Origin: Escherichia coli | Lineage (GTDB): Bacteria > Pseudomonadota > Gammaproteobacteria > Enterobacterales > Enterobacteriaceae | Assembly (NCBI RefSeq): GCF_003334305.1 | Contig: NZ_QOWS01000013.1 | DNA length: 64,000 nt | Reading direction: 5' to 3' (one strand) | Part shown: positions 1 to 64,000 of the stretch, in pieces | Position numbering within the stretch: position 1 is the first letter of the stretch | How the letters are laid out: each line of letters opens with the position of its first letter | Notes under the pieces: model-generated | The model's input: only the letters and a program-made list of their open reading frames with translations | Databases searched by the model: none | Told to the model about the DNA's origin: nothing | Program-made: the position numbers and the translations under genes

Positions 1-10906: not shown

Positions 10907-11884
10907 TTATTCAACGAGTATTGGCGATAACCAGTACAACATCGCCAGCCATACGATAAATCCGCCAGTTAATAATACCCCTACACCACGGCCCGGTTGC
11001 GGGGAGCGCCGCCAGCACAGCAACGCAAAAATAATGCTCACCAGCAACATCACGCTGTAGTCACGACTGTACGCCAGTGGATCAATCTCTCCTGGCGTTA
11101 TCAGCGCGGGTAAACCCAACACGATGACAATATTAAAAATGTTTGCGCCAATGATATTTCCGACAGCAATGTCGTTTTCACCTTTGCGAACCCCCGCTAT
11201 TGCGGTTGCCAGTTCCGGCAGGCTGGTTCCGATAGCAATTGCCGTCAGACCCATCGTCAACTCGCTGATGGCAAAGTAATTCGCCAGCACCGTGGCGTTA
11301 TCAACCACCATCCGCGTGGCCACTGGCATGATGATAAGCGCAATGCCGAGCCATAAAAACGCGACGGGCAATCCGCCGTCACGCGGCAGCTCTGCAAGCT
11401 GCTCTCTGGTCAGGCTGTCAGTCCCCTGACGTTCAGCCTGACGTGCAAGTTTAACAATGAACAGCAGCCATAGCACAGCCAGAAAGAGGAGAAAGATACC
11501 ATCGCTTCGACTAAGTTGTCCGTCATAGAGTACGGAACCGGCCACCACGCTGACCAACAACATTAAGGGTAATTCACGGCGTAGAACATCAGAATGGACG
11601 GTAAAAGGACGAACCAGCGCAGCCAGACCGAGGATCAGCAATATATTGATAATGTTTGAGCCGAGGGCTGTACCAACGGCTAAATCGCGTTGTTCGTGCA
11701 GAGACGCGGCAAGCGAGACGATGATTTCTGGTAACGATGTACCAATACTGACCACCGTCATGCCGATGATCAGCGGCGGGATGCCAAAGGTTCGGCAAAG
11801 AATAGACGCGGCAAAAACCAGGCGGTCGGCACTGTAAACGACCAAAAGTAAACCAACAATTAACAGTGCCGTAGCTAAAAGCAT
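10907..11884 (-). CDS. yrbG: Ca2+/Na+ antiporter-family inner membrane protein YrbG, 325 aa
   Basis: Multi-pass membrane protein with duplicated alpha-repeat motifs (GTSLPE / GNIIGSNIFNI). Confidence 0.9.
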   Translation of the reverse strand: MLLATALLIVGLLLVVYSADRLVFAASILCRTFGIPPLIIGMTVVSIGTSLPEIIVSLAASLHEQRDLAVGTALGSNIINILLILGLAALVRPFTVHSDVLRRELPLMLLVSVVAGSVLYDGQLSRSDGIFLLFLAVLWLLFIVKLARQAERQGTDSLTREQLAELPRDGGLPVAFLWLGIALIIMPVATRMVVDNATVLANYFAISELTMGLTAIAIGTSLPELATAIAGVRKGENDIAVGNIIGANIFNIVIVLGLPALITPGEIDPLAYSRDYSVMLLVSIIFALLCWRRSPQPGRGVGVLLTGGFIVWLAMLYWLSPILVE

Positions 11885-12093
11885 CTAACGTCCTTTCTTC
11901 AGGTATACTCGCCGGTCCGCTGAAGATTTTCAGAAAGCCGTAACGGATTCTTAATTTTGACTTTATGCGGCTAAAAAGTAAAACAAATGCCAGCTTTCGC
12001 TAACCACGGCGGGTAATATTCTGTAAATATGTTGGGTTCAAGGTTAAATTGAGCGCCATGCTTAGAAAATCAACGCAAGACGAAGGGTGAATT

Positions 12094-13693
<1,600 letters not shown>

Positions 13694-13697
13694 GTTC

Positions 13698-14249
13698 ATG
13701 CAAACGAAAAAAAATGAAATTTGGGTGGGTATCTTTTTATTAGCAGCACTGCTGGCGGCGCTGTTTGTTTGCCTGAAGGCGGCGAACGTGACGTCCATAC
13801 GTACTGAACCGACCTACACGCTTTATGCGACGTTCGATAACATTGGCGGCCTGAAAGCGCGCTCTCCGGTCAGTATTGGTGGCGTTGTTGTGGGTCGGGT
13901 GGCGGATATTACGCTGGACCCGAAAACCTATCTGCCGCGCGTAACGCTGGAAATTGAACAACGTTATAACCACATTCCAGATACCAGTTCGCTGAGCATT
14001 CGTACTTCCGGCCTGCTGGGGGAACAATATCTGGCATTAAACGTCGGTTTTGAAGACCCGGAACTGGGGACTGCTATCCTGAAGGATGGCGATACAATTC
14101 AGGACACTAAGTCTGCGATGGTGCTGGAAGATCTCATTGGTCAGTTCCTTTACGGTAGTAAAGGCGATGACAATAAGAATAGTGGCGATGCGCCAGCTGC
14201 TGCGCCAGGTAATAATGAAACCACTGAACCTGTGGGTACAACGAAATAA
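13698..14249 (+). CDS. mlaD: MCE-domain phospholipid-binding protein MlaD, 183 aa
   Basis: Start at the internal Met MQTKKNEIWVG; N-terminal membrane anchor followed by an MCE domain. Confidence 0.93.
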   Translation: MQTKKNEIWVGIFLLAALLAALFVCLKAANVTSIRTEPTYTLYATFDNIGGLKARSPVSIGGVVVGRVADITLDPKTYLPRVTLEIEQRYNHIPDTSSLSIRTSGLLGEQYLALNVGFEDPELGTAILKDGDTIQDTKSAMVLEDLIGQFLYGSKGDDNKNSGDAPAAAPGNNETTEPVGTTK

Positions 14250-14902
<653 letters not shown>

Positions 14903-14903
<1 letters not shown>

Positions 14904-15196
14904 TGAGCGAGTCACTGAGCTGGATGCAGACGGGTGACACGCTGGCGTTATCCGGAGAGCTGGATCAGGACGTTCTGCTACCGCTTTGGGAAATGCGTGA
15001 GGAAGCGGTGAAGGGGATTACCTGCATCGATCTTAGCCGTGTGTCCCGCGTGGATACGGGTGGACTGGCACTGCTGCTCCATCTTATCGATCTGGCGAAA
15101 AAGCAGGGCAACAACGTGACGCTTCAGGGGGTAAACGACAAAGTGTATACCCTCGCGAAATTGTATAATTTGCCTGCTGATGTTCTGCCTCGTTAA
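14903..15196 (+). CDS. mlaB: STAS-domain protein MlaB, 97 aa
   Basis: Start MSESLSWMQTGDTL; TAATG overlap with the mlaC stop; ORF-track start at 14807 rejected. Confidence 0.9.
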
Positions 15197-15355
15197 ATTT
15201 TTTCAGGCCGGATATGGCGTTAACCGCCTGTCCGGCAAACCTGCCTGCAAGTCGAGCCTTGTCTGATTTATCAGCGAGGCTTTTTGCTTATTTATGCCAG
15301 CGCAACTTTGCTCTAAGATGTTTCGCTGGTTTATTAACTGATGATTGAAGATCCC

Positions 15356-15610
15356 ATGGAAAATAATGAAATTCAGAGCGTGTTGATGAACGCTCTCTCC
15401 CTCCAGGAAGTCCACGTTTCCGGCGATGGCAGCCACTTTCAGGTTATTGCCGTGGGTGAGTTGTTTGACGGCATGAGTCGGGTTAAAAAACAGCAGACGG
15501 TCTATGGCCCGCTGATGGAATATATTGCGGATAACCGCATTCATGCTGTGTCGATCAAAGCGTATACCCCTGCGGAGTGGGCGCGCGATCGCAAACTGAA
15601 CGGCTTTTGA
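15356..15610 (+). CDS. ibaG: BolA-family acid stress protein IbaG (YrbA), 84 aa
   Basis: Start at the internal Met [14 protein letters not shown]; BolA-like fold and canonical length. Confidence 0.9.
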
Positions 15611-15664
15611 GCTATGGGCGATTCGCCGGTAGCGGATATGAATTGTTAACTGAGAACAAACTAA

Positions 15665-16924
<1,260 letters not shown>

Positions 16925-16971
16925 TCGTCTGAGAGCTGGCAGCCCCGTTCGCGGGGCTACCGCCAGACCAC

Positions 16972-17250
16972 TCATTTTTTCGGTTTAGTGTAGCTACGCA
17001 TCAACTGCGTTCTGTCGATAAACTCATGGGTCTGCGGATCATGGTAGCGTGATGGCCAGATAACCCAGGGGTCAGTTCCCAGGGCTTTCGCAATAATCAT
17101 CTCTCCTTTCGGCCATGGGCGCGATAATGCGTTTGCCAGCGTTGAGGAACTCAAACCATTTCTGCGAGACTCCGCCGCCATTGACGTTCCCTTCTTGCGC
17201 AAACCCGCAATGATGTCAGCGGGATGCCAGTCAATGAAATTACTTTCCAT
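16972..17250 (-). CDS. sfsB: Ner-like DNA-binding regulator SfsB (Nlp), 92 aa
   Basis: Small helix-turn-helix protein; translation MESNFIDWHPADIIAGLRKKG. Confidence 0.9.
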   Translation of the reverse strand: MESNFIDWHPADIIAGLRKKGTSMAAESRRNGLSSSTLANALSRPWPKGEMIIAKALGTDPWVIWPSRYHDPQTHEFIDRTQLMRSYTKPKK

Positions 17251-17477
17251 CTTTCCTCACTCCTTAAGTTAGTCGCTTTCATTCAGAACACTTCTTCTGT
17301 CGGGCATCACTATACTCCTGATGGCCTATTGATCTAAAAAGTTCCTGTAAAGAGTGTGAATATTCAGAATATATAAAGATTCATCGCCCTTTTTTTCAGG
17401 TGTTATAGCGCTGAATTAGTGTTTTTATGGAATTTACTGGAATCATCCCGCGCACTGCGCGGGATGAAGGGAGGGGA

Positions 17478-18449
17478 TTAACGATCGCGTTGAACAGCGA
17501 TGTGCGCGAGGCCGATGAGTGCTTCTCGCCAAGGGGTGTCCGGGAGCACCTGTAATGCTGCGATGGCTTTGTCTGCTTCTTCCTCGGCACGCTGACGCGT
17601 CCATTCAAGAGATCCACAAGCGTTCATTGCTTCCAGAACCGGTTCCAGAAGATGGCGACCGTTACCCTGTTCGATGGCGGTACGGATCATCTGTGCCTGT
17701 TCTGGTGTGCCATGATGCATCGCATGCAGCAGCGGCAGCGTCGGTTTACCTTCGTTCAGATCGTCGCCGACATTTTTACCTAACTGTTCGCCATCGGCAT
17801 TGTAATCGAGTAAATCGTCGATCAACTGGAAAGCAGTGCCGAGATAGCGCCCATAATCCTGCAGGCCTTTCTCCTCTTCCGGCGTACAGCCAGCCAGAAT
17901 CCCGGAACACTGCGCGGCAGCCTCAAACAGACGCGCGGTTTTGCTATAGATAACGCGCATGTAGTTTTCTTCAATGATGTCCGGATCGTTAACGTTCATC
18001 AGTTGCAGAACTTCACCTTCTGCGATGACGTTTACGGCTTCTGACATGACTTCCAGCACTTTGAGCGAACCGAGGCTGGTCATCATCTGGAACGCGCGGG
18101 TATAAATAAAATCGCCTACCAGCACGCTGGCGGCATTGCCAAATGCAGCGTTGGCGGTAGCTTTACCCCTGCGCATATCTGATTCATCCACAACGTCGTC
18201 GTGCAGCAGAGTCGCCGTGTGGATAAACTCGATCAGGGCAGCAATGGTGACATGCGCATTTCCCTCATAGCCAACAGCTCGTGCAGCCAGTACAGCAATC
18301 ATCGGACGAATACGTTTACCGCCGCCGCTGACGATGTAATAGCCTAACTGATTGATCAGCTGGACGTCGGAATTAAGCTGCTCAAGGATTGCCGCATTAA
18401 CACCCGCCATATCTTGCGCGGTTAACTCATTGATTTTTTCTAAATTCAT
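17478..18449 (-). CDS. ispB: Octaprenyl diphosphate synthase IspB, 323 aa
   Basis: Polyprenyl synthase aspartate-rich motifs (LLHDDVVDESD, DDLLDY) in the translation. Confidence 0.96.
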   Translation of the reverse strand: MNLEKINELTAQDMAGVNAAILEQLNSDVQLINQLGYYIVSGGGKRIRPMIAVLAARAVGYEGNAHVTIAALIEFIHTATLLHDDVVDESDMRRGKATANAAFGNAASVLVGDFIYTRAFQMMTSLGSLKVLEVMSEAVNVIAEGEVLQLMNVNDPDIIEENYMRVIYSKTARLFEAAAQCSGILAGCTPEEEKGLQDYGRYLGTAFQLIDDLLDYNADGEQLGKNVGDDLNEGKPTLPLLHAMHHGTPEQAQMIRTAIEQGNGRHLLEPVLEAMNACGSLEWTRQRAEEEADKAIAALQVLPDTPWREALIGLAHIAVQRDR

Positions 18450-18671
18450 CGCAAAAGCCGGGCTTTTCGCCCCGATTACCTTACTGTGAACAAAGGCAAC
18501 TTAGGGTTTATGGTTAGGAATATAGAGTGATTGTACTGAAAAAATGGCACAGATAAACGTTACCGTACAAGTTGTGTTTTTTTTCTTCGTGTATTGACTG
18601 TAGCACTTGTCAAAGGCGTGCGTTTTGCGTAATATTCGCGCCCTATTGTGAATATTTATAGCGCACTCTGA

Positions 18672-19297
<626 letters not shown>

Positions 19298-19322
19298 GTT
19301 TTTCGCGTCCCGGTAACGGATG

Positions 19323-19352
19323 AAAGCCCCGCAACACGTTGCGGGGCTTTTT
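19323..19352 (+). terminator. Rho-independent terminator after rpmA
   Basis: Hairpin AGCCCCGCAACACGTTGCGGGGCT followed by a T tract. Confidence 0.7.
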
Positions 19353-19423
19353 ACATTCGATAACCGGTAAAAATGCGCATGGTGCGACGTTAATCCGCAA
19401 ATGCGCTTTGCAGGGAATACGGT

Positions 19424-20389
19424 ATGAAGCAGCAGGCAGGCATTGGCATTCTTTTGGCGCTCACCACAGCAATTTGCTGGGGGGCGTTGCCAATCGCAAT
19501 GAAGCAGGTGCTGGAGGTGATGGAACCTCCGACAATCGTGTTTTACCGTTTCTTGATGGCGAGTATTGGCCTTGGTGCCATTCTTGCGGTGAAGAAGAGG
19601 TTGCCGCCATTACGCGTGTTTCGTAAGCCACGCTGGTTGATTTTGTTGGCAGTGGCGACCGCCGGGCTGTTTGGGAACTTCATCCTGTTCAGCTCATCCT
19701 TGCAATACCTGAGTCCGACCGCTTCGCAGGTGATTGGGCAACTCTCGCCAGTTGGCATGATGGTTGCCAGCGTATTTATCCTGAAAGAGAAAATGCGCAG
19801 CACTCAGGTTGTAGGGGCATTGATGCTCCTGAGCGGCCTGGTGATGTTTTTTAACACCAGTCTGGTCGAGATATTTACAAAGCTCACCGATTACACCTGG
19901 GGAGTTATCTTTGGGGTCGGTGCGGCGACGGTTTGGGTGAGTTATGGCGTGGCGCAAAAGGTTTTATTGCGTCGGCTGGCCTCACCGCAGATCCTGTTTT
20001 TACTGTACACTTTATGTACAATTGCGCTCTTCCCTCTGGCAAAGCCTGGAGTGATAGCGCAGCTTAGCCACTGGCAGCTCGCATGTTTAATTTTTTGCGG
20101 ACTGAATACATTGGTAGGATATGGCGCCCTGGCGGAAGCGATGGCTCGCTGGCAGGCAGCGCAGGTGAGCGCGATCATCACGCTCACCCCACTGTTTACG
20201 CTGTTTTTTTCAGATCTTTTATCACTGGCCTGGCCCGATTTCTTCGCCAGACCGATGTTAAACCTTTTAGGTTATCTCGGTGCGTTTGTCGTGGTTGCGG
20301 GCGCGATGTATTCCGCCATTGGTCATCGTATTTGGGGCGGATTACGTAAGCATACAACGGTGGTATCGCAACCCCGCGCAGGCGAATGA
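19424..20389 (+). CDS. yhbE: EamA/DMT-family inner membrane transporter YhbE, 321 aa
   Basis: Ten-TM drug/metabolite transporter-like translation. Confidence 0.9.
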   Translation: MKQQAGIGILLALTTAICWGALPIAMKQVLEVMEPPTIVFYRFLMASIGLGAILAVKKRLPPLRVFRKPRWLILLAVATAGLFGNFILFSSSLQYLSPTASQVIGQLSPVGMMVASVFILKEKMRSTQVVGALMLLSGLVMFFNTSLVEIFTKLTDYTWGVIFGVGAATVWVSYGVAQKVLLRRLASPQILFLLYTLCTIALFPLAKPGVIAQLSHWQLACLIFCGLNTLVGYGALAEAMARWQAAQVSAIITLTPLFTLFFSDLLSLAWPDFFARPMLNLLGYLGAFVVVAGAMYSAIGHRIWGGLRKHTTVVSQPRAGE

Positions 20390-21577
<1,188 letters not shown>

Positions 21578-21582
21578 TCAGC

Positions 21583-21614
21583 AAAACCCCGGCCATGTGC
21601 CGGGGTTTCTTTTT
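21583..21614. terminator. Bidirectional rho-independent terminator between convergent obgE and dacB
   Basis: Hairpin CCCCGGCCATGTGCCGGGG flanked by an A-run on one side and a T-run on the other. Confidence 0.7.
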
Positions 21615-21616
21615 GA

Positions 21617-23050
21617 CTAATTGTTCTGATAAATATCTTTATACAAACGGCTTTCAAAACGCACTAACGGAATACGGCGATTACGCTGATCCGCCGGTTC
21701 TACTGCATAGCCAGAAAGATATTGTACAAACGCCATTCGTTGCCCGCTCGCTGTGGTAATGAATCCCGCCAGGTTATATACCCCCTGCAACGAACCGGTT
21801 TTCGCTGAGACTTTTCCATCCACGCCCGCCTGATGCAGACCTGCACGGTACTGCAAAGAGCCGTCATAGCCCGCAAGCGGCAGCATGGAGATAAAGTTAA
21901 GTTCATTGTCGTGTTGGGCAATGTATTGCAGCACCTGCATCATGGTGGCGGGGGCAATCAGGTTATGCCGCGAAAGCCCTGAACCATCGGCAATAATGGT
22001 GTTTCCAATATCGACACCGGCTTGCTGGCGCAGGATCTGACGCACGGCGTCCGACCCGGCCCGCCATGTTCCAGGCACATTGAAGCGCGCATGGCCTATC
22101 ATGCGGAAAACCGTATCGGCGATCATGTTGTCCGACTTTTTCAGCATAATCTTAAGCAGATCGTGCAACGGGGCCGACTGTTTACTGGCAACTACCGTTC
22201 CAGGTTCGTTAACCTGAGTCTGGCGCAGCAGTGTTCCGCTCCAGGTGATACCTGCCTGTTTTAACTCATCTTTCAGAATTGCCCCGGCATAGCTGGCTCC
22301 ATCCTGCACGGCAAAAGCCAACGGGAGCGGCTCAGAACGTTGTGGCAGGCATCCCGTCAGCGTAAAGCGGTTCAGGTCGCCTGGTACGACATCCAGTTCG
22401 CAGTATTGCGCTTCGGCAGAACCTCGGGGGAGGGTGCGTACCTGGCTGAACATCGTAACGGGGTAATAAGATGCCACGCGTATAAAAGCCATATCACCAG
22501 GTTTTGGGGCACTGTAGAGCGAGACGGAGAAACAGTTGCGGTCAACTATGGCAGCGGCAGGCGGAGCGCTAAAGCATTGTGTCATGTCATTCCATGGCCA
22601 GCCGGGGGCTTTATCGTGGCTGGCGAAAATGGAGGTATCTATCAACACATTGCCATCGATTTGGTTGACGCCAGATTTTTTCAAAGTCGCGACCATATTG
22701 CGAATATCCTGACGTTTTAACGTCGGATCGGCACCAAATCGCGCCACTAAGTCACCCTTAAGTACGCCGTTTTCCACATTGCCTTTGGTTTCAAGCGTCG
22801 TGGTGAAACGAAAATCGGGGCCGAGTTGAATCAACGCCGCCAGCGCAGTAATCACTTTCTGCGTACTGGCGGGCAGCGCCATCTGCTGACTGTGGTAATC
22901 AATAGCGGGGGCCGACGCGCCGACTTTTTGCACCATCAGGGCAAGGTTGGCACCAGCGGGGAGTTGAGTAACGTACTCATCAACATTCGCGGCCTGAACA
23001 CTGAACGCTATACAGCTGGTCAATCCGATGATAAATCTGGAAAATCGCAT
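21617..23050 (-). CDS. dacB: D-alanyl-D-alanine carboxypeptidase/endopeptidase PBP4 DacB, 477 aa
   Basis: Signal peptide plus SxxK-containing PBP4 translation (PASTQK). Confidence 0.96.
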   Translation of the reverse strand: MRFSRFIIGLTSCIAFSVQAANVDEYVTQLPAGANLALMVQKVGASAPAIDYHSQQMALPASTQKVITALAALIQLGPDFRFTTTLETKGNVENGVLKGDLVARFGADPTLKRQDIRNMVATLKKSGVNQIDGNVLIDTSIFASHDKAPGWPWNDMTQCFSAPPAAAIVDRNCFSVSLYSAPKPGDMAFIRVASYYPVTMFSQVRTLPRGSAEAQYCELDVVPGDLNRFTLTGCLPQRSEPLPLAFAVQDGASYAGAILKDELKQAGITWSGTLLRQTQVNEPGTVVASKQSAPLHDLLKIMLKKSDNMIADTVFRMIGHARFNVPGTWRAGSDAVRQILRQQAGVDIGNTIIADGSGLSRHNLIAPATMMQVLQYIAQHDNELNFISMLPLAGYDGSLQYRAGLHQAGVDGKVSAKTGSLQGVYNLAGFITTASGQRMAFVQYLSGYAVEPADQRNRRIPLVRFESRLYKDIYQNN

Positions 23051-23170
23051 AATCTCGCGCTAACAACCTGGAATCGAGCCGTCATACTACGGCGCAACGC
23101 CCTATAAAGTAAACGATGACCCTTCGGGAACTTCAGGGTAAAATGACTATCAAAATGTGAATTGTAGCTG

Positions 23171-23203
23171 ACCTGGGACTTGTACCCGGGTCGGTATTTT
23201 TTT
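23171..23203 (+). terminator. Terminator/attenuator hairpin in the greA leader (source of GraL short transcripts)
   Basis: Hairpin ACCTGGGACTTGTACCCGGGT followed by T7, about 95 nt upstream of the greA ATG. Confidence 0.5.
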
Positions 23204-23297
23204 GCTTCTGGTCCCGGTGAGGAGTTATGCCGGGCAGGCCGAACAGCCGGGGTGGGTGAAGACTTGCCCCATCAGGAATATTCAAGAGGTATAACAA

Positions 23298-23774
<477 letters not shown>

Positions 23775-23817
23775 GAATTACCCAATACTCAAGATGTTGA
23801 TGTATTGTAAAGAAAGG

Positions 23818-23846
23818 AAAAAGGCCGCTATGCGGCCTTTTATCAA
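23818..23846. terminator. Bidirectional terminator between convergent greA and yhbY
   Basis: Hairpin GGCCGCTATGCGGCC flanked by A and T runs. Confidence 0.65.
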
Positions 23847-23929
23847 CGAACAGAGCGTGGCATTTTGCTCTCCTGCCTGCGGAAAACCCCTCGTTTTACA
23901 CAGCAAATGTGTGTAACTTTAGGATAATC

Positions 23930-24223
23930 TTAGCGTGGCAGCGAGATTTTACGTTCTTTAGTTGGGCGATAAAGCACCAGCGTTTTACCGATGACCTGTA
24001 CATTACAGGCGCCGGTTTCGCGCACGATAGCTTCCACGATCAAGGTTTTAGTTTCGCGATCTTCGGTGGCGATTTTCACCTTGATGAGTTCATGGTGCTC
24101 TAACGCTTGTTCAATCTCGGCCAGCACCCCTTCGGTCAAACCATTACTGCCAAGCAGAACAACTGGCTTGAGCGGATGTGCCAGACCTTTCAGGTGCTGT
24201 TTTTGTTTAGTACTCAGATTCAT
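23930..24223 (-). CDS. yhbY: CRS1/YhbY-type RNA-binding ribosome assembly factor YhbY, 97 aa
   Basis: Translation MNLSTKQKQHLKGLAHPLKPVVLLG. Confidence 0.93.
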   Translation of the reverse strand: MNLSTKQKQHLKGLAHPLKPVVLLGSNGLTEGVLAEIEQALEHHELIKVKIATEDRETKTLIVEAIVRETGACNVQVIGKTLVLYRPTKERKISLPR

Positions 24224-24348
24224 CGTATTTTTTGCTTACGTTGGGATTGAAAACGGGTCATTCTACCGCCATCTCCCATATATCACCAAATAGGCGCGTA
24301 AAAATTTACGCAATTGGTTACGATGAGTTATCCCCATGGGAAAGTTAA

Positions 24349-24978
24349 ATGACAGGTAAGAAGCGTTCTGCCAGCTCCAGCCGCTGGCTTCAGGAACACT
24401 TTAGCGATAAATATGTTCAACAGGCACAGAAAAAGGGGTTACGTTCCCGTGCCTGGTTTAAACTTGATGAAATACAGCAAAGTGACAAACTCTTTAAACC
24501 GGGAATGACGGTTGTCGACCTTGGTGCTGCTCCGGGTGGTTGGTCACAATATGTGGTCACCCAAATTGGCGGCAAAGGCCGCATCATCGCTTGCGATCTT
24601 TTACCTATGGATCCTATCGTTGGTGTGGACTTTCTTCAGGGCGATTTTCGTGATGAACTGGTGATGAAAGCACTGCTGGAGCGCGTTGGCGACAGCAAAG
24701 TCCAGGTTGTCATGTCCGATATGGCACCAAACATGAGCGGAACACCGGCGGTGGATATCCCCCGTGCCATGTATCTGGTGGAACTGGCGTTAGAAATGTG
24801 TCGTGATGTATTAGCGCCAGGTGGCAGTTTTGTAGTGAAGGTGTTCCAGGGCGAAGGTTTCGATGAGTATCTAAGGGAAATTCGCTCCCTGTTTACGAAG
24901 GTCAAAGTTCGTAAGCCGGACTCTTCTCGTGCACGTTCGCGGGAAGTGTATATTGTAGCGACCGGGCGTAAACCCTAA
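24349..24978 (+). CDS. rlmE: 23S rRNA U2552 2'-O-methyltransferase RlmE (FtsJ/RrmJ), 209 aa
   Basis: SAM-binding motif [14 protein letters not shown] in the translation. Confidence 0.96.
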
Positions 24979-25077
24979 CCGGGAGATTTCAGACGAAAGT
25001 TTGAAAGATGCTGGATATAGAGTATCCTGACGCTGTTTTTAACACAGTTGTAATAAGAGGTTAATCCCTTGAGTGAC

Positions 25078-27012
25078 ATGGCGAAAAACCTAATACTCTG
25101 GCTGGTCATTGCCGTTGTGCTGATGTCAGTATTCCAGAGCTTTGGGCCCAGCGAGTCTAATGGCCGTAAGGTGGATTACTCTACCTTCCTACAAGAGGTC
25201 AATAACGACCAGGTTCGTGAAGCGCGTATCAACGGACGTGAAATCAACGTTACCAAGAAAGATAGTAACCGTTATACCACTTACATTCCGGTTCAGGATC
25301 CGAAATTACTGGATAACCTGTTGACCAAGAACGTCAAGGTTGTCGGTGAACCGCCTGAAGAACCAAGCCTGCTGGCTTCTATCTTCATCTCCTGGTTCCC
25401 GATGCTGTTGCTGATTGGTGTCTGGATCTTCTTCATGCGTCAAATGCAGGGCGGCGGTGGCAAAGGTGCCATGTCGTTTGGTAAGAGCAAAGCGCGCATG
25501 CTGACGGAAGATCAGATCAAAACGACCTTTGCTGACGTTGCGGGCTGCGACGAAGCAAAAGAAGAAGTTGCTGAACTGGTAGAGTATCTGCGCGAGCCGA
25601 GCCGCTTCCAGAAACTCGGCGGTAAGATCCCGAAAGGCGTCCTGATGGTCGGTCCTCCGGGTACCGGTAAAACGTTGCTGGCGAAAGCGATTGCAGGCGA
25701 AGCGAAAGTTCCGTTCTTTACTATCTCCGGTTCTGACTTCGTAGAAATGTTCGTCGGTGTGGGTGCATCCCGTGTTCGTGACATGTTCGAACAGGCGAAG
25801 AAAGCGGCACCGTGCATCATCTTTATCGATGAAATCGACGCCGTAGGCCGCCAGCGTGGCGCTGGTCTGGGCGGTGGTCACGATGAACGTGAACAGACTC
25901 TGAACCAGATGCTGGTTGAGATGGATGGCTTCGAAGGTAACGAAGGTATCATCGTTATCGCCGCGACTAACCGTCCGGACGTTCTCGACCCGGCCCTGCT
26001 GCGTCCTGGCCGTTTCGACCGTCAGGTTGTGGTCGGCTTGCCAGATGTTCGCGGTCGTGAGCAGATCCTGAAAGTTCACATGCGTCGCGTACCATTGGCC
26101 CCCGATATCGACGCGGCAATCATTGCCCGTGGTACTCCTGGTTTCTCCGGTGCTGACCTGGCGAACCTGGTGAACGAAGCGGCACTGTTCGCTGCTCGTG
26201 GCAACAAACGCGTTGTGTCGATGGTTGAGTTCGAGAAAGCGAAAGACAAAATCATGATGGGTGCGGAACGTCGCTCCATGGTGATGACGGAAGCGCAGAA
26301 AGAATCAACGGCTTACCACGAAGCGGGTCATGCGATTATCGGTCGCCTGGTGCCGGAACACGATCCGGTGCACAAAGTGACGATTATCCCACGCGGTCGT
26401 GCGCTGGGTGTGACTTTCTTCTTGCCTGAGGGCGACGCAATCAGCGCCAGCCGTCAGAAACTGGAAAGCCAGATTTCTACGCTGTACGGTGGTCGTCTGG
26501 CAGAAGAGATCATCTATGGGCCGGAACATGTTTCTACCGGTGCGTCCAACGATATTAAAGTTGCGACCAATCTGGCACGTAACATGGTGACCCAGTGGGG
26601 CTTCTCTGAGAAATTGGGTCCACTGCTGTACGCGGAAGAAGAAGGTGAAGTATTCCTCGGCCGTAGCGTAGCGAAAGCGAAACATATGTCCGATGAAACT
26701 GCACGTATCATCGACCAGGAAGTGAAAGCACTGATTGAGCGTAACTATAATCGTGCGCGTCAGCTTCTGACCGACAATATGGATATTCTGCATGCGATGA
26801 AAGATGCTCTCATGAAATATGAGACTATCGACGCACCGCAGATTGATGACCTGATGGCACGTCGCGATGTACGTCCGCCAGCGGGCTGGGAAGAACCAGG
26901 CGCTTCTAACAATTCTGGCGACAATGGTAGTCCAAAGGCTCCTCGTCCGGTTGATGAACCGCGTACGCCGAACCCGGGTAACACCATGTCAGAGCAGTTA
27001 GGCGACAAGTAA
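25078..27012 (+). CDS. ftsH: ATP-dependent zinc metalloprotease FtsH (HflB), 644 aa from the ATG (647 aa if the upstream TTG at 25069 is used)
   Basis: Walker [12 protein letters not shown] region and zinc site HEAGH in the translation; two TM segments at the N-terminus. Confidence 0.96.
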
Positions 27013-27043
27013 GTTCCCGCATCAGATGACTGTATTTGTACCG

Positions 27044-27076
27044 AAAACCCCGGGGCGTGCTCCGGGGTTTTTTCTT
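27044..27076 (+). terminator. Rho-independent terminator downstream of ftsH
   Basis: Hairpin CCCCGGGGCGTGCTCCGGGG followed by a T6 tract. Confidence 0.7.
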
Positions 27077-27101
27077 ATCAATTCATACCAGGGATAACAT
27101 C

Positions 27102-27950
27102 ATGAAACTCTTTGCCCAGGGTACTTCACTGGACCTTAGCCATCCTCACGTAATGGGGATCCTCAACGTCACGCCTGATTCCTTTTCGGATGGTGGCACG
27201 CATAACTCGCTGATAGATGCGGTGAAACATGCGAATCTGATGATCAATGCTGGCGCGACGATCATTGACGTTGGTGGCGAGTCCACGCGCCCAGGGGCGG
27301 CGGAAGTTAGCGTTGAAGAAGAGTTGCAACGTGTTATTCCTGTGGTTGAGGCAATTGCTCAACGCTTCGAAGTCTGGATCTCGGTCGATACATCCAAACC
27401 AGAAGTCATCCGTGAGTCAGCGAAAGTTGGCGCTCACATTATTAATGATATCCGCTCCCTTTCCGAACCTGGCGCTCTGGAGGCGGCTGCAGAAACCGGT
27501 TTACCGGTTTGTCTGATGCATATGCAGGGAAATCCAAAAACCATGCAGGAAGCTCCGAAGTATGACGATGTCTTTGCAGAAGTGAATCGCTACTTTATTG
27601 AGCAAATAGCACGTTGCGAGCAGGCGGGTATCGCAAAAGAGAAATTGTTGCTCGACCCCGGATTCGGTTTCGGTAAAAATCTCTCCCATAACTATTCATT
27701 ACTGGCGCGCCTGGCTGAATTTCACCATTTCAACCTGCCGCTGTTGGTGGGTATGTCACGAAAATCGATGATTGGGCAGCTGCTGAACGTGGGGCCGTCC
27801 GAGCGCCTGAGCGGTAGTCTGGCCTGTGCGGTCATTGCCGCAATGCAAGGCGCGCACATCATTCGTGTTCATGACGTCAAAGAAACCGTAGAAGCGATGC
27901 GGGTGGTGGAAGCCACTCTGTCTGCAAAGGAAAACAAACGCTATGAGTAA
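27102..27950 (+). CDS. folP: Dihydropteroate synthase FolP, 282 aa
   Basis: Start at the internal Met [12 protein letters not shown]; pterin-binding motif [13 protein letters not shown]. Confidence 0.95.
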
Positions 27951-29280
27951 TCGTAAATATTTCGGTACCGATGGGATTCGTGGTCGTGTAGGGGATGCGC
28001 CGATCACACCTGATTTTGTGCTTAAGCTGGGTTGGGCCGCGGGTAAAGTGCTGGCGCGCCACGGCTCCCGTAAGATTATTATTGGTAAAGACACGCGTAT
28101 TTCTGGCTATATGCTGGAGTCAGCACTGGAAGCGGGTCTGGCGGCAGCGGGCCTTTCCGCACTCTTCACTGGCCCGATGCCAACACCGGCCGTGGCTTAT
28201 CTGACGCGTACCTTCCGCGCAGAGGCCGGAATTGTGATATCTGCATCGCATAACCCGTTCTACGATAATGGCATTAAATTCTTCTCTATCGACGGCACCA
28301 AACTGCCGGATGCGGTAGAAGAGGCCATCGAAGCGGAAATGGAAAAGGAGATCAGCTGCGTTGATTCGGCAGAACTGGGTAAAGCCAGCCGTATCGTTGA
28401 TGCCGCGGGTCGCTATATCGAGTTTTGCAAAGCCACGTTCCCGAACGAACTTAGCCTCAGTGAACTGAAGATTGTGGTGGATTGTGCAAACGGTGCGACT
28501 TATCACATCGCGCCGAACGTGCTGCGCGAACTGGGGGCGAACGTTATCGCTATCGGTTGTGAGCCAAACGGTGTAAACATCAATGCCGAAGTGGGGGCTA
28601 CCGACGTTCGCGCGCTCCAGGCTCGTGTGCTGGCTGAAAAAGCGGATCTCGGTATTGCCTTCGACGGCGATGGCGATCGCGTGATTATGGTTGACCATGA
28701 AGGCAATAAAGTCGATGGCGATCAGATCATGTATATCATCGCGCGTGAAGGTCTTCGTCAGGGCCAGCTGCGTGGTGGCGCTGTGGGTACATTGATGAGC
28801 AACATGGGGCTTGAACTGGCGCTGAAACAGTTAGGAATTCCATTTGCGCGCGCGAAAGTGGGTGACCGCTACGTACTGGAAAAAATGCAGGAGAAAGGCT
28901 GGCGTATCGGTGCAGAGAATTCCGGTCATGTGATCCTGCTGGATAAAACTACTACCGGTGACGGCATCGTTGCTGGCTTGCAGGTGCTGGCGGCGATGGC
29001 ACGTAACCATATGAGCCTGCACGACCTTTGCAGCGGCATGAAAATGTTCCCGCAGATTCTGGTTAACGTACGTTACACCGCAGGTAGCGGCGATCCACTT
29101 GAGCATGAGTCAGTTAAAGCCGTGACCGCAGAGGTTGAAGCTGCGCTGGGCAACCGTGGACGCGTGTTGCTGCGTAAATCCGGCACCGAACCGTTAATTC
29201 GCGTGATGGTGGAAGGCGAAGACGAAGCGCAGGTGACTGAATTTGCACACCGCATCGCCGATGCAGTAAAAGCCGTTTAA
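27943..29280 (+). CDS. glmM: Phosphoglucosamine mutase GlmM, 445 aa
   Basis: Active-site motif SASHNP in the translation; 8-nt overlap with folP. Confidence 0.96.
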
Positions 29281-29298
29281 AGCGTTAGATAACTGGCT

Positions 29299-29327
29299 AA
29301 AAAGGCGGCGATTGTCGCCTTTTTTCT
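29299..29327 (+). terminator. Rho-independent terminator after glmM
   Basis: Hairpin GGCGGCGATTGTCGCC followed by T6. Confidence 0.7.
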
Positions 29328-29507
29328 CAGCGAACACATCGGTTTTGCTGTTTTTTTCCGCAGTTGATACAATGCGATAAAATTGCCCTTGCGAAGGTCA
29401 TTCGCTTTGGTTAGTATTCACACCCGCTTCAGTGGGAAAGATTAAAAACTCCCGCTTTATTGGTTGAAGCATTGGTACGCGGCAACTCCGCAAGGAACAG
29501 GTTGATT

Positions 29508-29840
29508 ATGTACGAAGCTCTTTTAGTAGTTTTCCTTATTGTGGCAATTGGCCTTGTTGGTCTGATCATGCTGCAGCAAGGTAAAGGCGCTGATATGGGA
29601 GCCTCCTTCGGAGCAGGCGCTTCCGCTACGCTGTTTGGTTCAAGTGGTTCTGGTAACTTCATGACCCGCATGACGGCGCTGCTGGCAACGTTATTCTTCA
29701 TCATCAGTCTGGTGCTGGGTAACATCAATAGCAACAAAACCAATAAAGGTAGCGAATGGGAAAATCTGAGTGCACCGGTGAAAACCGAACAAACCCAACC
29801 AGCTGCTCCGGCTAAGCCGACCAGCGATATCCCGAACTAA
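29508..29840 (+). CDS. secG: Protein translocase subunit SecG, 110 aa
   Basis: Start at the internal Met MYEALLVVFLIVAIGLVGLIML; ORF-track start at 29460 rejected. Confidence 0.95.
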   Translation: MYEALLVVFLIVAIGLVGLIMLQQGKGADMGASFGAGASATLFGSSGSGNFMTRMTALLATLFFIISLVLGNINSNKTNKGSEWENLSAPVKTEQTQPAAPAKPTSDIPN

Positions 29841-29854
29841 AAAGTAGTATCCGT

Positions 29855-29941
29855 GCCGAGGTGGTGGAATTGGTAGACACGCTACCTTGAGGTGGTAGTG
29901 CCCAATAGGGCTTACGGGTTCAAGTCCCGTCCTCGGTACCA
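29855..29941 (+). tRNA. leuU: tRNA-Leu (anticodon GAG), 87 nt, class II with long variable arm
   Basis: Sequence GCCGAGGTGGTGGAATTGGTAGACACGCTACCTTGAGGTGGTAG...GTCCTCGGTACCA with the anticodon loop CTTGAGG and an encoded CCA end. Confidence 0.95.
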
Positions 29942-29950
29942 AATTCCAGA

Positions 29951-29978
29951 AAAGAGACGCTGAAAAGCGTCTTTTTTC
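29951..29978 (+). terminator. Rho-independent terminator after leuU
   Basis: Hairpin AGACGCTGAAAAGCGTCT followed by T6. Confidence 0.75.
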
Positions 29979-30397
29979 GTTTTGGTCCTGGTCTGAGGAA
30001 TGGTTGTCAGGTATCTGTATCTCGTCCAGTTGCTTTACTCGTAGCTGGTACCTTGAAACGATGGTGCCGGTACGCCTTAGTTATAAACTTTTCCCTTCTG
30101 CTGACATAATTGGCACTTTATTGTGTCAACTCCAGTTCCGGTACGAATACGGATATGTTTACTTCTCGATAAACCATCCTGCTCCTGTCAGTATAACTAC
30201 TGATGGCTACGTTCTGCGTAATGTTTAGAGACGCATTGATAATGTTATTTAATTACTGAGAACAATGGCCGCATCATTTAAAAAGAAAAAACTAACAGTG
30301 TTTCGGTCTGATATGGATCAGAGTTGAAAAACATGTCTGATATAAAATTGAACATTGTTGATAATTGTTTATATTGGTTGTGAACTTGGATTTCTGG

Positions 30398-32023
30398 ATG
30401 ACAGTATTCAACAAATTTGCTAGAAGTTTTAAATCTCATTGGTTGTTGTATCTTTGTGTTATTGTTTTTGGTATTACGAACTTAGTCGCCTCTTCCGGAG
30501 CGCATATGGTTCAGCGATTGCTGTTCTTCGTCCTGACCATCCTGGTTGTTAAACGTATATCATCCCTTCCGCTTCGCCTGCTTGTTGCCGCACCATTTGT
30601 GTTACTGACTGCGGCAGACATGAGTATTAGCCTCTATTCATGGTGTACCTTTGGTACAACTTTCAATGATGGATTTGCGATTAGTGTGCTGCAGAGTGAT
30701 CCGGATGAAGTTGTCAAAATGCTGGGGATGTATATCCCTTATCTATGTGCTTTTGCTTTTTTATCCCTTCTTTTTTTGGCAGTAATAATAAAATATGATG
30801 TTTCCTTGCCGACAAAAAAAGTGACAGGAATATTATTGCTGATTGTCATTTCGGGCAGTTTATTTTCCGCTTGTCAATTTGCTTATAAAGATGCAAAAAA
30901 TAAAAAAGCGTTCAGTCCATATATACTAGCGTCGCGATTTGCTACCTATACGCCGTTTTTTAATCTCAACTATTTTGCTTTAGCAGCGAAAGAGCATCAA
31001 AGATTACTCTCAATTGCAAACACGGTGCCGTATTTTCAATTATCAGTCAGGGATACAGGTATTGATACCTACGTGTTGATTGTGGGGGAGTCTGTACGTG
31101 TCGACAATATGTCTTTGTATGGATATACACGCTCTACGACACCGCAAGTTGAAGCACAAAGAAAACAGATCAAACTGTTTAATCAAGCAATAAGCGGCGC
31201 ACCTTACACTGCGCTGTCGGTTCCCCTTTCTTTAACTGCTGATTCTGTTTTGAGTCATGACATTCATAATTACCCCGACAACATTATTAATATGGCTAAT
31301 CAAGCAGGATTTCAGACTTTCTGGCTAAGCTCGCAATCCGCTTTTCGGCAGAATGGTACAGCAGTTACCAGTATCGCCATGCGCGCCATGGAAACAGTCT
31401 ATGTCAGAGGATTTGATGAATTGTTGTTGCCGCATTTATCGCAAGCGTTACAGCAAAAGACGCAGCAAAAGAAACTGATTGTTCTTCATTTAAATGGAAG
31501 CCATGAACCGGCTTGTAGCGCCTATCCGCAATCCAGCGCCGTGTTTCAACCGCAGGACGATCAGGATGCCTGCTATGACAACTCCATTCATTACACAGAC
31601 AGTTTGCTAGGTCAGGTTTTTGAATTATTAAAAGATCGCCGCGCCTCGGTCATGTATTTTGCCGACCACGGCCTGGAACGCGACCCTACGAAGAAGAACG
31701 TCTATTTTCATGGAGGCAGGGAGGCCAGCCAGCAGGCATATCATGTCCCGATGTTTATCTGGTATAGCCCCGTTCTTGGGGATGGCGTGGATCGCACAAC
31801 AGAAAACGATATCTTTTCCACTGCGTACAATAATTACCTTATTAATGCGTGGATGGGGGTAACAAAGCCGGAACAGCCGCAAACGCTGGAGGAAGTGATT
31901 GCACACTATAAAGGAGACTCACGGGTTGTGGATGCAAACCATGATGTTTTCGATTATGTGATGCTCAGAAAGGAGTTTACAGAGGATAAGCAAGGTAACC
32001 CCACCCCTGAAGGGCAGGGTTGA
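30398..32023 (+). CDS. yhbX: Sulfatase / phosphoethanolamine-transferase-family inner membrane protein YhbX, 541 aa
   Basis: N-terminal TM segments followed by an alkaline-phosphatase-like domain; coding sequence is visibly AT-rich; start at the internal Met MTVFNKFARSF. Confidence 0.88.
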   Translation: MTVFNKFARSFKSHWLLYLCVIVFGITNLVASSGAHMVQRLLFFVLTILVVKRISSLPLRLLVAAPFVLLTAADMSISLYSWCTFGTTFNDGFAISVLQSDPDEVVKMLGMYIPYLCAFAFLSLLFLAVIIKYDVSLPTKKVTGILLLIVISGSLFSACQFAYKDAKNKKAFSPYILASRFATYTPFFNLNYFALAAKEHQRLLSIANTVPYFQLSVRDTGIDTYVLIVGESVRVDNMSLYGYTRSTTPQVEAQRKQIKLFNQAISGAPYTALSVPLSLTADSVLSHDIHNYPDNIINMANQAGFQTFWLSSQSAFRQNGTAVTSIAMRAMETVYVRGFDELLLPHLSQALQQKTQQKKLIVLHLNGSHEPACSAYPQSSAVFQPQDDQDACYDNSIHYTDSLLGQVFELLKDRRASVMYFADHGLERDPTKKNVYFHGGREASQQAYHVPMFIWYSPVLGDGVDRTTENDIFSTAYNNYLINAWMGVTKPEQPQTLEEVIAHYKGDSRVVDANHDVFDYVMLRKEFTEDKQGNPTPEGQG

Positions 32024-32030
32024 TGTCGAA

Positions 32031-33389
<1,359 letters not shown>

Positions 33390-33425
33390 TTAATTAACTG
33401 ATGATGAGCCTGGATTTCCGCTCTC

Positions 33426-33445
33426 ACTGAATTTTTATGCAAAAT
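33426..33445. promoter_or_regulatory. Putative ARG box (ArgR operator half of the argG control region)
   Basis: cTGAATttttATGCAaa fits the ARG-box consensus TGAAT-N4-ATTCA with one mismatch. Confidence 0.4.
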
Positions 33446-33559
33446 AAATGAGTTTTCATTTAATCATCTTTTATCGGAGACAGGAAGAGTTTAGTGTGTT
33501 TTTTGTAAAATAATGCGCTTAAGGGAGAGCAGGAGAAGGCAAAAGTATTCAACAAATGA

Positions 33560-33585
33560 AAGTGAATTGGATATTCATTCACGTG
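33560..33585. promoter_or_regulatory. Putative ARG box pair upstream of argG
   Basis: Palindromic gTGAATtggatATTCAttcac; on the argG strand it reads TGAATgaatATCCA, close to the ARG-box consensus. Confidence 0.4.
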
Positions 33586-33721
33586 ATTAGCAATAAACGT
33601 TGACAAAATGTGGCATGGATCACTATAATGCCTGCAGATTTTACGTCCCGTCTCGGTACACCAAATCCCAGCAGTATTTGCATCTTTTACCCAAAACGAG
33701 TAGAATTTGCCACGTTTCAGG

Positions 33722-33798
<77 letters not shown>

Positions 33799-33919
33799 CT
33801 TTCCCTTAGAGTCCTTTTTCAAATATACTGTGAAGACTTCGGCCTTCGTAGTGGGATTTGAAAAAATCCTTCTGGAAAGTGCTCCAGACCGCAGTTGCGG
33901 TTATAGGGTTCAGTTATAT

Positions 33920-33946
33920 AAAGCCCCGATTTATCGGGGTTTTTTG
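33920..33946 (+). terminator. Leader terminator/attenuator hairpin between metY and rimP
   Basis: Hairpin AGCCCCGATTTATCGGGGT followed by T6. Confidence 0.65.
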
Positions 33947-33967
33947 TTATCTGACTACAGAATAACT

Positions 33968-33987
33968 GGGCTTTAAGCCCTTTTTTT
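33968..33987 (+). terminator. Second hairpin with T tract immediately upstream of rimP
   Basis: GGGCTTTAAGCCC followed by T7; a tandem arrangement with the preceding hairpin. Confidence 0.45.
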
Positions 33988-34004
33988 ATGTCTTGGGGGT
34001 GGGC

Positions 34005-34457
34005 TTGTCCACATTAGAGCAAAAATTAACAGAGATGATTACTGCGCCAGTTGAGGCCCTGGGTTTTGAACTGGTTGGCATCGAATTTATTCGCGGTCGC
34101 ACATCCACACTGCGCATCTATATTGATAGTGAAGATGGCATCAATGTTGATGATTGTGCTGATGTGAGCCACCAGGTAAGTGCTGTGCTGGATGTTGAAG
34201 ATCCCATCACCGTTGCTTATAACCTGGAAGTCTCCTCACCGGGTCTCGATCGCCCACTGTTCACGGCTGAACACTACGCCCGTTTTGTCGGAGAAGAGGT
34301 GACTCTGGTTCTCCGTATGGCGGTACAAAACCGTCGTAAATGGCAGGGCGTTATCAAAGCGGTAGACGGTGAAATGATCACAGTTACCGTCGAAGGTAAA
34401 GATGAAGTGTTCGCGCTGAGTAATATCCAGAAGGCGAACCTGGTTCCCCACTTTTAA
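34005..34457 (+). CDS. rimP: Ribosome maturation factor RimP (YhbC), 150 aa, TTG start
   Basis: Translation (M)[24 protein letters not shown] beginning at a TTG codon; the ORF track begins at another TTG 12 nt upstream. Confidence 0.88.
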
Positions 34458-34484
34458 TAGTCTGGATGAGGTGAAAAGCCCGCG

Positions 34485-35972
<1,488 letters not shown>

Positions 35973-35996
35973 TAAACTGTAGCAGGAAGGAACAGC

Positions 35997-38669
35997 ATGA
36001 CAGATGTAACGATTAAAACGCTGGCCGCAGAGCGACAGACCTCCGTGGAACGCCTGGTACAGCAATTTGCTGATGCAGGTATCCGGAAGTCTGCTGACGA
36101 CTCTGTGTCTGCACAAGAGAAACAGACTTTGATTGACCACCTGAATCAGAAAAATTCAGGCCCGGACAAATTGACGCTGCAACGTAAAACACGCAGCACC
36201 CTTAACATTCCTGGTACCGGTGGAAAAAGCAAATCGGTACAAATCGAAGTCCGCAAGAAACGCACCTTTGTGAAACGCGATCCGCAAGAGGCTGAACGCC
36301 TTGCAGCGGAAGAGCAAGCGCAGCGTGAAGCGGAAGAGCAAGCCCGTCGTGAGGCAGAAGAATCGGCTAAACGCGAGGCGCAACAAAAAGCTGAACGTGA
36401 GGCCGCAGAACAAGCTAAGCGTGAAGCTGCTGAACAAGCGAAACGTGAAGCTGCGGAAAAAGACAAAGTGAGCAATCAACAAGACGATATGACTAAAAAC
36501 GCCCAGGCTGAAAAAGCCCGCCGTGAGCAGGAAGCTGCAGAGCTCAAGCGTAAAGCTGAAGAAGAAGCGCGTCGTAAACTCGAAGAAGAAGCACGTCGCG
36601 TTGCTGAAGAAGCACGTCGTATGGCGGAAGAAAACAAATGGACTGATAACGCGGAACCGACTGAAGATTCCAGCGATTATCATGTCACAACTTCTCAACA
36701 TGCTCGCCAGGCAGAAGACGAAAGCGATCGTGAAGTCGAAGGCGGCCGTGGCCGTGGTCGTAACGCGAAAGCAGCGCGTCCGAAGAAAGGCAACAAACAC
36801 GCTGAATCAAAAGCTGATCGTGAAGAAGCACGCGCAGCAGTACGTGGCGGTAAAGGCGGAAAACGTAAAGGTTCTTCCCTGCAGCAAGGCTTCCAGAAGC
36901 CAGCTCAGGCCGTTAACCGTGACGTTGTGATCGGCGAAACCATCACCGTTGGCGAACTGGCGAACAAGATGGCGGTTAAAGGCTCTCAGGTCATCAAAGC
37001 GATGATGAAACTGGGCGCAATGGCAACCATCAACCAGGTTATCGATCAGGAAACCGCACAGCTGGTTGCTGAAGAGATGGGCCACAAAGTTATCCTGCGT
37101 CGTGAAAACGAGCTGGAAGAGGCGGTAATGAGCGACCGTGACACGGGGGCTGCGGCTGAACCGCGCGCGCCGGTTGTGACCATCATGGGTCACGTTGACC
37201 ACGGTAAAACCTCTCTGCTGGACTACATTCGTTCAACGAAAGTGGCCTCTGGCGAAGCGGGCGGCATTACCCAGCACATTGGTGCATACCACGTTGAAAC
37301 TGAAAACGGCATGATCACCTTCCTGGACACCCCGGGGCACGCCGCGTTTACTTCAATGCGTGCACGTGGTGCGCAGGCAACGGACATCGTAGTCCTGGTT
37401 GTTGCTGCCGACGACGGCGTGATGCCGCAGACCATCGAAGCAATCCAGCACGCGAAAGCGGCGCAGGTACCGGTGGTGGTTGCAGTGAACAAGATCGATA
37501 AACCAGAAGCCGATCCGGATCGTGTTAAGAACGAACTCTCCCAGTATGGCATCCTGCCGGAAGAGTGGGGCGGTGAAAGCCAGTTCGTACACGTATCTGC
37601 GAAAGCGGGTACCGGTATCGATGAACTGCTGGACGCTATCCTGCTGCAGGCGGAAGTTCTGGAGCTAAAAGCGGTACGTAAAGGTATGGCGAGCGGTGCG
37701 GTTATCGAATCCTTCCTCGATAAAGGTCGTGGTCCGGTTGCTACCGTTCTGGTACGTGAAGGTACTCTGCACAAGGGCGATATCGTTCTGTGTGGCTTCG
37801 AATACGGTCGTGTTCGTGCGATGCGTAACGAACTGGGTCAGGAAGTGCTGGAAGCGGGTCCGTCCATTCCGGTGGAAATCCTCGGCCTGTCCGGCGTACC
37901 GGCTGCGGGTGATGAAGTTACCGTTGTACGTGACGAGAAGAAAGCGCGTGAAGTTGCACTGTATCGTCAGGGTAAATTCCGCGAAGTTAAACTGGCGCGT
38001 CAGCAGAAATCTAAACTCGAGAACATGTTCGCCAACATGACCGAAGGCGAAGTTCACGAAGTGAACATCGTCCTGAAGGCAGACGTACAGGGTTCTGTGG
38101 AAGCGATCTCCGACTCCTTGCTGAAACTGTCTACTGACGAAGTTAAAGTGAAGATCATCGGTTCTGGCGTAGGTGGTATCACCGAAACCGACGCCACCCT
38201 GGCTGCGGCGTCCAACGCCATCCTGGTTGGCTTCAACGTACGTGCTGATGCCTCTGCACGTAAAGTGATTGAAGCGGAAAGCCTGGATCTGCGTTACTAC
38301 TCCGTCATCTATAACCTGATTGACGAAGTGAAAGCGGCGATGAGCGGTATGCTGTCTCCGGAACTGAAACAGCAGATTATCGGTCTGGCGGAAGTTCGTG
38401 ACGTGTTCAAATCGCCGAAATTTGGTGCCATCGCAGGCTGTATGGTTACCGAAGGTGTGGTTAAACGTCACAACCCGATCCGCGTTCTGCGTGACAACGT
38501 GGTTATCTACGAAGGCGAGCTGGAGTCCCTGCGCCGCTTCAAAGATGACGTTAACGAAGTCCGTAACGGTATGGAATGTGGTATCGGCGTTAAGAACTAC
38601 AACGACGTCCGCACTGGCGATGTGATCGAAGTATTCGAAATCATCGAGATCCAACGTACCATCGCTTAA
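35997..38669 (+). CDS. infB: Translation initiation factor IF-2, 890 aa (alpha form)
   Basis: G domain motifs GHVDHGKT and DTPGH; repetitive Ala/Glu/Lys/Arg-rich N-terminal region. Confidence 0.97.
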
Positions 38670-38679
38670 GGTTTTTAGG

Positions 38680-38758
38680 GTTCCATGCGGGATAAGGCGT
38701 TTATGCCGCATCCGGCATGGATTGCCTGATGTGACGCTGGCGCGTCTTATCAGGCCAA
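38680..38758. repeat. REP/BIME-like palindromic elements in the infB-rbfA spacer
   Basis: GCCTGATGTGACGCTGGCGCGTCTTATCAGGCC and CGGGATAAGGCGTTTATGCCGCATCCGGC, both typical REP palindromes. Confidence 0.6.
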
Positions 38759-38790
38759 CGTGAACAGCCCTTCCACCTGAAATTAATTTT

Positions 38791-38817
38791 AAAAAGGGGC
38801 TAACAGCCCCTTTTTTG
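38791..38817 (+). terminator. Hairpin with T tract upstream of rbfA
   Basis: AAAAAGGGGCTAACAGCCCCTTTTTT. Confidence 0.55.
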
Positions 38818-38832
38818 TCAGGAGAATTTATT

Positions 38833-39234
38833 ATGGCGAAAGAATTTGGTCGCCCGCAGCGCGTAGCGCAGGAAATGCAAAAAGAGATCGCTCTCATCCT
38901 GCAGCGTGAAATTAAAGATCCTCGCCTGGGCATGATGACCACCGTTTCCGGTGTCGAAATGTCTCGCGACCTGGCGTATGCCAAAGTATATGTGACGTTC
39001 CTCAACGACAAAGATGAAGACGCGGTTAAAGCGGGCATCAAAGCGTTGCAAGAAGCTTCTGGTTTCATCCGCAGCCTGCTGGGGAAAGCGATGCGCCTGC
39101 GTATCGTGCCGGAACTGACCTTCTTCTACGACAACTCTCTGGTTGAAGGGATGCGCATGTCAAACCTGGTGACCAGCGTGGTCAAACATGACGAAGAACG
39201 TCGTGTTAACCCGGACGACAGCAAGGAGGACTAA
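38833..39234 (+). CDS. rbfA: Ribosome-binding factor A RbfA, 133 aa
   Basis: Start at the internal Met [20 protein letters not shown]; ORF-track start at 38815 rejected. Confidence 0.94.
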
Positions 39235-40178
39235 TGAGTCGTCCTCGTCGTCGCGGTCGCGACATTAACGGCGTTTTGTTGCTGGATAAATCGCAGGGTA
39301 TGTCCAGCAATGATGCGCTGCAAAAAGTGAAACGGATTTATAACGCCAACCGTGCCGGGCATACCGGTGCGCTGGACCCGCTGGCAACTGGCATGTTGCC
39401 AATTTGCCTCGGGGAAGCGACGAAGTTTTCCCAGTATCTGCTGGACTCCGACAAACGCTATCGGGTCATTGCGCGTCTTGGACAGCGTACCGATACTTCT
39501 GATGCCGACGGACAAATCGTTGAAGAACGTCCGGTAACCTTTAGCGCAGAGCAACTGGCGGCGGCGCTGGATACTTTCCGTGGCGATATCGAACAGATCC
39601 CTTCGATGTATTCAGCACTGAAATATCAGGGTAAAAAACTGTACGAATATGCGCGTCAGGGCATTGAAGTACCGCGTGAAGCGCGCCCGATTACCGTTTA
39701 TGAATTGCTGTTTATTCGCCACGAAGGCAATGAGCTGGAGCTGGAAATTCACTGCTCAAAAGGCACTTATATCCGCACCATCATTGATGACCTGGGTGAA
39801 AAACTCGGTTGTGGCGCGCATGTTATTTACCTGCGTCGTCTGGCGGTAAGTAAATATCCGGTTGAACGGATGGTGACCTTGGAACATCTGCGTGAACTGG
39901 TCGAACAAGCCGAACAGCAGGATATTCCGGCTGCGGAGTTACTTGATCCATTACTGATGCCAATGGACAGTCCAGCTTCGGACTACCCGGTGGTGAATCT
40001 TCCGTTAACGTCTTCTGTTTACTTCAAAAATGGTAACCCAGTTCGTACATCCGGTGCGCCGCTGGAAGGACTGGTTCGCGTTACAGAAGGTGAGAACGGC
40101 AAATTTATCGGTATGGGCGAAATTGACGATGAAGGCCGCGTTGCGCCTCGTCGCCTGGTGGTTGAATACCCGGCGTAA
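39234..40178 (+). CDS. truB: tRNA pseudouridine-55 synthase TruB, 314 aa
   Basis: Catalytic motif [14 protein letters not shown] in the translation. Confidence 0.96.
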
Positions 40179-40230
40179 TGTTAACCGTCTTGCGATAACA
40201 GGTCGCTACGAGTAGAATACTGCCGCTTAA

Positions 40231-40596
<366 letters not shown>

Positions 40597-40611
40597 TTCT
40601 TGCGAGTTTCA

Positions 40612-40640
40612 GAAAAGGGGGCCTGAGTGGCCCCTTTTTT
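40612..40640 (+). terminator. rpsO rho-independent terminator
   Basis: Hairpin AAAAGGGGGCCTGAGTGGCCCC followed by T6. Confidence 0.75.
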
Positions 40641-40650
40641 CAAGCTGACG

Positions 40651-40824
40651 GCAGCAATTCACTGGAAACTAATGTATTGTTGCTATGAATGATCTTCCGT
40701 TGCAGAGGTTCGCGCGGCTAATGAGAGGCTTTACCCACATAGAGCTGGGTTAGGGTTGTCATTAGTCGCGAGGATGCGCAGAAGATCGGGTATTAACACC
40801 AGTGCCGTAAGGTACTGTCTAAGA
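40651..40824 (-). ncRNA. sraG: Possible SraG (PsrO) sRNA antisense in the rpsO-pnp spacer
   Basis: Placed from remembered K-12 position only; I cannot confirm the ends from sequence. Confidence 0.3.
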
Positions 40825-40842
40825 AAGAGAAAGGATATTACA

Positions 40843-42978
40843 TTGCTTAATCCGATCGTTCGTAAATTCCAGTACGGCCAACACACCGTGACTCTGGAAA
40901 CCGGCATGATGGCTCGTCAGGCTACTGCCGCTGTTATGGTTAGCATGGATGACACCGCGGTATTTGTTACCGTTGTTGGCCAGAAAAAAGCCAAACCAGG
41001 TCAGGACTTCTTCCCACTGACCGTTAACTATCAGGAGCGTACTTACGCTGCTGGTCGTATCCCGGGTAGCTTCTTCCGTCGTGAAGGCCGCCCAAGCGAA
41101 GGCGAAACCCTGATCGCGCGTCTGATTGACCGCCCGATTCGCCCGCTGTTCCCGGAAGGCTTCGTCAACGAAGTTCAGGTTATCGCCACCGTGGTTTCTG
41201 TTAACCCGCAAGTTAACCCGGATATCGTCGCGATGATTGGTGCTTCCGCAGCACTGTCTCTGTCTGGTATTCCGTTCAATGGTCCGATTGGTGCTGCTCG
41301 CGTAGGTTACATCAATGACCAGTACGTACTGAACCCGACTCAGGACGAGCTGAAAGAGAGCAAACTGGATCTGGTTGTTGCCGGTACTGAAGCCGCTGTT
41401 CTGATGGTTGAATCTGAAGCTGAACTGCTGAGCGAAGACCAGATGCTGGGCGCAGTAGTGTTCGGTCATGAACAACAGCAGGTTGTTATTCAGAACATCA
41501 ATGAACTGGTGAAAGAAGCCGGTAAACCACGTTGGGACTGGCAGCCGGAGCCGGTAAACGAAGCGCTGAACGCGCGCGTTGCTGCACTGGCTGAAGCTCG
41601 CCTGAGCGATGCTTACCGCATCACCGACAAACAAGAGCGTTATGCGCAGGTTGATGTCATCAAATCTGAAACCATCGCGACGCTGCTTGCTGAAGACGAA
41701 ACCCTGGACGAAAACGAACTGGGTGAAATTCTGCACGCTATCGAGAAAAACGTTGTTCGTAGCCGCGTACTGGCAGGCGAACCGCGTATCGACGGTCGTG
41801 AAAAAGATATGATCCGTGGTCTGGATGTGCGTACTGGCGTGCTGCCGCGTACTCACGGTTCTGCGCTGTTCACCCGCGGTGAAACGCAGGCACTGGTTAC
41901 TGCAACGCTGGGTACCGCTCGTGACGCGCAGGTTCTTGATGAACTGATGGGCGAACGTACCGATACCTTCCTGTTCCACTACAACTTCCCTCCGTACTCC
42001 GTAGGCGAAACCGGCATGGTCGGTTCTCCGAAGCGTCGTGAAATTGGTCACGGTCGTCTGGCGAAGCGCGGCGTGCTGGCAGTCATGCCGGATATGGACA
42101 AATTCCCGTACACCGTACGTGTAGTGTCTGAAATCACCGAATCCAACGGTTCTTCTTCTATGGCTTCCGTGTGCGGCGCGTCTCTGGCGCTGATGGACGC
42201 AGGTGTGCCAATCAAAGCTGCCGTTGCGGGTATCGCAATGGGTCTGGTGAAAGAAGGCGACAACTACGTTGTACTGTCTGACATTTTGGGCGACGAAGAT
42301 CACCTGGGCGATATGGACTTCAAAGTTGCAGGTTCCCGCGACGGTATCTCTGCACTGCAGATGGATATCAAAATTGAAGGTATCACCAAAGAGATCATGC
42401 AGGTTGCGCTGAACCAGGCTAAAGGTGCGCGTCTGCATATCCTGGGCGTAATGGAACAGGCGATCAACGCGCCGCGTGGCGATATCTCTGAGTTCGCACC
42501 GCGTATCCATACCATCAAGATCAACCCGGATAAGATCAAAGACGTTATCGGTAAAGGCGGCTCTGTTATCCGTGCCCTGACCGAAGAAACTGGCACTACC
42601 ATCGAAATCGAAGATGACGGTACTGTGAAGATCGCAGCGACCGACGGCGAGAAAGCGAAACATGCTATTCGTCGTATCGAAGAGATCACTGCAGAAATCG
42701 AAGTGGGCCGCGTCTACACTGGTAAAGTGACCCGTATCGTTGACTTTGGCGCATTTGTTGCCATCGGCGGCGGTAAAGAAGGTCTGGTCCACATCTCTCA
42801 AATCGCTGACAAACGCGTTGAGAAAGTGACCGATTACCTGCAGATGGGTCAGGAAGTACCGGTGAAAGTTCTGGAAGTTGATCGCCAGGGCCGTATCCGT
42901 CTGAGCATTAAAGAAGCGACTGAGCAGTCTCAACCTGCTGCAGCACCGGAAGCTCCGGCTGCTGAACAGGGCGAGTAA
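40843..42978 (+). CDS. pnp: Polynucleotide phosphorylase PNPase, 711 aa, UUG start
   Basis: Translation (M)[20 protein letters not shown] from TTG at 40843; two RNase PH domains, KH and S1; ORF-track start at 40756 is an upstream extension. Confidence 0.95.
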
Positions 42979-43087
42979 GGTTGCCATTTGCCCTCCGCTG
43001 CGGCGGGGGGCTTTTAACCGGGCAGGACGCCTTGTTGAGCCGCCGGGAACAGGACGTTCATTCAACCGTGGTCTTCGGGAGTGGGAA

Positions 43088-43972
43088 ATGAAGCCTTTTT
43101 TGCGCTGGTGTTTCGTTGCGACAGCACTTACGCTTGCAGGATGCAGTAATACTTCCTGGCGTAAAAGTGAAGTCCTCGCGGTACCATTGCAACCGACTTT
43201 ACAGCAGGAAGTGATTCTGGCACGTATGGAACAAATCCTTGCCAGTCGGGCTTTAACCGATGACGAACGCGCACAGCTTTTATATGAGCGCGGAGTGTTG
43301 TATGATAGTCTCGGTCTGAGGGCATTAGCGCGTAACGATTTTTCGCAAGCGCTGGCAATCCGACCGGATATGCCTGAAGTATTCAATTACTTAGGCATAT
43401 ATTTAACGCAGGCAGGCAATTTTGATGCTGCCTATGAAGCGTTTGATTCTGTACTTGAGCTTGATCCAACTTACAACTACGCGCACTTGAATCGCGGGAT
43501 CGCATTATATTACGGCGGTCGTGACAAGTTAGCGCAAGATGATCTGCTGGCGTTTTATCAAGACGATCCCAATGATCCTTTCCGTAGTCTGTGGCTTTAT
43601 CTCGCCGAGCAGAAGCTCGATGAGAAGCAGGCTAAAGAAGTGTTGAAACAGCACTTCGAAAAATCGGATAAGGAACAGTGGGGATGGAACATTGTCGAGT
43701 TCTACCTGGGCAACATTAGCGAACAAACGTTAATGGAAAGGCTCAAGGCGGACGCAACGGATAACACCTCGCTCGCTGAGCATCTCAGTGAAACCAACTT
43801 CTATTTAGGTAAGTACTACCTAAGTCTGGGGGATTTGGACAGCGCCACGGCACTGTTCAAACTGGCGGTTGCCAACAACGTTCATAACTTTGTTGAGCAC
43901 CGATACGCATTGTTGGAATTATCGCTCCTGGGCCAGGACCAAGATGACCTGGCAGAATCGGACCAGCAATAG
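43088..43972 (+). CDS. nlpI: TPR-repeat outer-membrane lipoprotein NlpI, 294 aa
   Basis: Lipobox LTLAGCSN and TPR repeats in the translation. Confidence 0.96.
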
Positions 43973-44151
43973 CTGACGTACACATCAGCCCGTAATCTTT
44001 TTTGATTGCCATCACCTTAACGGGTGAGGGCGTTGTTGTTCGTTAATACACCTACTTTGAGCCGGTTCACACTTTTCAATGAAAATTGCTGATCAATTTC
44101 ATGATGAGTTATGTAGACTGGCCGCCATTAATTTTGAGGCACACGTACTAC

Positions 44152-46041
44152 ATGGCTGAATTCGAAACCACTTTTGCAGATCTGGGCCTGAAGGCTCCTA
44201 TCCTTGAAGCCCTTAACGATCTGGGTTACGAAAAACCATCTCCAATTCAGGCAGAGTGTATTCCACATCTGCTGAATGGCCGCGACGTTCTGGGTATGGC
44301 CCAGACGGGGAGCGGAAAAACTGCAGCATTCTCTTTACCTCTGTTGCAGAATCTTGATCCTGAGCTGAAAGCACCACAGATTCTGGTGCTGGCACCGACC
44401 CGCGAACTGGCGGTACAGGTTGCTGAAGCAATGACGGATTTCTCTAAACACATGCGCGGCGTAAATGTGGTTGCTCTGTACGGCGGCCAGCGTTATGACG
44501 TGCAATTACGCGCCCTGCGTCAGGGGCCGCAGATCGTTGTCGGTACTCCGGGCCGTCTGCTGGACCACCTGAAACGTGGCACTCTGGACCTCTCTAAACT
44601 GAGCGGTCTGGTTCTGGATGAAGCTGACGAAATGCTGCGCATGGGCTTCATCGAAGACGTTGAAACCATTATGGCGCAGATCCCGGAAGGTCATCAGACC
44701 GCTCTGTTCTCTGCAACCATGCCGGAAGCGATTCGTCGCATTACCCGCCGCTTTATGAAAGAGCCGCAGGAAGTGCGCATTCAGTCCAGCGTGACTACCC
44801 GTCCTGACATCAGCCAGAGCTACTGGACTGTCTGGGGTATGCGTAAAAACGAAGCACTGGTACGTTTCCTGGAAGCGGAAGATTTTGATGCGGCGATTAT
44901 CTTCGTTCGTACCAAAAATGCGACTCTGGAAGTGGCTGAAGCTCTTGAGCGTAACGGCTACAACAGTGCCGCGCTGAACGGTGACATGAACCAGGCGCTG
45001 CGTGAGCAGACACTGGAACGCCTGAAAGATGGTCGTCTGGACATCCTGATTGCGACCGACGTTGCAGCCCGTGGCCTGGACGTTGAGCGTATCAGCCTGG
45101 TGGTTAACTACGATATCCCGATGGATTCTGAGTCTTACGTTCACCGTATCGGTCGTACCGGTCGTGCGGGTCGTGCTGGCCGCGCGCTGCTGTTCGTTGA
45201 GAACCGCGAGCGTCGTCTGCTGCGCAACATTGAACGTACTATGAAGCTGACTATTCCGGAAGTAGAACTGCCGAACGCAGAACTGCTGGGCAAACGCCGT
45301 CTGGAAAAATTCGCCGCTAAAGTACAGCAGCAGCTGGAAAGCAGCGATCTGGATCAATACCGCGCACTGCTGAGCAAAATTCAGCCGACTGCAGAAGGTG
45401 AAGAGCAGGATCTCGAAACTCTGGCTGCGGCACTGCTGAAAATGGCACAGGGTGAACGTACTCTGATTGTTCCGCCAGATGCGCCGATGCGTCCGAAACG
45501 TGAATTCCGTGACCGTGATGACCGTGGTCCGCGCGATCGTAACGACCGTGGCCCACGTGGCGACCGTGAAGATCGTCCGCGTCGTGAACGTCGTGATGTT
45601 GGTGACATGCAGCTTTACCGCATTGAAGTGGGCCGCGATGATGGTGTTGAAGTTCGTCATATCGTTGGCGCGATTGCTAACGAAGGCGACATCAGCAGCC
45701 GTTACATCGGTAACATTAAGCTGTTTGCTTCTCACTCCACTATCGAACTGCCGAAAGGTATGCCGGGTGAAGTACTGCAACACTTTACGCGTACTCGCAT
45801 TCTGAACAAGCCGATGAATATGCAGTTGCTGGGCGATGCGCAGCCGCATACTGGCGGTGAGCGTCGTGGCGGTGGTCGTGGTTTCGGTGGCGAGCGTCGT
45901 GAAGGCGGTCGTAACTTCAGCGGTGAACGCCGTGAAGGTGGTCGTGGTGATGGTCGTCGTTTTAGCGGCGAACGTCGTGAAGGCCGCGCACCGCGTCGTG
46001 ATGACTCTACCGGTCGTCGTCGTTTCGGTGGCGATGCGTAA
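44152..46041 (+). CDS. deaD: Cold-shock DEAD-box RNA helicase DeaD (CsdA), 629 aa
   Basis: Motifs GSGKT, DEAD, SAT and [11 protein letters not shown]; Arg/Gly-rich repetitive C-terminus; start at the internal Met [13 protein letters not shown]. Confidence 0.95.
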
Positions 46042-46066
46042 TCATCGCTGAACAGCGAACACAGTC

Positions 46067-46084
46067 TGTAAAATAATATATACA
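46067..46084. promoter_or_regulatory. Putative TyrR box (TGTAAA-N6-TATACA) upstream of mtr
   Basis: TGTAAAataataTATACA resembles the TyrR box consensus TGTAAA-N6-TTTACA. Confidence 0.35.
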
Positions 46085-46115
46085 GCCCCGATTTGAACCA
46101 TCGGGGCTTTTTTTC
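46083..46115 (+). terminator. deaD rho-independent terminator
   Basis: Hairpin CAGCCCCGATTTGAACCATCGGGGCT followed by T7. Confidence 0.75.
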
Positions 46116-46123
46116 TGTCTTTT

Positions 46124-46141
46124 GTACTCGTGTACTGGTAC
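46124..46141. promoter_or_regulatory. Putative TrpR operator in the mtr promoter
   Basis: GTACTCGTGTACTGGTAC resembles the Trp operator palindrome (GTACTAGTTAACTAGTAC). Confidence 0.45.
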
Positions 46142-46194
46142 AGTGCAATACATAACAACGCAGTCGCACTATTTTTCACTGGAGAGAAGCCCTC

Positions 46195-47439
46195 ATGGCA
46201 ACACTAACCACCACCCAAACGTCACCGTCGCTGCTTGGCGGCGTGGTGATTATCGGCGGCACCATTATTGGCGCAGGGATGTTTTCTCTGCCAGTGGTCA
46301 TGTCCGGGGCGTGGTTCTTCTGGTCAATGGCGGCGCTGATCTTCACCTGGTTCTGTATGCTGCATTCCGGCTTGATGATTCTGGAAGCTAACCTGAATTA
46401 CCGAATCGGTTCGAGTTTTGACACTATCACCAAAGATTTGCTGGGCAAAGGCTGGAACGTGGTCAACGGCATTTCCATTGCCTTTGTGCTCTATATCCTG
46501 ACCTATGCCTATATTTCTGCCAGTGGTTCAATTCTGCATCACACCTTCGCAGAGATGTCGCTAAACGTCCCGGCACGGGCGGCGGGTTTTGGTTTTGCAC
46601 TGCTGGTAGCGTTTGTGGTGTGGTTGAGTACTAAGGCCGTCAGCCGCATGACGGCGATTGTGCTGGGGGCGAAAGTCATTACCTTCTTCCTCACCTTTGG
46701 CAGCCTGTTGGGGCATGTGCAGCCTGCGACATTGTTCAACGTTGCAGAAAGCAATGCATCTTATGCGCCGTATCTGCTGATGACATTGCCGTTCTGCCTG
46801 GCGTCGTTTGGTTATCACGGTAACGTGCCAAGCCTGATGAAGTATTACGGCAAAGATCCGAAAACCATCGTGAAATGCCTGGTGTACGGTACGCTGATGG
46901 CACTGGCGCTGTATACCATCTGGTTGCTGGCGACGATGGGTAACATCCCGCGTCCGGAGTTTATCGGTATTGCAGAGAAGGGCGGTAATATTGATGTGCT
47001 GGTACAGGCATTAAGCGGCGTGCTGAACAGCCGTAGCCTGGACCTTCTGCTGGTCGTGTTCTCAAACTTTGCGGTAGCGAGTTCGTTCCTTGGCGTAACG
47101 CTGGGTTTGTTTGACTATCTGGCAGATCTGTTTGGTTTCGATGACTCAGCCCTGGGGCGCTTGAAAACGGCATTGCTGACCTTTGCCCCGCCTGTTGTGG
47201 GTGGTCTACTGTTCCCGAACGGATTCCTGTACGCCATTGGTTATGCTGGTTTAGCAGCTACCATCTGGGCGGCAATTGTTCCGGCGCTGTTAGCCCGCGC
47301 ATCGCGTAAACGCTTTGGCAGCCCGAAATTCCGCGTCTGGGGCGGCAAGCCGATGATTACGCTGATTCTGGTGTTTGGCGTTGGCAACGCACTGGTCCAT
47401 ATTTTATCGAGCTTTAATTTACTGCCGGTGTATCAGTAA
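46195..47439 (+). CDS. mtr: Tryptophan-specific permease Mtr, 414 aa
   Basis: HAAAP-family polytopic membrane protein; translation [22 protein letters not shown]. Confidence 0.95.
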
Positions 47440-47444
47440 TCAGC

Positions 47445-47545
47445 GGTGCCTTATCCGACATTTCTGCTGCCTACACAATGCCTGATGCGCTTCGCTTATC
47501 AGGTCTACGTAGGACAGCGTTGCCAGCTCGGATAAGGCTTCCCGC
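47445..47545. repeat. REP/BIME palindromic elements between mtr and yhbW
   Basis: TGCCTGATGCGCTTCGCTTATCAGGTCTAC and GCCTTATCCGAC...CGGATAAGGC REP-type palindromes. Confidence 0.6.
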
Positions 47546-47556
47546 GTTAAGACACA

Positions 47557-48564
47557 CTATCCCAACAACTCTTCCTTAACATCCATCGCCAGCTCAAACG
47601 AATGCAGCCGCGCCTGGTGGTCGAAAATCTGCCCGTTGACCATAATCTCATCGGCGTCGGTTTCGCGCAGGATCGACTGCAAGCCATGACGCACTTTCGC
47701 TTTATCACCTACCAACGACATACTCAGCGCCTGCTGCACACCATACTGTTCGGACGGCGACCAGAACTGATCCATATTTTGAATCGGTGGCGGCAGTTGC
47801 CCGGTTTCGCCACGGCGCAACTTCACAAAGGCTTGCTGCATTGAGGTAAACAGAAACTCAGCGTCGCGGTTGCTATCGGCGGCGATAATATTGATGCACA
47901 CCATCGCGTATGGTTTTTCCAGTCGTGCCGACGGTTTGAAGTTGCTGCGATAAAGATGCAGCGCCTGGAACAACATATCCGGCGCGAAGTGTGAGGCAAA
48001 CGCGAACGGCAGACCAAGCTGCGCCGCCAGTTGCGCGCTGTAAAGGCTGGAGCCTAACAACCACACGGGGATTTTCTCGCCATAGCCTGGTACCGGGCGC
48101 ACATGCGGATTGGGATCGCGGGCGTCAAACCAGTCCACCAGCTCCGCGACATCGCGGGGGAAATTATCAATATCGCCGCTCATATGGCGACGCAGCGCCA
48201 TCATTGTCCGTTGGTCACTACCTGGCGCACGACCCAGCCCCAAATCGATTCGCCCCGGATAGAGTGTATTGAGCGTGCCGAACTGTTCGGCAATGACCAA
48301 CGGTGAGTGGTTAGGCAACATCACGCCGCCAGACCCCAGATGCAGCGTGGTGGTATTCGCCGCCAGATAGCCAATCAATACCGACGTGGCAGCACTGGCA
48401 ATGCCAGTCATATTGTGGTGTTCTGCCAGCCAGTAGCGATGATAGCCGCGCTTTTCAGCCAGACGGGCGAGATCGAGAGAGTGGGAGAATGCTTCTCGCG
48501 CTGAAGAACCTTCGGGAATGGGGGCCAGATCGAGTAGCGAAAACGCAATGGTTTTATCAGTCAT
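47557..48564 (-). CDS. yhbW: Luciferase-like flavin-dependent monooxygenase-family protein YhbW, 335 aa
   Basis: LLM-class oxidoreductase-like translation [19 protein letters not shown]. Confidence 0.9.
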
Positions 48565-48769
48565 AACAGCTCACTTTGTTACCGATTAATCTTTAATACT
48601 GCATTAAAGAGTAGTTAAAGTTGTTAACAAAGTGAGCTGTGCTCTAAATAATTCGAGTTGCAGGAAGGCGACAAGAGAGTGAATCCCCAGGAGCTTACAT
48701 AAGTAAGTGACTGGGGTGAACGAATGCAGATGCAGCACATGCAACTTGAAGTATGACGAGCATATTTAC

Positions 48770-49648
48770 TTAGGCTTGCAGCTCCAGTCCTGCCAGCCGC
48801 CGCCAGTAGCCGTTACAGTCGCTGTTTGCCGTCAACAATAGTGGCGCAGCGCCATTTTCATTAGCGCGGAAGGCGTCGAGCATCGCGAAAGTGTCAGTAC
48901 CCTGCGGTGACAGGCGGACCACATCAACCAGCCCCTGCATGGATGCCAGCTCGTTACCGAGGTTGTAAACGTAGCCGCTCATGGTCTGAATGCCATTGAG
49001 TACAAACACTTGTTGGTTTTCCTGCGACAGCACGTTGCGCCCGTTCGGATACTTAATGCAGCAGGTTTCACACTCATCTTTCGGGCGGTCTTCCGAACGC
49101 GCGGTAAAGCAGCGGGCGGAGTAGGCCAGCGGTAGATGACCGTAGCTCAGGACTTCCACTTCAAACTGGTTGCGAATGCCCAGCTCATCGCACTGATTAA
49201 GCAGATTCACCAGCCAGTCGCGGGAAAGCTCCACCGGCATACACCAGCGCATCATGCCCTGTTTGAGCAATATTTTCAGCGTCACCGCGTTGTAGCAGTT
49301 CAGCGCGTGCCCGGCGACGAACGGCAGTTTGCGTTCAGCGCACATATTCACCACGCCGAGATCGCTGGCTTCAATCAGAAACTCACCGTTCTCAACATAG
49401 CGTTTCAGTTCGCCCAGTTCAGAGGATGCCTGCACCAGCGCCAGCGTGGAGAGCACAATCTGCTTGCCACTTCCGGCGAGCGATTTTGCCATCTCCAGCC
49501 AGTCGCCAACTTTGGTTGCCCGGCGCTTGCTGCATACCGCTTCACCAAGATAAATCACGTCGGCGCTGCTGGTGGCGGCCTGCTGATAAAAATCTTCCAG
49601 CGTCTCTTTTGGCCAGTACCACAGCACTGGCCCTAAGGAATATTTCAT
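48770..49648 (-). CDS. ubiV: U32-family protein UbiV (YhbV), O2-independent ubiquinone biosynthesis, 292 aa
   Basis: Start at the internal Met MKYSLGPVLWYW; peptidase U32-family Cys motifs. Confidence 0.88.
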   Translation of the reverse strand: MKYSLGPVLWYWPKETLEDFYQQAATSSADVIYLGEAVCSKRRATKVGDWLEMAKSLAGSGKQIVLSTLALVQASSELGELKRYVENGEFLIEASDLGVVNMCAERKLPFVAGHALNCYNAVTLKILLKQGMMRWCMPVELSRDWLVNLLNQCDELGIRNQFEVEVLSYGHLPLAYSARCFTARSEDRPKDECETCCIKYPNGRNVLSQENQQVFVLNGIQTMSGYVYNLGNELASMQGLVDVVRLSPQGTDTFAMLDAFRANENGAAPLLLTANSDCNGYWRRLAGLELQA

Positions 49649-49656
49649 TGCTCTTC

Positions 49657-50652
49657 TCACTGCCATTTACGGTGATACGCGCCAAGGGTGGTCTGCGTGC
49701 CTTCGGACATCGACCCGAGCGTCTCCATCCACGCGCTTTGCGGTATGAAGTTTTGCGGATCGGCCTTACAACGGTCGATAGCCTGACGCCAGACTTTCGC
49801 CACCTGGCTGACATACGCCGGGCTACGCTGGCGGCCTTCAATTTTCACCGAAGCAATATTCGCCGCCATTAACTCCGGCAGCAGTTCCAGGGTATTGAGA
49901 CTGGTTGGTTCTTCCAGCGCGTGATAGCGCTCGCCGTCCACCAGATAACGCCCTTTACATAGCGTCGGATAACCTGCGTTTTCGCCGTCCTGATAACGGT
50001 CGATCAGCACTTCGTTCAGGCGGGATTCCAGCCCCTGCGGCGTTTGTTGCCAGCGCACGAAACGGGCCGGAGAACACGCGCCTACGGTGTTGGGCGACTC
50101 ACCCGTCAGATACGACGACAGATAGCAACGACCTTCCGACATAATGCACAGGCTGCCGAAAGCAAAGACTTCCAGTGGTACAGGTGTGACCCGTGCCAGT
50201 TGTTTCACCTGATGAATCGACAACACGCGCGGCAGCACCACGCGGGCAACGTCAAAATGGCGATGATAAAAGTTAATCGCCTCTTCATTGGTCGCCGAAG
50301 CCTGCACCGATACGTGGCGCTCAATATGCGGATAACGCTCGGCGGCGTATTCCAGCATGGCGAGGTCGGCGAGGATCAGCGCGTCGGCACCCAGCTGCGC
50401 CGCCATATCCACGGCGCGCTGCCAACGGGCGTAACCGTCCGGATGCGCAAAAGTGTTAATCGCGATGTGAAGTTTGCGGCGATGTTGATGGACAAAACTC
50501 ACCGCTTCCTGCAATTTTTTCTCGGTAAAGTTAAGGCCGGCGAAGTGACGGGCATTGGTATCATCTTTTAGCCCGATATAAACAGCATCTGCGCCGTTTT
50601 CGATGGCCGCCTTAAGCGCCGGGAGATTTCCGGCAGGGCAGAGCAGCTCCAT
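49657..50652 (-). CDS. ubiU: U32-family protein UbiU (YhbU), O2-independent ubiquinone biosynthesis, 331 aa
   Basis: Start at the internal Met MELLCPAGNLPALKAAIENG. Confidence 0.88.
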   Translation of the reverse strand: MELLCPAGNLPALKAAIENGADAVYIGLKDDTNARHFAGLNFTEKKLQEAVSFVHQHRRKLHIAINTFAHPDGYARWQRAVDMAAQLGADALILADLAMLEYAAERYPHIERHVSVQASATNEEAINFYHRHFDVARVVLPRVLSIHQVKQLARVTPVPLEVFAFGSLCIMSEGRCYLSSYLTGESPNTVGACSPARFVRWQQTPQGLESRLNEVLIDRYQDGENAGYPTLCKGRYLVDGERYHALEEPTSLNTLELLPELMAANIASVKIEGRQRSPAYVSQVAKVWRQAIDRCKADPQNFIPQSAWMETLGSMSEGTQTTLGAYHRKWQ

Positions 50653-50860
50653 AATTTTTCCTGAAGGTTGCGCTATCAAAACGCAAAAATGTTAACGAAC
50701 TGGGATTTTAGTTAACCTTGCTGCGACAATTTTTGATTTAAGGCAGTTAAAGTTGTATTGGTGGTAGCAGCAATTTCATATGGAATTGTTGATTTATACC
50801 GCTATGTTATTTTTCTGATATGGCAAAATAGGATGATTGTTGAAACAGGGAGTAAAACTC

Positions 50861-51385
50861 GTGTTGGATAAACTGCGTTCCCGTATTGTGCATTTGGGGC
50901 CATCTCTGTTGAGTGTACCGGTAAAACTGACGCCATTTGCGCTAAAACGCCAGGTTCTTGAGCAGGTCTTAAGCTGGCAATTCCGTCAGGCGCTGGATGA
51001 TGGTGAGCTGGAGTTTCTTGAAGGCCGCTGGTTAAGTATTCATGTGCGTGATATTGACCTGCAATGGTTTACCTCGGTGGTGAATGGCAAACTGGTGGTC
51101 AGCCAGAACGCGCAAGCTGATGTGAGTTTTAGTGCCGACGCCAGCGATCTGCTGATGATTGCGGCGCGTAAACAAGATCCGGATACGCTCTTCTTCCAGC
51201 GTCGGCTGGTGATTGAAGGCGATACGGAGCTGGGGCTGTATGTGAAAAACCTGATGGACGCCATTGAACTGGAGCAAATGCCGAAAGCCTTACGCATGAT
51301 GCTGCTGCAACTGGCGGATTTTGTTGAGGCGGGAATGAAAACCGCGCCTGAAACCAAACAGACATCGGTAGGTGAACCATGCTAA
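50861..51385 (+). CDS. ubiT: SCP2-domain lipid-binding protein UbiT (YhbT), 174 aa, GTG start
   Basis: Translation (M)LDKLRSRIVHLGPSLLSVPVK from GTG at 50861; divergent from ubiUV. Confidence 0.82.
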   Translation: MLDKLRSRIVHLGPSLLSVPVKLTPFALKRQVLEQVLSWQFRQALDDGELEFLEGRWLSIHVRDIDLQWFTSVVNGKLVVSQNAQADVSFSADASDLLMIAARKQDPDTLFFQRRLVIEGDTELGLYVKNLMDAIELEQMPKALRMMLLQLADFVEAGMKTAPETKQTSVGEPC

Positions 51386-51882
51386 TTCGAGTAGAAATTC
51401 CCATTGATGCGCCGGGTATTGATGCCCTGCTACGTCGCTCATTCGAAAGTGATGCGGAAGCGAAGCTGGTTCACGATCTGCGTGAAGATGGCTTTCTGAC
51501 GCTGGGGCTGGTGGCGACAGATGACGAAGGTCAGGTCATTGGCTATGTGGCATTTAGTCCGGTTGATGTGCAGGGCGAAGACCTGCAATGGGTCGGCATG
51601 GCACCGTTGGCGGTTGATGAAAAATACCGTGGACAGGGGCTGGCACGCCAACTGGTCTATGAAGGACTCGATTCGCTTAATGAGTTCGGCTATGCCGCAG
51701 TGGTGACGCTGGGCGATCCGGCGCTGTACAGTCGTTTCGGCTTTGAACTGGCGGCGCATCACGATCTGCGTTGCCGCTGGCCGGGCACTGAAAGCGCCTT
51801 CCAGGTACATCGTTTAGCGGATGACGCGCTGAATGGCGTTACCGGCCTGGTTGAGTATCACGAGCATTTCAATCGCTTTTAA
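51379..51882 (+). CDS. yhbS: GNAT-family N-acetyltransferase YhbS, 167 aa
   Basis: Acetyl-CoA binding motif ([10 protein letters not shown]) in the translation. Confidence 0.9.
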
Positions 51883-52171
51883 TCTTTGGGGTTTGCAGGC
51901 TGCTCAACAGCTCTGCAAACCCTGCGCCTTCCGCTACCAGACGCTCTTTTTGCCGTTTGGTCAGTTGCTTAACGCGATATTCTGCCCGTAACGCCAGCGA
52001 ACGATCGCCCACTGGCGCAGAAAACGCCAGCGTCAGTTCTCCTTTCCCGCGCAGTGCTTTCGCCCCTTTGCCGCTTTGATGTTGCTGATAGCGGCGTTCG
52101 ACATCCGTGGTGATCCCGGTATAAAGCTTATTGTCGGCGGTACGGATCAAGTAAAGAAACCAGGGTGTCAT
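51869..52171 (-). CDS. yhbQ: GIY-YIG domain protein YhbQ, 100 aa
   Basis: GIY-YIG core ([17 protein letters not shown]); start at the internal Met MTPWFLYLI; 3' end overlaps convergent yhbS by 14 nt. Confidence 0.88.
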
Positions 52172-52221
52172 CGTCTGCATCGCATGTTAAGGTCAGGCCC
52201 ACAGTATAAAAGAGAACAGCA

Positions 52222-52644
52222 ATGGAAACACTCACCGCCATCAGCCGTTGGCTGGCAAAACAACATGTTGTCACCTGGTGTGTGCAGCAGGAAGGGGAAC
52301 TCTGGTGCGCTAATGCCTTTTATCTTTTTGATGCGCAGAAAGTCGCCTTCTACATTTTGACGGAAGAAAAAACGCGCCACGCGCAGATGAGCGGGCCGCA
52401 GGCGGCAGTTGCCGGAACGGTAAACGGTCAGCCGAAAACGGTAGCGTTAATTCGCGGTGTGCAGTTTAAAGGTGAGATCCGCAGGCTGGAAGGTGAGGAA
52501 AGCGACCTCGCGCGCAAGGCGTACAATCGTCGCTTTCCGGTTGCCAGAATGCTGTCGGCCCCGGTGTGGGAAATCCGGCTCGATGAAATCAAATTCACCG
52601 ACAACACGCTGGGCTTTGGTAAAAAAATGATTTGGCTACGCGAC

Positions 52645-52665
<21 letters not shown>
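52222..52665 (+). CDS. yhbP: PNPOx-like FMN-binding split-barrel protein YhbP, 147 aa
   Basis: Translation [23 protein letters not shown]. Confidence 0.88.
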
Positions 52666-53926
<1,261 letters not shown>

Positions 53927-53998
53927 TTATTCCCAAGAATTGATAGTGAGCGTAATATTCACGCGCTCAATTATCATAACTTATTCCTGGGGAATGCT

Positions 53999-55039
53999 AT
54001 GACTGGTCAGTCTTCATCTCAGGCGGCAACGCCCATTCAGTGGTGGAAACCCGCGCTTTTCTTTCTCGTTGTCATTGCCGGTCTCTGGTATGTGAAATGG
54101 GAACCTTACTACGGCAAAGCGTTTACTGCTGCCGAAACCCACAGTATCGGTAAATCTATCCTTGCGCAGGCGGATGCTAACCCATGGCAGGCGGCGTTGG
54201 ATTACGCGATGATCTATTTCCTCGCGGTATGGAAAGCGGCGGTGCTGGGGGTGATCCTCGGTTCGTTGATTCAGGTGCTGATCCCGCGTGACTGGTTGTT
54301 GCGTACGCTTGGGCAATCGCGCTTTCGCAGCACGCTGCTGGGAACGCTGTTTTCGCTGCCGGGCATGATGTGTACCTGCTGTGCGGCTCCGGTCGCGGCG
54401 GGAATGCGTCGCCAACAGGTGTCGATGGGCGGTGCGCTGGCATTCTGGATGGGCAATCCGGTGTTAAACCCGGCGACGCTGGTGTTTATGGGGTTTGTCC
54501 TCGGCTGGGGTTTTGCGGCGATTCGTCTGGTGGCCGGGCTGGTGATGGTGTTGCTGATTGCGACGCTGGTGCAAAAATGGGTGCGTGAAACACCGCAAAC
54601 GCAGGCACCGGTCGAAATTGACATACCGGAAGCACAGGGCGGTTTTTTTAGCCGCTGGGGCAGGGCGCTATGGACGCTTTTCTGGAGTACGATCCCGGTT
54701 TACATCCTTGCAGTACTGGTGTTGGGTGCCGCTCGCGTCTGGTTATTCCCCCATGCCGATGGTGCTGTCGATAACAGCCTGATGTGGGTGGTGGCGATGG
54801 CGGTGGCAGGATGCTTGTTTGTCATTCCCACGGCAGCAGAAATTCCGATTGTACAAACGATGATGCTGGCAGGTATGGGAACCGCTCCGGCGCTGGCATT
54901 GTTGATGACGCTCCCGGCAGTGAGTTTGCCGTCACTGATTATGCTGCGCAAAGCGTTCCCGGCGAAAGCCTTATGGCTGACAGGGGCGATGGTGGCAGTG
55001 TCTGGTGTGATTGTCGGCGGGCTGGCGCTGTTGTTCTGA
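53999..55039 (+). CDS. yraQ: Predicted permease YraQ, 346 aa
   Basis: Polytopic membrane protein with CxxC motif (MMCTCCAAP). Confidence 0.88.
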   Translation: MTGQSSSQAATPIQWWKPALFFLVVIAGLWYVKWEPYYGKAFTAAETHSIGKSILAQADANPWQAALDYAMIYFLAVWKAAVLGVILGSLIQVLIPRDWLLRTLGQSRFRSTLLGTLFSLPGMMCTCCAAPVAAGMRRQQVSMGGALAFWMGNPVLNPATLVFMGFVLGWGFAAIRLVAGLVMVLLIATLVQKWVRETPQTQAPVEIDIPEAQGGFFSRWGRALWTLFWSTIPVYILAVLVLGAARVWLFPHADGAVDNSLMWVVAMAVAGCLFVIPTAAEIPIVQTMMLAGMGTAPALALLMTLPAVSLPSLIMLRKAFPAKALWLTGAMVAVSGVIVGGLALLF

Positions 55040-55054
55040 TTTGAGGGAAAACAT

Positions 55055-55140
55055 GTCGGATGCGGCGTAAACGCCTTATCCGATCTACGGTTTGCATCGT
55101 TGTATGCCTGATAAGACGCGGCAAGCGTCGCATCAGGCAT
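55055..55140. repeat. REP/BIME palindromic elements between yraQ and dolP
   Basis: GTCGGATGCGGCGTAAACGCCTTATCCGATCTAC and TGCCTGATAAGACGCGGCAAGCGTCGCATCAGGCA. Confidence 0.6.
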
Positions 55141-55152
55141 TACAAGGGGCTG

Positions 55153-55728
55153 CTATTTAATAAACGTAAACGCTGTGGTTACCCGCTTTACGCCGCTCAC
55201 CCGGCTGGCAATATCTGCCGCCGCTTTCGCTTCACGTTCAGTCACCAGCCCCATCAGGAACACTTCACCGTTTTCGGTGGTCACTTTCACGTTGGACGAT
55301 TTCACCAGGTCGCTGGTTAAGAGCTGCGAACGCACTTTGGTGGTGATCCACGTATCGTTAGATGCTTCGCCCAGACCAATCGGCTGGCCCTGACGAATCT
55401 CGTTATACACTTCGTTGGCACCGTCTACGCCCATAGCAATCTGTTTGGCGCGAGCCGAAAGTTCAGCGTTTGGTGACTGCCCAACCAGCAGCACTTTGCC
55501 CTGATACGCCGTGACATTAATACGGGTTTCTTTCTTAATCTGTTCGTCTTTCGACAATGCGCTGTTCACGCGCACTTCCAGGGTACCATCGTCCACCTGG
55601 GTGCCGACACTGCGTGGGTCAGTTGCGGCTTTGGTACCCACAGCAGCGGTACCCACTACGGCAGCGGCAACACAACCTTGCAACAGCAGCGCGGAAATAA
55701 GGACTGCGATTGGCGATAATGCCTTCAT
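55153..55728 (-). CDS. dolP: Dual BON-domain outer-membrane lipoprotein DolP (YraP), 191 aa
   Basis: Lipobox LLLQGC and two BON domains. Confidence 0.93.
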   Translation of the reverse strand: MKALSPIAVLISALLLQGCVAAAVVGTAAVGTKAATDPRSVGTQVDDGTLEVRVNSALSKDEQIKKETRINVTAYQGKVLLVGQSPNAELSARAKQIAMGVDGANEVYNEIRQGQPIGLGEASNDTWITTKVRSQLLTSDLVKSSNVKVTTENGEVFLMGLVTEREAKAAADIASRVSGVKRVTTAFTFIK

Positions 55729-55737
55729 GTATTCTCC

Positions 55738-56328
55738 TTAATCATCCTGGTGAGGGAAAAGCGTGTTATCGATCAGATCGCACAGGCAATTTACCGTCAG
55801 CATATGCATTTCCTGAATGCGAGCACTACGATGCGAAGGAATGCGGATCTCCACATCCTGTGGCCCTAACAAACCTGCAAGCTCGCCGCCGTCATAGCCG
55901 GTCAATGCCACAATGGTCATATCACGCGTAACGGCGGCTTCAACTGCTTTAACAATATCGCGGCTGTTGCCACGGGTGGAAATGGCTAACAATACATCTC
56001 CCGCATGACCCAGCGCCCGCACCTGTTTTGCATACACTTCATCATGTAAGCGATCGTTGGCAATCGCCGTTAAGACAACATTATCAGTATTTAGTGCAAT
56101 GGCAGGTAAGCTGGGCCGCTCCGTTTCGAAACGGTTGATCATGCTGGCAGCAAAATGCTGTGCATTGGCAGCGGAAGTTCCATTACCACAACAGAGGATT
56201 TTGTTGCCATTGAGCAGAGACTGAACCAGCGTCATGGCTGCACGGGAGATGGCATCCGGAAGCGCCTCTGCCGCCGCAATTTGAGTTTGAATGCTTTCAG
56301 TGAAGCAAGCTTTAATTCTTTCTTGCAC
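55738..56328 (-). CDS. diaA: DnaA initiator-associating protein DiaA, 196 aa
   Basis: SIS domain translation [17 protein letters not shown]. Confidence 0.94.
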
Positions 56329-56347
56329 GCTAATCCTTAAACCTTAA

Positions 56348-56743
56348 TTATGAGTGGTCATTAAAGGCATCCTTAATCCACTCAACCTCATTCCCGGTGA
56401 AGGCTACCACATCGAACCGGCAATCCACAGTATCAAAACTCCCATTATGACGCGCGAGCCACAAGCGGGCAGTCTGTAATAATTTGTGTTGTTTGCTGCG
56501 GGTCACACTGGCTGCCGCGCCGCCATAAAGCGCAGAGCGGCGATAGCGTACCTCGACAAAAACGGTGGTCCGGCCTTCACGCATTATCAGATCGATCTCG
56601 CCGCCACGCTCGTTCACGTTAGCGGCGACAAATCGCAGTCCTTTGCCTTCCAGCCAGCGACGCGCTTGTACTTCCCACGCATCGCCGGTCTGTTTGGTGG
56701 TTAACTGGCGGGGACTACCTGACCTTGTTGGTACTGTAGCCAT
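56348..56743 (-). CDS. yraN: UPF0102 endonuclease-like protein YraN, 131 aa
   Basis: Canonical length and position; start overlaps the lpoA 3' end. Confidence 0.88.
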
Positions 56744-58737
56744 GATAACTTCCTGTTAATCACGCAATCCGGGTTTGCCGTCAGGCTTCCGGTATTACCG
56801 TTGATTTCAAAACCCTGAACCTGGCGCATTTGTGAGAAATGATTTGCCAGCGACCAGGCATCGACGCCCATCGCATACATGCGAGCCAGTGAATAATCGT
56901 TATTCACCGCGCTGAGTGCCTGCTGCATTAACGGTAGATTACCGCCTGCCAGCATCGGGATTTCGCTGTACTGCAAGCCTTCCATCTCCAGTCGGAAATC
57001 CGGGCCAGCGGTCCCTTGCGCACTGCGGGAGCTGGCGTACAGCGTTGCACCGCTCTGGCTACCGTTACGCATGGCGATCATCGGTTTGATAAAAGCGATT
57101 TCACCCGGCGTTGCCACAATGTACACCGCATCGACACGACCGCCATTATTGGTGAACTGGTCATCGGTTGGCGTGGTTTGCAGCGTTGGATTGTTGGTCG
57201 TCATGCCGGAGTCGGTTGTCGCTCTGGGAGTAATCGGGCTACCCGTTAAAGCAATACCAGAACCGCCGTTAACACCCGCGCGTAATTCGCTGGTGGAACC
57301 AAATTTTTGTTGCAGAACGGTGCCGCCGCCTAGTTTCTGCCACTCTTGCGCAAACGCATTGGCTACGCGATCGCCCAATGAACTGCGTGGGATCAGCACC
57401 AGCGGCGCTTGTTTACCCTGGTCACGAATATGACGCGCTGCATCGCGCGCTTCGTCTTCCGGTGAAAGCGCGAAGTAACAAATATTGACGCGGTTTTCGA
57501 TATTCTCCGGCTGGTTCAGTGCCAGCACGTTCAGCGGGGTGTTGCTCTTAAGCAACTCTTCAACGTTATTTTTCAGCAACGGACCAACCACAATACTCGC
57601 GCCATCCTGCTGAACCTGGCTTAAGATCTGGCTAAGTGGTTGTGATGAGGTATCGTAGATTTTCAGTTCTGCGGATGGATTCGCTGGCGCGCTTACCGCT
57701 GTGGTGGTTGCTGCCGGGGTGCTTACAGGCGCTGGCTGTGCCGCAGGCTGTTCACCGGTCAGATCGCTAACCGAGGCTTGTGCCGGGCTGGCAACGCCAT
57801 CCGCAGTTTGCGGCTGAGGTTGTTCAGCTACGTCTGCGGCAGGTGCGGCAGCTACCTGAGCCGCCACTGGCTGAGTGCCGATATTTTTCGCCGCTTCAAA
57901 GCCTTGCTGAATAGTGCGACCAAATACCGCTGCCTGGCCATTCAGCGGCAACAGCAGGGCGATTTTGTTGGTCGAGGCTGGTTTAAACGCTTTTACGTTA
58001 ACCAACTGCGTTGGCAGCATTTTCGCGCCCGGATTGTTCGGATAACGTTTTTGCCAGTCGGCGATCCCGGCTTTCATCATGTCGGGATCGTTACGGTTAT
58101 CAAACCAGACGCGCTGCAGATCCAGCCAGCCTTGCAGAATATTTTCGTCGGCGTTGATCACCAGCGTATTCGCCTGTTCCTGAGTCATGGAGGAGAGCGC
58201 CTGCCAGGTGGCATCAATATTCTGCTGTTTTTCTTTCGCGCCGAGCAGCGGTTCCTGAGCAATTAACGCGCGCAGTAAATCAATGGAAGGACGCCCCTGG
58301 CTGGCATCGATTTTTGCCTGCCAGTAACGCGCTTGCTGGTTTTGTTCTAAATCGGCAGGTGTGATTTTCGCCAGCAAGTTTTGCGCGCCAGCAAAATCTT
58401 TCTGCGCCAGTTTAATCTCTACCGCCAGCAGTGTTTTCTCGCGACGCTGAGAATCGTTCAGTTCTTGCGGTAGTTGGTTAAACAACTCAACCGCCTGCCC
58501 GGTTTTACCTTCTTTCACCAGTGCACGAATGGCGAGTAATTGCCAGTTGATCCTGGTATCATCAGAGCTTTGCTGCATCTGCTGAAGATAAAAGGCAGAA
58601 TCAGCCTGCGCCGTGCCCTGCATATAAGCAGTGGACTGATCGGGAGTATGGGTGCCACAACCGGCGAAAATCAGGGCTGCCAGAACAACAGGCAGACAAC
58701 GCGCGGCTTTCAAACGAGAAAATGTTGAGGGTACCAT
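56701..58737 (-). CDS. lpoA: Penicillin-binding protein activator lipoprotein LpoA, 678 aa
   Basis: Lipobox LIFAGCG, N-terminal TPR-like region and C-terminal periplasmic-binding-protein-like domain. Confidence 0.94.
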
Positions 58738-58800
58738 AATGTATCCAGTGATATTTTTTTACGCAATGCTCAATATTAAATCGGCAATACGGACGACACA

Positions 58801-59661
58801 ATGAAACAACACCAATCGGCGGATAATTCTCAGGGCCAGCTTTACATTGTACCGACGCCAATCGGCAATCTGGCGGATATCACCCAGCGTGCGTTAGAGG
58901 TATTACAGGCCGTTGATCTGATTGCCGCCGAGGATACTCGTCACACCGGTTTATTGCTGCAACATTTTGGGATTAATGCCCGGTTGTTTGCGCTGCACGA
59001 CCATAACGAACAACAAAAAGCCGAAACGCTGCTGGCGAAGCTGCAAGAAGGGCAGAACATTGCGCTGGTTTCCGATGCCGGAACGCCGCTAATTAACGAT
59101 CCTGGCTACCATCTGGTGCGTACCTGCCGTGAAGCGGGGATCCGCGTGGTGCCGCTACCCGGGCCGTGTGCTGCTATCACTGCGTTAAGCGCAGCGGGTT
59201 TACCCTCTGACCGTTTCTGTTACGAAGGCTTTTTACCTGCCAAATCAAAAGGCCGCCGTGATGCGCTAAAAGCCATTGAAGCGGAGCCGCGCACGCTGAT
59301 TTTTTATGAATCTACCCACCGTCTGTTAGATAGCCTGGAAGATATCGTTGCGGTATTAGGCGAATCCCGCTACGTGGTTCTGGCGCGTGAGCTGACCAAA
59401 ACCTGGGAAACCATTCACGGCGCGCCCGTTGGCGAGCTGCTGGCGTGGGTAAAGGAAGATGAAAACCGTCGCAAAGGCGAAATGGTGCTGATTGTCGAAG
59501 GTCATAAAGCACAGGAAGAAGACTTACCCGCCGATGCCCTGCGCACGCTGGCGCTGCTACAGGCAGAACTGCCGCTGAAAAAAGCGGCGGCGCTGGCCGC
59601 AGAAATTCACGGCGTGAAGAAAAATGCGCTGTATAAGTATGCGCTGGAGCAGCAGGGGTAA
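58801..59661 (+). CDS. rsmI: 16S rRNA C1402 2'-O-methyltransferase RsmI (YraL), 286 aa
   Basis: Tetrapyrrole-methylase-like fold with N-terminal [15 protein letters not shown]. Confidence 0.94.
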
Positions 59662-59703
59662 CAGTGCCGAAGCGTTGCGTTAATCAAAACGCAACGTCTT
59701 CTT

Positions 59704-60795
59704 TTACCGCACGATGACGGTAATGGTGGCTGTGCCCTGAAATTTTCCTGTTTCCAGCTCACCACCGACCAGATTAACTGGCCAGGCGCGCATATTGACG
59801 GTGCCATGCCCGGAAGGATCAACGGGAAGGATACCGTTCTGAAAAGGAATATTTGCAACTCCGCCGCCGAGATTTTCAATACGAATACCGACATCGGGCA
59901 CATTGTCTGAACTTCTTCGCCTGGCGACCAGGTTGTACTGGTCTACTACCCCAGTTGTACCGTCGATGCGCATTTGCAACGAGTTTTTAATCTTTGAAGT
60001 ATCACCACAGTCATAAGTGATATCAAAGTCTACTGGAGTAAAACCGTCTGGCATGGCATTGCGGGTGGTAAACTTCTGACCATTGATGAATCCAAAATTA
60101 ACCTTAATAACATCGCCCTGATTAATTTTGCACGACTGTGGGGCGGTGAGATTTCCCTGAATCGATAACTTGACTAAATCATGGAAGTCACCTGTAGACG
60201 GGCTTCCCATTCCATCGACCCACGCGCCTTTAATGACGGCAATATCCGTTTTCGGAATGGTCATCGAGCCGAGAAATGGCTTGGTGACATACAGGGTAAA
60301 GGTGGTGTTCGCACCAATATTAACGGGTCCATAACGAGACGTATCACCCTGGCAAACACCCGTTTGGGTTGCAGCAGAATATACCGTGTTGTTTTTTATC
60401 TGTGTGAATCGGGTGTTAACAGAGACAACCTGGTCGGTTGTGAGTCCTGGAATGTCGTTTGCCTGTAATGTGGTTTTAATATCCAGGCTGTCATTGAGTT
60501 TGTAATATCCTGTCTGATGTCCAGTGGTGGTAAGTACGGGGCTGACCATATAGACAAGTTTAACTGCCTTACCCGCAGAGCAGGAACAGGCGTATTGCCA
60601 GTTAGTGCTACTTAGCGTTGCAGAGGTAAACTCCCGTCCTGTCACGTTATCTGTCTGGTTCACCGTAACATCATCAACCACACTGCTGTAATTTGTCGCA
60701 CCGCTAGTGCTGTCAGCGCCACACCCTCCTGAGGAGGCATAAGCGCAGGATGTGGATATCAACAAAAGTCCTGTTATAAGAGGCGCTCTTTTCAT
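59704..60795 (-). CDS. yraK: Putative fimbrial adhesin-like subunit YraK, 363 aa
   Basis: Start at the internal Met MKRAPLITGLLLISTSCAYA (signal peptide); the ORF track extends 86 codons upstream into yraJ. Confidence 0.85.
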   Translation of the reverse strand: MKRAPLITGLLLISTSCAYASSGGCGADSTSGATNYSSVVDDVTVNQTDNVTGREFTSATLSSTNWQYACSCSAGKAVKLVYMVSPVLTTTGHQTGYYKLNDSLDIKTTLQANDIPGLTTDQVVSVNTRFTQIKNNTVYSAATQTGVCQGDTSRYGPVNIGANTTFTLYVTKPFLGSMTIPKTDIAVIKGAWVDGMGSPSTGDFHDLVKLSIQGNLTAPQSCKINQGDVIKVNFGFINGQKFTTRNAMPDGFTPVDFDITYDCGDTSKIKNSLQMRIDGTTGVVDQYNLVARRRSSDNVPDVGIRIENLGGGVANIPFQNGILPVDPSGHGTVNMRAWPVNLVGGELETGKFQGTATITVIVR

Positions 60796-60805
60796 TTTTT
60801 TATCC

Positions 60806-63322
60806 TTAATGGCACTGCGCCGTGCCTTGTAATACAGAGGTTGTTGGTTCTGAATCCGGTGTACTAAAAGCAAACTGACATTGTTGATCTGCCTGATTTC
60901 CCCAGCGTACAGTCCAGCTTTGTGATTTACTCGATATCCCAGAGAGATATAGTATGCCGCCCTCATCGACGATACTTTGTTGCCCCGTCTCATCGTTGCT
61001 GGCAAGAGCGCCAAAGGGCAACGGTTTACCGTTGCGATCGCTGACTGTAACAAGTACGCGATAACCGATATTGGCGTTGAAACGCGCCGCTACCATTGCA
61101 CCTCTGTTGGGCACCACAAACTGTGTTGTTTGTTCAAGATCGACGTTATCGGGCAGCTGCGTAGTATCTACCGAGAGACGGTTTTCCTGGTAAGTCGTGA
61201 GATAAGGAACCACTGCATAGCCAAAGGGATCAGTAGCAATCCCCGGATAGTTTTGTATCCTCACGCCAGAAGCCCCATTAGCATCGATAAGCGCAAAAGC
61301 GTTGCCCAGATATTGCGAGAGCGTCACGCCATGAGGATGGATAACCACGCCGCCGGTAACGCCGTAATTGTATTGGCTGCTGTCATTACCGTAGCTGTAT
61401 CCGGCACTGAAGGTGCCATAAGGTGAACGGTAACTGGCGTTCAGGCTACTGTTATGGTTGTTATCGTCATCCAGACTTTGTTCCAGGCTATAGCTCAGGC
61501 GACCATCATCCAGCAGTGAGCCATCAAGACGCATTTCATGTTGGGTTGGGCGATCTTTCTGGCTGGTCATCTGATAGGAAACCCGGCTACGCGGTAACCA
61601 GCGTTCTAACGGAATACTGAGATTCAAAGAGAGTGCACGGTCATTATTTTCATCAGTGTAGCGGCTGTATTGATAATTCAGGCTGTAACCAATTCCCCAT
61701 TGCTGGCCGGAAACCCCAACAGAGATATTCCTGTTTTTCTCGTTATTGCCCCAATAGTCTTGCTGCGAACCGGAGGCATACAGACTTACCCCATCAAATA
61801 TTGTCTGGCTGATGTTGAATTGAATTTCACTTTTTTGGCGACTGTTATAGTCCCAATTGCGGGTATTGGCTTCATCAAAACTAAAATAGCCATCGTTGGT
61901 ATAGCGATAGTAGCTAACAGCGATATTGGTGTTGGTTTCCGGGATATCTTTGATGTACTGCGTACGCCATTGATAGCCATGAAAAGAGTGCTGGTTATCG
62001 AATTGGGTGTCAGCTCTGTTGATATCCATCGACAACGCGCCCAGTGCGCCAAGTGTGCCGCCGATACCGATCCCCAGCGCATAATAATCTTCAGAACCGA
62101 GCAGGCCGCCATACAGCGTAAAAGTATTATTCAAACCATATATTGCCGTGGCTTCAGCAAATTCTGGTTCCTTGCTATCACTGTTTGCATCAGCGCGATA
62201 GCGTCCAGCGGTCGCGCTATATTTTAGATGCCCAGGTCGCTGCATCATGGGTAATGAAGAATAAGGCTGGATAAAGCGACGTTGTGTACCGTCACTTTCT
62301 TCAATCGTGACTTCTAAATCGCCGCTGTTGGAAGAGGGGTAGAGATCGTTAATTTCAAAGGCACCCGCTGGCACGTTGCTTTGATAGATCACATAACCAT
62401 TTTGCCTGATAGTCACGATTGCACTACTGTTTGCGATACCGCGTACCGTTGGGGCAAATCCGCGCTGGCTGTTTGGCAACATATTATCGTCGGAAGCGAG
62501 TTGCACGCCAGTAAAGGTGTAGCTGGAAAAAATACTGCCGCTGGTGGCGCTTTCTCCCAGAAGCAACTGAGACTTCAACGCCTTGATATCACGTTGTAAA
62601 TAACTACTGATAGTGTTCCAGCTTGACGCCTGATCGTTGCGTGTCCACGTAGAATAGTTACGTAATCGCCAGGGGCCAAAATTAGCACCATTTTGCATAT
62701 TCAGGTACTGTCGTTGGCTACGATTGCCCTGGCGGTAACGGTTATCAGAACCTGTAAACGAGTAGTTGGTAAACAGCGTTGGTATACCATCGTCCCAACG
62801 AGAAGGGGAGACGTAACCTCTTGCATCACGGTACAGTGCAATTTGGGGAATGCTCAAATTAAGTCGCTGATGATTGAAATCAAATTCAGCAGCTGTACCG
62901 GGAATGATTTGTTCAAGCGAGTTGATCACGCTATCGTCATCTTTTTCAGCCAGCGCCGGGATTTCATCCACCTTAATACCCAGCTCACGTAGTTGTTCTA
63001 CCGTAAACTGTGGCTGCAGAAGTTGCTCTGCATTGGCGGTAAATGTAATTTTTTTCTGTGAAACCTTCTTTTTATTCAGCCAGATATCAACCTGATAAGT
63101 TCCTGGTAGTTGTGCGTATTTTTTTGAAAAACGTGACAGATCAGTTGTTTGCATACCACTTTTTGTAGTTTCCAGCATAATGGGGTCGAAATAATACTCT
63201 TCGGCGTTAGCGGTAGTGCAAAGCATGCCGCTGCCAGTGAGCACCATCGGCAAACAGCGTTTGATGATGAGCGCCAACTGTTTCGGTGTGCGTTTATGTC
63301 CCTGGTGGTGTCGTTGTGGCAT
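60806..63322 (-). CDS. yraJ: Outer-membrane fimbrial usher YraJ, 838 aa
   Basis: FimD/PapC-like usher length and translation; sits between the chaperone and adhesin genes. Confidence 0.93.
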   Translation of the reverse strand: MPQRHHQGHKRTPKQLALIIKRCLPMVLTGSGMLCTTANAEEYYFDPIMLETTKSGMQTTDLSRFSKKYAQLPGTYQVDIWLNKKKVSQKKITFTANAEQLLQPQFTVEQLRELGIKVDEIPALAEKDDDSVINSLEQIIPGTAAEFDFNHQRLNLSIPQIALYRDARGYVSPSRWDDGIPTLFTNYSFTGSDNRYRQGNRSQRQYLNMQNGANFGPWRLRNYSTWTRNDQASSWNTISSYLQRDIKALKSQLLLGESATSGSIFSSYTFTGVQLASDDNMLPNSQRGFAPTVRGIANSSAIVTIRQNGYVIYQSNVPAGAFEINDLYPSSNSGDLEVTIEESDGTQRRFIQPYSSLPMMQRPGHLKYSATAGRYRADANSDSKEPEFAEATAIYGLNNTFTLYGGLLGSEDYYALGIGIGGTLGALGALSMDINRADTQFDNQHSFHGYQWRTQYIKDIPETNTNIAVSYYRYTNDGYFSFDEANTRNWDYNSRQKSEIQFNISQTIFDGVSLYASGSQQDYWGNNEKNRNISVGVSGQQWGIGYSLNYQYSRYTDENNDRALSLNLSIPLERWLPRSRVSYQMTSQKDRPTQHEMRLDGSLLDDGRLSYSLEQSLDDDNNHNSSLNASYRSPYGTFSAGYSYGNDSSQYNYGVTGGVVIHPHGVTLSQYLGNAFALIDANGASGVRIQNYPGIATDPFGYAVVPYLTTYQENRLSVDTTQLPDNVDLEQTTQFVVPNRGAMVAARFNANIGYRVLVTVSDRNGKPLPFGALASNDETGQQSIVDEGGILYLSGISSKSQSWTVRWGNQADQQCQFAFSTPDSEPTTSVLQGTAQCH

Positions 63323-63351
63323 TCCCTGATGACCTGTGTTTTTTATATTTG

Positions 63352-64000: not shown

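Follow-up and report, generated by a model that had tools for sequence, protein, structure and literature searches.

The segment at positions 23167-23207 of the window, that is, of the whole 64,000-nt stretch of E. coli chromosome analysed here, is almost certainly the published intrinsic terminator of the E. coli greA leader, which generates the GraL small RNAs. A comparison with the GraL terminator of E. coli K-12 (PMC2836576, PMC6829880) reveals the same element, with no difference within it. The published description fits the window base for base: the 11-bp stem followed by AU7GCU2, the start of P2 11 bp after that of P1, and the landmarks at +19, +48 and +59 are all found in their places. 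The element, its products and its regulatory role are already in print (2010 and 2019), and nothing in this respect is new here.

In the window, dacB (21617-23050, minus strand) is followed by greA on the plus strand and then by yhbY, rlmE and ftsH, a gene order with which the RefSeq annotation of the matching region agrees, and the greA open reading frame scores 293 bits against the NCBIfam GreA equivalog NF001264 (cut-off 180). Positions 23160-23210 of the plus strand read AATTGTA GCTGACCTGGG ACTTGTA CCCGGGTCGGT A TTTTTTT GCTT, and the features of this region are collected in Table 1. The stem of the hairpin contains 11 pairs, seven of which are G-C and the others A-U or G-U. A terminator pattern scan reports exactly the 23167-23207 site, on the plus strand. 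The folding energy of the hairpin RNA is -19.6 kcal/mol, compared with -9.15 +/- 2.19 kcal/mol in 200 dinucleotide-preserving shuffles (z = -4.77), none of which folds as well. The site is an intrinsic (Rho-independent) terminator in that a G+C-rich hairpin is adjoined by a U-rich tract on the transcribed strand. The final T of the U7 tract is located 95 nt before the greA ATG (23298) on the coding strand; sequence, scan and folding thus agree with the earlier note, which had placed a hairpin followed by T7 about 95 nt upstream of this ATG.

Table 1. Coordinates of the greA leader and its surroundings in the window
Feature	Positions and parts	Strand	Basis
greA P1 promoter (sigma-70)	23116-23144; -35 ATGACC 23116-23121, 17-nt spacer, -10 TAAAAT 23139-23144	+	promoter scan
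greA P2 promoter (sigma-E)	23127-23154; GGAACTT 23127-23133, 16-nt spacer, TCAAA 23150-23154	+	consensus match
Unpaired 5' segment of GraL (+1 to +18 from P1)	23149-23166	+	folding; published scrambling
Terminator hairpin	stem I 23167-23177 GCTGACCTGGG, loop 23178-23184 (7 nt), stem II 23185-23195 CCCGGGTCGGT	+	scan, folding, covariation, published mutants
U-rich tail A-U7-G-C-U-U	23196-23207; A23196, T7 23197-23203, GCTT 23204-23207	+	sequence
Read-through part of greA leader	23208-23297	+	AAGAGG 23284-23289, 8 nt before the ATG
greA coding sequence, 158 aa	23298-23774	+	ORF list, NCBIfam NF001264, RefSeq annotation

The published numbering fits the window in a single way. In the papers, the stem begins at +19, the A that follows it is +48 and AU7GCU2 ends at +59 (PMC2836576, PMC6829880), and P1 initiates with ApU, whereas P2, 11 bp downstream of P1, initiates with ApA (PMC2836576). 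We infer that P1 starts at A23149 and P2 at A23160, because only these positions fit +19, +48, +59, ApU and ApA together; positions 23160-23161 are AA, as expected for ApA initiation at P2. With 3' ends at 23196-23207, the GraL RNAs are therefore 48-59 nt long from P1 and 37-48 nt long from P2, in agreement with the papers. An exact match to the sigma-E consensus GGAACTT N16 TCNAA stands at 23127-23154, and this is the sole match in the 64-kb window, with 0.05 expected by chance. The hairpin is located upstream of greA, on the same strand and downstream of both P1 and P2, and the interval 23160-23205 marked in the earlier note is in effect the P2-initiated GraL, its first position being the published P2 start. 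No start sites further upstream were found in the 2010 study, in which the bands P3 and P4, seen by primer extension, were attributed to processing (PMC2836576).

The Rfam model RF01769, 'Enterobacteria greA leader', matches 23081-23202 with 127.5 bits (gathering score 60, E = 3.2e-24). The match spans model positions 1-124 of 124, and the model's 3' hairpin corresponds to the terminator stem; model positions 1-71 appear to be promoter DNA, upstream of the mapped start or across it, and transcription is known for no more than about the final 55 positions. Every one of the 5426 complete E. coli genomes contains the 271-bp dacB-greA intergenic region, 5399 of them with at least 99% identity. Throughout the promoters, GraL segment, hairpin and tail, the window is identical to a laboratory E. 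coli strain, and the only differences, at 23219 and 23270, both fall downstream of the tail in the read-through leader. Two more G+C-rich hairpins are predicted in this read-through leader, at 23209-23234 and 23249-23269, and the two strain differences are located in or beside them. These hairpins might be related to the P3 and P4 bands.

The earlier note had proposed that premature termination at this hairpin gives short GraL transcripts, and this has been published for exactly this sequence (PMC2836576). Potrykus et al. 2010 mapped two strong overlapping promoters, sigma-70 P1 and sigma-E P2, and reported that about two-thirds of the greA transcripts end in the leader, with approximately 60-66% termination in vitro and in vivo, at a terminator composed of an 11 bp stem and then AU7GCU2 (PMC2836576). 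The GraL RNAs measure 50-60 nt when started at P1 and 40-50 nt when started at P2. With pure RNA polymerase, the short RNAs are released to the supernatant from immobilised templates in a factor-independent manner, and termination in vitro is insensitive to Gre factors (PMC2836576). The 3' ends of GraL, located to +/-2 nt, scatter over approximately 10 positions, and termination is imprecise; mutation of the stem base alters both the efficiency and the precision of termination, and shortening of the stem from 11 to 7 bp lowers the efficiency approximately four-fold (PMC2836576). On Northern blots, GraL forms clusters at approximately 55 and 45 nt, so the blot for 40-60 nt transcripts that had been suggested as a check already exists, and at single copy GraL is barely detectable on the 2010 Northern (PMC2836576). 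A literature search for Term-seq evidence naming GraL found no paper, and an mBio 2014 transcriptome paper merely cites the 2010 GraL study.

The feedback by GreA was analyzed by Dylewski et al. 2019, who found that GreA autorepression is promoter-independent, requires catalytically active GreA (the D41A mutant fails) and correlates with more GraL (PMC6829880). Autorepression depends in cis on two elements, the segment from +1 to +18 and the hairpin in its native sequence: it is weaker when +1 to +18 is scrambled, and a construct devoid of the sequence 3' of +59 is still repressed by GreA (PMC6829880). Hfq, the Nus factors and sigma-E are not involved. GreA raises termination at GraL rather than relieving it, and this effect has never been reproduced with pure components in vitro, from which the authors inferred an extra factor or an indirect route (PMC6829880). 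The suggestion in the earlier note that greA expression could be sensitive to the state of the elongation complex is likewise supported: GraL in cis and active GreA are needed, with the qualification that the effect does not appear with pure components.

The leader was surveyed across Enterobacterales using one genome per species and a search pattern tied to the promoter and independent of the hairpin, which yielded 120 loci. At 102 of these loci, greA (71-100% identity) is located 119-280 nt (median 158) after the equivalent of P1 +1; the other loci are 14 unrelated chance matches in non-enteric genomes and four truncated contigs. The greA-linked loci are from Escherichia, Yersinia, Serratia, Pantoea, Erwinia, Pectobacterium, Dickeya, Brenneria, Lonsdalea, Sodalis, Rahnella, Tatumella and others, and the sequence-based, pattern-anchored alignment of their leaders samples only genomes that keep this promoter. 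All 103 leaders (the 102 and the window) form a single hairpin of 8-18 bp with a median energy of -18 kcal/mol, which usually starts at +14 to +21, and 97 of them carry at least five U within 9 nt after the stem.

Pairing of the E. coli stem was counted in the 93 distinct leaders, in which 85.2% of the cells are paired, compared with 56.5% and 59.2% when the partners are slid by one column. Compensatory changes are present, with both partners altered in eight of the 11 stem pairs. There are 50 double-change cells versus 23.9 in shuffles, and the covariation score of the stem is 0.292 versus 0.226; none of the 500 shuffles reaches either value, an excess that the relatedness of the sampled genomes may inflate. 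The slid-partner control keeps this relatedness and still singles out the proposed stem register, and the terminator structure is maintained in evolution. RNAalifold on the sequence-based alignment recovers only six central pairs (-3.5 kcal/mol), with MAFFT misregistering the variable loops and the lower stem, and for this reason the pair counts on the E. coli structure and the separate folding of each leader were used.

Apart from the window, the uninterrupted AU7GC tail is found only in four leaders, which come from Escherichia and a single close relative; seven of the 93 leaders have the G-U bottom pair. In most genera the bottom pair is C-G and the tail is interrupted, as in U3CU4G, and the longest U run is four in 52 of the 93. 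The 2010 paper ties imprecise termination to the AU7GC tail and the G-U bottom pair (PMC2836576); since neither is general among the sampled genera, the imprecise termination, and perhaps the feedback too, may be lineage-specific. Additionally, GUGAA at +9 to +13 (23157-23161; GCAAA in most genera) is able to pair with UUUGC at 23201-23205, which would lengthen the hairpin of the released GraL. A partner of this kind, in the U-tract or just after it, is present in 84 of the 93 leaders; neither side shows more than slight variation, and P2 overlaps the 5' one, which makes covariation uninformative for this pairing.

The greA leader lacks what defines a classical attenuator or a riboswitch, as its discoverers also say. 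A classical attenuator, in which an upstream antiterminator competes with the terminator, was the proposal of the comparative survey behind the Rfam model: Naville and Gautheret 2010 described a 'clear antiterminator structure' for greA leaders (PMC2965389), and RF01769 contains three helices upstream of the terminator. However, these helices are located at 23081-23151, before or across the P1 start at 23149, and are therefore absent from the P1 and P2 transcripts; the survey reached as far as 200 nt upstream from each predicted leader terminator and disregarded start sites (PMC2965389). Over 80 distinct sequences, the covariation of the upstream helices is 0.014 versus 0.016 in shuffles, with one double-change cell, in an alignment whose columns 53-75 are partly fixed by the search pattern, and one pair is broken in 37 of 79 sequences. 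The 5' helices were rejected as RNA structure, as they show no covariation and their pairs break where one side varies, and they are read as conserved promoter sequence. When the nascent RNA is folded before stem II is available (P1 +1 to +36, and from the P2 start too), it reaches only -0.2 kcal/mol, and no stable competitor of the terminator appears. A classical attenuator is thus very improbable. The term 'attenuator' is used in the earlier note; the authors themselves doubt this label for the greA leader (PMC6829880), and neither an antiterminator nor a conserved leader peptide is found. For the curation of RF01769, about two-thirds of the model appears to be promoter DNA rather than RNA structure, apparently taken in through the survey's disregard of start sites.

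Control of hairpin formation by ribosomes translating from the AUG at 23155 (+7) is extremely improbable. This AUG is present in every sampled leader, and in many genera it opens a frame of 3-5 codons that ends at or inside stem I; the search pattern, however, demanded an AUG, which makes the invariance automatic. The stretch before the AUG is only 6 nt long and holds no Shine-Dalgarno sequence, and P2 transcripts start downstream of this AUG. Its overlap with the -10/start region of P2 explains its conservation, and termination is reproduced in vitro without ribosomes (PMC2836576). Translation from the +7 AUG in 92 distinct leaders yields frames that vary from 1 codon to over 50 and share no conserved peptide. 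In E. coli, the frame is a start-stop, ATG-TGA, at 23155-23160 (+7 to +12 of the P1 transcript), which is probably a by-product of the sigma-E -10/start region. The leader does not behave as a riboswitch in its sequence either, with only 18 unstructured nt before the hairpin and no match to an Rfam riboswitch family. The SreA riboswitch of Listeria, a dual-function 5' leader that is freed by premature termination and has a second role in trans, was named as a comparison (PMC6829880); GraL differs from it in having no ligand-binding aptamer and no alternative structure, and, in contrast to leaders of the SreA type, the effector GreA promotes termination at GraL rather than relieving it.

It has also been suggested that GraL acts in trans, and the greA leader could be chiefly the gene for such an sRNA, with nudE mRNA as the proposed target and the effect on greA as a by-product. 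Overproduction of GraL raises fitness and changes the expression of more than 100 genes (PMC2836576), and the 2019 paper cites nudE as a likely trans target and terms GraL a dual-action sRNA (PMC6829880). However, GraL supplied in trans leaves greA fusions unaltered (PMC2836576, PMC6829880), and a cis element is necessary for GreA autoregulation (PMC6829880). Outside the hairpin, the only segment transcribed is one of 18 nt that coincides in part with P2, so its conservation need not mean pairing with a target. A role chiefly in trans is unlikely, although far from implausible, and an sRNA acting in trans is compatible with the cis role of the leader. That the hairpin and its T-run are a chance combination without function is scarcely credible: terminator-like patterns do arise by chance, at 1.9 +/- 1.4 per shuffle of the 1.5-kb region, but the folding z-score of -4.77, the compensatory changes across genera and the direct experiments all counter this explanation, and the published mutagenesis refutes it. 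Inside the greA coding sequence, a weak terminator-like hairpin of 6 pairs with a T-run is present at 23536-23551 (plus strand), which is within the chance range of the scan.

Several other features surround the leader. The sequence AAAGTAAAC at 23106-23114 is invariant, every position of the adjoining GATGACCC (23115-23122), in which the P1 -35 lies, is either invariant or conserved to at least 90%, and CATACTACGG (23084-23092) is at least 90% conserved in all sampled genera. The conservation of 23084-23092 and 23106-23122 exceeds the needs of a -35 element and, from the sequence alone, could reflect an UP element for P1, a divergent dacB promoter, or both. A candidate dacB promoter is present on the minus strand, with TTTACT from 23113 to 23108, an 18-nt spacer and TAGTAT from 23089 to 23084, approximately 27 nt before the dacB ATG; the 2010 study detected no dacB transcripts under the conditions used (PMC2836576). 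At 23819-23841, in the interval that separates the convergent greA and yhbY, the perfect palindrome AAAAGGCCGC-TAT-GCGGCCTTTT, flanked by A and T runs, makes a 10-bp hairpin and is a bidirectional intrinsic terminator of textbook form. On both strands this hairpin matches the terminator portion of Rfam STnc540 weakly, below the threshold.

At the published GraL terminator, transcription begins at the overlapping sigma-70 P1 (+1 at 23149) and sigma-E P2 (+1 at 23160), and an unstructured RNA of 18 nt (P1) or 7 nt (P2) emerges before the 11-bp hairpin forms. The hairpin and the AU7GCUU tract then release about two-thirds of the transcripts with scattered 3' ends, the remaining third is read through to give greA mRNA, and the terminator thereby sets a fixed ceiling on greA expression. 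In vivo, the terminator is also the site at which GreA represses its own gene, more active GreA leading to more GraL and less read-through. GreA presumably raises termination either directly, together with a partner, or indirectly through another gene product; when transcription is run in vitro with purified components, GreA leaves termination unaffected. One direct route, which we consider quite improbable, is that complexes that have passed U7 and reached GCUU backtrack into the U-tract, and that GreA-stimulated cleavage, together with a cofactor, sends them once more through the release zone of approximately 10 nt, so that termination becomes more likely overall. If this second passage were to occur, the greA leader would be a sensor of secondary-channel occupancy. 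In E. coli, the leader provides a well-defined system for how a transcript-cleavage factor increases intrinsic termination in vivo but fails to do so in vitro.

Follow-up and report, generated by a model that had tools for sequence, protein, structure and literature searches.

Leaky terminators inside operons

Two well-known examples of leaky intrinsic terminators inside operons are the rpsU-dnaG/rpoD terminator and the rplL-rpoB attenuator. Read-through of terminators has also been described on a genome-wide scale (PMC6131387). The site between ftsH and folP of Escherichia coli resembles these systems in several respects: essential genes lie on the same strand on either side of a hairpin and a U tract, the hairpin is partly read through and the spacer downstream of it has no room for a promoter. 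A direct test of an attenuating role at ftsH/folP, be it by deletion, reporter or in vitro assay, was not found in the literature searched. Conditional terminators of the riboswitch and attenuator type likewise have a hairpin immediately before a coding sequence, but the ftsH/folP site differs from them in having no conserved sensor, antiterminator pairing, leader peptide or Rfam match.

The hairpin is identical to the ftsH (hflB, b3178) terminator of EcoCyc and RegulonDB, and the site in the strain examined here does not deviate from it at a single position. It is a genuine stop signal of ftsH transcription that had been catalogued previously, in an ordinary arrangement. It very probably acts as a leaky intrinsic terminator of ftsH whose read-through gives a low level of folP and glmM expression. 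Such a role accounts for how two essential enzymes of low abundance can be encoded past a strong terminator although no promoter is visible. The finding matters little beyond correct annotation; it might be of use for engineering folP or glmM expression, folP being the sulfonamide target, and for interpreting polar effects of ftsH mutations.

Locus and gene order

The window analysed here is a stretch of 64,000 nucleotides of E. coli DNA, to whose plus strand all positions below refer. It corresponds to the minus strand of MG1655, and a base-by-base check established that an MG1655 coordinate equals 3352013 minus the window position. At the terminator the two sequences are identical. The MG1655 record lists greA, rlmE, ftsH, folP, glmM, secG and leuU on one strand, which matches the order in the window. 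The ftsH-folP site belongs to the E. coli chromosome: a 701-nt stretch around it is 100% identical to many strains and was found in 5426 of 5426 complete E. coli genomes, annotated as ftsH followed by folP. The 89-nt ftsH-folP spacer was likewise detected in all 5426 genomes, of which three have no intact copy.

The ftsH coding sequence covers 25078..27012 according to the RefSeq annotation of identical DNA and the list of open reading frames; it ends with TAA at 27010-27012, and its annotated start at 25078 compares with a mechanical ORF start at 25069. The folP coding sequence (dihydropteroate synthase) extends over 27102..27950 and that of glmM over 27943..29280, both on the basis of the ORF list and the MG1655 annotation. 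The folP ATG at 27102 is backed by a 282-aa translation and by the MG1655 annotation. Seven nucleotides 5' of it lies a putative Shine-Dalgarno sequence, AGGGA (27090..27094), which probably serves as the ribosome binding site; CAGGGA or AAGGGA is retained in most related ftsH-folP spacers. The glmM ATG starts at 27943 and the folP stop codon ends at 27950, so that the two genes overlap by 8 nt, as had been described.

Downstream of glmM, a terminator scan detected the glmM terminator at 29307..29328, with GGCGATTGTCGCC followed by T6. Published RNA 3' ends at 3322685 and 3322686, equivalent to window positions 29328 and 29327, map to this terminator (PMC6131387; PMC7815308). Towards the other end of the gene string, upstream of greA, the Rfam greA leader (RF01769) was recognized with 127.5 bits at 23081-23202. 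This known element closes with a strong terminator-like hairpin at 23167-23195.

Structure and detection of the hairpin

The terminator hairpin occupies 27043..27072, as judged from its fold, its conservation and the EcoCyc terminator centre, which falls on the loop. Its sequence reads GAAAACCCCGGGG-CGUG-CUCCGGGGUUUUU and is followed by UCUUAUC. The G/C core consists of eight pairs, seven G-C and one G-U, formed between 27048-27055 and 27060-27067, and encloses the four-nucleotide loop CGUG (27056-27059). Five further A:U and G.U pairs between 27043-27047 and 27068-27072 build an outer stem and bring the total to 13 pairs. The U tract UUUUUUCUU spans 27068..27076, is apparent from the sequence and contains the RNA 3' end at 27075; in the DNA it is composed of T6 at 27068-27073 followed by CTT. 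The stem lies on the ftsH strand and begins 31 nt past the stop codon of that gene, and the folP ATG follows 25 nt past position 27076, or 28 nt past the T run. These coordinates agree with the preliminary description, which had placed a hairpin with T6 between ftsH and folP, 25 nt ahead of the folP start.

The hairpin folds with -21.0 kcal/mol compared to a mean of -11.2 (sd 2.3) for shuffled sequences, corresponding to a z-score of -4.23, and none of 200 shuffles folded as well. It stays intact in both the minimum free energy and the centroid fold of a 151-nt context. When the 90-nt spacer was folded, UCCC at 27013-27016 paired with GGGA at 27091-27094 of the folP Shine-Dalgarno sequence in the MFE and the centroid structure. 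This pairing comprises four pairs only, its upstream partner is unconserved in other genera and it is probably meaningless.

The ftsH-folP hairpin was absent from the list produced by the built-in terminator scan of the window. The likely reason is that the maximal stem takes in five of the six T's; with the A:U pairs counted as stem, only TCTTATCA is left as a tail, which falls short of the T count that the scan requires. A replacement scan, in which folding is confined to the stretch ahead of each T run, ranked the hairpin second strongest on the plus strand. It reported nine sites on both strands of the window, compared to zero to three per dinucleotide shuffle. The site thus combines the usual traits of an intrinsic terminator, namely a G/C stem-loop (the usual stem having about 5-14 bp and the loop 3-8 nt) with an adjoining U tract, in vivo 3' ends about 7-9 nt past the stem and a location on the sense strand after a stop codon.

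RNA 3' ends in living cells

Full-length primary transcripts from cells grown in M9 and in rich medium have been sequenced by SMRT-Cappable-seq (PMC6131387, Supplementary Data 1). A transcript that runs from a transcription start site (TSS) at 3326978 to a termination site (TTS) at 3324938 was recorded in both media. The TTS corresponds to window position 27075, a U after U6C, and lies 8 nt past G27067, the last nucleotide of the stem (PMC6131387). The ftsH 3' UTR, up to this mapped RNA 3' end, accordingly covers 27013..27075. Continuous coverage lacking 3' ends at the hairpin had been named beforehand as the pattern that would speak against a terminator; the published 3' ends at the hairpin are the opposite of that pattern. 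The preliminary view of a strong hairpin terminator inside the gene string is thus borne out by a stability of -21 kcal/mol (z -4.2) and by mapped ends.

In the same data set the row for TTS 3324938 is typed as 'terminator', with b3178 as the nearest known TTS, centred at 3324955, which is window position 27058 in the loop (PMC6131387). According to the methods of that study, the type denotes a match to termination sites identified earlier by experiment and taken from EcoCyc, and the hairpin between ftsH and folP had consequently already been catalogued.

Adams et al. (2021) compiled curated Term-seq 3' ends for three conditions, and none of these ends falls within 3323000-3326999 (PMC7815308). 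The same lists do contain the glmM 3' end at 3322686. The thresholds applied to the Term-seq data may be a cause of this discrepancy with the long-read study. The TERMITe data gave no match to the locus by gene name or coordinate, which carries no weight either way. Supplementary file 2 of Adams et al. (2021) lists no Rho-dependent region at 33249xx (PMC7815308), and termination between ftsH and folP probably proceeds independently of Rho or other factors.

Read-through into folP and glmM

The long reads also permit an estimate of how many transcripts escape the terminator. In M9, 129 reads from TSS 3326978 end at the TTS, 27 end up to 50 bp downstream and 16 pass; in rich medium the corresponding numbers are 86, 11 and 20 (PMC6131387). 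The pass-through reads extend by a median of 1200 nt in M9 and 924 nt in rich medium (PMC6131387). From these counts, the pass-through share amounts to 9-11% in M9 and 17-19% in rich medium, values that come from one long-read study, whose size bias probably makes long read-through molecules seem rarer than they are. An rlmE-ftsH-folP transcript is recorded as well, as the extension of operon b3179|b3178 to b3179|b3178|b3177 (PMC6131387). Transcripts from upstream promoters hence run on into folP, the behaviour of a leaky terminator. In Pseudomonas aeruginosa, induction of RpoH raises folP and glmM along with ftsH (PMC9866376), a joint rise that would fit co-transcription of ftsH, folP and glmM in a relative.

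The preliminary description had suggested regulated read-through as one way to transcribe folP. Read-through itself is documented by the roughly 11-19% of passing reads and by the rlmE-ftsH-folP transcript; regulation did not find comparable backing. An antiterminator, a protein, temperature or growth condition could in principle act on the hairpin and tune folP-glmM apart from ftsH. A share of 11% in M9 against 19% in rich medium points in this direction, and condition-dependent read-through has been argued to be common (PMC6131387). The difference between the media is, however, not significant (Fisher p = 0.10, or 0.07 with an alternative count), and the 151-nt context (overall z -0.6) offers no competing antiterminator fold. 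From the stop codon to the hairpin, genera share no conserved sequence. An Rfam scan of 22000-32000 at E <= 1 gave no match at the hairpin, and the stop codon, 31 nt before the stem, is too far away for a terminating ribosome to disturb it. Active regulation of the read-through is therefore very unlikely.

Promoters around ftsH, folP and glmM

A promoter scan placed an ftsH-proximal promoter, TTGAAA-16-TATCCT, at 25001..25035 including its start at 25035. This start is TSS 3326978 (PMC6131387); it lies 7 nt past the -10 hexamer in the spacer between rlmE and ftsH. Transcripts that read through from greA and rlmE into ftsH (b3181|b3179|b3178) have been recorded, too (PMC6131387). Further downstream, a glmM-only transcript from TSS 3324325 (window 27688) to 3322685 was detected in rich medium (PMC6131387), and due to this start inside folP, glmM is not expressed solely through folP. 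The corresponding glmM promoter within folP (27652..27688) can be drawn as TCGACC-17-AAAAAT, with the start 8 nt past the putative AAAAAT hexamer and TCGACC 17 nt further upstream.

A separate folP-glmM promoter within about 30 bp, the other possibility raised in the preliminary description, is hard to reconcile with the sequence. The Shine-Dalgarno sequence has to lie within the 28 nt that follow the T run, which leaves no room there for a complete promoter. A relaxed sigma-70 scan for predicted starts at 26907-27102 yielded nothing better than 7 of 12 matches. No TSS at 33249xx or 33250xx is contained in the SMRT-Cappable-seq supplementary data (PMC6131387), and the same holds, with less weight, for the Cappable-seq paper. 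A literature search for the gene pair and for a named folP promoter returned nothing useful.

Transcription of folP-glmM mainly from a promoter of its own, in which case the terminator would merely insulate ftsH transcription, deserves consideration on other grounds. Genomic SELEX placed a constitutive site for the RpoD holoenzyme in the ftsH-folP interval and assigned it to folP-glmM (Shimada 2014, PMC3946193); folP mRNA may thus have sources other than read-through. Databases and engineering papers treat folP-glmM as a separate unit; Rugbjerg 2018, for example, replaces the 'native folP-glmM promoter', whose position the main text does not give. The only good sigma-70 match nearby is GTGAAA-18-TATAAT at 26722-26751 inside ftsH, which agrees with the consensus at 10 of 12 positions.

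On the other side, the SELEX peak comes without a promoter sequence (Shimada 2014, PMC3946193), and since the spacer provides no room, a promoter dedicated to folP-glmM would have to overlap the hairpin or sit in the 3' end of ftsH. Any transcript that starts upstream of 27043 must pass the same terminator. Only 2 of 73 species have the TATAAT of the 26722-26751 match, which is confined to Escherichia, and the encoded Asn varies; the candidate was rejected as a conserved element. Synonymous-site constraint over the last 260 ftsH codons (780 nt) showed mild dips and no clear signal. A weak promoter may exist upstream of the hairpin, and its transcripts would still meet the terminator. Taken with the promoter scan and the TSS data, these observations make a main promoter of folP-glmM's own rather unlikely.

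Conservation among Enterobacterales

The comparison was made within the Enterobacterales. A scan for FolP with one genome per species provided 80 loci, which together with the window gave 81, of which 77 were parsed automatically and four by eye. All 81 carry a hairpin and a T run 3' of the ftsH stop codon, across genera as different as Escherichia, Salmonella, Citrobacter, Erwinia, Pantoea, Serratia, Yersinia, Rahnella and Hafnia. The hairpins fold with -11.8 to -23.5 kcal/mol (median -18.4), and the T run is 4-9 nt long throughout. Between the end of the T run and the folP ATG lie 21-252 nt (median 38 nt); with 28 nt, E. coli is near the short end.

Paired positions were compared level by level, starting at the base of the stem, in the 55 distinct hairpins, since a MAFFT alignment had not kept them in register. 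Pairing is held at every level, in some instances through compensatory double changes, such as C-G to U-A or G-C at level 4 and G-C to A-U at level 6. Level 7 is mixed (G-C, A-U, G-U and C-G), and the CCCCGG/CCGGGG stem base is largely invariant. The flanks of the hairpin, including the ftsH 3' UTR upstream of it, diverge completely between genera. That the hairpin, the T tract and the short spacer are kept in all 81 loci suggests that the leak, too, is conserved as part of the arrangement, and this conservation is the one modest addition to the known picture.

The divergence of the flanks also bears on the idea that the ftsH 3' UTR and the terminator are released as a 3'-UTR-derived regulatory sRNA. 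With its stable hairpin, its long U tract and the A tract ahead of it, the site resembles the Hfq-binding ends of such sRNAs, a likeness that goes no further than resemblance. A seed would be expected in the 30 nt ahead of the hairpin, but these are wholly different between genera, Rfam holds no family at the site and the curated Term-seq lists contain no abundant 3' end there (Adams 2021, PMC7815308). An sRNA from this site is extremely improbable. The lack of a competing fold, the unconserved 3' UTR and the missing Rfam match leave both regulated read-through and an sRNA unsupported.

Probable expression of folP and glmM by read-through

Under the favoured explanation, a partly read-through intrinsic ftsH terminator, RNA polymerase that has started at the rlmE and ftsH promoters would first transcribe the 8-bp G/C stem with its tetraloop and next UUUUUUCUU. 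At window position 27075 most complexes would release their RNA, which yields the rlmE-ftsH and ftsH mRNAs. A minority, about 10-20% in the sole data set that counts it, would run on into folP and glmM. The leak would supply a low, fixed share of the strong ftsH transcription to two essential and less abundant enzymes. Translation of glmM may be coupled to that of folP by the 8-nt overlap, and the promoter inside folP would top up glmM. Most folP mRNA probably arises by read-through, and the arrangement presumably serves to set a low dosage of folP-glmM relative to ftsH.

A more far-reaching version of this idea can be formulated for the Enterobacterales as a whole. Expression of folP and of part of glmM would have no promoter of its own and would depend wholly on a tuned leak of the ftsH terminator. 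The dosage of both would thereby be linked to the heat-shock-responsive rlmE and ftsH promoters, and the leak itself might be condition-dependent (11% versus 19% in the only data set). This extended version is unlikely to be correct.

An insertion within the hairpin

In E. coli FDAARGOS_943 (NZ_CP065615.1), an IS4-like element, ISEc60, is inserted within the terminator hairpin at the equivalent of window positions 27052-27063. It spans 2501-3900 of the examined locus, and its transposase gene is co-directional with ftsH and folP. The target duplication comprises 12 bp, GGGGCGTGCTCC. The upstream copy of the hairpin has lost its 3' arm and the U tract, and the copy on the folP side has lost its 5' arm. 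As a result of the insertion, the essential folP lies 1.3 kb from ftsH in this strain.

Follow-up and report, generated by a model that had tools for sequence, protein, structure and literature searches.

Is the AT-rich yhbX gene of Escherichia coli, which lies beside the tRNA gene leuU, what is left of an island that entered the chromosome through that tRNA gene, and what does its product do? A preliminary description of the locus had read it as an old, horizontally acquired single-gene islet at positions 29942-32030, with leuU as a likely integration site. We analysed this reading in a 64,000-nucleotide stretch of E. coli DNA (the window) and by comparison with other genomes. Our analyses make it probable that the segment 29984-32029 was acquired horizontally as a cassette of one gene, in place of an older resident HTH gene, and that YhbX works in the inner membrane as an enzyme of the phosphoethanolamine (pEtN) transferase superfamily, with the LPS core or inner core as the likeliest acceptor class. 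The features of the locus are as follows.

29508..29840, + strand: secG, the conserved left flank (ORF and RefSeq annotation)
29855-29941, + strand: leuU, tRNA-Leu(GAG) (ARAGORN; Rfam tRNA match of 52.8 bits)
29949-29983, + strand: leuU intrinsic terminator, a 13-bp stem followed by a T-run (terminator scan)
29984..32029, no strand: variable cassette or yhbX islet, 2046 bp, 42.5% GC (haplotype comparison across E. coli genomes)
29984..30397, + strand: AT-rich spacer upstream of yhbX, 414 bp, 38.9% GC, the presumed yhbX promoter and 5' UTR
30398..32023, + strand: yhbX CDS, 541 aa plus stop, approximately five N-terminal TM helices and then a sulfatase-fold domain
32024..32030, no strand: yhbX/argG gap, 7 nt between convergent stop codons (sequence; terminator scan)
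32031-33374, - strand: argG, the conserved right flank (ORF and annotation)

The yhbX ORF is intact in the window, and E. coli strain A7 is 100% identical to the window over 29400-33500. In 29984-32029 there is no second substantial ORF and no integrase. The only ATG ORF in the spacer (30265-30327) is frameshifted in another allele and was rejected as a small coding ORF. An Rfam search of 29000-34200 at a permissive threshold passed two tRNAs and the rimP leader, none of them in the spacer. Promoter-like hexamers were seen at 30337-30375 in a scan that did not exceed chance (6 found, 5.1 expected), and the spacer RNA folds mildly better than shuffled sequence (z = -2.2).

The earlier observation that yhbX and its upstream spacer are more AT-rich than secG and argG was borne out by windowed GC, GC3 and codon adaptation. 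In 300-nt windows, GC was 0.33 to 0.44 across 30050-31400 vs 0.50 to 0.57 in glmM/secG and argG, and the spacer at 29942-30397 had a GC content of 38.6%. The GC (0.434) and GC3 (0.430) of yhbX were each the lowest among the 57 ORFs in the window, for which the means were 0.521 (sd 0.029) and 0.557 (sd 0.049), corresponding to z of approximately -3.0 and -2.6. Its CAI, referenced to the window, was the third lowest (0.577 vs a mean of 0.692, sd 0.065). Neither the GC content nor the codon usage of yhbX is therefore like that of its neighbours and, since GC3 is also low, the bias cannot be put down to amino acids alone.

A haplotype survey of 5426 complete E. coli genomes was used to define the variable segment. 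The slot between leuU and argG holds yhbX in 5179 of them, and 5167 of these 5179 keep at least 80% of the islet. Another 237 genomes carry an alternative AT-rich cassette of 1.17 kb, which contains a gene for a 317-aa XRE-type HTH protein and the argG terminator and has junctions identical to those of the yhbX cassette. A single genome, that of E. coli E7-1N7, has a 230-bp decayed remnant of the HTH cassette. Neither cassette is present in the remaining nine; in the one of these that was examined, the leuU terminator is interrupted by an aminoglycoside-resistance region flanked by IS26. The yhbX and HTH cassettes are two mutually exclusive AT-rich occupants of the slot. A few E. coli genomes carry IS insertions or truncations in yhbX. 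The scrambled locus of strain IR53017, with many frameshifted pseudogenes, was taken as an assembly problem.

The flanks are shared by all of these haplotypes. argG is at least 95% identical in 5426 of 5426 genomes, and the left flanks of the yhbX and HTH haplotypes differ by only 3 mismatches over 1084 nt. Homology between haplotypes stops at 29983, placing the left junction at 29983/29984, while the right junction is a single base short of the stop codon of argG. The islet boundaries first proposed thus needed adjustment at their ends: the variable segment is 29984-32029, and the first 42 nt after leuU, with the leuU terminator, are common to all haplotypes. Its description as a single-gene islet held, in that yhbX is the one substantial ORF, is atypical in composition and is not universal at the locus. 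A search for HTH-cassette remnants inside the yhbX islet, at the DNA level and by tblastn with five orthologues, matched only the common leuU terminator.

The suggestion that leuU had served as the integration site did not survive closer analysis. The tRNA gene is indeed adjacent to the islet, as described, and the islet resembles the tRNA-associated islands with P4-type integrases at leuX, pheV and selC in its position, its atypical composition and its variability among strains. Unlike these, it is only 2 kb long with one gene, has no integrase or direct repeats and was inserted outside the tRNA. A comparison of 29895-29983 with 29984-32200 gave no exact match of 10 nt or longer and no 16-mer with two or fewer mismatches, and in a repeat-family search, too, the leuU 3' end was not seen to be directly repeated, either near 32030, where a copy had been anticipated, or elsewhere in the islet. 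A 20-nt, 75% match of the leuU anticodon arm to 30049-30068 was considered as a tRNA remnant and rejected as chance level; in Smith-Waterman alignments of leuU with the spacer, 124 of 500 shuffles scored as well. Since neither an integrase nor a leuU 3' repeat is present, and the tRNA 3' end is separated from the junction by 42 nt that include the leuU terminator, tRNA-targeted integration is not supported. An integrase-bearing element that entered the leuU 3' end could have lost its integrase and att sites later, leaving yhbX behind, and YhbX-like genes elsewhere do travel on integrase- or AlpA-bearing islands. This history is largely refuted by the same observations, as well as by the unrelated HTH cassette, which is syntenic in five lineages and bounded by the same junctions, and we regard it as very improbable.

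Other species were examined for the content of the same slot. A genome scan around leuU listed 80 other Enterobacterales species, none of them Escherichia or Salmonella, and among the matches listed YhbX was found within 6 kb of leuU in 0 of the 80. In approximately 20 other Enterobacteriaceae among the species listed, argG follows only 120 to 300 bp after leuU, and several others carry unrelated inserts of 1.7 to 5 kb between the two genes. In 17 other species with a short spacer between leuU and argG, that spacer showed no HTH remnants. One YhbX protein search listed near-identical E. coli sequences and no outgroups; the outgroups E. marmotae, Salmonella enterica, Citrobacter koseri and Enterobacter sp. 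were reached through HTH protein matches. Their HTH orthologues, located between argG and secG/leuU, have amino-acid identities of 89%, 71% (one member sequence on at least 1000 contigs), 72% and 68%, respectively. yhbX is not in the slot in E. marmotae, Salmonella or C. koseri, and in a published tree YhbX is missing from LT2 and C. rodentium (PMC4013655). The left-junction sequence is homologous between E. coli and E. marmotae.

Universal conservation of yhbX at this site can therefore be set aside, given its absence from 4.6% of E. coli and from the other Enterobacterales compared. yhbX is atypical in composition, varies in presence within E. coli and is missing from the corresponding site in relatives, all of which mark it as an accessory, horizontally acquired cassette. 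Its AT-richness alone cannot date the acquisition, since the HTH cassette, apparently the older resident, is equally AT-rich (37 to 40% GC) across five lineages. PADLOC gave only weak matches for the HTH protein, in the HTH region.

Because HTH orthologues occupy the slot in the four outgroups and approximately 20 other species have only a short spacer, the likeliest course is that yhbX took the place of an older resident within the E. coli lineage. The leuU-argG slot would have undergone repeated gene swaps in Enterobacteriaceae and, in an ancestor of most E. coli, the yhbX cassette would have replaced both the HTH gene and the argG terminator, the exchanged stretch starting exactly where the leuU terminator ends and reaching to the stop codon of argG. 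Illegitimate recombination, not tRNA-targeted site-specific recombination, is the probable mode of the original insertion, and the coexisting alleles may since have been exchanged by homologous recombination in the secG-leuU and argG flanks. Which cassette replaced which is judged by parsimony, as E. albertii, E. fergusonii and the cryptic clades I-IV lie outside the sample. The HTH family is widespread across Proteobacteria at approximately 55% identity, and there may have been independent HTH insertions into the slot. No donor of yhbX was found; the nearest full-length relatives beyond E. coli are 37 to 49% identical. Between E. coli lineages, yhbX has a dS of 0.05 to 0.07 and a dN/dS of 0.05 to 0.24, with the ORF intact in 4 of 4 alleles compared, while the spacer diverges by p = 0.002 to 0.024. 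The dS and dN/dS values agree with an old acquisition and indicate purifying selection on yhbX. Thus the part of the preliminary description that stands is the old horizontally acquired single-gene islet, and the part that falls is leuU as its point of entry.

Two other histories were weighed against replacement of a resident HTH gene. In one, yhbX is ancestral in the slot, in Escherichia or in Enterobacteriaceae, the HTH gene is a later invader that entered independently or was spread through recombination, and the low GC reflects membrane-protein composition together with local mutation bias. The presence of yhbX in 95% of E. coli fits this scheme, as does an HTH family so widespread that it could be mobile, and the AT-richness of the HTH cassette would make low GC a trait of any slot occupant. 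Outside E. coli/Shigella, however, yhbX was found in the slot in no organism among those compared, its relatives elsewhere are at unrelated loci, and its low GC3 goes beyond amino-acid composition. The HTH identities also roughly track phylogeny and the left junction is homologous with that of E. marmotae, and we consider an ancestral yhbX improbable. In the other, yhbX is a silenced, functionless passenger heading to decay. AT-rich genes such as yhbX are usually silenced by H-NS, and the gene is interrupted or truncated in a few genomes. Strain engineers also treat the yhbX locus as a neutral site for insertions (PMC12421378). Already disfavoured by the low dN/dS and the intact alleles, and further by retention of most of the islet in nearly all yhbX-bearing genomes, conservation of every catalytic residue (see below) and envelope-type phenotypes of yhbX knock-outs (PMC4551910, PMC9765716), a decaying passenger is to us a very slight prospect. 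We continue below with yhbX as a replacement cassette with a functional product.

The assignment of YhbX to the phosphoethanolamine-transferase/sulfatase family was confirmed. Pfam Sulfatase (PF00884) matches residues 224-466 (E = 3e-56), with the Pfam EptA_B_N domain undetected, and PDB searches recovered the catalytic domains of EptC, EptA and MCR-1 (E = 6e-24 to 2e-10). The best PDB match was E. coli EptC (5zzu, 87.8 bits); for this structure and for full-length N. meningitidis EptA (5fgn) E was approximately 1e-23. Residues 41-460 of YhbX align to 56-489 of 5fgn, with HMMER aligning residues 41-223 to its TM domain, and hydropathy peaks are at 16-34, 41-59, 61-79, 113-131 and 144-162. E231 (GES), T271 (APYTAL), H369 (GSHEP), D423-H424 (ADHG) and H438 align with EptA motifs, and the catalytic motifs are invariant in seven relatives. 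The YhbX sequence thus has the fold, the approximately 5-TM domain, and the catalytic Thr, Zn ligands and auxiliary His of the superfamily.

Placement within a named family was not supported. YhbX is under every curated whole-protein cut-off for EptA, EptB, CptA and MCR in NCBIfam. The best scores were for P_eth_NH2_trans (155.7 bits, cut-off 500) and the CptA subfamily (142.7, cut-off 404), followed by EptA (123.1, cut-off 561) and EptB (105, cut-off 493); EptA models overall scored 94 to 156 bits against cut-offs of 500 to 660, and the MCR-1 to MCR-13 models 31 to 71 bits against cut-offs of 1075 to 1250. Acceptor specificity is therefore not transferable from those families. YhbX shares with the lipid A pEtN transferases EptA/PmrC and MCR-1 the N-terminal 5-TM domain, the periplasmic sulfatase-fold domain and the conserved catalytic set, but scores far below their cut-offs, and nothing points to lipid A as acceptor. 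It also resembles EptC/CptA, which transfers pEtN to heptose phosphate of the LPS core, and OpgE/YbiP, which transfers it to periplasmic glucans: EptC is its top PDB match, the CptA subfamily is its second-best NCBIfam match, and a published tree has it alongside YbiP and CptA among the paralogues of E. coli (PMC4013655). Unlike EptC/CptA, it belongs to a distinct, patchy Enterobacterales subfamily with members 37 to 49% identical. PADLOC gave no defence-system match for YhbX. The statement that its substrate is not established also stands: no function is on record (PMC4013655), a search of the literature turned up neither a function nor biochemical data, and published work on the Proteus relative PMI3040 proposes none.

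By analogy with EptA, MCR-1 and EptC, five N-terminal helices would anchor a periplasmic sulfatase-fold domain in the inner membrane, where Thr271, at a Zn site formed by E231, D423 and H424, would accept pEtN from phosphatidylethanolamine and pass it on to an envelope glycoconjugate. Envelope-type phenotypes of ΔyhbX would be compatible with such a role. Relatives of YhbX suggest an acceptor class. In Enterobacter kobei and Cronobacter, relatives with 37 to 38% identity in full-length alignment are found within the waa (LPS core) cluster, where they sit between tdh and waaL or core glycosyltransferases and adjoin waaL or heptosyltransferase genes. Like E. coli yhbX, these YhbX-like pEtN-transferase genes are single genes of the same subfamily with a Sulfatase domain; unlike them, E. 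coli yhbX stands alone between leuU and argG, away from LPS genes. Further relatives adjoin htrL in C. freundii, and those of Citrobacter sp. and Salmonella are carried on islands that are mobile or variable. There is also a 64% identical paralogue on a 62-kb E. coli plasmid, whose upstream region has no homology to the yhbX spacer, and a truncated YhbX-like copy beside an integrase.

Because of the waa-cluster relatives, the LPS core or inner core is most likely the acceptor class, a proposal that draws on the gene neighbourhood of distant relatives. The known pEtN sites of K-12 LPS have, however, already been assigned to EptA, EptB and EptC. YhbX might instead be an active pEtN transferase or a phosphodiesterase-type enzyme with a non-LPS acceptor, such as osmoregulated periplasmic glucans, another periplasmic glycan or a protein. 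The superfamily has members of each such kind, E. coli yhbX is unlinked to LPS genes, and in the published tree OpgE/YbiP and CptA are the E. coli proteins nearest to it (PMC4013655). With the waa-embedded relatives speaking against it, we see a non-LPS acceptor as a serious though clearly less probable option than the LPS core.

The replacement also bears on transcription at the right end of the slot. In the HTH haplotype argG is followed by a hairpin and U-run (-22.6 kcal/mol, z = -3.9), whereas a terminator scan found no terminator between yhbX and argG. Loss of the argG terminator would have left the convergent genes with 7 nt between stop codons and overlapping transcripts. argG-yhbX is among the excludons detected by RNA-seq (PMC12288877), and the arrangement is like that of other convergent-gene excludons. 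Here, the overlap appears to be a side effect of the exchange of cassettes.

The islet is real, but its gene had been annotated before, and it represents a commonplace old horizontal acquisition rather than an island targeted to a tRNA. E. coli K-12 has five pEtN-transferase paralogues, yhbX among them, in a superfamily whose enzymes (EptA, MCR) cause polymyxin resistance and remodel the envelope, and the waa-embedded relatives of YhbX make the LPS core the first place to seek an acceptor. One speculative and rather unlikely possibility is that yhbX and HTH form a long-lived functional dimorphism, in which YhbX adds pEtN at an unassigned envelope position, for example a non-stoichiometric LPS-core site, and the antisense overlap with argG couples yhbX to arginine biosynthesis. 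Such a modification, if real, would change how permeable the cells are, or how sensitive to phages, colicins or antimicrobial peptides. Approximately 4% of E. coli carry a natural yhbX-minus allele, mostly with an intact HTH gene, and could be used as comparison strains. The locus further illustrates that AT-richness beside a tRNA gene does not alone signal integrase-mediated or recent acquisition, as a long-resident gene in the slot is equally AT-rich. Current understanding is unchanged, and yhbX offers a tidy case of how cassettes turn over in an intergenic slot that is not essential.

The interval between leuU and argG (here, the slot) is laid out in the window as follows.

29855-29941, plus strand: leuU, tRNA-Leu(GAG), predicted by ARAGORN
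29949-29983: stem-loop and T-run, the terminator of leuU
30398-32023, plus strand: yhbX, from the RefSeq annotation of an identical strain
32031-33374, minus strand: argG, from the same annotation

Over 29400-33500 the window, which is E. coli, matches strain A7 at 100% identity, and the remaining full-length matches listed are at 97.7-99.7%. Three haplotypes of the slot, carrying yhbX, a helix-turn-helix (HTH) gene or a 230-bp remnant, share sequence through 29983, where the leuU terminator ends, and align again from 32030, the base adjoining the stop codon of argG; the variable unit, or islet, is therefore 29984-32029. Just past argG lie tRNA-fMet (metY, 33722-33798) and a rimP leader (33887-33987; Rfam RF01770, 102.8 bits), a placement that matches expectation for the metY-rimP-nusA-infB operon.

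Slot content was surveyed in 5426 complete E. coli genomes. The islet was present in 5179 (95.4%), at least 80% of it being retained in 5167, and a more sensitive search of the complete genomes found no divergent allele of it at the leuU-argG locus. In 237 genomes (4.4%) its place is taken by a 1168-bp cassette of 37% GC (the HTH cassette), whose minus strand encodes a 317-aa HTH protein and which also supplies argG with a terminator, a hairpin followed by a U-run. The slot of one genome, E. coli E7-1N7, is just 230 bp, in which the terminator and a decayed part of the HTH gene can be recognised, and nine genomes have neither cassette. In one of the nine, strain Z1323CEC0017, an IS26-bounded aminoglycoside-resistance region (L107:9285-18000) with aac(3)-IVa, aph(4)-Ia, aph(3')-I and strAB interrupts the leuU terminator and takes the place of the cassette. 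A chromosomal blaCTX-M-15 insertion close to yhbX has been described in Shigella sonnei (PMC9973847).

The argG terminator is kept in the HTH haplotype, E. marmotae and Salmonella. No terminator follows argG in the yhbX haplotype, where the stop codons of the two convergent genes are separated by 7 nt in the sequence. This terminator-less convergence looks like a side effect of the proposed cassette swap, and an RNA-seq survey includes argG-yhbX among overlapping convergent pairs ("excludons") (PMC12288877).

The preliminary description had called the islet more AT-rich than its flanks, which was correct by windowed GC, GC3 and codon adaptation. GC is 0.33-0.44 between 30050 and 31400 versus 0.50-0.57 on both sides (300-nt windows), and 38.6% in the spacer upstream of yhbX, taken as 29942-30397. 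Of the 57 ORFs in the window, yhbX ranks last in both GC (0.434; mean 0.521, sd 0.029) and GC3 (0.430; mean 0.557, sd 0.049), and its window-referenced codon adaptation is third lowest (0.577 versus a mean of 0.692). Because GC3 is low too, the amino-acid content of a membrane protein would not fully explain the low GC. The HTH gene has 37.5-40% GC in all five lineages compared, so the low GC of this slot has persisted over long periods and does not work as a clock. The second-lowest GC3 in the window (0.478, with GC 0.477) belongs to an 839-aa ORF at 60806-63322 on the minus strand.

It had also been implied that the islet entered at leuU by tRNA-directed integration. This is most likely wrong: the islet contains no ORF other than yhbX, and its left junction lies 42 nt past the tRNA, beyond the leuU terminator. 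A direct repeat of the leuU 3' end, sought near 32030, was absent from 29984-32200, where the leuU 3' half plus terminator has no exact match of at least 10 nt and no 16-mer with up to two mismatches. The lone leuU-like stretch returned by a repeat finder was at chance level (124 of 500 shuffles scored equally well). No traces of the HTH cassette were found inside the yhbX islet. The cassette edges coincide exactly with functional elements of the neighbours, which fits an illegitimate insertion that selection would have trimmed, followed perhaps by allele exchange via the conserved flanks.

Two allele types of leuU emerged when window 29855-29941 was compared with L093, L004, L005, L089 and L091; about nine changes, most of them compensatory, separate the types and fall in the acceptor stem, the variable arm and the T-arm. 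The first occurs in E. coli, Salmonella and C. koseri, and the second in E. marmotae, Enterobacter and, except for the acceptor-stem pair, Citrobacter werkmanii. Since the types are out of step with species relationships, they suggest allele replacement at the leuU locus.

Four yhbX alleles from different lineages are all intact, with dS of 0.05-0.07 and dN/dS of 0.05-0.24. From these values, yhbX is judged to be older than the split of the four lineages and to be maintained by purifying selection. The spacer (29984-30397) differs by 0.2-2.4% among the same lineages versus 5-7% at yhbX synonymous sites, and this several-fold lower divergence suggests a constrained, unannotated regulatory element; the spacer matched no Rfam family and holds no small ORF that is conserved. 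The earlier interpretation as an old, horizontally acquired single-gene islet is upheld.

A scan of species-representative genomes covered at least 80 Enterobacterales species, none of them Escherichia or Salmonella. Among the matches listed, none of the 80 species had a homologue of YhbX or of the HTH protein less than 6 kb from leuU, which, with the 237 E. coli genomes above, supports the view that yhbX is not universal at this locus. argG converges on leuU across a gap of merely 120-300 bp in about 20 of the 80 species listed, and six further species among them have unrelated inserts of 1.7-5 kb, so genes have been gained and lost repeatedly in this slot. These inserts lie in the leuU-argG gaps of L007, L021, L024, L025, L035 and L039. 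The insert holds two genes in Kluyvera, ORFs resembling lipoproteins or outer-membrane proteins in Pluralibacter and an Enterobacteriaceae isolate, and ORFs resembling sugar-transport and glycosidase genes in Entomohabitans.

Orthologues of the HTH gene lie between argG and secG/leuU in four lineages besides E. coli, with amino-acid identities that roughly track phylogeny.

Escherichia marmotae: 89% identity; flanks 91-92% identical to E. coli in DNA
Citrobacter koseri: 72% identity
Salmonella enterica: 71% identity; a common protein there, with one member on at least 1000 contigs
Enterobacter sp.: 68% identity

The left junctions of the E. coli and E. marmotae HTH haplotypes are homologous, TTTTATAAG following the terminator in both. 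Among the members listed, the YhbX 90%-identity cluster consists of sequences named E. coli plus one "multispecies Enterobacteriaceae" entry, and a published pEtN-transferase (phosphoethanolamine-transferase) tree has no YhbX entry for S. enterica LT2 or C. rodentium (PMC4013655). The parsimonious reading of these sequences is that the HTH gene would be the older resident and that yhbX took over the slot in an ancestor of most E. coli, displacing both the HTH gene and the terminator of argG. Within Escherichia, the comparison covered E. coli and E. marmotae.

In the HTH protein (L003:1117-2070, minus strand; also L089, L091, L093 and L104) an XRE-type HTH occupies the N-terminus (Pfam HTH_19, residues 6-42), and the other ~270 residues gave no match in Pfam, NCBIfam, PHROG or PADLOC. 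Homologues with 52-57% identity are widespread in gamma- and beta-proteobacteria, including Pseudomonas, Serratia, Photorhabdus, Massilia and Gallionella, an unusually strong conservation for an uncharacterised regulator.

YhbX (541 aa) has about five N-terminal helices by hydropathy and a Sulfatase domain at residues 224-466 (Pfam, E = 3e-56). Among solved structures its best matches are E. coli EptC (5zzu) and full-length Neisseria EptA (5fgn), and the alignment to EptA spans residues 41-460, membrane domain included. YhbX keeps the motifs that hold the Zn-binding Glu (E231), the Thr nucleophile (T271), H369, D423-H424 and H438, and it scores far under the curated cut-off set for each of the named families (EptA, EptB, CptA, MCR-1 to MCR-13). 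Merely 122 relatives at E <=1e-30 were found among 1.84 billion cluster representatives, the closest full-length ones at 42-48% identity. Those with names are scattered over Cronobacter, Enterobacter, Citrobacter, Kosakonia, Lelliottia, Leclercia, Buttiauxella, Mixta and Pectobacterium, and a smaller cluster in Salmonella has 11 member sequences.

Gene neighbourhoods gave clues to mobility and function. The Citrobacter sp. relative is cargo of an island with AlpA, antirestriction and RadC genes, the Salmonella relative adjoins a VgrG gene and defence genes, and the C. freundii relative adjoins an htrL-family gene. A non-mobilizable 62-kb E. coli plasmid (CP057032.1) carries a full-length paralogue (553 aa, 64% identity, 43.7% GC; L106:438-2099), and some E. 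coli chromosomes have an internally deleted copy beside a tyrosine recombinase near glnH-dps (L084:4833-5637). This fragment probably accounts for most of the ~550 matching places in excess of records in the distant YhbX search.

The Cronobacter and Enterobacter kobei relatives are embedded in the LPS-core (waa) region, flanked by tdh on one side and a WaaL-type ligase or heptosyltransferase-family gene on the other, with hldD and three family-9 glycosyltransferases nearby. Knock-outs of yhbX have surfaced in two screens with an envelope or permeability-type readout (PMC4551910; PMC9765716). Our best guess is that YhbX is a pEtN transferase with the LPS core as acceptor, and an acceptor other than LPS is a serious alternative. 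The family and the gene are already known, and finding two alternative cassettes and relatives inside waa clusters adds useful detail and is no surprise.

What the first reader, a model, noticed from the sequence alone, without database searches (positions are those of the whole stretch)
33426..33585. Two ARG-box-like palindromes about 120 bp apart upstream of argG
TGAAT-N4-ATGCA at 33428-33441 and the palindromic GTGAATtggatATTCAttcac at 33562-33582 both resemble ArgR operators. The spacing would allow looping or tandem occupancy. Exact box boundaries are uncertain.
Basis: partly seen in the sequence, partly recalled or inferred. Interest (0 to 1): 0.25.

Follow-up and report, generated by a model that had tools for sequence, protein, structure and literature searches.

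The report
Known ArgR operator of E. coli argG
This is the already characterised control region between the E. coli arginine gene argG and the initiator-tRNA gene metY: a textbook pair of adjacent arginine-repressor boxes on the argG promoter plus one lone distal box next to the metY promoter, so the finding is real but ordinary.

Summary
The window is E. coli. The finding lies in the 347-bp spacer between divergent argG (32031-33374, -) and metY tRNA-fMet (33722-33798, +). I built an ArgR matrix from nine other K-12 operators, leaving argG out. Its three best single-box scores in the whole 64 kb all fall in this spacer: 33426-33443 (19.7 bits), 33566-33583 (13.4) and 33447-33464 (13.2).

It is one half of a canonical tandem operator (18 + 3 + 18 bp, 33426-33464, 32.9 bits; 0 of 20,000 shuffles reach this). 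This operator overlaps the argG core promoter and start site. It is nearly invariant in Salmonella, Klebsiella, Citrobacter, Enterobacter and others.

Its TGAAT-N5-ATTCA register fails the matrix (-4.9 bits); the ARG-box register is 33566-33583. That box stands alone and is only modestly above chance (P about 0.02). In the genomes sampled it is intact only in E. coli. It is centred at -61.5 of the metY start and lies four helical turns from the documented CRP site (33606-33627).

ArgR and CRP control of both promoters was published by Krin et al. in 2003. Looping between the distal box and the operator is untested. Novelty: none.

The parts
33426..33443 (-). ARG box 1 (promoter-proximal box of the tandem ArgR operator); + strand ACTGAATTTTTATGCAAA
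   Evidence: 19.7 bits, the best single-box score in the 64-kb window. P = 0.0004 in shuffles. Conserved as TTTGCATAAAaATkCA in all Enterobacteriaceae examined. K-12 coordinates 3318568-3318585.
33447..33464 (-). It is separated from box 1 by the 3-bp spacer ATA (33444-33446).
   Evidence: 13.2 bits, rank 3 in the window. The tandem score for 33426-33464 is 32.9 bits against 15.7 for the next best in the window, and 0 of 20,000 shuffles reach it. The 21-bp register is kept in every relative. ATTAAATGAAAACTCA is nearly invariant.
33566..33583 (-). Distal single ARG box (box 3); + strand ATTGGATATTCATTCACG, reading CGTGAATGAATATCCAAT on the argG strand
   Evidence: 13.4 bits, rank 2 in the window. 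The K-12 allele scores 15.9 bits. P about 0.02 by shuffling. No tandem partner. Centre at -61.5 from the metY start and 42 bp (4.0 turns) from the CRP centre. Not conserved in 14 other genera; in Salmonella only the TGAAT half remains.
33562..33582 (.).
   Evidence: Inverted repeat I5. The N5 register scores -4.9 bits with the ArgR matrix.
33431..33459 (-). Predicted sigma-70 promoter of argG: ATGAAA (33459-33454), 17 bp, AAAAAT (33436-33431). It lies inside boxes 2 and 1.
   Evidence: Listed as the predicted argG promoter in the metY-argG spacer in Table 1 of PMC3946193. I located the hexamers in the sequence. This is a prediction, not a mapped start.
33449..33449 (-). argG transcription start implied by RegulonDB (CRP site centred at -167.5 of argG)
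   Evidence: Computed from the RegulonDB rows reproduced in supplementary file 5 of PMC3105977. With this start, box 2 spans -15 to +3 and box 1 spans +7 to +24. The candidate -35 region CTTCCTGT (33480-33487) is conserved.
33606..33627 (+). CRP (CAP) site AAATGTGGCATGGATCACTATA, between the -35 and -10 of the metY promoter
   Evidence: RegulonDB entry: metY repressor at -19.5, argG activator at -167.5. The K-12 sequence AAATGTGGCGTGGATCACTATA differs only at 33615. It is the only TGTGA-N6-TCACA match with at most 2 mismatches in the spacer. The pattern alone is not above chance in the window (19 found, 27 expected).
33600..33629 (+). metY promoter TTGACA-18-TATAAT, start at 33636
   Evidence: 12 of 12 consensus match. 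Same hexamers in PMC3946193. Start derived from CRP at -19.5. Conserved in relatives.
33502..33519 (.). Weak ARG-like 18-mer TTTGTAAAATAATGCGCT; probably not significant
   Evidence: 9.6 bits, rank 11 in the window. P = 0.15 in shuffles. In the alignment, Kluyvera's 17.1-bit box TTTGAATAAAAATGCATG falls mostly in this region.
32031..33374 (-). argG, argininosuccinate synthase (the regulated gene)
   Evidence: 447-aa ORF. Annotated argG in all E. coli genomes matched.
33722..33798 (+). metY, initiator tRNA-Met (CAU), first gene of the metY-rimP-nusA-infB operon
   Evidence: ARAGORN, Rfam RF00005, annotation.

Best explanation
The finding lies in the divergent argG-metY control region of Escherichia coli.

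(1) The functional ArgR operator of argG is the tandem pair of 18-bp ARG boxes at 33426-33443 and 33447-33464, separated by 3 bp. One arginine-loaded ArgR hexamer is expected to bind both boxes on one face of the helix. The boxes cover the core promoter and start site of argG, so binding would exclude RNA polymerase and shut off argG when arginine is plentiful. The sequence match, the geometry and the conservation are shown here. Physical binding and promoter exclusion are inferred from the established behaviour of E. coli ArgR operators.

(2) The distal palindrome contains a third, solitary ARG box in the register 33566-33583. It lies about 120-150 bp upstream of the argG start. It is centred at -61.5 of the metY promoter, on the same helical face as the CRP site that overlaps that promoter. 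Its most likely role is as a low-affinity auxiliary ArgR site through which arginine-ArgR modulates metY together with cAMP-CRP. It may also stabilise ArgR at the main operator. This second part is inference; it rests on the position of the box plus the published statement that ArgR down-regulates metY.
For: Identity: the region is 100% identical to E. coli chromosomes, with argG and tRNA-Met annotated.

Matrix: built from nine K-12 operators (argA, argECBH, argD, argF, argI, argR, carAB, artJ, artP) without argG. The three top single-box scores in 64 kb all fall in this 347-bp spacer.

Tandem operator: 32.9 bits against 15.7 for the runner-up; 0 of 20,000 shuffles reach it. The 18 + 3 + 18 architecture matches the published definition (PMC6245113; PMC3293853; PMC4381063).

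Promoter overlap: the predicted ATGAAA-17-AAAAAT promoter lies inside the boxes. The RegulonDB-derived start at 33449 lies in box 2.

Conservation: the operator block is almost invariant in 14 other genera of Enterobacteriaceae plus Salmonella and Klebsiella. The tandem pair recurs in Pectobacterium, Dickeya, Brenneria and Tolumonas.

Box 3: 13.4 bits (15.9 in K-12), P about 0.02. Its core is unchanged in the 8 E. coli alleles compared; the only polymorphisms are at box positions 2 and 18. It is centred at -61.5 of metY and 42 bp from the CRP centre.

Literature: the CRP site is documented in RegulonDB. [quoted passage not shown] 2003).
Against: I could not read any footprint or ChIP-exo coordinates for argG. 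Krin 2003 and the supplement of Cho 2015 are not held.

The two sources for the argG promoter disagree by about 25 bp. One is a predicted -10 at 33436-33431; the other is a RegulonDB-derived start at 33449. The exact overlap with -35, -10 and +1 is therefore uncertain.

Box 3 is only modestly above chance, has no partner box and is not conserved outside E. coli. In Salmonella a 1-bp difference destroys the right half-site. Single ARG boxes are generally weak binders. Its distance to the operator is not a whole number of helical turns at 10.5 bp per turn (11.3 and 13.3 turns).
Confidence: 0.85

Rival explanations
1. The proximal and distal ARG boxes cooperate by DNA looping. One ArgR hexamer, or two interacting hexamers, would bridge box 3 and the promoter operator across about 120-140 bp to strengthen repression of argG.
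For: An ArgR hexamer has six DNA-binding domains, and a tandem operator uses only four (PMC4381063). A three-box looped complex is the published model for B. subtilis AhrC at argC (PMC3293853). Box 3 is a good match in K-12 (15.9 bits). ArgR bends DNA by 70-90 degrees and CRP by at least 90 degrees (PMC4381063), which would ease a short loop.
Against: Box 3 to box 2 is 119 bp (11.33 turns) and box 3 to box 1 is 140 bp (13.33 turns) at 10.5 bp per turn, about 120 degrees out of phase. Box 3 is absent from all other genera, although they keep the operator intact, so repression of argG does not need it. Cho et al. attribute extended ArgR protection to non-specific contacts, not to extra motifs. 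No looping data were accessible.
Confidence: 0.2
2. The distal palindrome GTGAAT-N9-ATTCAC is not an ArgR site. It could be a chance resemblance in AT-rich promoter-upstream DNA, or the site of another dimeric factor acting on the metY promoter, for example a Fis-type upstream activator site of a tRNA promoter.
For: The 13.4-bit score has P about 0.02-0.04 in shuffles, so it is not overwhelming. 6-nt inverted repeats are common in the spacer (8 pairs). There is no conservation beyond E. coli. The position, about -60 to -70 from a strong tRNA promoter, is where upstream activator sites are typically found (my own knowledge, not tested).
Against: It is the second-best ARG-box score in 64 kb, and it lies 100 bp from a true ArgR operator. 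The K-12 allele scores higher, at 15.9 bits. ArgR is reported to regulate metY. By eye, the only G-N13-C register (33562-33576) has G-G at its centre, which fits the Fis consensus poorly; that comparison rests on my recollection of the motif and was not scored. A literature search for Fis at metY gave nothing relevant.
Confidence: 0.2

Closest known systems
The argG-metY divergent control region of E. coli K-12 (Krin, Laurent-Winter, Bertin, Danchin and Kolb 2003, J Bacteriol 185:3139; RegulonDB and EcoCyc entries)
   Same: It is the same locus. The window differs from K-12 MG1655 at only four bases of the spacer: 33567, 33583, 33615 and 33684. The CRP site, its positions (-19.5 for metY, -167.5 for argG) and the dual regulation by CRP and ArgR are already on record.
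   Different: Nothing of substance differs. Two flank positions of box 3 differ from K-12 and lower the matrix score from 15.9 to 13.4 bits. I could not read the paper itself. Whether it names exactly 33566-33583 as the third ARG box rests on my recollection, not on a tool result.
Canonical E. coli ArgR operators (argF, argI, carAB P2, argECBH, argA, argD): two 18-bp ARG boxes 3 bp apart, overlapping the promoter
   Same: Boxes 1 and 2 have the same 18 + 3 + 18 layout. Their tandem score of 32.9 bits lies within the 26.2-39.2 range of the nine training operators. They overlap the promoter.
   Different: argG carries an additional solitary box more than 100 bp upstream. The other nine control regions were not scanned for extra solitary boxes.
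Bacillus subtilis AhrC at argC: a two-box operator plus a single distant box, modelled as one hexamer contacting three boxes
   Same: The arrangement is two adjacent boxes plus one remote single box (PMC3293853).
   Different: In B. subtilis the paired boxes are 11 bp apart and the single box lies inside the coding region. Here the pair is 3 bp apart and the single box lies upstream, beside a divergent tRNA promoter. Looping has not been tested here.

Membership tests
E. coli ArgR operator (tandem ARG boxes) | Each box is an 18-bp imperfect palindrome of the TNTGAATWWWWATTCANW type | tested here: met
Matrix from nine non-argG operators. Box 1 scores 19.7, box 2 scores 13.2 and box 3 scores 13.4 bits; genuine training boxes score 8.1-21.6.
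E. coli ArgR operator (tandem ARG boxes) | Two boxes side by side, separated by 3 bp (2 bp in argR), 21 bp centre to centre | tested here: met
   33426-33443 and 33447-33464 with spacer ATA. The tandem score is 32.9 bits and 0 of 20,000 shuffles reach it. This is not met for the distal box 3, whose best partner sum is 8.4 bits; box 3 is a solitary box, not an operator of this type.
E. coli ArgR operator (tandem ARG boxes) | The operator overlaps the promoter of the regulated gene | tested here: met
   The predicted -35 ATGAAA and -10 AAAAAT lie inside boxes 2 and 1. The RegulonDB-derived start at 33449 lies inside box 2. The two promoter assignments differ, but both overlap the operator.
E. 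coli ArgR operator (tandem ARG boxes) | The regulated gene belongs to arginine metabolism and the genome encodes ArgR | tested here: met
   The downstream gene is argG, argininosuccinate synthase. The organism is E. coli, whose K-12 genome carries argR (b3237). argR itself is not in the window.
E. coli ArgR operator (tandem ARG boxes) | Arginine-dependent physical binding by ArgR (footprint, EMSA or ChIP) | not testable with these tools
   Cho et al. state that ChIP-exo covered all 15 previously characterised ArgR regions. Their site tables are not held. Krin 2003 is not held.
E. coli ArgR operator (tandem ARG boxes) | Conservation of the site in related genomes (phylogenetic footprint) | tested here: met
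   The tandem operator is nearly invariant in Citrobacter, Kluyvera, Pluralibacter, Enterobacter, Shimwellia, Salmonella, Klebsiella and others. Box 3 is not conserved in any of them.
CRP (CAP) binding site | 22-bp site with a TGTGA-N6-TCACA core, recorded as bound and functional | tested here: inconclusive
   The core TGTGGCATGGATCACT has 2 mismatches. This is not above chance as a pattern (19 found, 27 expected in the window). However, the site is the RegulonDB CRP site for metY and argG.

The most novel reading that the evidence does not exclude
The solitary distal ARG box may be a recent, Escherichia-specific gain. It would let a single ArgR hexamer anchored at the argG operator, or a second weakly bound hexamer, also contact DNA at -61.5 of the metY promoter on the same face as CRP. 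Arginine supply would then be wired directly to expression of initiator tRNA, NusA and IF2. The sister genera examined here lack that link at this position.
Probability: 0.2. Interest if true: 0.3.

Novelty: already known. Interest (0 to 1): 0.07.

Why it matters
It matters little as a discovery. [quoted passage not shown]

The value of this check is corrective. The distal site fits ArgR only in the register 33566-33583.

The one mildly interesting point is evolutionary. The tandem operator is fixed across Enterobacterales. The distal box, which sits in the metY promoter's upstream region, was intact only in E. coli among the genomes sampled. This suggests that the arginine-to-initiator-tRNA link may be lineage-specific.

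Tried and rejected
Literature access. I tried to read Krin et al. 2003 (PMC154083 and its DOI), Makarova et al. 2001, Maas 1994 and Charlier and Bervoets 2019; none is held. The supplementary tables of Cho et al. 2015 (ChIP-exo coordinates) are not held.

Mapped argG start. The start-site tables of Kim et al. 2012 gave no hit for argG, metY, b3172 or the coordinates.

Box sequences in the literature. A full-text search for the exact box sequences in both orientations found nothing. Searches for 'three ARG boxes' or 'third ARG box' with argG gave only Streptomyces and Bacillus material.

The TGAAT-N5-ATTCA register of the distal palindrome was rejected at -4.9 bits.

Fis as a rival. I checked by eye whether the distal palindrome could be a Fis site for the tRNA promoter. 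The only G-N13-C register has a G-G centre, so I judged it a poor fit. That rests on my memory of the motif. The literature search gave nothing.

Weak fourth site. The ARG-like 18-mer at 33502-33519 (9.6 bits) was set aside as compatible with chance (P = 0.15).

CRP pattern. The CRP-like pattern alone is not significant in the window. The site is accepted only because RegulonDB lists it.

Full report
WHERE WE ARE. The window around the finding is Escherichia coli chromosome. Bases 33300-33830 match 5,426 of 5,426 complete E. coli genomes at 95% identity or more, with argG and tRNA-Met annotated under the match. The ORF at 32031-33374 on the minus strand (447 aa) is argG. ARAGORN and Rfam place initiator tRNA-Met (metY) at 33722-33798 on the plus strand. 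rimP, nusA and infB follow. The finding therefore lies in the 347-bp spacer (33375-33721, 37% G+C) between two divergently transcribed units.

CHECKING THE OBSERVATION.
- Both strings are present at the stated coordinates.
- To score them objectively I fetched nine other ArgR-controlled regions of K-12 MG1655: argA, argE/argCBH, argD, argF, argI, argR, carAB, artJ and artP.
- I refined a symmetric 18-bp matrix on the best tandem site in each region, leaving argG out. The consensus that seeded the refinement (TNTGAATWWWWATTCANW) came from my memory. The sites recovered are the operators I recall for these genes, for example carAB TGTGAATTAATATGCAAA-taa-AGTGAGTGAATATTCTCT.
- Scanning the whole 64-kb window, the three best single-box scores all fall in the argG-metY spacer: 33426-33443 (19.7 bits), 33566-33583 (13.4 bits) and 33447-33464 (13.2 bits). 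The best score anywhere else is 12.0 bits.
- Boxes 33426-33443 and 33447-33464 are separated by exactly 3 bp (ATA). Their joint score is 32.9 bits against 15.7 for the next best tandem in the window. None of 20,000 dinucleotide-preserving shuffles of the spacer reaches 32.9; the maximum was 31.1.

THE DISTAL PALINDROME.
- GTGAAT-N9-ATTCAC at 33562-33582 is a true 6-nt inverted repeat. Eight such repeats occur in the spacer, so the repeat alone means little.
- The register 33566-33583 reads CGTGAATGAATATCCAAT on the argG strand, that is TGAAT-GAAT-ATCCA, and scores 13.4 bits. The chance of such a score in shuffles of the distal 256 bp is about 0.02.
- K-12 carries ACTGGATATTCATTCACA here, which scores 15.9 bits.
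- The box has no partner. The best adjacent 18-mer brings the tandem sum to only 8.4 bits.

PROMOTERS AND THE CRP SITE.
- The metY promoter is a perfect TTGACA-18-TATAAT at 33600-33629. It is listed identically in Table 1 of PMC3946193.
- RegulonDB rows reproduced in the supplement of PMC3105977 give a CRP site AAATGTGGCGTGGATCACTATA. It acts as a repressor of metY at -19.5 and as an activator of argG at -167.5.
- In the window this site is 33606-33627, with one central base different from K-12.
- From these positions the metY start is 33636 and the argG start is 33449.
- PMC3946193 instead lists a predicted argG promoter ATGAAA-17-AAAAAT, at 33459-33454 and 33436-33431. This would start transcription near 33424.
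- The two assignments differ by about 25 bp. In both, the tandem operator covers core promoter elements or the start site: box 2 at -15 to +3 and box 1 at +7 to +24 in one case, or boxes centred at -31.5 and -10.5 in the other.
- This is the arrangement described for E. coli ArgR operators: two 18-bp boxes 3 bp apart, overlapping the promoter, bound by one arginine-loaded hexamer on one face of the helix, with ArgR and RNA polymerase binding being mutually exclusive (PMC6245113; PMC3293853; PMC4381063).

COMPARATIVE EVIDENCE.
- I fetched the argG upstream region from one genome per species and scanned and aligned the Enterobacterales.
- The block AAAAGATGATTAAATGAAAACTCAyTTATTTTGCATAAA is almost invariant in the 14 other genera of Enterobacteriaceae that keep metY next to argG. 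The two boxes always start 21 bp apart.
- The same tandem pair recurs in Pectobacterium, Brenneria, Dickeya and Tolumonas, where metY is not adjacent.
- Salmonella and Klebsiella, reached through exact-protein look-ups, show the same pattern.
- The 33540-33600 region is unalignable in all these genera. None has a box scoring 8 bits or more at the equivalent place.
- In Salmonella the left half-site (GATGAATGAATA) survives, but a 1-bp difference destroys the right half, and the score falls below 7.5 bits.
- Within E. coli I compared the window with seven other alleles chosen across the identity range. Polymorphisms touch only position 2 of box 1 and positions 2 and 18 of box 3. The cores of all three boxes are unchanged. 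This is a small sample and weak evidence.

GEOMETRY.
- Boxes 1 and 2 are 21 bp apart, which is 2.0 helical turns.
- Box 3 lies 119 bp from box 2 and 140 bp from box 1. That is 11.3 and 13.3 turns at 10.5 bp per turn, so the boxes are not in phase.
- Box 3 is 42 bp (4.0 turns) from the centre of the CRP site and is centred at -61.5 of the metY start.
- The distal box is therefore better placed to act on the metY promoter, alongside CRP, than to serve as part of the argG operator.
- This agrees with the statement in PMC3017606, citing Krin et al. 2003, that metY is down-regulated by cAMP-CAP and also by ArgR.
- It also agrees with PMC3105977, which lists metY-argG among the divergent pairs controlled from a single CRP site.

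MOST LIKELY MECHANISM.
- Shown here: a statistically unambiguous, deeply conserved tandem ARG operator sits on the argG promoter. A solitary, E. coli-specific ARG-type box sits upstream of the metY promoter.
- Inferred from the established behaviour of the family: with arginine, hexameric ArgR occupies 33426-33464 and blocks RNA polymerase at argG.
- Inferred from position and from secondary citations: ArgR also occupies 33566-33583 weakly. This could be a second hexamer, or the two free subunits of the operator-bound hexamer. From there it would modulate metY together with CRP.
An analogous three-box model exists for B. subtilis AhrC at argC. But the phasing does not support it, and relatives with intact repression hardware do not need it.

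WHAT I COULD NOT DO. The primary paper and the ChIP-exo site tables are not held. The match between my box coordinates and published footprints is therefore not verified. That the literature counts three ARG boxes at argG is my recollection, not a tool result.

VERDICT.
- The feature is real but already known, so the interest is low.
- Corrections to the finding: add box 2 (33447-33464); move the distal box to 33566-33583; regard the distal box as solitary, lineage-specific and associated with the metY/CRP side of the spacer.

Noticed in passing
window 33677-33706 (+): A second promoter-like element, TTTGCA-18-TAGAAT (9 of 12), lies just upstream of the tRNA. Its start would fall about 9 nt before the mature 5' end at 33722. 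The stretch 33640-33721 is very strongly conserved across Enterobacteriaceae, more so than the spacer beyond the first metY promoter. It is probably the second metY promoter, or the tRNA leader and its processing region.
   Followed up: partly
window 33887-33987 (+): The Rfam rimP leader (RF01770) matches at 102.8 bits between metY and rimP. Terminator-like hairpins lie at 33920-33943 and 33968-33980. This is the known cis-regulatory leader of the rimP-nusA-infB operon.
   Followed up: no
L096 (E. coli VTB97074v, NZ_CP178675.1), equivalent to window ~33592: This strain carries an IS21-family element (istA/istB, ISSso4-like) inserted in the argG-metY spacer, between the distal ARG box and the metY -35. 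The insertion separates argG and its boxes from the CRP site and the metY promoter. It is a natural test of whether argG needs the distant CRP site.
   Followed up: partly
L014 (Kluyvera genomosp. 1), 135-118 bp upstream of the argG ATG: Kluyvera has a strong extra single ARG box, TTTGAATAAAAATGCATG (17.1 bits), 46 bp upstream of its tandem operator. In the alignment it falls mostly in the region of the weak E. coli site 33502-33519 (9.6 bits). Citrobacter has a 10.9-bit ARG-like 18-mer overlapping its metY -10 region. Auxiliary single boxes thus occur at different positions in different genera, while the tandem operator stays fixed.
   Followed up: partly
window 53897-53935 (+): The best ARG-like site outside the argG spacer is GCTGAATAATTATTCCCA (12.0 bits). 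With a weak neighbour 3 bp away its tandem score is 15.7 bits. By coordinate extrapolation from argG it falls in or near yraQ/yraR of K-12. It is probably chance.
   Followed up: partly
window 33480-33487 (argG strand CTTCCTGT) and 33466-33473 (AAAAGATG): Two short motifs just upstream of box 2 are conserved from E. coli to Klebsiella. They lie where the -35 of a promoter starting at 33449 would be, although they match TTGACA poorly. That would fit an activator-dependent argG promoter.
   Followed up: no

Follow-up and report, generated by a model that had tools for sequence, protein, structure and literature searches.

Identity of the two hairpins

Two consecutive hairpins, each followed by a run of uridines, lie between the initiator tRNA gene metY and rimP in the E. 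coli chromosomal DNA analysed here (the window, a stretch of 64,000 nucleotides), and these signals are the long-known terminators t1 and t2 of the E. coli rimP leader. The original observation, made from the sequence alone, was confirmed and its interpretation was supported: t1 and t2 very probably constitute tandem intrinsic terminators that serve as the NusA-feedback attenuator of the metY-rimP-nusA-infB operon. Direct observation covers the hairpins and their location, the assignment to the Rfam family RF01770 and the strong sequence conservation, while termination at t1 and t2 and the feedback through NusA are drawn from the literature.

Both hairpins were recovered on the plus strand by a consensus scan and by folding, precisely where the sequence-only reading had placed two terminator-like structures and between the flanking genes that it had named. 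The first, t1 (33920–33946), has a 10-bp stem with five G-C pairs, a UUUA loop and a tract of six uridines; the hairpin itself, AAAGCCCCGA-UUUA-UCGGGGUUUU, occupies 33920–33943 and is followed by UUG. The second, t2 (33968–33987), comprises GGGCU-UUA-AGCCC (33968–33980), i.e., five base pairs of which four are G-C, and seven uridines at 33981–33987. In each case, a G+C-rich stem-loop stands directly 5' of a U run, as defines an intrinsic terminator. Folded alone, t1 reached -14.1 kcal/mol (z = -4.25), a value that none of 200 shuffles attained, while t2 reached -7.4 kcal/mol (z = -1.24) and was equalled by 29 of 200 shuffles. On energy alone, t2 does not exceed chance; it is comparative evidence that marks it as real, because its GGGC/GCCC core and U tract were invariant in 66 species and recurred in all eight distant loci described below. 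The surrounding 1.3-kb region contained five terminator-like sites when both strands were counted, against 1.0 ± 1.1 in shuffles, and four of the five were accounted for by two palindromes, each read on both strands. The complete interval of 206 nt folded with a z score of -3.93.

The 'Gammaproteobacteria rimP leader' model (RF01770) matched 33887–33987 with 102.8 bits against a threshold of 47 (E = 5.5e-18). The match spanned model positions 1–102 of 102, with t1 and t2 falling on the two helices of the model, and ended at 33987, immediately before rimP-nusA-infB, which lies on the same strand. Naville and Gautheret (2010, PMC2965389) described a general terminator of rimP leaders with a conserved GGGc..gCCC stem, also found in Firmicutes, and, in several Gammaproteobacteria, a second tandem terminator placed upstream with the inverse motif, CCCg..cGGG; NusA was considered the best candidate effector. 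The present leader is a full-length member of the family with both annotated hairpins in the order described, CCCCG..CGGGG followed by GGGC..GCCC, with a U tract after each. The same tandem arrangement was observed in 66 Enterobacteriaceae species, three other Enterobacterales and six of the eight distant loci. The consensus structure of RF01770 annotates neither the covarying hairpin at 33888–33901 nor any pairing of the AGGGUYCAG box.

The locus is that of the classic E. coli metY-nusA-infB leader (Ishii 1984; Regnier and Grunberg-Manago 1989; Granston 1990; as represented in PMC6511841), with identical DNA and promoter cores and two terminators between metY and rimP; nothing of substance differs from K-12, the metY allele being G46 here and A46 there. 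In the map of Brandi et al. (2019, PMC6511841), P-1 and P0 precede metY and P2 follows just after it, t1 and t2 stand upstream of rimP, t3 stands before rbfA, and two RNase III sites are given. The earlier description of this interval as the known attenuation and processing region of the operon was thus borne out, both by the RF01770 score and by the presence of t1, t2 and the RNase III sites in that map.

Two matches on the minus strand were rejected. The enterobacterial sRNA STnc430 matched 33912–34065, in antisense orientation to the terminators and the start of rimP, with 28.1 bits against a gathering threshold of 47 (E = 0.08), and the rimP leader model itself gave a reverse match of 23.6 bits, also below threshold. 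The palindromes of the terminator hairpins most likely explain these matches.

Conservation of the leader

With RimP as bait, 80 species-level loci were collected, all from Enterobacteriaceae, and 66 distinct leaders were aligned from the end of the tRNA to the start of rimP. Leaders from the Enterobacteriaceae loci were 195–216 nt long and showed two different regimes. The 5' half (33799–33903) was variable, with a majority fraction of 0.79–0.84 and with compensatory changes, while the 3' half (33904–34004) was almost frozen across the 66 species (0.94–0.97). For comparison, the majority fraction at the first, second and third codon positions of rimP was 0.967, 0.988 and 0.752; hence, the stretch of 100 nt between 33904 and the start of rimP was conserved like non-synonymous sites of rimP, loops and spacers included. 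Within the frozen block lie the loop of t1, the UUAUCUGAC..AAUAACU spacer and the Shine-Dalgarno region.

Among the 66 Enterobacteriaceae species, the CCCC/GGGG core of t1 was invariant, as were four G-C pairs of t2. The fifth pair of t2 was unpaired in 41 of the 66, and the conserved core is for this reason limited to GGGC-N5-GCCC. No covariation signal was found in t1 or t2 within this set, where only the upstream hairpins covaried; this follows from the block being nearly invariant.

More distant leaders were obtained in two ways. Loci from Yersinia, Xenorhabdus and Edwardsiella matched RF01770 with 92–102 bits. In addition, as the homologous-protein search gave relatives of at least 85% identity, eight distant loci, in which RimP was 52–66% identical, were retrieved through the representatives of clusters at 50% identity; these included Candidatus Profftia tarda and one locus from a cluster with Glaciecola punicea. 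An equivalent of t2, a GGG(C/U)..GCCC hairpin with a U tract, was present 17–35 nt before rimP in all eight, and an equivalent of t1, a CCCC..GGGG hairpin and U tract lying farther upstream, in six. The polarity of the stems never flipped, the first hairpin always having a C-rich 5' arm and the second a G-rich 5' arm, in agreement with Naville and Gautheret.

Other elements of the leader

The sequence-only reading had given 33799–34004 as the span of the leader with its terminator structures. Both terminators lie there, but the reading did not separate them from an internal promoter (P2) and an RNase III hairpin in the same span, which also contains two small hairpins, a conserved box and the ribosome-binding site of rimP.

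Three promoters were located on the plus strand. P-1 (33600–33629) scored 12 of 12 against the consensus and was identical to the P-1 core in Figure 5 of PMC6511841; P0 (33677–33706), with the structure TTTGCA-18-TAGAAT, was found by the consensus scan and matches the P0 core of the same source. P2 (about 33797–33839) has its -10 element, TATACT, at 33824–33829 and its start at 33836, and is identical to the published P2 core (PMC6511841). The rimP 5' UTR cloned by Adams et al. begins with ACTTCGG, which corresponds to 33836. The TTTTTCAAATATACT of P2 was nearly invariant in the 66 Enterobacteriaceae species. A further promoter inside the spacer between t1 and t2 was rejected, since the scan found no such promoter and inspection by eye showed no acceptable -10 hexamer 17 nt from TTGTTA.

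A long imperfect hairpin on the plus strand at 33815–33865 (-16.7 kcal/mol, z = -3.2) corresponds to the site at which RNase III processing sets the tRNA free. Its lower stem was 96% paired across the 66 species and its upper stem showed double changes in five of ten pairs. Gordon et al. (PMC5371410) located an RNase III site at MG1655 position 3318176. By the conversion MG1655 = 3318213 - (w - 33798), where w is the position in the window, which was derived from the Term-seq entry for the mature 3' end of metY, this site falls at about 33835, within the hairpin and beside the P2 start. It thereby agrees with the remark of Gordon et al. that the RNase III cleavage product resembles the P2 transcript (PMC5371410).

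Two small hairpins follow on the same strand. The first, CUGGA/UCCAG at 33872–33887, is weakly supported, with 80% of cells in the alignment paired and double changes in one pair. The second, ACCGC/GCGGU at 33888–33901, is structurally conserved: 98.8% of cells were paired and compensatory double changes affected four of its five pairs in the 66 species, which is the clearest covariation in the leader. Beyond it, the conserved 5' box UAGGGUUCAGUUAU (33904–33917, plus strand), a possible partner of the 5' flank of t2, was nearly invariant in Enterobacteriaceae, and its AGGGUCCAG is upper-case in the Rfam consensus. The spacer between the terminators, UUAUCUGACUACAGAAUAACU (33947–33967, plus strand), had a majority fraction of 0.94, and its UUUUUGUUAUcUg is likewise upper-case in the Rfam consensus.

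Relationship to NusA feedback

The terminators sit in the leader of a transcription unit that encodes NusA. P-1, P0 and P2 all lie before t1 and t2, such that their transcripts would reach nusA and infB only through read-through; the leader is an attenuator by its architecture, because transcription from the upstream promoters must read through two intrinsic terminators. The exception is transcription from the cold-inducible promoters that have been proposed before nusA and infB. Most transcripts would stop at t1 or t2 and a minority would read through. Termination would yield a tRNA precursor and a short leader RNA, RNase III freeing the tRNA at 33815–33865. As NusA stimulates hairpin-dependent termination, more NusA would result in less read-through, i.e., negative feedback. 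An element of this kind would gate the transcription of three upstream promoters into rimP, nusA, infB, rbfA and truB. Control of this sort, where a transcription factor acts through termination on the operon that encodes it, is of a textbook kind. The present data leave this picture unchanged; the comparative results define which nucleotides of the leader to mutate.

The 2011 study by Bylund reportedly placed the NusA feedback at the internal intrinsic terminators of the operon. Genetic evidence for the feedback in E. coli is attributed to Plumbridge (1985) and Bylund (2011), as cited in PMC2965389, PMC6511841 and PMC4448216; both PMC4448216 and PMC6511841 cite the latter for NusA-mediated feedback on the operon, and PMC6511841 relates from it that operon transcripts rise in mutants with reduced NusA-stimulated termination. 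In B. subtilis, NusA autoregulates by stimulating a terminator within the leader of its own operon (Mondal et al. 2016, as described in PMC12288461). The earlier claim that NusA autoregulates read-through in this leader was supported, with a qualification: the feedback on the operon is reported from E. coli genetics, while the direct demonstration of a leader terminator as its site is confined to B. subtilis.

NusA acts chiefly at weak hairpins (PMC12288461). The weak and widespread t2 is the likelier NusA-sensitive step, rather than t1, which would be a strong, lineage-specific addition of Gammaproteobacteria. The B. subtilis nusA (ylxS/rimP) leader is similar in having a terminator in the leader of the NusA operon, with a weak hairpin of the type that NusA helps and, according to PMC2965389, the same GGGC..GCCC motif; E. 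coli differs in that its leader also has the strong upstream t1, a tRNA gene and an internal promoter, and undergoes RNase III processing. A comparable arrangement occurs at gbs0413 (rimP) of S. agalactiae, where an intrinsic terminator before rimP-nusA-infB has been read as NusA feedback and where a short and a long transcript arise from one start site, but this leader has only one terminator, located 31 nt past the start site, and lacks a tRNA (PMC4448216).

Two reports concern cold shock. Cold-shock proteins were reported to lower termination in the metY-rpsO operon, i.e., Csp antitermination (PMC9765468). In northern blots, the patterns before cold shock and after it did not point to altered read-through (Brandi et al., PMC6511841).

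Transcript ends in vivo

Published 3' end maps gave a divided answer. The curated Term-seq lists for three growth conditions (Adams 2021, PMC7815308) contained no 3' end at t1 or t2: the mature metY end was listed at 3318213, with nothing at 33180xx or 33181xx, and Term-seq detected no 3' end for rimP in LB at OD 0.4 (Adams et al. preprint). In the DirectRNA-seq data of the same study, however, a coverage boundary was reported at 3318065, equivalent to 33946, the end of the t1 tail. Reads in windows of 800 nt placed upstream and downstream numbered 4269 and 196 without drug, and 3527 and 481 with bicyclomycin (Adams 2021). The absence of transcript 3' ends at these positions had been named beforehand as the outcome that would count against the proposal, and the Term-seq lists, read literally, come close to it, whereas the DirectRNA-seq boundary at the end of t1 agrees with termination there. 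The rimP leader of Salmonella accumulates as a ProQ-associated RNA derived from an attenuator. It is plausible that the missing Term-seq peaks reflect fast decay of the RNA after termination, or the thresholds of the lists beside a very abundant tRNA.

Alternative explanations

The same structures could be constitutive terminators that do nothing but end the metY unit, with NusA feedback exerted elsewhere, such as at t3, which precedes rbfA, or at further internal sites. Such a role would suit the strong, unconditional appearance of t1 and the lack of an antiterminator supported by covariation; it would also suit the unchanged read-through pattern in cold shock and the further promoters upstream of nusA and infB (Brandi et al., PMC6511841), and the literature names internal intrinsic terminators in the plural, t3 included (PMC6511841, PMC9765468). 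However, transcripts from P2 must pass both t1 and t2, although this promoter, upstream of the two, produces no tRNA. Furthermore, the t2 motif precedes rimP at loci where the 148–253 nt upstream hold no tRNA (L087 and L090), and in Firmicutes too (PMC2965389); the conservation of loops and spacers at the level of non-synonymous sites goes beyond the needs of a plain terminator; and a leader terminator has been tied to NusA feedback in S. agalactiae, as a proposal, and in B. subtilis, as a reported result. A purely constitutive role is quite unlikely. It is similarly improbable that the drop in transcription is partly Rho-dependent, with Rho either terminating in the leader or aiding the intrinsic terminators against competing structures. 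The boundary at 3318065 was indeed a bicyclomycin-sensitive peak (Rho score 2.97, p = 1.3e-38), the ratio of downstream to upstream reads rising from 0.046 to 0.136 with the drug (Adams 2021); in B. subtilis, Rho gives intrinsic terminators passive help by keeping antiterminator-like structures from forming (PMC12288461), and a competing helix was predicted here. Nonetheless, the boundary coincides with the tail of an intrinsic terminator, and a lacZ fusion to the rimP 5' UTR and ORF fell, rather than rose, in rhoR66S. Nor is there a C-rich, G-poor stretch: C made up 18–20% and G 23–26%, and the maximum excess of C over G was +1 in any 78-nt window of 33799–34200. A canonical Rho-dependent terminator was rejected on this lack of rut-like composition and canonical Rho action is unlikely, but a passive role, in which Rho would keep competing structures from forming as in B. 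subtilis, is possible by analogy.

The competing helix itself raises a further alternative, namely a switch in which the box at 33904–33917 pairs with 33962–33975 and sequesters the 5' arm of t2, such that a factor freeing or blocking the box would govern t2. The minimum-energy fold of 33887–33988 (-38.1 kcal/mol, z = -5.29) lacked t2 and contained this 14-bp helix, which has four G-U pairs, encloses t1 and takes up the 5' arm of t2; in E. coli, forcing t2 to form cost 3.2 kcal/mol, and the predicted equilibrium probability was 0.9 for the helix against 0.04–0.09 for t2. Both strands of the helix are upper-case in the Rfam consensus, and U33910C, the only common variant, present in three aligned genera, turns a U-G pair into C-G. 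Yet the helix was invariant rather than covarying, with one double change in one sequence, so that covariation is uninformative where nearly all positions are invariant. The balance was reversed in Buttiauxella, Mixta, Pantoea, Yersinia and Xenorhabdus, where the predicted probability of t2 was 0.8–0.95; Candidatus Profftia carried an uncompensated mismatch in the helix, and the Glaciecola-like leader had no box while keeping both terminators. As a conserved antiterminator, the helix was not supported, its dominance flipping between genera and its pairing being broken or absent in the last two loci; comparative support for the long-range pairing is poor, and a switch built on it in E. coli is doubtful. 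Sequence-specific reading of the leader, whether by NusA through its S1 and KH domains, by ProQ, or through a switch of the box and the t2 flank, may be suspected because the box, the t1 loop and the spacer are strictly conserved and the stem polarity never flips, but it too is doubtful; no description of such recognition or switching in E. coli was found in the literature consulted. Finally, the terminated leader RNA (from about 33836 to 33945 or 33987) might be a ProQ-bound sRNA, its conservation reflecting sRNA function and not attenuation. The Salmonella rimP leader is among the ProQ-associated RNAs derived from attenuators (Smirnov et al.), the primary sequence is strongly conserved in unpaired parts also, and the RimP leader was 'required' in Salmonella TraDIS. 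The last result would however be expected from polarity on nusA and infB, which are essential, the conserved block runs on into the Shine-Dalgarno region and start codon as befits a function in cis, the E. coli Term-seq lists contain no stable 3' end, and no target or phenotype was reported in the literature consulted. This explanation is very unlikely.

In the leader folded from the tRNA 3' end, i.e., before processing, another pairing was predicted: CUUAGAGUCC (33805–33814) paired with GGGCUUUAAG (33968–33977), comprising the 5' arm and loop of t2. According to the fold, this would be a second competitor of t2, present only before RNase III or tRNA processing.

Start region of rimP

The first protein gene of the operon begins with a TTG codon (34005–34007) that was invariant in all 66 species, and the called genes in five of the eight distant loci also began with TTG. 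The invariance of this rare start codon hints at selection on inefficient or regulated initiation. The Shine-Dalgarno region GGGGGUGGG (33995–34003, plus strand) was invariant or nearly so in the 66 species. In predicted folds of the read-through transcript it was mostly paired, G33995–98 with the 3' arm of t2 (33978–81) and G33999–34002 with CCAC at 34009–12, within rimP codons 2–3. A link between terminator structure and rimP translation is possible on the basis of these predictions.

No conserved leader peptide was found across the 66 aligned species, and no ORF beginning with ATG lies within the leader. A GTG ORF of 48 codons (33830–33976) was rejected as a leader peptide, neither its start nor its length being kept across species. 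An ORF of nine codons at 33988–34017 (ATG TCT TGG GGG TGG GCT TGT CCA CAT TAG) begins directly after the U tract of t2 and overlaps the rimP start in a different frame. It was likewise rejected, since its ATG was replaced by ACG or ATT in five of the 66 species, and it is probably not functional.

Gene order and the metY allele

The region 33400–34500 was 100% identical to many RefSeq genomes and was matched in all 5,426 complete E. coli genomes; the 206-nt span 33799–34004 was at least 99% identical in 5,422 genomes and contained no RefSeq feature. The RefSeq annotation under the match consisted of tRNA-Met, rimP and nusA, flanked by argG, infB and yhbX, and the gene order metY, rimP, nusA, infB on a single strand was confirmed. 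On the plus strand of the window, metY (33722–33798) was identified as an initiator tRNA-Met with anticodon CAT by ARAGORN and by the Rfam tRNA model (61.4 bits). RefSeq annotation and the ORF list placed rimP at 34005–34457, nusA, which encodes the factor proposed to exert the feedback, at 34485–35972, and infB (IF2) at 35997–38669.

The G46 allele of metY was recognized at position 33767, the 46th base of the gene, where the window has GAAGGTCG and K-12, in the sequence given in the Adams supplement, has GAAGATCG. For this purpose, the 46th base of metY was taken as tRNA position 46. The gene is presumably a major tRNAfMet1-type initiator, as in E. coli B strains, and not the tRNAfMet2 variant of K-12.

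In Yersinia, Xenorhabdus, Edwardsiella, Candidatus Profftia and one metagenome contig (L082, L083, L084, L085 and L089), secG, a tRNA-Leu gene and the initiator tRNA-Met gene are contiguous. In the window, yhbX and argG sit between tRNA-Leu (29855–29941) and metY. Because these two genes separate what is contiguous elsewhere, the order in E. coli resembles the outcome of an insertion into an older secG-leuU-metY-rimP cluster.

Follow-up and report, generated by a model that had tools for sequence, protein, structure and literature searches.

Where does translation of rimP begin in Escherichia coli? The question arises at the head of the metY-rimP-nusA-infB operon, in a window of 64,000 nucleotides of E. 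coli DNA (the whole stretch that was analysed), where three near-cognate candidates, TTG 33993, GTG 33999 and TTG 34005, are found in one reading frame within 15 nt. An earlier note, made from the letters alone, had placed the RimP N-terminus (M)STLEQKL at TTG 34005-34007, and the sequence, the RefSeq and K-12 annotation and the comparative evidence presented here all agree with that placement. Overall, we believe that translation of rimP very probably begins at UUG 34005, and that its product would be the 150-residue RimP.

The rimP locus

The gene, formerly called yhbC or P15a, is the first in the metY-rimP-nusA-infB operon to encode a protein. It lies directly upstream of nusA in the rimP-nusA-infB order, in agreement with the RefSeq and K-12 annotation, and NusA is also encoded downstream of rimP at the orthologous loci examined. 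The stretch from 33700 to 34500 (801 bases) agrees with many E. coli chromosomes at 100% identity, and a match to it is present in all 5426 complete genomes. The genes at the head of the operon are as follows.

33722..33798, plus strand: metY, the initiator tRNA-Met gene at the operon head (ARAGORN, Rfam tRNA match, K-12 annotation)
34005..34457, plus strand: rimP coding sequence, 150 codons and a TAA stop (NCBIfam NF000927, PDB chains, RefSeq/K-12 annotation)
34485-35972: nusA open reading frame (ORF list)
35997-38669: infB (IF2) open reading frame (ORF list)

About 90 nt upstream of metY, at 33600-33629 on the plus strand, there is a perfect 12/12 sigma-70 consensus (TTGACA, an 18-nt spacer, TATAAT), which presumably corresponds to one of the promoters already described for the operon, P-1/P0 in PMC6511841.

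Candidate start codons

An in-frame TAA at codon -14 closes the rimP frame upstream, and no ATG follows in this frame until the conserved protein has begun. What the frame does offer, right where the conserved protein begins, is a UUG: the TTG at 34005-34007 is followed by TCC ACA TTA GAG CAA AAA TTA, encoding STLEQKL. The earlier note had remarked that no ATG was available before the conserved region, and this holds, the first in-frame ATG being codon 11, at 34035-34037, already within the conserved N-terminal segment of RimP. The same note had the ORF track beginning at another TTG four codons upstream, and the program's ORF list does open its mechanical ORF (33993..34457, 154 aa) at TTG 33993, exactly four codons (12 nt) before TTG 34005. 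The in-frame GTG at 33999-34001 had been overlooked. Bacteria have three canonical start codons, AUG, GUG and UUG, and rimP resembles the other UUG-initiated genes of E. coli in using a rare one of the three, which initiator tRNA would read with the help of a Shine-Dalgarno sequence.

33963..33965, plus strand: in-frame TAA closing the rimP frame upstream (stop at codon -14)
33993..33995, plus strand: in-frame TTG that opens the mechanical ORF, rejected (ORF list; duplex energy; CTG in some relatives)
33999..34001, plus strand: in-frame GTG two codons 5' of the TTG, rejected as main start (part of the Shine-Dalgarno sequence)
34005..34007, plus strand: TTG (UUG) start codon of rimP (sequence, annotation, conservation)
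34035..34037, plus strand: first in-frame ATG, codon 11, rejected (sequence; codon variation; TTG in one related locus)

A further ATG, out of frame, opens a 9-codon ORF (MSWGWACPH*, 33988-34017, plus strand) directly after the leader U-tract, and this ORF overlaps both the rimP Shine-Dalgarno sequence and the start codon. It was considered as an upstream ORF and rejected: it lacks a Shine-Dalgarno match, and in five of the sampled related loci its ATG is lost, being ACG in L047, L068 and L072 and ATT in L078 and L079, on which account it is probably non-functional.

Existing annotation and protein family

The annotated E. coli rimP (b3170, NP_417639.6, WP_001300397.1) is the same gene at the same coordinates, with no difference. 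In NZ_CP027388.1 the PGAP coding sequence for WP_001300397.1 occupies locus positions 606-1058, equivalent to window positions 34005-34457, and the curated K-12 MG1655 record for b3170 gives a gene of 453 nt and a protein, NP_417639.6, of 150 aa. Both start at TTG 34005, so that UUG is the accepted annotation. The UUG start of rimP is correct, it is already known, and to propose it restates the existing annotation.

The protein family points to the same N-terminus. RimP chains in PDB 7afi and related entries begin MSTLEQKL, and over residues 1-150 they are identical, residue for residue, to the product of the TTG 34005 frame. This product matches the NCBIfam RimP equivalog NF000927 with 265.1 bits against a cut-off of 162, its residues 1-150 falling on profile positions 1-151 of 151, and near-identical database proteins carry PF02576 and PF17384. 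These matches bear on a start at ATG 34035, which would yield a 140-aa protein and reduce the UUG to an annotation convention. Near its 5' end the frame has no ATG other than codon 11, and the JGI gene calls for the cluster of the distant orthologue L201, at 142 aa, fit such an internal start; the equivalog profile, however, is matched from its first position.

Only 81 UUG starts had been annotated in K-12 according to PMC4909307, a tetracycline start-site profiling study, and a UUG start is on that count uncommon but unsurprising. The same study reports several new UUG starts, ftsH included, that were confirmed by lacZ fusions; in comparison with those genes, the support for rimP consists of annotation, comparative and Shine-Dalgarno evidence.

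The leader and the upstream TTG

Directly upstream of rimP, and well above the Rfam gathering threshold, lies a 101-nt structured leader.

33887..33987, plus strand: Rfam RF01770, 'Gammaproteobacteria rimP leader' (cmscan 102.8 bits, gathering score 47)

The RF01770 family comprises a cis-regulatory RNA 5' of the start codon, with the start codon itself outside. A terminator scan finds two terminator-like hairpins with U-tracts in the leader, at 33920-33943 and 33968-33980. PMC6511841 names the leader hairpins t1 and t2 and places them in a complex pattern of transcription, in which NusA has a part in controlling both its own expression and the operon's. The leader is also found 5' of rimP in Candidatus Profftia (L085) and Cognaticolwellia (L163). 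In E. coli 7 nt separate its end from the Shine-Dalgarno sequence, and because these two elements adjoin there, the DNA just 5' of the TTG is highly conserved. Their conservation also makes the translation 5' of the TTG look conserved, which misleads gene callers. We considered this conserved translation as coding sequence and rejected it: it corresponds to the leader U-tract and the Shine-Dalgarno sequence, lacks codon periodicity, and contains stops in other lineages.

A start at TTG 33993 would require translation of this segment and would give a 154-aa protein. It is the start given by the ORF lister, and a few Photorhabdus database entries of 154 aa are consistent with it, but the codon sits only 5 nt past the U-tract of the second leader hairpin, and in the distant orthologues described below it is absent or preceded by stops.

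The metY-rimP intergenic region also holds a 48-codon ORF with a GTG start (VKTSAFVVGF...ITGL*, 33830-33976, plus strand) that spans it and overlaps the leader hairpins. In a PIRT-seq study this ORF is 'CDS115', a putative rimP-nusA leader peptide, positive by transposon reporter and negative by western blot (PMC12350097). The apparent conservation of the CDS115 peptide may be a mere reflection of the conservation of the RNA leader.

Many distant loci, among L098-L205 on metagenome contigs, carry a GC-rich hairpin and U-tract (for example GGGCC....GGCCCATTTTTT) immediately before the rimP start. The loci that bear it are probably beta- and gammaproteobacterial, and a terminator-like element abutting the rimP start seems far more widespread than the taxa in the Rfam RF01770 seed.

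Ribosome-binding site

The 20 nt upstream of each candidate were hybridised in silico to the 16S 3' end, ACCUCCUUA, and the duplex energy was computed.

33995..34001, plus strand: Shine-Dalgarno-like GGGGGTG serving TTG 34005 (-9.7 kcal/mol, 16S 3' end duplex)

For TTG 34005 the duplex forms on GGGGGUG 33995-34001 and leaves a 3-nt gap to the codon. TTG 33993 has no usable match, at -0.6 kcal/mol, a further point against the 154-aa protein. The Shine-Dalgarno sequence stands at a functional spacing from TTG 34005 and not from the alternatives, and TTG 34005 is the only one of the candidates with a usable Shine-Dalgarno sequence.

The third candidate, GTG 33999-34001, would serve as the main start, or as a minor second one, of a 152-aa protein beginning MGLSTLEQ. 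It is in frame, and many database orthologues from Serratia, Yersinia, Photorhabdus and Xenorhabdus are 152 aa long and begin MGLSTLEQ or VGLSTLEQ. The GTG, however, itself lies inside the Shine-Dalgarno sequence; the sole purine-rich stretch upstream of it abuts it with zero spacing, at -4.3 kcal/mol, and both the current PGAP and the K-12 annotation use TTG 34005 instead.

Conservation among close relatives

The earlier note had named an orthologue alignment as one way to check the start. Scanning one genome per species gave 80 loci at the level of the Enterobacteriaceae, with 92-99% protein identity and 79 distinct sequences, from Escherichia, Citrobacter, Salmonella, Klebsiella, Enterobacter, Kluyvera, Buttiauxella, Cedecea, Mixta, Pantoea and others. 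The alignment bears out the proposed start: TTG is kept at the homologous codon in all 80 species, and in nine of the more distant orthologues as well. Within E. coli itself, the 41-nt start region is found at an identity of at least 99% in 5422 of 5426 complete genomes.

The pattern of variation among these relatives separates the candidates. The four codons upstream of TTG 34005 have 1, 2 and 1 variable sites at codon positions 1, 2 and 3, with no coding periodicity, and TTG 33993, the first of them, is replaced by CTG in 5 of the 79 distinct sequences; a start there would have to be read through codons that vary as non-coding DNA does, and we regard it as extremely improbable. Downstream of TTG 34005 the picture is that of a translated sequence. 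Codons 2-10 have 1, 0 and 7 variable sites at positions 1, 2 and 3, and codons 11-150 have 30, 16 and 122, with clear coding periodicity. Judged by the third-position variation that sets in just after it, coding-type constraint appears to begin at TTG 34005.

The same counts decide against ATG 34035. With 7 of their 8 variable sites at third positions, codons 2-10 are under protein-level constraint and are translated, which rules out codon 11 as the start. The ATG is moreover TTG in locus L082, and the (S/A)TLEQKL residues, which are upstream of codon 11, are conserved as far as Haemophilus. We give the 140-aa protein next to no chance of being the product.

All 79 distinct sequences keep the GTG at 33999, which taken alone would favour a start there. 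Its invariance can be ascribed to its role in the Shine-Dalgarno sequence (GGNGGTG). Codon -3, just before the GTG, is GGG, or GAG in two sequences, and in these two related species the element reads GGAGGTG instead of GGGGGTG, which improves the Shine-Dalgarno match. The codon that separates the GTG from the TTG, codon -1, differs non-synonymously among the relatives: it is GGC, GGT, GCC, GCG or GAC in the 79 sequences, encoding G, A or D, and can also encode E or V in the wider Enterobacterales, variation that argues against a translated codon at that position.

Distant orthologues

For a deeper comparison we used representatives of 50%-identity clusters together with four hand-checked metagenome loci (L156, L163, L197 and L201), 15 distant orthologues in all, with about 44-66% identity where it was measured. 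A broad metagenome scan had returned 120 loci, mostly from distant bacteria whose N-termini are not reliably alignable to E. coli residue 1; the automatic start-codon census from that scan was set aside, and only the hand-checked, alignable loci were used.

TTG stands at the aligned codon in nine of the 15 (L083, L085, L086, L088, L089, L156, L163, L197 and L201), among them Candidatus Profftia tarda (L085), a Glaciecola cluster (L083), Haemophilus parainfluenzae (L156) and Cognaticolwellia mytili (L163). Three others start with GTG (L090, L091 and L215) and three with ATG (L212-L214), so that the start is non-ATG in 12 of 15. In all nine TTG orthologues a Shine-Dalgarno duplex of the GGAG or GGGAG type ends 3-7 nt before the TTG.

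Some of these loci leave little choice of start. In L085 and L163 the codon directly before the TTG is a TGA stop; in L088, L089, L156, L197 and L201 there is no other start codon between the upstream stop and the TTG, and the GTG-initiated L090 likewise offers no other start between its upstream stop and the aligned codon. Orthologues thus exist in which the homologous codon is the sole possible start, and an in-frame stop just upstream leaves no alternative in about six to seven of the nine TTG orthologues. These loci also weigh against GTG 33999, since an in-frame GTG is absent in Profftia, Haemophilus, Cognaticolwellia, L088, L089, L197 and L201, several of which have a stop at that place. 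Taken together with its position inside the Shine-Dalgarno sequence, this makes initiation at GTG 33999, whether as the main or as a second start, improbable in our judgement, if somewhat less so than the 154-aa and 140-aa readings.

In the Glaciecola cluster the gene caller took an ATG four codons upstream, overlapping the Shine-Dalgarno sequence (156 aa), whereas the NCBI entry, at 152 aa, fits the TTG. More broadly, the N-terminus is flush with E. coli residue 1 in 65 of about 137 full-length representatives of the 50%-identity clusters and within +/-3 residues in most others, although this alignment is soft evidence, hinging as it does on gene-caller choices and on MAFFT end-gap handling.

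A model for initiation and the literature

A simple model for initiation at UUG 34005 would have GGGGGUG 33995-34001 position the 30S subunit a few bases 3' of the second leader hairpin, with the UUG being read as fMet by the initiator tRNA. The upstream GTG would then be part of the Shine-Dalgarno sequence and the upstream TTG part of a short post-leader spacer, neither acting as a separate start, and the product would be the ribosome maturation factor RimP, of 150 residues. From the sequence comparisons we strongly infer that cellular ribosomes use UUG 34005, and that codon alone.

The literature adds little to this. No paper in the accessible literature was found to map the N-terminus of RimP by direct experiment, or to confirm its UUG start by a reporter or by profiling, and the predicted N-terminal tryptic peptide does not occur in the literature searched. 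The names rimP, yhbC and b3170 are absent from the searched text and supplements of the start-site profiling paper (PMC4909307), a silence which suggests that no re-annotation of rimP was proposed there and which is otherwise uninformative. The one paper that came up for rimP together with a UUG start codon was the PIRT-seq study, whose subject is the leader ORF and not the rimP start.

Persistence of the non-AUG start

What appears mildly new, on the orthologues compared, is that a non-AUG start of rimP persists across several gammaproteobacterial orders, a pattern drawn from a small sample (80 species and 15 distant orthologues) without phylogenetic correction. Beyond the 80 species, the homologous codon is again TTG in Pasteurellales and Alteromonadales and in an insect endosymbiont. 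In the orthologues behind this pattern, the start always comes after the leader terminator hairpin and the Shine-Dalgarno sequence. It is conceivable, though we consider it rather doubtful, that the weak non-AUG start is selectively maintained and not merely tolerated.

If it were, the UUG could set a low output of RimP relative to NusA and IF2, or translation of the first cistron could sense the supply of initiator tRNA or of IF2, two products of this very operon; either way, a translational layer would be added to the already complex control of rimP-nusA-infB. A gene to compare is infC, which encodes IF3 and is autoregulated through its AUU start codon, a non-canonical codon that IF3 discriminates against. 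Both infC and rimP are translation-apparatus genes with an unusual start, and that of infC is conserved and functionally meaningful. The infC AUU is non-canonical, however, whereas the rimP UUG belongs to the canonical AUG/GUG/UUG class, and we know of no feedback through the rimP start codon.

Start mis-annotation in orthologues

Regardless of whether selection is involved, the UUG start has a practical consequence for annotation, in that it leads to systematic mis-annotation of rimP starts. Database products of Enterobacterales rimP range from 142 to 219 aa, with lengths of 150, 152, 154, 160-165 and 170-219 aa recorded for near-identical genes (P0001-P0120), and the long calls, of up to 219 aa, read through the untranslated leader. 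Automatic gene callers thus mis-start rimP very often, which makes the E. coli TTG a useful anchor for correcting its orthologues. The correct start fixes the true N-terminus of RimP, presumably Ser2 after removal of Met, and it also sets where the untranslated rimP leader ends; beyond correct annotation it matters little.

Clustering of the database proteins produced one further oddity. The RimP of Haemophilus parainfluenzae (P0278, 151 aa) belongs to a 90%-identity cluster whose representative is a protein of 495 aa, and several 495-aa members of that cluster are named NusA, which suggests that the 495-aa representative is a clustering artefact, perhaps by way of a fused rimP-nusA gene call.

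Follow-up and report, generated by a model that had tools for sequence, protein, structure and literature searches.

The window analyzed here, a 64,000-nt stretch of the E. coli chromosome, carries infB, the gene for IF2, as a plus-strand open reading frame encoding 890 aa. The gene order is metY-rimP-nusA-infB-rbfA-truB-rpsO-pnp; the run from rimP to pnp (rimP, nusA, infB, rbfA, truB, rpsO and pnp) lies entirely on the plus strand, and the rimP leader and the metY tRNA are located upstream of these genes. The infB product scores 987.9 bits against the TIGR00487 IF-2 equivalog model (cut-off, 424.4) over aa 306-889, and its Pfam domains comprise IF2_N (1-50 and 314-364), IF2_assoc (56-94), GTP_EFTU (393-549), EF-G_D2 (565-644), IF-2 (665-779) and GTP_EFTU_D2 (810-877). 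Among solved structures, the product matches those of E. coli IF2 (3jcj and others) as well as that of its N-terminal sub-domain (1nd9, aa 2-50); the equivalog model, the domain architecture and the nusA-infB-rbfA context all identify it as IF2. The features of the locus are collected in Table 1.

Table 1. Positions of the infB features in the window, with the evidence for each.
Feature	Position	Strand	Basis
infB CDS (IF2-1/alpha, 890 aa), stop codon included	35997..38669	+	ORF, annotation, TIGR00487, Pfam
Primary start: SD AGGAAGGA (35984-35991) and AUG1 (35997-35999)	35984..35999	+	anti-SD duplex, -6.5 kcal/mol; K-12 N-terminal peptide
First IF2_N sub-domain, aa 1-50, IF2-1 only	35997..36146	+	Pfam PF04760; PDB 1nd9, aa 2-50
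IF2_assoc region, aa 56-94	36162..36278	+	Pfam PF08364, E 7e-17
First tandem array: 7 in-register 24-nt units (8 aa, consensus roughly [KR]REAAEQA), aa 101-156	36297..36464	+	TRF, repeat finder, lag-24
Weak SD-like GGAA, 9-10 nt upstream of GUG158	36455..36458	+	-3.5 kcal/mol; conserved GCG-GAA
A-rich, low-GC stretch holding both internal starts, predicted unusually unpaired	36455..36510	+	accessibility prediction
GUG codon 158, IF2-2 (beta) start	36468..36470	+	in frame; literature; peptide; Enterobacterales conservation
AUG codon 165, IF2-3 (beta-prime/gamma) start	36489..36491	+	in frame; literature; peptide; conservation
Second tandem array (period 24/21, RK.EEEAR-type), kept in all three isoforms	36549..36632	+	TRF rows 36549-36612, 36585-36632
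Second IF2_N sub-domain, aa 314-364, in all isoforms	36936..37088	+	Pfam PF04760, E 6.5e-16
+1-frame ORF, 56 aa, TGA overlapping GUG158 as GTGA	36301-36471	+	ORF list
Minus-strand ORFs overlapping the region	36146-36475, 36156-36800, 36476-36637	-	ORF list

A 901-nt query taken around the start sites matched all 5426 of 5426 complete E. coli genomes, with an identity of at least 99% in 5335, and in the best matches it was 100% identical to infB as annotated there; in an identical E. coli record, infB is annotated at the same coordinates. The gene is the same as infB of E. coli K-12 (b3168, P0A705), with identical codon positions, peptide sequences and 70-nt core. This core (36436-36505) is 100% identical to that of K-12 MG1655 and is likewise identical in 5298 of the 5426 E. 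coli genomes; the other 128 differ from it by 1-3 mismatches. Over 36250-36700, the window and K-12 share 99.6% identity, which we read as 2 differences in 451 nt; the two genes are separated by strain-level SNPs only, with no functional difference.

The original prediction, made from the sequence alone, held that an in-frame GTG at codon 158 and an in-frame ATG at codon 165 serve as additional starts, such that one gene yields three protein isoforms. Both codons were placed correctly. However, infB contains 46 in-frame ATG, GTG or TTG codons, and an in-frame GTG and ATG are thus unremarkable by themselves; the significance of GTG158 and ATG165 rests on the identity of the gene to one that has been characterized experimentally and on cross-species conservation. 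In E. coli, translation of infB from AUG1, GUG158 and AUG165 was reported to produce IF2-1/alpha, IF2-2/beta and IF2-3/beta-prime or gamma, respectively (PMC13245402; PMC12297416), the names IF2-beta and IF2-gamma being those used in PMC12297416. The start positions in K-12 (3316014, 3315543 and 3315522) correspond to codon offsets of 0, +157 and +164, and the N-terminal peptides of the three isoforms cover residues 1-13, 158-175 and 165-175 (PMC13245402, supplementary table 3). These peptides agree with the translation of the window, and proteomic data exist in K-12 for all three starts, the shorter isoforms included. The known internal site of infB was also found by Ribo-RET, and the GTG site is flagged as Ribo-RET-supported in the table of PMC13245402. 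The molecular masses computed from the window, which are 97.3, 79.7 and 78.9 kDa with Met (78.8 kDa without it), agree with the published values of 97.3, 79.7 and 78.8 kDa (PMC3334882). The isoform peptides, the mutagenesis described below and the Ribo-RET signal are K-12 data.

For the cross-species comparison, species-representative genomes were scanned with an upstream DNA pattern for [IV]EVRKKRT[FY]V, by which the start region was left unbiased by the motif; Enterobacterales contributed 11 of the 120 infB loci that the scan yielded, the whole set being drawn from Gamma- and Betaproteobacteria. In this sample of related species, for which the conservation counts represent no formal probability, all 10 Enterobacterales with Val at the first start (E. 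coli counted) encode it by GTG, and Acerihabitans has TTG (Leu) there. The second start was ATG in E. coli and in 8 orthologues, with GTG taking its place in Pantoea stewartii. By comparison, the invariant Val92, used as a control, was encoded by GTG in only 7 of 12 sequences and by other Val codons in the remaining 5. The codon preceding the first start was AAA throughout, and nearby Ala, Lys and Arg codons varied synonymously. The upstream Ala-Glu pair was encoded by GCG-GAA, synonymous positions included, in 10 of the 11 Enterobacterales; Rosenbergiella has GTG-GAA instead, which gives a stronger SD, and the GGAA upstream of the first start was invariant across the Enterobacterales sampled. 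The identity of the start codons is thus kept in these relatives beyond the amino-acid requirement. The second start was absent in Photorhabdus (two sampled), which has only the first, and Budvicia lacks the whole start motif and hence both starts, so that even Enterobacterales do not all share the arrangement. As for the same GUG/AUG pair outside this order, no alignment of the linker could be made by eye for the sampled Vibrionales, Alteromonadales, Pseudomonadales and Betaproteobacteria. Vibrio has a conserved ATG within KAKK[DE]M[NT]AKN, a candidate site of initiation.

These observations bear on whether the short forms of IF2 could instead be products of proteolysis in an exposed linker, with the in-frame GTG and ATG being coincidental. 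Being charged and, by prediction, disordered, with E, A, R, K and Q making up 84% of aa 95-215, the linker could be protease-sensitive; moreover, in-frame start-like codons are common in infB, and SD-like pairing at the internal starts is weak. Nevertheless, the K-12 158-175 peptide carries Met where GUG encodes Val (PMC13245402), which is possible only through initiation at GUG, and the peptide starting at residue 165 begins with MTKNAQ (PMC13245402). Furthermore, the mutations g474c, a synonymous change of GUG to GUC, and t494c, which converts AUG to ACG, abolish IF2-2/3, whereas IF2-2/3 are still made from a deletion that lacks the IF2-1 start but stops 32 nt short of the IF2-2 start codon (PMC3334882); the two mutations map exactly to positions 36470 and 36490 of the window. 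The retention of GTG or TTG at codon 158 across Enterobacterales, when the control Val92 is free to use other Val codons, also argues against cleavage, and we consider the probability that proteolysis accounts for the short forms to be negligible.

A separate shorter transcript, produced from a promoter inside infB, would provide another source of the short isoforms, and the operon does contain several promoters and processing sites (PMC6511841). However, a search of 35700-36700 on both strands returned 0 sigma-70-like matches (0.2 expected in shuffles), and constructs with only 32 nt upstream of GUG158 express IF2-2/3 (PMC3334882). An internal promoter as the origin of the short isoforms is thus very improbable, and because a short transcript would use the same GUG and AUG, the reading of three isoforms from three start codons would hold in either case.

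How the ribosome finds the two internal codons is not evident from their Shine-Dalgarno pairing. The original prediction pointed to the region upstream of GUG158 as the place to look for an SD-like sequence; such a sequence is present in the form of GGAA, but it is weak and lies at the background level of the CDS. Pairing energies with the anti-SD were -6.5 kcal/mol for AUG1, -3.5 kcal/mol for GUG158 and -1.9 kcal/mol for AUG165, which is essentially without an SD, and values of -3.0 kcal/mol or better occur at 40% of infB positions. Since the SD-like match does not rise above background, sequence alone would not pick out GUG158 or AUG165, and these duplex energies led us to reject a strong SD as the main determinant of the internal starts. 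Strong Shine-Dalgarno pairing is probably not involved in internal initiation.

By contrast with the pairing energies, which are at background, the predicted accessibility of the mRNA around the internal starts is unusually high. The segment 36460-36489 has a GC content of 0.37 and an A content of 0.53, and the predicted unpaired probability over 30 nt (-20 to +9) puts both codons near the top of the CDS (GUG158, 97.7th percentile; AUG165, 99.5th percentile); among the scored in-frame start-like codons, AUG165 is predicted to rank first and GUG158 third. Similar predictions were obtained for 9 orthologues, in which the first start falls within the 84th-99th percentile and the second start, present in 8 of the 9, within the 96th-99.7th percentile. 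Folding of 36290-36650 was not unusual (MFE z = +0.45), which lends no support to unusually stable structure flanking the starts; structured flanks around an open site are therefore unsupported, and local openness alone is supported. The A at +4 agrees with the usual start-site preference. We infer that initiation at GUG158 and AUG165 would proceed chiefly via the open, A-rich and poorly structured mRNA, to which the weak conserved GGAA and the A at +4 may contribute. Laursen and colleagues (2002) reportedly reached a conclusion that agrees with such a mechanism.

The 56-aa ORF in the +1 frame, which terminates at GUG158, was considered in terms of termination-reinitiation coupling at the GTGA, and this possibility was rejected: T is never the second base of a codon for Glu, Ala, Lys, Arg or Gln, and the +1 frame consequently stays free of stops until the first hydrophobic codon. 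We know of no evidence of translation for this ORF or for the minus-strand ORFs that overlap the region.

Three in-frame initiation events on the infB mRNA almost certainly explain the region, the coordinates, gene identity and codon conservation being documented above and the isoform N-termini and the loss of the short forms in mutants being documented in the cited papers. Ribosomes would initiate independently at three in-frame codons of a single mRNA: AUG1 would give rise to the full-length IF2-1/alpha of 97.3 kDa, GUG158, decoded as fMet, to IF2-2/beta of 79.7 kDa, and AUG165 to IF2-3/gamma of 78.8 kDa. The two short forms would lack Domain I (aa 1-157) and, with it, the N1 sub-domain, the IF2_assoc region and the first E/A/R/K/Q-rich array of 8-aa units, and the GTPase and fMet-tRNA-binding core would be common to all three isoforms. 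Domain I, which is present in IF2-alpha only, binds NusA (PMC12297416), and the first IF2_N sub-domain has been published as the NusA-binding N1 domain (PMC12297416). The beta isoform loses most of the phase-separation capacity of IF2 (preprint), and the reported differences between the isoforms extend to NusA binding, DNA-repair roles, cold growth and phase separation (PMC3334882; PMC12297416; preprint).

The internal starts are preceded by tandem repeats of approximately 24 bp, as the original prediction had stated, and the 19-aa repeat peptide that it quoted corresponds to aa 137-155 (nt 36405-36461). The repeats are real, but the array extends further than was described, and downstream of the starts there is a second one. 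Because arrays are located on both sides, the two internal starts lie in a non-repeat, A-rich gap of ~85 nt. In the first array, TRF reported period-24 rows at 36305-36361 (score 79) and 36348-36462 (score 88), and nucleotide identity was 0.71 at lag 24 and 0.63 at lag 48, compared with 0.29-0.43 at other non-harmonic lags.

A segment of such extreme composition, in which the units are 65-72% identical to a reference copy, might acquire a 24-nt periodicity merely as a by-product of its low-complexity E/A/R/K content, with no true duplication of DNA. However, none of 5000 codon shuffles, which keep the composition, reached a lag-24 identity of 0.71, the highest value of any shuffle at any lag being 0.57, and identity is raised at lag 48 as well. 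In addition, the length differences between natural alleles are whole multiples of the unit, and the +48-nt insert is a perfect two-unit copy; such a pattern is the hallmark of a real tandem repeat undergoing slippage or unequal recombination. We regard the compositional explanation as highly unlikely, and conclude that the repeats are a tandemly duplicated coding segment for the charged, helix-prone or disordered linker of IF2-1. Our analyses of this locus found no link between the repeats and the initiation signal.

The length of the first array varies among E. coli genomes by -24, +24 and +48 nt, such that arrays of 6, 7, 8 and 9 units occur. Strain OkiPb01695 carries a perfect 48-nt (two-unit) insertion, resulting in an IF2 of 906 aa, and strains 2824 and E5 have one unit fewer (882 aa), with two different deletion alleles. 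According to matched-span lengths, at least 7 records are shorter by 24 nt, at least 7 are longer by 24 nt and 1 is longer by 48 nt. In the alleles inspected (OkiPb01695, 2824 and E5), the 30-nt core with both start codons is intact, and only IF2-1 is altered. Our literature search returned no published mention of infB repeat-length polymorphism, and an earlier description may nonetheless exist. It is conceivable, although we think it unlikely, that the array, through slippage, serves to tune the function or stoichiometry of the isoforms and is not a neutral linker. If this were true, the number of units would change the spacing from the N1 domain to the core in IF2-1 alone, and could shift the ratio of alpha to beta/gamma through the mRNA just upstream of the open site.

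In enterobacterial infB, "tandem translation" uses in-frame starts that follow a charged repeat, as is the case here, and in 10 of the 11 other Enterobacterales sampled, the starts are kept as GTG/TTG and ATG/GTG; the mRNA around the starts is predicted to be open. This tandem translation is said to have been described by Laursen and colleagues in 2002 (Genes Cells 7:901) and by Nyengaard and colleagues in 1991. In Bacillus subtilis, the short IF2 likewise comes from the same infB gene as the long one, through internal initiation between the two IF2N sub-domains, the alpha and beta forms arising from two in-frame starts (Hubert et al. 1992, cited in PMC1780047). The B. subtilis linker is probably unalignable with that of E. 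coli, and two isoforms are reported there as opposed to three in E. coli. Within E. coli itself, Ribo-RET also detects in-frame internal starts in arcB (yielding ArcB-C), clpB and mrcB, and in each of these genes, as in infB, an N-terminally truncated protein is made from the in-frame internal start. At arcB, the internal GUG is preceded at 6 nt by a strong SD, GAGGAG, in contrast to the infB internal starts, where the SD is weak or absent. The internal site of arcB is also contained in this window, at 1090-1092.

Every defining feature of the three-isoform system that could be examined here was found, with the exception of a recognizable SD, which is weak in the published gene too; the locus is therefore the known three-isoform system of E. 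coli infB and not a variant of it. The three-isoform finding itself holds nothing new, and only the variation in repeat number, a minor point, raises a further question; the support that our analysis adds to the known system consists of the codon conservation in Enterobacterales and the predicted accessibility of the mRNA. Given how weak the signals are, the SD being poor and in-frame start-like codons numerous, such reasoning would be unreliable for an uncharacterized gene that is not accompanied by conservation or experimental data. In infB, a real and functional internal start could be recognized from raw sequence, and the gene represents the classic bacterial case in which several proteins are produced from one gene through in-frame internal initiation.

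The 24-nt repeat array of infB (36297-36464), which precedes both internal starts, is length-polymorphic across complete E. coli genomes (infB loci L002, L123 and L125 in the comparison set): arrays shorter by 24 nt and arrays longer by 24 nt were each found in at least seven complete records, and an array longer by 48 nt, in which the insert consists of two perfectly duplicated units, in one. GUG158 and AUG165 are undamaged in all three of the length alleles inspected, and the length change is therefore confined to IF2-1, the longest isoform, which measures 882 and 906 aa in annotated variant records versus 890 aa here. A literature search of a limited collection returned no published description of this variation.

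Several long open frames overlap the repeats in other frames, namely 36301-36471 in the +1 frame and 36146-36475, 36156-36800 and 36476-36637 on the minus strand. The +1-frame ORF would encode a basic product of 56 aa, and its TGA shares bases with GUG158 (GTGA). We judge these ORFs to be by-products of composition, because the repeats are rich in E, A, K, R and Q codons, none of which has T at position 2; a +1-frame stop is therefore impossible before the first hydrophobic codon.

A second in-frame internal start has been published in the same window, the GUG of arcB from which ArcB-C is produced. G1947A, G1950A and G1959C, which were published as knock-out mutations of this site, correspond to window positions 1078, 1081 and 1090. 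Unlike the internal starts of infB, which have weak Shine-Dalgarno (SD) sequences, the arcB site has a strong one. The regulatory RNAs located in the window (the rimP and S15 leaders, SraG, the greA leader and ArcZ) are the set expected of this E. coli region, and shortly 3' of the infB stop lies a match to naRNA4/CssrE, a family equated with REP elements.

Internal-start, RNA and tRNA features located in the window
Feature	Position	Strand	Remarks
arcB internal-start SD, GAGGAG	1078-1083	+	inside arcB; strong
arcB internal GUG start	1090-1092	+	inside arcB; region 1078-1092
ArcZ	1475-1582	-	known regulatory RNA
greA leader	23081-23202		known regulatory RNA
tRNA-Leu(GAG)	29855-29941
tRNA-Met (metY)	33722-33798
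rimP leader	33887-33987		known regulatory RNA
naRNA4/CssrE	38686-38756	+	Rfam, 71.9 bits vs gathering score 59.5; infB-rbfA spacer
S15 leader	40269-40383		known regulatory RNA
SraG	40613-40784	-	known regulatory RNA

For three neighbouring genes, the longest ORF begins upstream of the annotated start: at 33993 rather than 34005 for rimP, 38815 rather than 38833 for rbfA, and 40756 rather than 40843 for pnp. The annotated rbfA start is consistent with the published N-terminal peptide MAKEFGR (PMC13245402), and that of pnp appears, from the ORF translation, to be a TTG codon.

Beyond E. coli, infB of several Vibrionaceae (Vibrio and Aliivibrio loci L015, L034, L058, L078 and L091) carries a conserved ATG within KAKK[DE]M[NT]AKN, immediately 3' of the gene's own charged 8-aa repeat. 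Its relative position is the same as that of the E. coli internal starts, which makes this ATG a candidate analogous internal start. Betaproteobacterial infB genes have a conserved motif of their own in common, IREMMNTPRK, located farther downstream. Photorhabdus infB (L026, L051) retains only the first internal start (GTG), and the KV[ST]NQQ..M motif is wholly absent from infB of Budvicia (L121). The E. coli-type arrangement of internal starts does not hold throughout the Enterobacterales.

Follow-up and report, generated by a model that had tools for sequence, protein, structure and literature searches.

Five copies of the REP family lie in three spacers of the 64-kb stretch of Escherichia coli DNA analysed here (64,000 nucleotides; hereafter the window). 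Between infB and rbfA (site 1) and between yraQ and dolP (site 3) they form BIME-2-type pairs of a Y and a Z2 REP, and between mtr and yhbW (site 2) there is a lone Z1. We give a probability of roughly nine in ten to this reading, in which the copies would act as hairpins that block exonucleases and the Y/Z2 pairs may be targets of gyrase. REPs such as these are already known, both in kind and in the E. coli genome, and the copies in the window are ordinary ones.

Five REP copies in three spacers

Site 1 occupies the 163-nt spacer between infB (+ strand, ending at 38669) and rbfA (+ strand, starting at 38833), two cistrons of one operon. Sites 2 and 3 both lie between convergent genes. The first of these spacers separates mtr (+ strand, ending at 47439) from yhbW (- strand, ending at 47557) by 117 nt, and the second separates yraQ (+ strand, ending at 55039) from dolP (- strand, ending at 55153) by 113 nt. 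No coding sequence was found in any of the three. A sequence-only reading of the same DNA had named these six genes as the neighbours of the repeats, and the names are confirmed by annotation and by the gene order of MG1655. Around infB-rbfA, 601 nt are 100% identical in many complete E. coli genomes in which infB and rbfA are so annotated. Gene order in the window is that of the MG1655 record, reversed, and runs nusA-infB-rbfA-truB-rpsO-pnp-nlpI-deaD-mtr, then yhbW ... yraQ, then dolP. The same five REP copies are present in the same three spacers of MG1655, near its coordinates 3313250-3313330, 3304475-3304570 and 3297035-3297085, and the RefSeq record of that strain contains no repeat_region features.

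Durrant et al. 2024 quote three E. coli REP sequences from earlier publications, and these served as references: Y (TGCCGGATGCGGCGTAAACGCCTTATCCGGCCTAC), a short Z (GCCTGATGCGCTACGCTTATCAGGCCTACG) and a long Z (GCCTGATGCGACGCTGGCGCGTCTTATCAGGCCTACG). As Qian et al. name the hairpins of naRNA, which stem from the tandem REP325, Y and Z2, and the Rfam consensus has the long form, the long Z corresponds to Z2 and the short Z therefore to Z1. The Y, Z1 and Z2 nomenclature is that of Stern 1984 and Gilson 1984 as summarised by Ton-Hoang et al. 2012 (PMC3333891). The whole window was scanned by edit distance on both strands, with 100 dinucleotide-preserving shuffles as the control. The scan yielded exactly five REPs, each 2-5 edits from a published sequence and all within the three spacers, and nothing else below 8 edits. 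The best distances reached by the shuffles were 8 (Y), 7 (Z1) and 9 (Z2) edits. A consensus search over the whole window, which the sequence-only reading had proposed as its own check, thus finds matches at all three of its sites, and its description of them as typical REP palindromes holds, with coordinates that are right to within a few bases. Identity of the five copies to the published Y, Z1 and Z2 is 86-94%. A Stern-type consensus applied with fixed spacing is too rigid a pattern and yielded no match even with as many as 3 mismatches allowed. The short REP tail motif on its own gave 5 matches against 1.05 expected and discriminates weakly.

At site 1 a Y-type REP on the - strand (38686-38717; 5/35 edits; inverted repeat I1) is placed head-to-head with a Z2-type REP on the + strand (38724-38760; 2/37 edits) across a 6-nt linker (38718-38723), making one BIME-2-type unit. 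Site 3 is also a single BIME-2 unit, in which a Y-type REP on the + strand (55054-55088; 3/35 edits; inverted repeat I2) and a Z2-type REP on the - strand (55102-55138; 4/37 edits; inverted repeat I1) lie tail-to-tail across a 13-nt linker (55089-55101). Site 2 has one Z1-type (short) REP on the + strand (47480-47509; 2/30 edits), with its CTAC foot intact, which forms the tip of a nested palindrome 103 nt long (47443-47545). The BIME-2 layout, Y and Z2 in opposite orientation with short linkers, is therefore found at sites 1 and 3 and not at site 2. Accordingly, the term 'clusters' used in the sequence-only reading suits the two Y+Z2 pairs but not 47445-47545, where one Z1 is accompanied by two degenerate arms that resemble half-REPs.

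These outer arms, to which no strand is assigned, pair with each other in the most stable fold computed for either strand (-50.6 and -50.9 kcal/mol, z -5.7) and are conserved in four E. coli alleles. The left arm (47443-47479) ends in CCTAC and includes GCCTTATCCGA, a sequence similar to the 3' half of a Y REP. The right arm (47510-47545) reads GTAGG...TCGGATAAGGC and resembles an inverted, degenerate Y half. No full-length REP match was returned for either by the edit-distance scan, and together they have the appearance of two 3' halves of Y REPs, inverted and interrupted.

The inverted repeats of the REPs are imperfect (82-88% complementary), and every REP fold contains an internal mismatch. 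Folds of the whole sites are far more stable than those of shuffled sequence, at -46 (site 1), -50.6 (site 2) and -45.5 kcal/mol (site 3) with z between -5.3 and -5.8; the Z2 hairpin of site 1 reaches -21.3 kcal/mol by itself (z -5.7 against shuffles). The 79-nt element of site 1 has a match in all 5426 of the 5426 complete E. coli genomes and occurs at no fewer than 40 places in essentially every chromosome. It is therefore part of a high-copy dispersed family, which excludes a single-copy reading.

The spacer between mlaB and ibaG contains a near-perfect palindrome at 15205-15240 (GGCCGGATATGGCGTTAACCGCCTGTCCGGC) that is Y REP-like at 8 edits, a distance that shuffles reach too. It scores 20.6 bits on the naRNA4 model (E 0.11), and could be a REP that degenerated long ago or a hairpin with no relation to REPs.

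Allelic variation and occupation by IS621

Site 1 occurs in 5421 of 5426 complete E. coli genomes (341-nt query) and has two allelic forms. The majority form, to which the window and MG1655 belong, combines a mutated GTAG foot with a compensated, longer Y stem. In the window allele this Y hairpin stem extends to 38682-38721, where 38682-38688 pairs with 38715-38721. The minority form makes up a band of 90-95% identity (637 records with the same 341-nt query). Both of the minority alleles examined (L002 and L003) have the canonical GTAGGCCGG, one of the two has GGCCTAC, and the linker differs. The two sides of the stem have both changed, which suggests conversion among copies of the REP. The unit is single in five of the five site 1 alleles that were examined.

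The site 3 query is covered to at least 80% in 4972 complete E. coli genomes, and the spacer varies between strains. Strain 09A22CPO026 carries two tandem Y+Z2 units, placed head-to-head across a 7-nt linker, where the window has one. Judged by its sequence, this tandem duplication is classic BIME-2 copy-number variation. The variants of the yraQ/dolP spacer were compared at L007 141-385 and L008 141-300. In another strain the REP is absent from this spacer and an unrelated G-rich palindrome (CCCCTCTCCCCTTTGGGGAGAGGGTTAGGGTGAGGGG) stands in its place, which we take to resemble a boxC repeat.

At site 2, the query is covered to at least 80% in 4837 complete E. coli genomes. In UID2309220033 (L011 111-1519) the mtr-yhbW REP structure is replaced by two extra genes, one hypothetical and one of the L,D-transpeptidase family, and yhbW is annotated as a pseudogene. 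The next spacer, between yhbW and ubiV, is also variable and contains in the window an insertion of ~127 bp relative to MG1655 (48640-48766). Within it lie GTGAATCCCCAGGAGCTTACAT, presumably the complement of ERIC1R, and AAGTAAGTGACTGGGGTGAACG, presumably the ERIC2 primer sequence with one mismatch. The insertion would be a strain-polymorphic ERIC/IRU repeat; the spacer is long in L005 and short in L006.

Differences between strains bear on the possibility that the REP pairs are still-active, non-autonomous mobile elements, namely REPIN-like doublets moved by a REP-associated transposase. TnpA(REP) acts on BIMEs and requires a REP with 5' GTAG and a stem that contains a mismatch (Ton-Hoang et al. 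2012, PMC3333891). The GTAG/CTAC foot is intact in the site 2 Z1 and the site 3 Y, where CTAC is kept, and the copy number of site 3 differs between strains. However, the foot tetranucleotide is mutated in the other three of the five REPs, to CAAC in the site 1 Z2, to ATAC in the site 3 Z2 and to CCAT in place of GTAG in the site 1 Y; both changes at site 1 are shared by MG1655, and the same loci have canonical feet in other E. coli alleles. The presence of site 1 in all but five of the genomes also points to an old, fixed insertion, and the window has no transposase gene. With three of five feet lost and site 1 near fixation, the REPs look like old, immobile and decaying copies, and we regard continued mobility as unlikely. 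The view of the sequence-only reading, that the repeats are not part of any mobile element here, is borne out in that the 64-kb window holds no transposase gene and the three REP spacers hold no insertion sequence. REPs as a family are substrates of the REP-associated Y1 transposase.

In other genomes the site 2 REP is interrupted by an insertion sequence. The mtr/yhbW REP is a recurrent natural attachment site, and a hotspot, of IS621. About 512 of the 5426 complete E. coli genomes (~9%) hold IS621 in this REP, counted where the junction probe is covered to at least 80%, and an annotated IS621-family transposase gene is present between mtr and yhbW in L005 and L006. The copy in L005 is 1279 bp long (3668-4946). 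The IS621 junctions read ...TTATCAGGTCT / tgtattatccc ... cagtatCT / ACGTAGG, which places the insertion point exactly after CT, at the window equivalent of 47506/47507, with CT on both sides. This junction agrees with the published behaviour of IS621 and with its natural target, ATCAGGCCTAC with a CT core (Durrant et al. 2024).

Site 2 is empty of IS621 in the window, and the Z1 there holds an IS621-type target, ATCAGGTCTAC, at 47498-47508 with the CT core at 47505-47506. Compared with the target ATC(A/G)GGCCTAC, this 11-mer has one mismatch, at position 7, and leaves CT intact. In the Z2 REPs of sites 1 and 3 the CT core of the target is broken, to CA and AT respectively. At least two allelic backgrounds, GGTCT and GGCCT (ATCAGGTCT and ATCAGGCCT), carry IS621 at this one point, and their right flanks differ too. 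The presence of IS621 in both suggests repeated insertion or recombination at a later time. A look-up in the IS621 insertion-site supplement gave no entry for these genes.

Probable role as RNA hairpins and possible gyrase sites

Transcription would place the REPs in the infB-rbfA intercistronic RNA and in the 3' UTRs of mtr/yhbW and yraQ/dolP. Their most likely role would be that of a stable RNA hairpin, at which the 3'-to-5' exonucleases PNPase and RNase II may be stopped, so that the 3' ends of the upstream messages would be both set and protected. At steady state many Rho-terminated transcripts end at REP hairpins, to which PNPase and RNase II trim them back, as stated in work that cites Newbury 1987 and Khemici and Carpousis 2004. 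Since no T-run follows them, the REP hairpins are considered barriers rather than intrinsic terminators. At sites 2 and 3 either strand folds, and one structure could therefore serve both of the convergent genes.

All three structures are predicted to begin close to the preceding stop codon. In the window allele of site 1 the stem starts 12 nt after the stop codon of infB, the outer stem of site 2 starts 3 nt after that of mtr, and the stem of site 3 starts 15 nt after that of yraQ. REPs within ~15 nt of a stop codon reportedly lower the translation of the upstream gene, a finding that is credited to Liang, Rudd and Deutscher in 2015. Site 1 is inside its operon and not at the end of it, and 3'-end protection at this position would concern a putative processed or terminated infB-proximal RNA.

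A second hairpin lies in the same spacer. At 38791-38822, ~30 nt past the BIME, a T-run follows a perfect 11-bp hairpin (AAAAAGGGGCT / AGCCCCTTTTT), and the rbfA start codon comes 11 nt later. The hairpin with its T-run looks like an operon-internal intrinsic terminator, possibly a bidirectional one; a simple terminator scan called nothing at site 1 and missed this hairpin and T-run too. The Y+Z2 pair and this terminator-like hairpin may jointly give rise to partial attenuation before rbfA and to a protected infB-proximal 3' end (Espeli et al. 2001, as cited in later work). A literature search on a REP or terminator in infB-rbfA returned nothing relevant.

As DNA, the Y/Z2 pairs of sites 1 and 3 are candidate gyrase sites, and binding of gyrase to both is plausible. 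Only some BIME-2 elements are enriched in gyrase cleavage in vivo, mostly those of multiple copies, and the cleavage falls mostly at Y REPs. Published supplements of gyrase sites (Topo-seq) and of RNA 3' ends (Term-seq) have no entry for these genes. The sequence-only reading had proposed mRNA stabilisation or gyrase binding for the three sites, and for these particular copies we infer both roles from the family to which they belong. Origin and spread of the REPs themselves would have depended on the REP-associated tyrosine transposase.

A more far-reaching proposal is that the infB-rbfA Y+Z2 pair may be processed into a stable, HU-binding, naRNA-like RNA and/or serve as a brake that sets the ratio of IF2 to RbfA. 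A smaller, second proposal is that the mtr/yhbW palindrome would be a preferred natural landing pad for IS621 despite the mismatch with the bridge-RNA loop at position 7. An operon-internal brake is conceivable because the site 1 stem starts only those 12 nt past the infB stop codon. We consider these proposals unlikely.

It is also improbable that site 1 constitutes a functional naRNA4-like small RNA gene, whose Y+Z2 product would be cut from the nusA-infB transcript, bind HU, bridge DNA cruciforms and condense the nucleoid. Rfam includes one REP-derived family, naRNA4 (RF02564), which was built on the Y+Z2 unit of REP325 (Qian et al.). It matches 38686-38756 on the + strand, sense to the operon, with 71.9 bits where the gathering threshold is 59.5, and the alignment pairs the site 1 Y with the first hairpin of the model and the Z2 with the second. 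Qian et al. also report that ~80% of REPs are transcribed and that the RNA needs two hairpins, Y and Z2. Yet the naRNA4 family is in essence a BIME-2 unit, so that a score is to be expected of every Y+Z2 pair joined by a short linker. Moreover, the described naRNAs derive from REP325, where six units stand in tandem at yjdM-yjdN, the linker of site 1 is 6 nt shorter than that of the model, and a discrete RNA from site 1 is purely putative. A look-up of locus-specific data on HU and naRNA gave nothing for these genes.

The other two sites behave differently towards the same model. At site 3 (- strand) the Y hairpin scores 32.4 bits and the Z2 hairpin 31.9 bits, and the site score of 32.9 is below the threshold; the tail-to-tail arrangement of the Y/Z2 pair prevents a fit to the model as a whole. 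Site 2 has no match to Rfam at all, as would be expected of a lone Z1. Elsewhere in the window Rfam gives seven matches at gathering level, all of which are expected for this region of E. coli. These are ArcZ (1475-1582, -), the greA leader (23081-23202, +), tRNAs at 29855-29938 (+) and 33722-33795 (+), the rimP leader (33887-33987, +), the S15 leader (40269-40383, +) and SraG (40613-40784, -).

The sequence-only reading had further named IHF as a possible ligand, which would make the sites IHF-binding BIME-1 (RIB/RIP) elements. This is very improbable. The Z1 REP of site 2 is indeed of the type found in BIME-1, but IHF binding belongs to the architecture of y, long L linker and z1 that defines BIME-1 (Ton-Hoang et al. 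2012, PMC3333891), and this Y-L-Z1 arrangement was found at none of the three sites. Site 2 is without an intact Y and an L linker, and sites 1 and 3 have Z2 REPs with linkers of 6 and 13 nt. In addition, the IHF consensus WATCAANNNNTTR has no match within 150 nt of any of the sites, and the assignment to IHF is not upheld.

That the palindromes are gene-specific transcription terminators with a chance likeness to REPs, as G+C-rich hairpins that all lie just downstream of stop codons might suggest, has next to no likelihood, given that the same sequences recur at least 40 times per genome, that a T-run follows none of them and that the terminator scan was silent at site 1, and it is ruled out by copy number together with the consensus match.

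Relation to known REP, BIME, naRNA and IS621 systems

The REPs of the window share with the E. coli REP, or palindromic unit, an imperfect palindrome of 30-37 nt with an internal mismatch, an extragenic position and high copy number. They differ in the mutated GTAG/CTAC foot of three of the five copies and in the variant Y of site 1 with its extended lower stem. Their significance goes little beyond correct annotation, as they are textbook elements of the most thoroughly studied bacterial genome. In comparison with the classic gyrase-cleaved BIME-2s, which are multi-unit, sites 1 and 3 are single units in the window. Site 2 has its Z1 in common with BIME-1, RIB and RIP elements but is not a member of that class, as it is without an intact Y, the L linker and the IHF consensus. 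The generic label 'IHF-binding' is hence unfit for Y/Z2 elements or for a lone Z1.

With regard to naRNA4, site 1 matches the model over both of its hairpins, on the transcribed strand and with a score that exceeds the gathering threshold. The source of that model, REP325, has six units at yjdM-yjdN, whereas site 1 has one unit with a shorter linker at infB-rbfA, and a discrete, HU-bound RNA from it would be putative. An automated Rfam pass will call site 1 a 'naRNA4 sRNA gene', although it is simply a BIME-2 unit.

Among the REP sites described for IS621, a bridge-RNA-guided member of the IS110 family, site 2 shares both the CT core and natural occupancy, and it differs at position 7. The mtr/yhbW REP is therefore a handy native example of target choice by bridge RNA, one that includes the mismatch at that position.

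Follow-up and report, generated by a model that had tools for sequence, protein, structure and literature searches.

PNPase is a major RNA-degrading enzyme, required for growth in the cold and, in several enteric pathogens, for virulence. The control region between rpsO and its gene, pnp, has already been fully described in Escherichia coli, with a two-way terminator, an RNase III hairpin, and the antisense sRNA SraG. The rpsO promoter P1 yields both monocistronic rpsO and dicistronic rpsO-pnp transcripts, i.e., the terminator T1 is read through, and the terminators of rpsO and SraG are one and the same bidirectional element (PMC5029454), flanked on either side by the RNase E sites M2 and M (PMC5029454; RNA-seq confirmation in PMC4681348). 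Downstream of T1, the pnp leader carries a hairpin that serves as an RNase III site and in PNPase autoregulation (PMC5029454, PMC4681348, PMC8708148), for which Portier 1987, Jarrige 2001, and Carzaniga 2009 are cited in PMC5029454. RNase III cuts this hairpin at 39 and 77 nt downstream of the start of a second promoter, P2 (PMC5029454), a pair confirmed by RNA-seq (PMC4681348), and the processed pnp mRNA begins at the second cut (PMC5029454). Cleavage triggers removal of the 5' fragment by PNPase, attack by RNase E, and binding of CsrA, resulting in autoregulation (PMC5029454), and two CsrA sites in the processed pnp 5'UTR, one of them over the SD, are credited to Park et al. 2015 in PMC5029454.

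On the opposite strand, SraG was mapped by Fontaine et al. 2016, using circular RT-PCR with and without polyphosphatase, as a 216-nt primary transcript whose 5' end lies 42 nt further upstream than that of Argaman et al. 2001 and whose 3' end is at the rpsO terminator, and the 216-nt form was abolished by a −10 mutation (PMC5029454). The 5' 42 nt are considered the functional part of SraG; the 30S toe-print was blocked in vitro by SraG but not by the shorter SraG-S, and SraG overexpression reduced pnp mRNA, its half-life, and PNPase (PMC5029454). Opposite-strand RNAs in the rpsO-pnpA neighbourhood are also known from Listeria (RliD) and Enterococcus (ref41), although, according to PMC5029454, they share no sequence similarity with SraG.

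The window analysed here is a stretch of 64,000 nt from E. coli contig NZ_QOWS01000013.1 (assembly GCF_003334305.1). Alignment revealed that positions 40562-40900 were identical to K-12 MG1655 base for base (100%), and a 701-nt query over the region matched all 5426 complete E. coli genomes (5426/5426), with at least 99% identity in 5412 of them. The MG1655 annotation showed the same arrangement, with rpsO (b3165), the ncRNA gene sraG (b4449, 3311183..3311398), and pnp (b3164, start 3311168). In the window, the rpsO coding sequence for ribosomal protein S15, taken from the ORF list and identical to MG1655 b3165, occupied 40327-40596 on the plus strand and ended with the stop codon TAA at 40594-40596. 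No evidence conflicting with this identification was found, and the locus is almost certainly the E. coli rpsO-pnp intergenic control region, with signals on both strands that would operate as set out below. The additions of the present analysis are limited to the window coordinates of each element and the evidence that its structure is conserved on the mRNA strand. Identity to K-12, element coordinates, helix stability and conservation, the family match, and the strand asymmetry were computed here, while T1 read-through, P2, the RNase III and RNase E cuts, autoregulation, CsrA binding, and the expression and effects of SraG were derived from the literature. For conservation analysis, the first 120 residues of PNPase, which are independent of the spacer, served as the anchor to collect loci from 80 different Enterobacterales species belonging to six families, giving 81 sequences together with E. 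coli. In each of the 80, pnp was preceded by rpsO and started with TTG, and the spacer measured 201-353 nt.

Other elements were observed around the locus. The S15 leader (Rfam RF00114, 117.6 bits), covering the S15 autoregulatory pseudoknot region, was found at 40269-40383 (plus strand), overlapping the rpsO start, and a sigma-70-like site TTGCGA-17-TAGAAT at 40190-40218 (plus strand), just upstream of this leader, fits the rpsO promoter P1. The remaining Rfam matches above the gathering score in the window were the ArcZ sRNA (1475-1582, minus strand) and, on the plus strand, the greA leader (23081-23202), the rimP leader (33887-33987), naRNA4, a nucleoid-associated RNA/REP-like element (38686-38756), and two tRNAs (29855-29938 and 33722-33795), all of which are expected in this part of the E. 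coli chromosome.

T1 was located at 40613-40640, beginning 16 nt past the rpsO stop codon, and the terminator scan, the sequence, the predicted fold, and PMC5029454 together identify it as an intrinsic terminator acting in both directions, for rpsO on the plus strand and for SraG on the minus strand. Its stem is formed by GGGGCC (40618-40623) and GGCCCC (40629-40634) around the loop UGAGU, with A-U and G-U pairs extending it to 40613/40639, and it is flanked by AAAA upstream (40613-40616) and TTTTTT downstream (40635-40640), so that a U-run follows the stem on either strand. The scan detected the minus-strand stem-loop (40634-40618) with its U-run, and the plus-strand terminator was read directly from sequence and fold. 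Across the 81 species, 93% of the T1 cells were paired. T1 looks strong by sequence, and leakiness is not a property that can be read from it; the description as leaky comes from the published monocistronic and dicistronic transcripts. The initial annotation had placed the rpsO terminator at 40612-40640, followed by about 200 nt of leader before a UUG-initiated pnp; both statements agree with the stem-loop and six T residues of T1 and with the non-coding spacer of 202 nt (40641-40842) between T1 and the TTG at 40843, the MG1655 start.

Just upstream of T1, a conserved single-stranded block, GCGAGTTTCAG, was identified at 40601-40612 (plus strand), in which AGTTTC was at least 90% conserved among the 81 sequences. 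The decay of rpsO mRNA is initiated by the cut of RNase E at M2, and conservation together with the published arrangement suggests that this AGUUUC block is probably the M2 region. In its GC stem-loop, U-run, and preceding AGUUUC block, the element corresponds to the known T1 with the RNase E sites M2 and M, and no differences were found. Variation near T1 was also observed. In one of the 5426 E. coli genomes (NZ_OZ040555.1, 3371-4818), an IS4-family element lies inside T1 (corresponding to 40620-40630 of the window) with an 11-bp target duplication, GGCCTGAGTGG, splitting the stem-loop that terminates rpsO and SraG; an insertion sequence in the same spacer of Yersinia pestis is mentioned in PMC5029454. 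Moreover, Pantoea, Erwinia, and Tatumella (Erwiniaceae) carry, after the rpsO stop and ahead of the conserved GCGAGTTTC block, about 60 additional nt, the ends of which are inverted repeats (e.g., TCTGATCA...TGATCAGA), resembling an additional hairpin upstream of T1.

Structure prediction for the leader (40641-40860) gave a minimum free energy of −75.1 kcal/mol, compared with −57.4 ± 4.5 kcal/mol for dinucleotide shuffles (z = −3.97), and none of the 200 shuffles was as good. Three helices, H1, R, and H3, were predicted 3' of T1 on the plus strand. H1 (40650-40684, plus strand), supported by the fold and by covariation, is a hairpin of the dicistronic rpsO-pnp transcript, and in its main helix 8 of 10 pairs were changed on both sides among the 81 species. 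The 3' arm of H1 also contains TATTGT (40675-40680, plus strand), which is probably the −10 box of P2, as judged by its right distance from the P2 start; A40676 and T40677 were at least 90% conserved in the 81 sequences. The start itself was derived from PMC5029454 and placed at 40685-40688 on the plus strand, to within 3 nt. The in vitro pnp RNA of that study runs from +1 of P2 to nt 79 of the ORF (40921 in the window), and its stated length is either "positions 1-234" or, with GGG, 237 nt (PMC5029454); because these two lengths disagree, +1 is either 40688 or 40685. A simple sigma-70 scan recovered neither P2 nor the SraG promoter, and the −10 boxes of both were assigned from the mapped starts only, since both −35 regions are weak.

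Downstream of P2, the fold, the alignment, and the literature define the long hairpin R (97 nt; 40691-40787, plus strand) as the RNase III substrate and the element of PNPase autoregulation, as had been stated for this leader in the initial annotation. Combining the published distances of 39 and 77 nt with the estimated P2 start, the two RNase III sites were placed approximately at 40723-40727 in the 5' arm (RIII1) and 40761-40765 in the 3' arm (RIII2), both on the plus strand, with the P2 start and the cuts accurate only to about 3 nt; RIII2 falls within an invariant block at 40757-40776. On geometric grounds, two cuts 38 nt apart that leave a 2-nt 3' overhang would fit the predicted helix exactly if they fell after 40723 and 40761. 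The invariant 3' arm further contains a GGA motif (40772-40774, plus strand), a candidate for the upstream CsrA site that, judging from the sequence, would be exposed only after processing. Between R and the ribosome-binding site, a small hairpin, H3 (40800-40817, plus strand), was recognised in the fold and by folding each species separately. Compared with the leader element described previously, the features in common are a long imperfect hairpin lying 3' of T1 and P2 and 5' of the UUG and two RNase III cuts 38 nt apart, and no differences are apparent. The Rfam database contains no family for this plus-strand element, and the scan names only the antisense sRNA. The full-length fold also paired the first pnp codons (40850-40861) with the sequence flanking R on its 3' side (40781-40791), an interaction that was dropped; over the 81 species the duplex was barely better than shuffled flanks (mean z = −0.75), with z < −2 in only 14%.

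The conservation of these helices was evaluated by projecting the E. coli structure onto the alignment of the 81 species, with partners slid by 1-3 columns as controls. Paired cells amounted to 87.0%, compared with 43-49% in the slid controls, and the covariation score was 0.210, compared with at most 0.096 for slid partners. A total of 37 of the 68 pairs were changed on both sides, and the observed values were reached by none of 500 shuffles. The arms of R were nearly invariant in the alignment, namely TTCGCGCGGCTAATGAGAG (40709-40727) and TGTCATTAGTCGCGAGGATG (40757-40776), while the apex tolerated insertions of up to about 60 nt and the base of R, H1, and H3 varied in sequence between species. 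The R helices were 82-95% paired; the central helix was 94.7% paired with six invariant pairs, and the lower helices covaried, with 10 of 12 pairs changed on both sides. The invariance of the arms, each about 20 nt long, over six families may indicate that they are recognised by their sequence and not just as a double helix. For H3, all six pairs were changed on both sides in the alignment, in which H3 aligns badly, and alignment-free folding showed that most of the 81 species form a hairpin of different sequence at the H3 position (mean z = −1.78; z < −1 in 72%). RNAalifold found no consensus for the RNase III-processed leader, where MAFFT scrambles the variable stretch, and alignment-free folding of each species was used in its place. 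Lineage-specific insertions that left the invariant arms untouched were also noted. Enterobacter sp. BIGb0383 carries an extra 110 nt or so between T1 and H1 (about 690-800 of its locus), and 30-60 nt are inserted at the R apex in Dickeya oryzae, Budvicia, and an Enterobacteriaceae MAG.

The translation initiation region of pnp, as supported by the sequence and the MG1655 start, comprises the SD AAGGA (40831-40835) and the start codon TTG (40843-40845), spanning 40831-40845 on the plus strand, and this TTG corresponds to the mapped start of MG1655 b3164. The spacer could in principle be coding instead, either because pnp starts at the in-frame TTG at 40756, giving 740 aa, or because a short leader peptide begins at ATG 40685 or ATG 40689; indeed, the ORF list extends the pnp frame from 40756 without interruption, and short ATG-initiated frames can be read in the leader. 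Such a coding spacer is extremely improbable, given the curated MG1655 start at TTG 40843 and the toe-print at +15 from that UUG (PMC5029454), the variable length of the spacer (201-353 nt), with indel sizes not divisible by three and 1-nt gaps within the candidate short frames, and conservation that tracks the paired arms rather than codons. The short leader ORFs and the upstream TTG were rejected on the basis of the frame-breaking indels and the curated start, and pnp is taken to begin at 40843 behind a non-coding leader. Its start was TTG in all 80 other Enterobacterales species (80/80), and the strict retention of this weak start codon is consistent with autoregulation at the level of translation. 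Two products of ORF calling in this region are unlikely to be real, namely the reading frame 40756-42978 (plus strand), which stretches pnp to 740 aa over the leader hairpin, and an 855-aa stop-free "shadow" ORF opposite pnp (40819-43386, minus strand).

An antisense sRNA, SraG, had likewise been reported for the spacer in the initial annotation, with its ends left undefined. An Rfam scan covering all families matched SraG (RF00082) at 40613-40784 on the minus strand with 164.3 bits (gathering score 50; E = 5e-30) over the full model (1-177), in line with MG1655 b4449, so that the spacer contains both a conserved structure and an sRNA match. The ends could now be assigned from the identical MG1655 sequence, in which b4449 is mapped, and from the circular RT-PCR of PMC5029454, placing the primary transcript at 40613-40828 on the minus strand (5' end 40828, 3' end 40613; 216 nt). 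SraG thus lies between rpsO (end 40596) and pnp (start 40843) on the opposite strand; the mapped MG1655 ends delimit the 216-nt primary transcript of PMC5029454, the transcript starts at 40828 with a minus-strand T, in agreement with PMC5029454, and the 3' terminator is Rho-independent and common to rpsO. Relative to SraG of E. coli K-12 (psrO; b4449; RF00082), sequence, position, orientation, extent, and terminator are the same, with no differences. The older annotation of 174 nt starts near 40786, and the Rfam model represents only this form, lacking the 5' 42-44 nt that form the functional part according to PMC5029454.

Transcription of SraG and its repression of pnp are known from published assays, including Northern blots, cRT-PCR, the −10 mutant, toe-printing, and RNase III assays (PMC5029454). 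From its position relative to 40828, the hexamer TAATAT (ATATTA on the plus strand; 40835-40840, minus strand), located between the pnp SD and the TTG, is probably the exact SraG −10 box; this location fits the remark in PMC5029454 that the −10 mutation is close to the pnp SD without overlapping it. Overall, the observation in the initial annotation was confirmed and its interpretation supported, including by the two published RNase III cuts at 39 and 77 nt from P2 (PMC5029454; PMC4681348), and the sole refinement concerns the SraG promoter, which covers the stretch between SD and start codon together with the first codons of pnp, just outside the interval noted (40597-40842). A permissive Rfam scan of 40150-41000 yielded no further families, with one chance match on the terminator. 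The SraG model also gave a sub-threshold match on the plus strand (40694-40853; 20.5 bits, E = 0.56), which is expected because the hairpin is largely mirror-symmetric.

Considering that a hairpin on one strand has a mirror image on the other, the strand on which the structure is maintained was evaluated. Every helix was more stable on the plus strand than on the minus strand, with values of −19.9 and −15.7 kcal/mol for T1, −11.0 and −6.6 for H1, −46.1 and −33.4 kcal/mol for R, and −9.9 and −4.3 for H3, respectively, and over the whole spacer the plus strand folded better in all 81 species (81/81; mean −106 vs −78 kcal/mol). Furthermore, a G·U pair is tolerated only in the mRNA and an A·C combination, as counted on the plus strand, only in SraG. 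Among departures from E. coli Watson-Crick pairs, to which the count was restricted to counter bias in the pair list, G·U occurred three times as often as A·C (321 vs 106) and prevailed by pair position as well (35 to 9; sign test, P = 1e-4), the counts per cell and per position coming from related sequences and thus not representing independent events. An initial count in R of 389 to 44 was biased, as the pair list had been taken from the plus-strand fold, and the asymmetry became smaller after correction. In E. coli itself, five G·U pairs of R correspond to C·A mismatches in SraG. These results suggest that selection maintains the helices for the mRNA strand, with the SraG fold as a weaker mirror-image by-product.

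The reverse, in which selection acts on the fold of SraG itself and the hairpin of the pnp leader is its mirror image, would agree with the fact that SraG on the minus strand is the sole curated RNA family over the region, with Rfam matches above the threshold at all 20 sampled loci from six families (20/20; 67-162 bits), and with the in vitro cleavage of free SraG by RNase III at mirror-image sites (PMC5029454). The weaker helices on the minus strand, the better plus-strand folding in every species, the excess of G·U over A·C, and the five C·A mismatches nevertheless make it very unlikely, as do two properties of the sRNA, namely that the functional 5' 42 nt of SraG (PMC5029454) lie outside the conserved hairpin and that the E. 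coli TAATAT box was present at its position in only 21 of the 80 species, scattered phylogenetically. It is thus the mRNA-strand structure that appears to be conserved, and Rfam "SraG" matches outside the Escherichia-Salmonella-Citrobacter group may not by themselves demonstrate production of an sRNA. As a tentative extension, which we consider quite possible but short of probable, the "SraG" family would mostly be the mirror of the cis-acting pnp leader element, with the sRNA as a lineage-restricted add-on arising where the A/T-rich initiation region forms a promoter.

It could further be asked whether SraG, although a real transcript, is itself a by-product with little regulatory role, arising from a chance −10 box in the A/T stretch between SD and start codon and trimmed by the bidirectional terminator. 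The scattered occurrence of TAATAT in 21 of 80 species and the selection of structure on the other strand point in this direction, as do the poor expression of SraG, the change of only about 1.3-fold in pnp mRNA and PNPase upon mutation of its promoter, and the lack of other targets found in E. coli (PMC5029454). However, the effects of overexpression, the block of the 30S toe-print, the mapping of an older autoregulation mutant to the SraG −10 box, and the response of SraG levels to temperature and the stringent response (PMC5029454) argue against it, together with a function for SraG in Yersinia pseudotuberculosis that is reported in PMC5029454. Other −10-like hexamers were also detected in the A/T-rich stretch of most species, so that transcription is possible there too. 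Enterobacter cloacae, Klebsiella oxytoca, Kosakonia, and Pantoea are among those in which the hairpin is retained and the TAATAT box is missing. On balance, this lack of a regulatory role seems rather unlikely, though far from negligible, and SraG is treated here as a modest regulator of pnp.

Taken together, the elements would work as follows. Transcripts from the rpsO promoter would either stop at T1 or read through into pnp, and P2 would initiate just past T1, such that either type of pnp mRNA would bear hairpin R and be cut by RNase III in both arms. The short upstream fragment would then be stripped from the duplex by PNPase, leaving a freed 5' end open to RNase E and CsrA and the message inactivated, whereby PNPase would limit its own synthesis from the weak UUG start. 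On the opposite strand, a weak promoter in the interval from the ribosome-binding site of pnp to its start codon would produce the 216-nt SraG, fully complementary to the leader and terminated by T1 in the reverse direction. Pairing of the first 42 nt of SraG beside the SD would prevent 30S binding and give rise to additional RNase III cuts, with a modest drop in pnp expression as the net outcome.

For annotation, a strong Rfam match to an antisense sRNA can stem from the structure of the mRNA on the opposite strand, and "SraG" calls in every Enterobacterales genome may overstate the spread of the sRNA. In E. coli, at least four layers of control act through the rpsO-pnp region to set the PNPase level, namely RNase III, PNPase itself, CsrA, and SraG.
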